In this document: piece by piece, positions 1 through 9,731 of the stretch | How positions within the stretch are numbered: position 1 is the first letter of the stretch | How the letters are laid out: every line of letters begins with the position of its first letter | Assembly (NCBI GenBank): GCA_000004985.1 | Contig: GG739034.1 | Reading direction: 5' to 3' (one strand) | From: Naegleria gruberi | Taxonomy: Eukaryota | Length of the DNA stretch: 9,731 bases | The notes under the pieces: model-generated | Seen by the model: only the letters and a program-made list of their open reading frames with translations | The model's database searches: none | Told to the model about the DNA's origin: nothing | Made by a program: the position numbers and the translations under genes

Positions 1-149
1 TGGACATGTTGCTATTTTTTCGGCAAATTAAATGTTATAACTTTTAAAAACGATGCGATTGAGCTCCTGAAAGGTTTGTGGTTGACTGTGAAAACTGTTC
101 AATTCGCAATAAAAAAATTGAAAAGATCTCACCCCGTTGACAATAAATC
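1..149 (+). promoter_or_regulatory. 5' flanking / putative promoter and 5'UTR of the 150..1232 gene
   Basis: Non-coding, AT-rich stretch directly upstream of the first ATG in a good context (aaatcATGg); A-runs (aataaaaaaattgaaaag) as seen upstream of dictyostelid-type genes. No specific motif verified. Confidence 0.3.
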
Positions 150-1232
150 ATGGTTAATAGTAGTGAGCCTAATAGGAAACAAATTGAAGAAGAGCACAAC
201 AACACACTTTATCAATGGTTTCTAGATCTTGGTAGAGCAATCCAAAAAGCTGGCACAGATGATAATCCCTTTGGTAAATTGCACTCGTTAGTTTCCTCAC
301 AACAGTGGTATATTGACGCCACAAAATTTGTTTTTGATCCACCCAAAGCAGAATACAAACACAGATATGTTCTTGTACTTATTTCCAATTTAAAGACTTT
401 GATTGTTAATTCTGAAGTTTTAATTCAGAAAAAAGATGAAATTGTCGAAAAACAAGTTGCAGAAGCTAGTATCAGAGCTTTGGAAGAAAAATATTTGGGA
501 TTTAAGAAATCAATCAAAGCACAACAAAACTCATTGCAAAAGCCAAGAGAAGCTTCATTGATAGCATTGTTCAACATTTCATTTGGAATTTGGATGGGTT
601 TATTTGTTTTGATGTTGTCCATGGGTTCAAATGTTGGTTTTGCTTACAAAGTTGAGACAACTGCAAATGATTTGGCAAAAGCCATAAACTCTACATTCAT
701 ACCTACTAGCAACATGACACTAAATTCAACATCTAGCAATACCACAAATCACAATGCAGAGATCATTGCAGACATTAATTGGTACATGGCATCAAGAGGA
801 TTCACCAATTTATTCAGCCTTTTCAGTAGCAGTATTGTTCGTATTACAACCTTTTCAATCTTGATTACCATTATTGACTTGTTTCTTGGACTTGAATTTA
901 AGGATTATCTAACCTCTACCTCTTTTAAAAAGAGAAGACAATATTTATTCTTTACTTTTTACATTTCAATTTGTTCTGGATTTTTGGCGCACCTTGTTAT
1001 ATTTGTTGTCTTTGTTGCTTTGTTTAATGGTTTAGTAGTTGGTGCTGGAAGTATGCCCTTTCAAACTTTTGTGTCAGTGGTCAAGTATGCACAGATTGTT
1101 GGCATATTAGGAATGATTTCTGTGTTGTTATTTACTGTTTTCCTTAAAATTTTAATGGTTTGTCAAGTAAGAAAGAGTGAAGATAGATTTGTTGCTAAAA
1201 AACGTAAAGGTTGCTGTCGCTGCTGCTGTTGA
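150..1232 (+). CDS. Hypothetical multi-pass membrane protein (360 aa). N-terminal ~130 aa soluble/charged region, ~5 predicted TM helices, a putative N-glycosylated loop (NSTFIPTSNMTLNSTSSNTTNHN) and a poly-cysteine C-terminus (KRKGCCRCCC)
   Basis: Uninterrupted ORF with ATG at 150 and TGA at 1230-1232, AT-biased codon usage consistent with the other genes. Hydrophobic segments: ASLIALFNISFGIWMGLFVLMLSMG, IVRITTFSILITIIDLFLGL, YLFFTFYISICSGFLAHLVIFVVFVALFNGLVVGAG (probably two helices), IVGILGMISVLLFTVFLKILMV. Basic stretch plus Cys cluster at the extreme C-terminus. No family recognised by eye. Confidence 0.7.
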   Translation: MVNSSEPNRKQIEEEHNNTLYQWFLDLGRAIQKAGTDDNPFGKLHSLVSSQQWYIDATKFVFDPPKAEYKHRYVLVLISNLKTLIVNSEVLIQKKDEIVEKQVAEASIRALEEKYLGFKKSIKAQQNSLQKPREASLIALFNISFGIWMGLFVLMLSMGSNVGFAYKVETTANDLAKAINSTFIPTSNMTLNSTSSNTTNHNAEIIADINWYMASRGFTNLFSLFSSSIVRITTFSILITIIDLFLGLEFKDYLTSTSFKKRRQYLFFTFYISICSGFLAHLVIFVVFVALFNGLVVGAGSMPFQTFVSVVKYAQIVGILGMISVLLFTVFLKILMVCQVRKSEDRFVAKKRKGCCRCCC

Positions 1233-1255
1233 GGATCAATTGTTAATATTCTTTA

Positions 1256-3103
1256 TTAAATAAATTCATCAATTCGTATATCTGTATGTCCAGTCATATA
1301 ATTGATTTTTGTTGGTTGTTTTAATTGTGGTATAGCTTCTGGTGAGAAAGCTTTAAGCTTTGGAAAACCTCCAATTCCAGTCAGATATTTAGGTGCCAGA
1401 TTATTGACTATAGGTACTAAAATAGGTGTAATTGTTAAATCTACCCAATAAAGTTCTAAATGTATCAAATTTTTCAGAGATGGTCCAGAATGTAACATAT
1501 CAGTTGCATAAATATCAAATTCATAATAAAAACTCAAATATCTTAATTTTGGAAAATTTGAATGAGCTAAACTTGATGTAAACTTTGAGTCGTATTTGAA
1601 CTTGCCTGAAGGAACTCTTGTAAACTTTAAAGTTTGTAAATTTAGTAAATTTCCCTTGCATAAATATGAAATTCCATCAAATGTAATTTCACTTCCTAAA
1701 TATAATGTTGTCAAGTTACTCATTCTTGATAAATATTTCATTTCTTCACTATCAATGTGTGTTTGAATAATTCGTAAATCAGTTATTTTTGAAAGTTGGG
1801 ATATGTGATTCATACATCCACTTTTCATTACTACTCTTCTTAACTCTAAATAGGTTAGATTTTGAACTTTTTCACAGAATTTTCGTATTACATATTCATC
1901 TATTTCATTTCCTTGTTTTGTATTTAGAATGCATAAATATTTCAAATTAAGAAAGTTACCCTCACTCAATTCAGAGAATGTATTATTGTCAACAGGACCA
2001 ATTTCTAGATGAGTGAGATTATTTTGAAGAGGTAATAAACATCTGTAAGGTAAATCTACTTCCAATTTTGATTGAAAACAAAGTTTTTGGAGTGTATGAA
2101 TTTTTCCAATTTGTTTCATACATTCACTATTTAAATGTGAGTGAAGAAAAGTCAATTCTCTCCATGAATTACCACTATTCAACACATTCATAATTGATTT
2201 TGTAGACATCTCCAAATCTATTGAAAAAGATTCAAGATTTGGTAACATTGAACTATTAATTGGTGCTATGTATGAAATATTGTCTTTTTGAGATGATTCT
2301 GGAGGTCTTGCAACAAAGTTAATATGTTTCAAAGTTCTAATATTTCCTGGTTGAGTCAATAATTGATTAACACCTTCATCTCCAATTCTATTACGAAGTG
2401 TAAGATGTGTTAGACGAGTCAACTTTGATTTGGTCAATACAAGTGTTGCCTTATAATCAAGCCCATTATCAATCAATGTTAGATCTGTTAAATTTAGTAA
2501 ATTAGTACATATAGTTCTTAAATTTTCAACTTCCATTTGAACACTTATTAATTTTAGAGTTGTAATTGGTGAAATATCTTTAGCAGGAATAACAATTGTA
2601 ATAATATTAGTATTTTGTAATGTCAATAATTCCAATTTTTTTGAATTGAATAACCTTTTAAAAAAAGATCTGTTAAGAAAAATAGTTTCCTCAAATTCTG
2701 GAAAAGTTCTTATTTCCATTTGTGAGAATATTTGCAAGAGATCACCTTTCATTAATCCACTCATTTCCTCCTCATCATTTAATGATTCAAATCTGTACCT
2801 TGCTGATTTATGCTTCACATTTACACACTTGATTCCTCTAGTATCACATTCTTTGACAATTCTTCTCCACTCGGAACAAACTCCAGCAAAAGCAATCAAA
2901 GTATGTGAATTAAAATAGGGAACAATAACATTGCAAAATATATCTTGACTCAATTGTAATATTTTAGAATAAATCATCATGTTAATACTATTATCTGTTG
3001 TTGTTGTGCTATTACTATCGGTTGTTGTGTTATTATTGATGGATTGATAGTGGGTACTTTCTCTAGAAAAACAACAGAATGATGGACAACAAGTTGTCAA
3101 CAT
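1256..3103 (-). CDS. F-box / leucine-rich-repeat protein (615 aa), presumptive SCF ubiquitin-ligase substrate-recognition subunit
   Basis: Single long minus-strand ORF (ATG at 3101-3103 in AAAAAAAAAATAAGAGAGCATG context; stop TAA = tta at 1256-1258). N-terminal Asn/Thr-rich low-complexity segment, then an F-box-like motif (ILQLSQDIFCNVIVPYFNSHTLIAFAGVCSEWRRIV; the L..L..IF..L...L.....VCK.WR.I pattern). A long series of leucine-rich repeats of the LxxLxLxxN / cysteine-containing type follows (e.g. LELLTLQNTNI, LRTICTNLLNLTDLTLIDNGLD, LTRLTHLTLRNRIGDEGVNQL, LTYLELRRVVMKSGCMNHISQLSKITDLRI, LQTLKFTRV, LIHLELYWVDL). An alternative start at the internal Met pair (MMIYSKILQ...) is possible. Confidence 0.75.
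   Translation of the reverse strand: MLTTCCPSFCCFSRESTHYQSINNNTTTDSNSTTTTDNSINMMIYSKILQLSQDIFCNVIVPYFNSHTLIAFAGVCSEWRRIVKECDTRGIKCVNVKHKSARYRFESLNDEEEMSGLMKGDLLQIFSQMEIRTFPEFEETIFLNRSFFKRLFNSKKLELLTLQNTNIITIVIPAKDISPITTLKLISVQMEVENLRTICTNLLNLTDLTLIDNGLDYKATLVLTKSKLTRLTHLTLRNRIGDEGVNQLLTQPGNIRTLKHINFVARPPESSQKDNISYIAPINSSMLPNLESFSIDLEMSTKSIMNVLNSGNSWRELTFLHSHLNSECMKQIGKIHTLQKLCFQSKLEVDLPYRCLLPLQNNLTHLEIGPVDNNTFSELSEGNFLNLKYLCILNTKQGNEIDEYVIRKFCEKVQNLTYLELRRVVMKSGCMNHISQLSKITDLRIIQTHIDSEEMKYLSRMSNLTTLYLGSEITFDGISYLCKGNLLNLQTLKFTRVPSGKFKYDSKFTSSLAHSNFPKLRYLSFYYEFDIYATDMLHSGPSLKNLIHLELYWVDLTITPILVPIVNNLAPKYLTGIGGFPKLKAFSPEAIPQLKQPTKINYMTGHTDIRIDEFI
1259..1264 (+). terminator. AATAAA polyadenylation-signal candidate for the 150..1232 gene, located inside the last codons of the convergent minus-strand gene
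   Basis: aataaa at 1259-1264, 27 nt past the TGA of gene 1. The reverse-complement hexamer tttatt (AATAAA on the minus strand) sits at 1252-1257, overlapping the minus-strand stop codon (tta at 1256-1258). Confidence 0.3.
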
Positions 3104-3245
3104 GCTCTCTTATTTTTTTTTGAACCTTAACTCCATTTTCCCCATTTTTCTTTTGATTCGGCAAAATACACAAAAACGTACAAAAATGTAAAAAATATTA
3201 CAACGATGACTTTTGAAAGAGTTTACCAAAACCGACTGTTAAAAA
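3104..3245. promoter_or_regulatory. Divergent intergenic region, putative bidirectional promoter for the minus-strand F-box/LRR gene and the plus-strand signal-peptide gene
   Basis: 142 bp between two divergently oriented start codons. Contains a T10 run (3112-3121), which reads as A10 immediately upstream of the minus-strand ATG, and A-rich sequence (caaaaatgtaaaaaatattacaa ... gttaaaaaATG) before the plus-strand ATG. No TATA box confidently placed. Confidence 0.4.
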
Positions 3246-3479
3246 ATGAAGAGAGCTCGAGATGAAATGAGAAGCGCAAACAACATTGTCCTGTTATTAT
3301 TCTTGTTGATGATGATGACAATCTTTTCCACAACAACAACAGCAGCAACTACAAGTTCCACCACTAAATTATCATATATTTCAACAATTGCAGGAAGTGG
3401 ATTAATGGCAGCAGCAGGTATGGAAGGAGATGGTGGTTTGGCTATTAATGCCCAATTAATTCTCCCTCCTATTCAATAA
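3246..3479 (+). CDS. 5' end of a secreted/surface protein gene: signal peptide plus first NHL-repeat-like motif. Probably a partial exon or a fragment truncated by sequence problems at the gap edge
   Basis: ATG at 3246 (second in-frame ATG at 3267). MRSANNIVLLLFLLMMMTIFS is a textbook signal peptide (basic n-region, Leu/Met-rich h-region), followed by a Thr-rich linker. Then STIAGSGLMAAAGMEGDGGLAINAQL matches the core of the NHL-type beta-propeller repeat (IAG.G..G..GDGG.A..A.L..P.G), where G/D/N-rich blade continues in known NHL repeats. The ORF stops (TAA 3477-3479) only 5 nt before the N run, which would be premature for an NHL blade. This suggests a frameshift or low-quality bases at the contig edge, or an unrecognised intron. 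Confidence 0.5.
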   Translation: MKRARDEMRSANNIVLLLFLLMMMTIFSTTTTAATTSSTTKLSYISTIAGSGLMAAAGMEGDGGLAINAQLILPPIQ

Positions 3480-3484
3480 TATTT

Positions 3485-6400
3485 NNNNNNNNNNNNNNNN
3501 NNNNNNNNNNNNNNNNNNNNNNNNNNNNNNNNNNNNNNNNNNNNNNNNNNNNNNNNNNNNNNNNNNNNNNNNNNNNNNNNNNNNNNNNNNNNNNNNNNNN
3601 NNNNNNNNNNNNNNNNNNNNNNNNNNNNNNNNNNNNNNNNNNNNNNNNNNNNNNNNNNNNNNNNNNNNNNNNNNNNNNNNNNNNNNNNNNNNNNNNNNNN
3701 NNNNNNNNNNNNNNNNNNNNNNNNNNNNNNNNNNNNNNNNNNNNNNNNNNNNNNNNNNNNNNNNNNNNNNNNNNNNNNNNNNNNNNNNNNNNNNNNNNNN
3801 NNNNNNNNNNNNNNNNNNNNNNNNNNNNNNNNNNNNNNNNNNNNNNNNNNNNNNNNNNNNNNNNNNNNNNNNNNNNNNNNNNNNNNNNNNNNNNNNNNNN
3901 NNNNNNNNNNNNNNNNNNNNNNNNNNNNNNNNNNNNNNNNNNNNNNNNNNNNNNNNNNNNNNNNNNNNNNNNNNNNNNNNNNNNNNNNNNNNNNNNNNNN
4001 NNNNNNNNNNNNNNNNNNNNNNNNNNNNNNNNNNNNNNNNNNNNNNNNNNNNNNNNNNNNNNNNNNNNNNNNNNNNNNNNNNNNNNNNNNNNNNNNNNNN
4101 NNNNNNNNNNNNNNNNNNNNNNNNNNNNNNNNNNNNNNNNNNNNNNNNNNNNNNNNNNNNNNNNNNNNNNNNNNNNNNNNNNNNNNNNNNNNNNNNNNNN
4201 NNNNNNNNNNNNNNNNNNNNNNNNNNNNNNNNNNNNNNNNNNNNNNNNNNNNNNNNNNNNNNNNNNNNNNNNNNNNNNNNNNNNNNNNNNNNNNNNNNNN
4301 NNNNNNNNNNNNNNNNNNNNNNNNNNNNNNNNNNNNNNNNNNNNNNNNNNNNNNNNNNNNNNNNNNNNNNNNNNNNNNNNNNNNNNNNNNNNNNNNNNNN
4401 NNNNNNNNNNNNNNNNNNNNNNNNNNNNNNNNNNNNNNNNNNNNNNNNNNNNNNNNNNNNNNNNNNNNNNNNNNNNNNNNNNNNNNNNNNNNNNNNNNNN
4501 NNNNNNNNNNNNNNNNNNNNNNNNNNNNNNNNNNNNNNNNNNNNNNNNNNNNNNNNNNNNNNNNNNNNNNNNNNNNNNNNNNNNNNNNNNNNNNNNNNNN
4601 NNNNNNNNNNNNNNNNNNNNNNNNNNNNNNNNNNNNNNNNNNNNNNNNNNNNNNNNNNNNNNNNNNNNNNNNNNNNNNNNNNNNNNNNNNNNNNNNNNNN
4701 NNNNNNNNNNNNNNNNNNNNNNNNNNNNNNNNNNNNNNNNNNNNNNNNNNNNNNNNNNNNNNNNNNNNNNNNNNNNNNNNNNNNNNNNNNNNNNNNNNNN
4801 NNNNNNNNNNNNNNNNNNNNNNNNNNNNNNNNNNNNNNNNNNNNNNNNNNNNNNNNNNNNNNNNNNNNNNNNNNNNNNNNNNNNNNNNNNNNNNNNNNNN
4901 NNNNNNNNNNNNNNNNNNNNNNNNNNNNNNNNNNNNNNNNNNNNNNNNNNNNNNNNNNNNNNNNNNNNNNNNNNNNNNNNNNNNNNNNNNNNNNNNNNNN
5001 NNNNNNNNNNNNNNNNNNNNNNNNNNNNNNNNNNNNNNNNNNNNNNNNNNNNNNNNNNNNNNNNNNNNNNNNNNNNNNNNNNNNNNNNNNNNNNNNNNNN
5101 NNNNNNNNNNNNNNNNNNNNNNNNNNNNNNNNNNNNNNNNNNNNNNNNNNNNNNNNNNNNNNNNNNNNNNNNNNNNNNNNNNNNNNNNNNNNNNNNNNNN
5201 NNNNNNNNNNNNNNNNNNNNNNNNNNNNNNNNNNNNNNNNNNNNNNNNNNNNNNNNNNNNNNNNNNNNNNNNNNNNNNNNNNNNNNNNNNNNNNNNNNNN
5301 NNNNNNNNNNNNNNNNNNNNNNNNNNNNNNNNNNNNNNNNNNNNNNNNNNNNNNNNNNNNNNNNNNNNNNNNNNNNNNNNNNNNNNNNNNNNNNNNNNNN
5401 NNNNNNNNNNNNNNNNNNNNNNNNNNNNNNNNNNNNNNNNNNNNNNNNNNNNNNNNNNNNNNNNNNNNNNNNNNNNNNNNNNNNNNNNNNNNNNNNNNNN
5501 NNNNNNNNNNNNNNNNNNNNNNNNNNNNNNNNNNNNNNNNNNNNNNNNNNNNNNNNNNNNNNNNNNNNNNNNNNNNNNNNNNNNNNNNNNNNNNNNNNNN
5601 NNNNNNNNNNNNNNNNNNNNNNNNNNNNNNNNNNNNNNNNNNNNNNNNNNNNNNNNNNNNNNNNNNNNNNNNNNNNNNNNNNNNNNNNNNNNNNNNNNNN
5701 NNNNNNNNNNNNNNNNNNNNNNNNNNNNNNNNNNNNNNNNNNNNNNNNNNNNNNNNNNNNNNNNNNNNNNNNNNNNNNNNNNNNNNNNNNNNNNNNNNNN
5801 NNNNNNNNNNNNNNNNNNNNNNNNNNNNNNNNNNNNNNNNNNNNNNNNNNNNNNNNNNNNNNNNNNNNNNNNNNNNNNNNNNNNNNNNNNNNNNNNNNNN
5901 NNNNNNNNNNNNNNNNNNNNNNNNNNNNNNNNNNNNNNNNNNNNNNNNNNNNNNNNNNNNNNNNNNNNNNNNNNNNNNNNNNNNNNNNNNNNNNNNNNNN
6001 NNNNNNNNNNNNNNNNNNNNNNNNNNNNNNNNNNNNNNNNNNNNNNNNNNNNNNNNNNNNNNNNNNNNNNNNNNNNNNNNNNNNNNNNNNNNNNNNNNNN
6101 NNNNNNNNNNNNNNNNNNNNNNNNNNNNNNNNNNNNNNNNNNNNNNNNNNNNNNNNNNNNNNNNNNNNNNNNNNNNNNNNNNNNNNNNNNNNNNNNNNNN
6201 NNNNNNNNNNNNNNNNNNNNNNNNNNNNNNNNNNNNNNNNNNNNNNNNNNNNNNNNNNNNNNNNNNNNNNNNNNNNNNNNNNNNNNNNNNNNNNNNNNNN
6301 NNNNNNNNNNNNNNNNNNNNNNNNNNNNNNNNNNNNNNNNNNNNNNNNNNNNNNNNNNNNNNNNNNNNNNNNNNNNNNNNNNNNNNNNNNNNNNNNNNNN

Positions 6401-7624
6401 NNNNNNNNNNNNNNNNNNNNNNNNNNNNNNNNNNNNNNNNNNNNNNNNNNNNNNNNNNNNNNNNNNNNNNNNNNNNNNNNNNNNNNNNNNNNNNNNNNNN
6501 NNNNNNNNNNNNNNNNNNNNNNNNNNNNNNNNNNNNNNNNNNNNNNNNNNNNNNNNNNNNNNNNNNNNNNNNNNNNNNNNNNNNNNNNNNNNNNNNNNNN
6601 NNNNNNNNNNNNNNNNNNNNNNNNNNNNNNNNNNNNNNNNNNNNNNNNNNNNNNNNNNNNNNNNNNNNNNNNNNNNNNNNNNNNNNNNNNNNNNNNNNNN
6701 NNNNNNNNNNNNNNNNNNNNNNNNNNNNNNNNNNNNNNNNNNNNNNNNNNNNNNNNNNNNNNNNNNNNNNNNNNNNNNNNNNNNNNNNNNNNNNNNNNNN
6801 NNNNNNNNNNNNNNNNNNNNNNNNNNNNNNNNNNNNNNNNNNNNNNNNNNNNNNNNNNNNNNNNNNNNNNNNNNNNNNNNNNNNNNNNNNNNNNNNNNNN
6901 NNNNNNNNNNNNNNNNNNNNNNNNNNNNNNNNNNNNNNNNNNNNNNNNNNNNNNNNNNNNNNNNNNNNNNNNNNNNNNNNNNNNNNNNNNNNNNNNNNNN
7001 NNNNNNNNNNNNNNNNNNNNNNNNNNNNNNNNNNNNNNNNNNNNNNNNNNNNNNNNNNNNNNNNNNNNNNNNNNNNNNNNNNNNNNNNNNNNNNNNNNNN
7101 NNNNNNNNNNNNNNNNNNNNNNNNNNNNNNNNNNNNNNNNNNNNNNNNNNNNNNNNNNNNNNNNNNNNNNNNNNNNNNNNNNNNNNNNNNNNNNNNNNNN
7201 NNNNNNNNNNNNNNNNNNNNNNNNNNNNNNNNNNNNNNNNNNNNNNNNNNNNNNNNNNNNNNNNNNNNNNNNNNNNNNNNNNNNNNNNNNNNNNNNNNNN
7301 NNNNNNNNNNNNNNNNNNNNNNNNNNNNNNNNNNNNNNNNNNNNNNNNNNNNNNNNNNNNNNNNNNNNNNNNNNNNNNNNNNNNNNNNNNNNNNNNNNNN
7401 NNNNNNNNNNNNNNNNNNNNNNNNNNNNNNNNNNNNNNNNNNNNNNNNNNNNNNNNNNNNNNNNNNNNNNNNNNNNNNNNNNNNNNNNNNNNNNNNNNNN
7501 NNNNNNNNNNNNNNNNNNNNNNNNNNNNNNNNNNNNNNNNNNNNNNNNNNNNNNNNNNNNNNNNNNNNNNNNNNNNNNNNNNNNNNNNNNNNNNNNNNNN
7601 NNNNNNNNNNNNNNNNNNNNNNNN
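3485..7624. other. Assembly gap (4,140 consecutive N)
   Basis: Uninterrupted run of n from 3485 to 7624. Coding sequence runs right up to both edges on the + strand, so the gap lies inside or between + strand coding sequence. Confidence 0.99.
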
Positions 7625-7626
7625 TA

Positions 7627-8880
7627 TGTAGTGGTATAATTTCCACTAATATATCTGTTTGTAGTAGAAAGGGTGATTGTATTGGTGCCAATCTTTGTAT
7701 CTGTTTAACTGGTTGGGGAGGTGAAGATTGTTCCACACCAATTTGTAATAATATTCTATCTACCAATGCTACTACCAATACTGATAGTAATGGAACTATA
7801 GTTAGCAATAATACATTGGTGTGTAGTGGACATGGTGAATGTACTAGTCCAAATCAATGCAATTGTAATTTAAATTGGGGTGGTAAACAATGTGAAATAC
7901 CTAAATGTCAAGGTATATTGGCTAGCAATGAGGCAGTTTGCAACTCTAGAGGAAAATGTGTCAATGAAAATCAATGTCAATGTAATGAAATGTGGGGAGG
8001 TCAATTTTGTGAAATTCCATTTTGTAATGGAACTTTAGCAACTGATTCAAATGTGTGTAATTCATTGGGAGTATGTGTTGGTCCAAATCAATGTAAATGT
8101 CTCTCAGGTTGGGGTGGTAAACTATGTACAATACCATCATGTAATGGAATTCTTGCATTTGATGAGAATGAAGTGTGTATCGCAAAGAGTAATGCATGTA
8201 GTGGAAATGGAAAGTGTATTGATCTTAATCGATGCAAATGTGAGAAAGGTTGGACTGGTCCATTATGTTCAACACCAACATGTAATGGAACATCGGCTAC
8301 TGACCTAACTGTATGTAATGGTTTTGGAGTGTGTGTTGCACCAGATAAGTGTAATTGTTATAGAGATTGGGGAGGTGAATTTTGTACCATTCCAACATGT
8401 AATGGAACTTTAGCCACAGATCCAACAGTATGTAACTCGAGGGGTATTTGTATTGAGAATGATGAATGTAGGTGCAATTCATGGGGTGGAAAACTATGTG
8501 CAACACCAACATGTAATGGAATTGTTGCCACAGATCCAAACGTGTGCAATTCAAGTGGTGTTTGTGTCGATTTTGATAAGTGTGAATGTTTTTCTGGTTA
8601 TGGAGATGCATTCTGTGGCACTTTAAGTTGTAATAGCATTTTATCCACTCACATTAATGTAGAAGGAGCTGTGTGTAGTGGTCGTGGATTGTGTTTGGGA
8701 CCAAATAAGTGTATCTGTCAACCGAATTGGGGTGGTTTCATGTGTGGCTTTCCAAAATGTTTCGATATTTCAGGAGACAAGAAAGAAGTATGTTCTGGAC
8801 ATGGTGATTGTATAGCAGTTGATACATGTAAATGTTATCAGGGTTATATGGATTATGATTGTAGTAGTGTTGTTCCTGAC
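7627..8880 (+). repeat. Degenerate tandem coding repeat (period ~114-117 nt, with 130-, 141- and 162-nt variants) encoding the EGF-like modules
   Basis: The 'tgtaatgga' (CNG) repeat anchor recurs at 8023, 8140, 8281, 8398 and 8512, with equivalent tgt anchors at 7627, 7744, 7906, 8628 and 8758. Units 8398 and 8512 share longer nucleotide identity (ccaacatgtaatggaa..gccacagatccaa). Other units are conserved mainly at the protein level. Confidence 0.7.
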
Positions 8881-9396
8881 AAGAATTGTGGTGACTCACG
8901 TAGAGGTGCCTCTTTTTGGGATGTTCTTGTGGAAGGTTGGGATTTAATTGGTGATATGGCATCTGGTGCAGCATCTATAGGTAGTTCAATTGGTAATGTT
9001 ATTGAATCCTTAGGAACAGGTTTTATTGACCTTTTTGGAGGAGTTATTCCAAACATTGCAGATATTTTCAGCTCCATTCCAAAATTAATGGAGAAAATTC
9101 TGAACTTTTTGATTAGCACTGCAGAGAAGTTTATTAACTTTATTCTCAATTTGTGGACAACATTTGTTGAATTTATAGAATGGGCAGTGATTTATTTTCC
9201 AAAAATATTTTCTGGAATTACGCTTCAACAAGTGGTAACAGTTTTAGTAATCATTGGTGTTGCACTACTTTTGATCATTATTATAGTATTGTTATCTTTC
9301 CTTAGTCCATATATTACAATTGCACTTCAATTTGTCAAAGGTGTTTCGAGTGCATTAGCAAGTAGTGAAAAAGCTCTTAAGGAGTACAACATGTAG
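7627..9396 (+). CDS. 5'-partial EGF-like-repeat transmembrane protein: at least 10 tenascin-type EGF-like modules, a Gly/Ser-rich amphipathic juxtamembrane region, one C-terminal TM helix (9232..9303) and a ~30-aa cytoplasmic tail
   Basis: Frame-1 reading frame is open from the first base after the gap (tgt at 7627: CSGIISTNISVCSRKGDCIGANLCICLTGWGGEDCSTPICNN...) through TAG at 9394-9396. The ORF track starts at TTG 7816 only because there is no ATG, so the true start lies in or upstream of the gap. Repeating ~39-47-aa units with six Cys in EGF spacing and the signature P.CNG(T).A.D..VCN..G.C.....C.C...WGG..C. TM helix VVTVLVIIGVALLLIIIIVLLSFL followed by SPYITIALQFVKGVSSALASSEKALKEYNM. Codon usage matches neighbouring genes. 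Confidence 0.8.
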   Translation, partial: CSGIISTNISVCSRKGDCIGANLCICLTGWGGEDCSTPICNNILSTNATTNTDSNGTIVSNNTLVCSGHGECTSPNQCNCNLNWGGKQCEIPKCQGILASNEAVCNSRGKCVNENQCQCNEMWGGQFCEIPFCNGTLATDSNVCNSLGVCVGPNQCKCLSGWGGKLCTIPSCNGILAFDENEVCIAKSNACSGNGKCIDLNRCKCEKGWTGPLCSTPTCNGTSATDLTVCNGFGVCVAPDKCNCYRDWGGEFCTIPTCNGTLATDPTVCNSRGICIENDECRCNSWGGKLCATPTCNGIVATDPNVCNSSGVCVDFDKCECFSGYGDAFCGTLSCNSILSTHINVEGAVCSGRGLCLGPNKCICQPNWGGFMCGFPKCFDISGDKKEVCSGHGDCIAVDTCKCYQGYMDYDCSSVVPDKNCGDSRRGASFWDVLVEGWDLIGDMASGAASIGSSIGNVIESLGTGFIDLFGGVIPNIADIFSSIPKLMEKILNFLISTAEKFINFILNLWTTFVEFIEWAVIYFPKIFSGITLQQVVTVLVIIGVALLLIIIIVLLSFLSPYITIALQFVKGVSSALASSEKALKEYNM

Positions 9397-9523
9397 TTGT
9401 TTCAAACAATCTCAAAAACAAGATTTTTTTCTCTTGGTCAACCAAAGTTTTCTTTGTCTTGATTATTTCAAAAGAGATAGAGTTTATTACATGAGATAAT
9501 AATACAGTTTGGAATTAAAATCA

Positions 9524-9529
9524 ATAAAC
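9524..9529 (+). terminator. AATAAA polyadenylation-signal candidate for the EGF-repeat gene
   Basis: aataaa at 9524-9529, ~130 nt downstream of the TAG stop, followed by a T11 run (9544-9554) in an AT-rich 3' flank. Confidence 0.35.
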
Positions 9530-9540
9530 AAATAGCATAT

Positions 9541-9726
9541 TTATTTTTTTTTTGTAATGCCATGCAACTTGTTAATATTTCTTATGACCAATAATCCTGT
9601 TTTAAAAGTTCCATCTCTGATTGGTTTTTCTTTAAATAGTCTAGAGTGACAACAAGTTTGTATAAAGTACAAAACAATAGATAAAAGAGAGCATAAAAAC
9701 ATTCCCATAGAAAGATAAATAACCAT
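9541..9726 (-). CDS. Possible short hydrophobic ORF, or first exon of a minus-strand gene whose start lies at the window edge (61 aa)
   Basis: ATG is the reverse complement of cat at 9724-9726 (ccATGg on the + strand), only 5 nt from the window end. Hydrophobic N-terminus MVIYLSMGMFLCSLLSIVLYFI. No upstream context is visible, it overlaps the probable 3'UTR of the EGF gene, and it could be spurious. Confidence 0.15.
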   Translation of the reverse strand: MVIYLSMGMFLCSLLSIVLYFIQTCCHSRLFKEKPIRDGTFKTGLLVIRNINKLHGITKKK

Positions 9727-9731
9727 GGATA

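Follow-up and report, generated by a model that had tools for sequence, protein, structure and literature searches.

Several predicted proteins of Heterolobosea have N-terminal NHL blades followed by teneurin-type six-Cys EGF modules and a single transmembrane (TM) helix. They include C9374_014037 of Naegleria lovaniensis (P0015; 971 aa) and the metagenomic proteins P0027, P0048, and P0069. P0015 and P0069 carry a cytoplasmic kinase; P0027 and P0048 end in a short non-catalytic tail. The NHL-bearing relatives retrieved are 486-971 aa long and have 3-7 EGF modules (13 in P0048). Judging from these predicted proteins, the order NHL -> EGF -> TM, with or without a kinase, is not new, given its presence in N. 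lovaniensis and in uncultured relatives. Literature on a Naegleria propeller-EGF-TM protein family was searched, including from the NHL/EGF, teneurin, and EGF-kinase angles, and nothing was found.

The stretch of DNA analysed here (the window) is the entire 9,731-bp scaffold of Naegleria gruberi NEG-M and contains a sole N-run, a scaffold gap of 4,140 N (3485..7624, no strand). An earlier note had postulated that the sequences flanking this gap are the two ends of one amoebozoan surface protein. The attribution was wrong, as N. gruberi is a heterolobosean (Discoba). Its module calls, a signal peptide and NHL propeller start on the left and a 5'-open teneurin-type EGF array with a TM helix and a short tail on the right, have proved correct, and the order that it proposed is that of the four relatives named above. 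Since this domain combination is already in databases for Heterolobosea, the argument that the locus is worth characterising as a novelty is weakened. Both pieces are genuine, if unremarkable: one begins an NHL-propeller surface protein, the other ends a membrane protein with EGF repeats, and neither has a gene model in the reference annotation of N. gruberi. We put the probability that they belong to one gene, encoding a type-I surface protein that would continue across the gap, at roughly 45%, with the rest going to two genes and a small part of that to a dead 5' remnant.

The piece upstream of the gap

The 5' open reading frame (ORF) begins with a start codon and a signal-peptide-like N-terminus (MKRARDEMRSANN-IVLLLFLLMMMTIF; 3246..3326, plus strand), recognised by translation and hydropathy. 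In this leader, a charged n-region (MKRARDEMR) precedes a 14-residue hydrophobic core, IVLLLFLLMMMTIF, and the Kyte-Doolittle peak within hydropathy window 8-34 is 2.06. The NHL-EGF relatives P0064 and P0068 also have a short hydrophobic leader, with the first blade directly after it. In the translation, a Thr/Ser-rich linker, STTTTAATTSSTT (3327..3365, plus strand), comes next, and after this stretch the ORF reads YISTIAGSGLMAAAGMEGDGGLAINAQL.

An NHL blade-opening motif, KLSYISTIAGSGLMAAAGMEGDGGLAINAQL (3366..3458, plus strand), was detected by blastp and by a custom blade-start HMM, a profile derived from blade-start units of NHL-EGF relatives. The profile gives the 5' piece 19.6 bits as assembled and 27.3 bits when frame-corrected, and the best of about 1,900 shuffled controls reached 9.0 bits. 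When the piece was compared by blastp with 81 EGF homologues, all matches at E<0.2 were proteins with NHL-type blades, five with a precomputed PF01436 and P0052 with TEN_NHL only. Furthermore, the piece contains the linker I-x-T-[IV]-AG-x-G-(x)n-GDGG-x-A-x-x-A-x-L-x-x-P, which precedes each bona fide NHL blade and is shared, as I-x-T-[IV]-AG-x-G...GDGG-x-A...L-x-x-P, with P0015, P0027, P0048, and P0069. By these measures of sequence similarity, the motif is real rather than a product of chance.

The Pfam search that the earlier note had called for gave EGF matches on the 3' piece, described below, and on the 5' side no match to NHL (PF01436) or TEN_NHL (PF25021) in either the 77-aa piece or its frame-corrected 80-aa version, even at E<=10. 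In relatives, the NHL model starts at the L-N-x-P position (residues 117-143 of P0027 and 167-193 of an ORF at the bacterial metagenome locus L008), and this is where the visible 5' sequence ends. Consequently, the missing NHL match has almost no power and is no valid refutation of the motif.

According to the earlier description, no more than 5 nt separate the 5' ORF from the gap. The situation is less simple, because as assembled an in-frame TAA (3477..3479, plus strand) closes it after 77 aa. Splicing would be unable to remove this stop, since there is no GT dinucleotide between 3450 and 3477; an intron using an earlier GT would remove the conserved GDGG...AQL motif, and an intron was thus rejected. 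A ciliate-type code, in which TAA would be Gln, was also rejected, given that the species is N. gruberi and that the 1,770-nt EGF ORF runs without an in-frame TAA or TAG.

Three-frame translation reveals an alternative frame (+2), NSPSYSIIF (3458..3484, plus strand), that is open to the gap edge. With a 1-nt shift into this frame, the ORF reads ...GLAINAQLNSPSYSIIF, which completes the canonical NHL motif. The alternative frame contributes +7.7 bits on the blade HMM, and the frame-corrected GLAINAQLNSP is identical at 11/11 positions to the blade linker of a bacterial NHL protein (the L008 ORF; PF01436, 1.6e-39). Since the shifted frame both stays open to the gap and completes the motif, a single-base indel error at the contig end is the likely cause of the truncation. 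Thus, NSPSYSIIF is probably the true continuation of the ORF after a 1-nt indel near 3456-3459; it is possible that the 5' piece is a pseudogene.

The piece downstream of the gap

Only one frame, that starting at 7627, is open at the right gap edge, and it ends at a TAG (9394-9396). Its first Met is residue 121, which lies inside a module, and it has no leader of its own before that point. Pfam and module parsing reveal ten teneurin/tenascin-type EGF modules (7627..8862, plus strand), 5'-open at the gap edge. The modules are 35-54 aa long, with six Cys each (seven in module 5), and the array contains eight N-x-S/T sequons. Three Pfam models match it above their gathering cut-offs: EGF_2 (PF07974; 2.6e-33, 114.5 bits versus a cut-off of 22.1), EGF_Teneurin (PF23106; 6.8e-33, 112.8 versus 24.3), and EGF_TEN (PF25024; 3.2e-29, 102.6 versus 65). 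The between-module DNA identity is 45-68%. The idea that near-identical EGF repeats had caused the gap is not supported, as the visible modules share no more than this, those nearer the gap are no more alike than the others, and no tandem repeats are detected in the array by TRF.

The best-scoring relatives of the 3' piece are P0001 (RCC1-EGF-TM-kinase), P0004 (N. lovaniensis C9374_007192; 47% identity over 39% of the query), P0010 (N. gruberi), and P0008 (Percolomonas). These share with it the module type P-x-C-N-G-x-L-A-T-D-x-x-V-C-N-x-x-G-x-C-x-x-x-x-x-C-x-C-x-x-x-W-G-G-x-x-C, but their N-terminal domain is of another type or absent, the EGF array in the latter case beginning right after the N-terminus, and their C-terminal regions are unrelated to that of the 3' piece. 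To the NHL-EGF-TM relatives, the sequence identity of the EGF part is merely 36-38%.

Between the array and the TM helix lies a Gly/Ile-rich amphipathic juxtamembrane region of 123 aa (8863..9231, plus strand), an element absent from the earlier note. A search of the C-terminal 212 aa against 5.8e9 proteins found no homologue of this region at E<=1e-3. In a full HMMER scan with the last 175 aa, 1.84e9 representatives yielded one match and no real homologue, the match (P0082) being a NACHT-LRR protein whose 'IPHIADAL' repeats produce a spurious hit; neither search retrieved a full-length relative with the same C-terminal end. Single-sequence AlphaFold2 gives the C-terminal region long helices at low confidence (mean pLDDT 61), and the juxtamembrane region is thus predicted to be helical. 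It occurs in none of P0015, P0027, P0048, and P0069 and, as far as these sequence comparisons reach, this orphan region is the only element of the locus without precedent.

A single, strong TM helix, VVTVLVIIGVALLLIIIIVLLSFL (9232..9303, plus strand; hydropathy peak 3.58), is followed by a 30-aa C-terminal tail, SPYITIALQFVKGVSSALASSEKALKEYNM, and the TAG stop (together 9304..9396, plus strand), as given by translation. Pfam finds no kinase (no Pkinase match) or other domain in the tail. In this respect, the 3' piece differs from P0015 and P0069 and resembles the kinase-less members P0027 and P0048.

One gene or two

If a single unannotated N. gruberi gene starts with the 5' piece and finishes with the 3' piece, its product would be a member of the receptor-like family of Heterolobosea that combines a beta-propeller, a teneurin-type EGF array, and a single TM helix. 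In this model, the TAA at 3477-3479 is taken as the contig-end error, and the protein would run from the signal peptide through an NHL propeller, of which the first blade linker is visible, and a long EGF stalk of at least ten modules to the helical juxtamembrane region, one TM helix, and the 30-aa tail. As the head of the protein, the propeller would bind the ligand, be it prey, substrate, or another cell, and the disulphide-rich, glycosylated array would form a rigid spacer. Because the tail has no catalytic domain, the protein may act as an adhesion/recognition receptor or co-receptor, unlike its kinase-bearing relatives.

The visible parts all fit such a protein, in the right order and on the same strand of one scaffold, although the 5' ORF carries the TAA as assembled. 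Their ends are complementary: start and leader are present in the 5' piece but a proper end is not, and the 3' piece ends properly and is open on its gap side. In addition, the relatives whose blade starts the 5' piece matches are precisely those in which NHL blades, EGF modules, and a TM helix are combined, and the frame-corrected reading of the piece completes the canonical motif. In N. lovaniensis, 0/6 immediate neighbours of three EGF-family genes are EGF-type. Genes of this family are thus not tandemly clustered there, and a chance same-strand adjacency of an NHL and an EGF gene is not expected. This finding also bears on a rival reading that is quite plausible while falling short of an even chance, namely that two neighbouring surface-protein genes are present, gene A ending in the gap and gene B starting in the gap and ending at 9396. 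Such a layout needs two functionally related family genes side by side on one strand, with both a gene end and a gene start falling inside the gap.

The sizes, however, speak for two genes. With the gap at its stated length, one gene would encode about 2,050 aa, versus 971 aa at most in the NHL-bearing relatives found, and the ten visible modules already exceed the 3-7 of most of these relatives. Gene A would instead encode a signal peptide and an NHL propeller with or without EGF modules, a TM helix, or a kinase (about 500-1,000 aa), and gene B either a leader of its own and the EGF array or another N-terminal domain and the array, so that both would match typical family members. Furthermore, the closest relatives of the EGF array have an RCC1-type N-terminal domain, or begin their EGF part within about 55 residues, rather than having NHL blades. 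Among the best EGF matches, many (P0002, P0005, P0006, P0008, P0011, P0012, and P0018) start the array at residues 34-53; consequently, little extra sequence would be needed for gene B. Gene spacing in the window is also compact (23-142 nt between genes, with ORFs of 1.1-1.8 kb on the flanks), and a 4.1-kb gap would thus have room for the end of one gene, a spacer, and the start of another. No sequence in which both parts are joined, whether as a homologue, an orthologous locus, or a transcript, was retrieved by homology searches or from the N. lovaniensis and N. fowleri loci. Exact look-ups of the window ORFs (360, 615, 573, and 77 aa) gave no match either, in a contig index that apparently does not include the N. 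gruberi genome.

It is also conceivable, but unlikely, that the TAA is real. The NHL start would then be a pseudogene remnant in a region that underwent recent rearrangement or duplication, and the EGF-TM gene would be independent of it. The stop is present in the assembly and has no splice donor to rescue it, and the scaffold lies within recently duplicated sequence. The adjoining LRR gene has three paralogues on a 245-kb scaffold, one of them 98% identical in protein, and a Logan run contains a copy of it with 96.8% identity in DNA. The loci of the LRR orthologue, compared with 10-kb flanks, have no NHL or EGF gene beside it in N. lovaniensis (L001) or N. fowleri (L002); in N. lovaniensis, the 360-aa gene is conserved next to the LRR gene, and an unrelated 138-aa TM protein occupies the divergent position. 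Nevertheless, the 5' ORF is otherwise intact from its ATG through the leader and the NHL motif, and the second frame, open over the last 27 nt, continues this motif perfectly, which is the pattern expected from a single-base contig-end error.

Significance and comparison with teneurins

The main value of this locus lies in curation, as neither piece is annotated and the 5' ORF is cut short by what is probably a single-base error in the scaffold. With the gap closed, the gene catalogue of a model free-living amoeboflagellate would gain one or two surface receptors, and propeller-EGF-TM proteins are candidate receptors for the recognition of prey, substrate, or other cells in Naegleria, including the pathogen N. 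fowleri. With the NHL and EGF combination already in public protein sets for this lineage, the locus alone opens no new question. More tentatively, and with the odds somewhat against it, the sequence may encode an N. gruberi-specific giant of about 2,050 aa, with an NHL propeller, at least 30 EGF modules or further domains, and the new helical juxtamembrane module. If so, its length would be more than double that of every NHL-bearing relative retrieved, and it would represent an independent assembly, in Discoba, of the NHL and EGF pair known from teneurins.

Outside eukaryotes, the blade linker has a close counterpart in bacterial NHL-repeat proteins, encoded by ORFs of the metagenome loci L007 and L008, which carry the near-identical GD[GN]GLAINAQLNSP. 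A back-translated scan with the 5' piece returned bacterial NHL genes only, and an exact 38-mer of the piece has no match in JGI metagenome contigs. However, the bacterial genes are GC-rich and have no EGF array; at L008, the ORF carries an IPT/TIG domain in place of one.

Metazoan teneurins (e.g. Teneurin-3, PDB 8r50) share their module types with the pieces described here: the EGF_Teneurin and EGF_TEN models match the array, which has weak similarity to the Teneurin-3 EGF region (E 6e-5), and the NHL propellers of the relatives match TEN_NHL. The visible 589-aa C-terminal part has no Pfam match to a YD-repeat shell or to Tox-GHH/ABD, although a YD region may lie inside the gap. Teneurins have a type-II topology, their N-terminal domain being cytoplasmic; eight EGF modules precede their NHL propeller, and they also have a YD-repeat shell and end in Tox-GHH. 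The N. gruberi pieces, in contrast, have a type-I topology, given the leader and a TM helix that lies 30 aa before the C-terminus, and, if they form one gene, the NHL propeller would precede the EGF array. On this comparison of domains, teneurins and the N. gruberi sequences have modules in common but belong to different families.

A small composite scaffold and its flanking ORFs

The window corresponds to an entire small scaffold of Naegleria gruberi NEG-M, in which two contigs, of 3,484 and 2,107 bp, are joined across a gap of 4,140 Ns (3485..7624). Repeat collapse was considered as the cause of the gap and is not supported: at 45-68% DNA identity, the EGF modules in view have diverged too far from one another. 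The earlier note had placed the host among the amoebozoans. However, N. gruberi belongs to the Heterolobosea in Discoba, and the adjacent 615-aa ORF (1256..3103, minus strand) matches N. gruberi EFC35768.1 / XP_002668512.1, the F-box/LRR-like gene NAEGRDRAFT_76573 (Pfam LRR_14), with 100% identity from end to end. This gene is multi-copy: three paralogues from its 90%-identity cluster, one of which (P0083) is 98% identical, lie together on a single N. gruberi scaffold of 245 kb (NAEGRDRAFT_74674, 74682, 74692), and a 96.8% identical DNA copy is present in Logan run ERR1078381. An N-terminal extension of 42 aa (MLTTCCPSFCC...) is unique to the window copy. The mini-scaffold could come from a diverged haplotype, or it could be one more copy of a segment that was amplified recently.

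To the left of the LRR gene, an ORF of 360 aa (150..1232, plus strand) contains several hydrophobic stretches and ends in a Cys-rich sequence, GCCRCCC before the stop, that resembles a palmitoylation signal. It has no Pfam match, and its published model must differ, because the protein collection lacks this exact sequence. In N. lovaniensis, homologous sequence that seems to be unannotated (locus L001, 11829..12324, minus strand; 33-41% identity) sits just downstream of the LRR orthologue, and because of this adjacency the LRR and 360-aa pair is syntenic, while the NHL/EGF part is not. The LRR gene is kept in N. lovaniensis and N. fowleri and the 360-aa gene also in N. lovaniensis; no NHL or EGF gene lies beside the orthologous LRR gene in either species. 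At the far end, a 61-aa ORF with a hydrophobic N-terminus (9541..9726, minus strand) starts 5 nt inside the end of the scaffold. Instead of being a small gene in full, it may belong to the 3' part of a gene that extends beyond the scaffold. The practical yield is annotation and assembly correction for N. gruberi.

The sequences bordering the gap

The only frame open at the right gap edge starts at 7627 and extends for 589 codons to a TAG (9394-9396). As previously described, it is a 5'-open EGF-repeat ORF ending in a TM helix and a tail. It comprises ten modules (35-54 aa; six Cys each, seven in module 5) with eight N-x-S/T sequons, a single, very hydrophobic TM helix (9232..9303, plus strand; hydropathy 3.58), and a 30-aa C-terminal tail without a domain. 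Since the earliest Met, residue 121, falls within a module, this piece is truly 5'-incomplete. The first description missed a Gly/Ile-rich amphipathic region of 123 aa (8863..9231, plus strand) between the array and the TM helix. No homologue of this region was found among 5.8e9 proteins, and 1.84e9 cluster representatives gave a single, spurious match. It contains small-xxx-small motifs (GAASIGSSIG, GTGFIDLFGG) and is predicted to be all-helical; for the sequence that follows the array, single-sequence AlphaFold2 gives three long helices with low confidence (mean pLDDT 61).

To the left of the gap, translation from the ATG at 3246 gives MKRARDEMRSANNIVLLLFLLMMMTIFSTTTTAATTSSTTKLSYISTIAGSGLMAAAGMEGDGGLAINAQLILPPIQ followed by a stop. 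Its N-terminus is built like a signal peptide, with a charged n-region, a 14-residue hydrophobic core (hydropathy peak 2.06), and a polar Thr/Ser stretch. The signal-peptide-like start and the NHL opening motif stand, but the ORF does not simply run on to within 5 nt of the gap: an in-frame TAA (3477-3479), which the earlier note does not mention, closes it. An intron cannot restore the frame, because GT is absent between 3450 and the stop and the nearest upstream GTs fall in conserved GDGG codons. The +2 frame from 3458 reads NSPSYSIIF and is open up to the gap edge, and one added A in TTAATT (3456-3461) would yield ...GDGGLAINAQLNSPSYSIIF. The stop is most simply explained by an indel of one base at the contig end; a genuine pseudogene is a less probable explanation.

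Pfam searches matched EGF models to the right-hand piece (EGF_2, 2.6e-33; EGF_Teneurin, 6.8e-33; EGF_TEN, 3.2e-29), whereas the expected NHL match to the left-hand piece was absent for both NHL and TEN_NHL. This negative has little power, because the visible sequence ends at L-N-x-P, the position at which these models start in bona fide NHL proteins (117-143 in the relative P0027; 167-193 in an ORF of the bacterial locus L008). A custom blade-start profile, made from 22 units of six NHL-EGF relatives, scores the left-hand piece at 19.6 bits as assembled and 27.3 bits when frame-corrected; the top score among about 1,900 shuffles is 9.0 bits. When the 81 proteins that the right-hand piece alone had retrieved were searched by blastp, all matches with E<0.2 were to proteins with NHL-type blades (P0027, P0015, P0069, P0068, P0064, P0052). 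Furthermore, a back-translated metagenome scan with the left-hand piece turned up bacterial NHL proteins whose linker, GDNGLAINAQLNSPVGVAVD, is identical at 11/11 positions to the frame-corrected GLAINAQLNSP. Because these lines agree, the NHL blade-opening motif is real.

One gene or two

We assign somewhat less than even odds, roughly 0.45, to the two pieces being one gene. Their ends are complementary and on the same strand, and the NHL-EGF-TM architecture has precedents among relatives. In addition, none of the six immediate neighbors of EGF-family genes at three N. lovaniensis loci is EGF-type, so an NHL gene and an EGF gene would not be expected to stand side by side by chance. Against one gene stand the stop codon as assembled and the product of ~2,050 aa with the stated gap, versus 486-971 aa and 3-13 EGF modules in NHL-bearing relatives, a length comparison that is weakened because the search may not show long proteins. 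(All 85 proteins retrieved as homologues have at most 1,027 aa, and teneurins, tenascins, and Notch are absent from them, which suggests a length limit.) Most of the closest array relatives bear an RCC1-type domain at the N-terminus, or else their EGF array begins no more than ~55 residues from it.

Two intact genes are only slightly less probable than one. The local genome is compact (spacers of 23-142 nt, ORFs of 1.1-1.8 kb), so a 4.1-kb gap easily hides a gene end and a gene start; the complementary ends and the neighbor count speak the other way. A dead 5' remnant beside an independent EGF gene would account for the stop, but is the least likely of the three readings. No relative sharing the C-terminal region was found among the 5.8e9 proteins or 1.84e9 representatives, and metagenome scans gave no N. 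gruberi-like contig.

Relatives, proposed role, and comparison with teneurins

The best matches to the right-hand piece are heterolobosean or seemingly so: N. lovaniensis (47% identity, 39% of the query covered), N. gruberi, Percolomonas, and metagenomic and EukProt proteins, with no dictyostelid among the named matches. The family is combinatorial: the N-terminal domain is of RCC1, NHL, or Kelch type or goes undetected, the teneurin-type EGF array and a single TM helix come next, and some members add a kinase. The proposed order of NHL, EGF, and TM is plausible, as it is present in P0015 (N. lovaniensis C9374_014037; NHL blades, 7 EGF, TM, kinase), P0027 (NHL, 6 EGF, TM, short tail), P0048 (NHL, 13 EGF, TM, short tail), and P0069 (NHL, 3 EGF, TM, kinase). 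Since these modules and their order already exist in the lineage, the locus would be a new, unannotated example of a known heterolobosean architecture, not a new type.

Elsewhere in N. lovaniensis, small called genes start 33 nt past the stop of the EGF-array gene P0013 (L006, 12586..13065; weak match to GPS, the GPCR proteolysis site) and 18 nt past that of P0004 (L005, 12748..13527). Both may belong to longer EGF-...-GPS proteins whose gene models were split.

From the visible parts, a propeller head would bind ligand, the disulphide-rich, glycosylated EGF array would form a stalk, and a helical membrane-proximal segment would lead into the single TM helix and a short non-catalytic tail. The surface protein or proteins would serve as a receptor in adhesion or recognition, or as a co-receptor. 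Kinase-bearing relatives (P0001, P0015, P0069) would be able to signal alone, which the kinase-less protein of the window would not. Nor is it a teneurin: in contrast to teneurins, it has type I topology and reversed module order, and its visible sequence includes neither a YD nor a Tox-GHH part.
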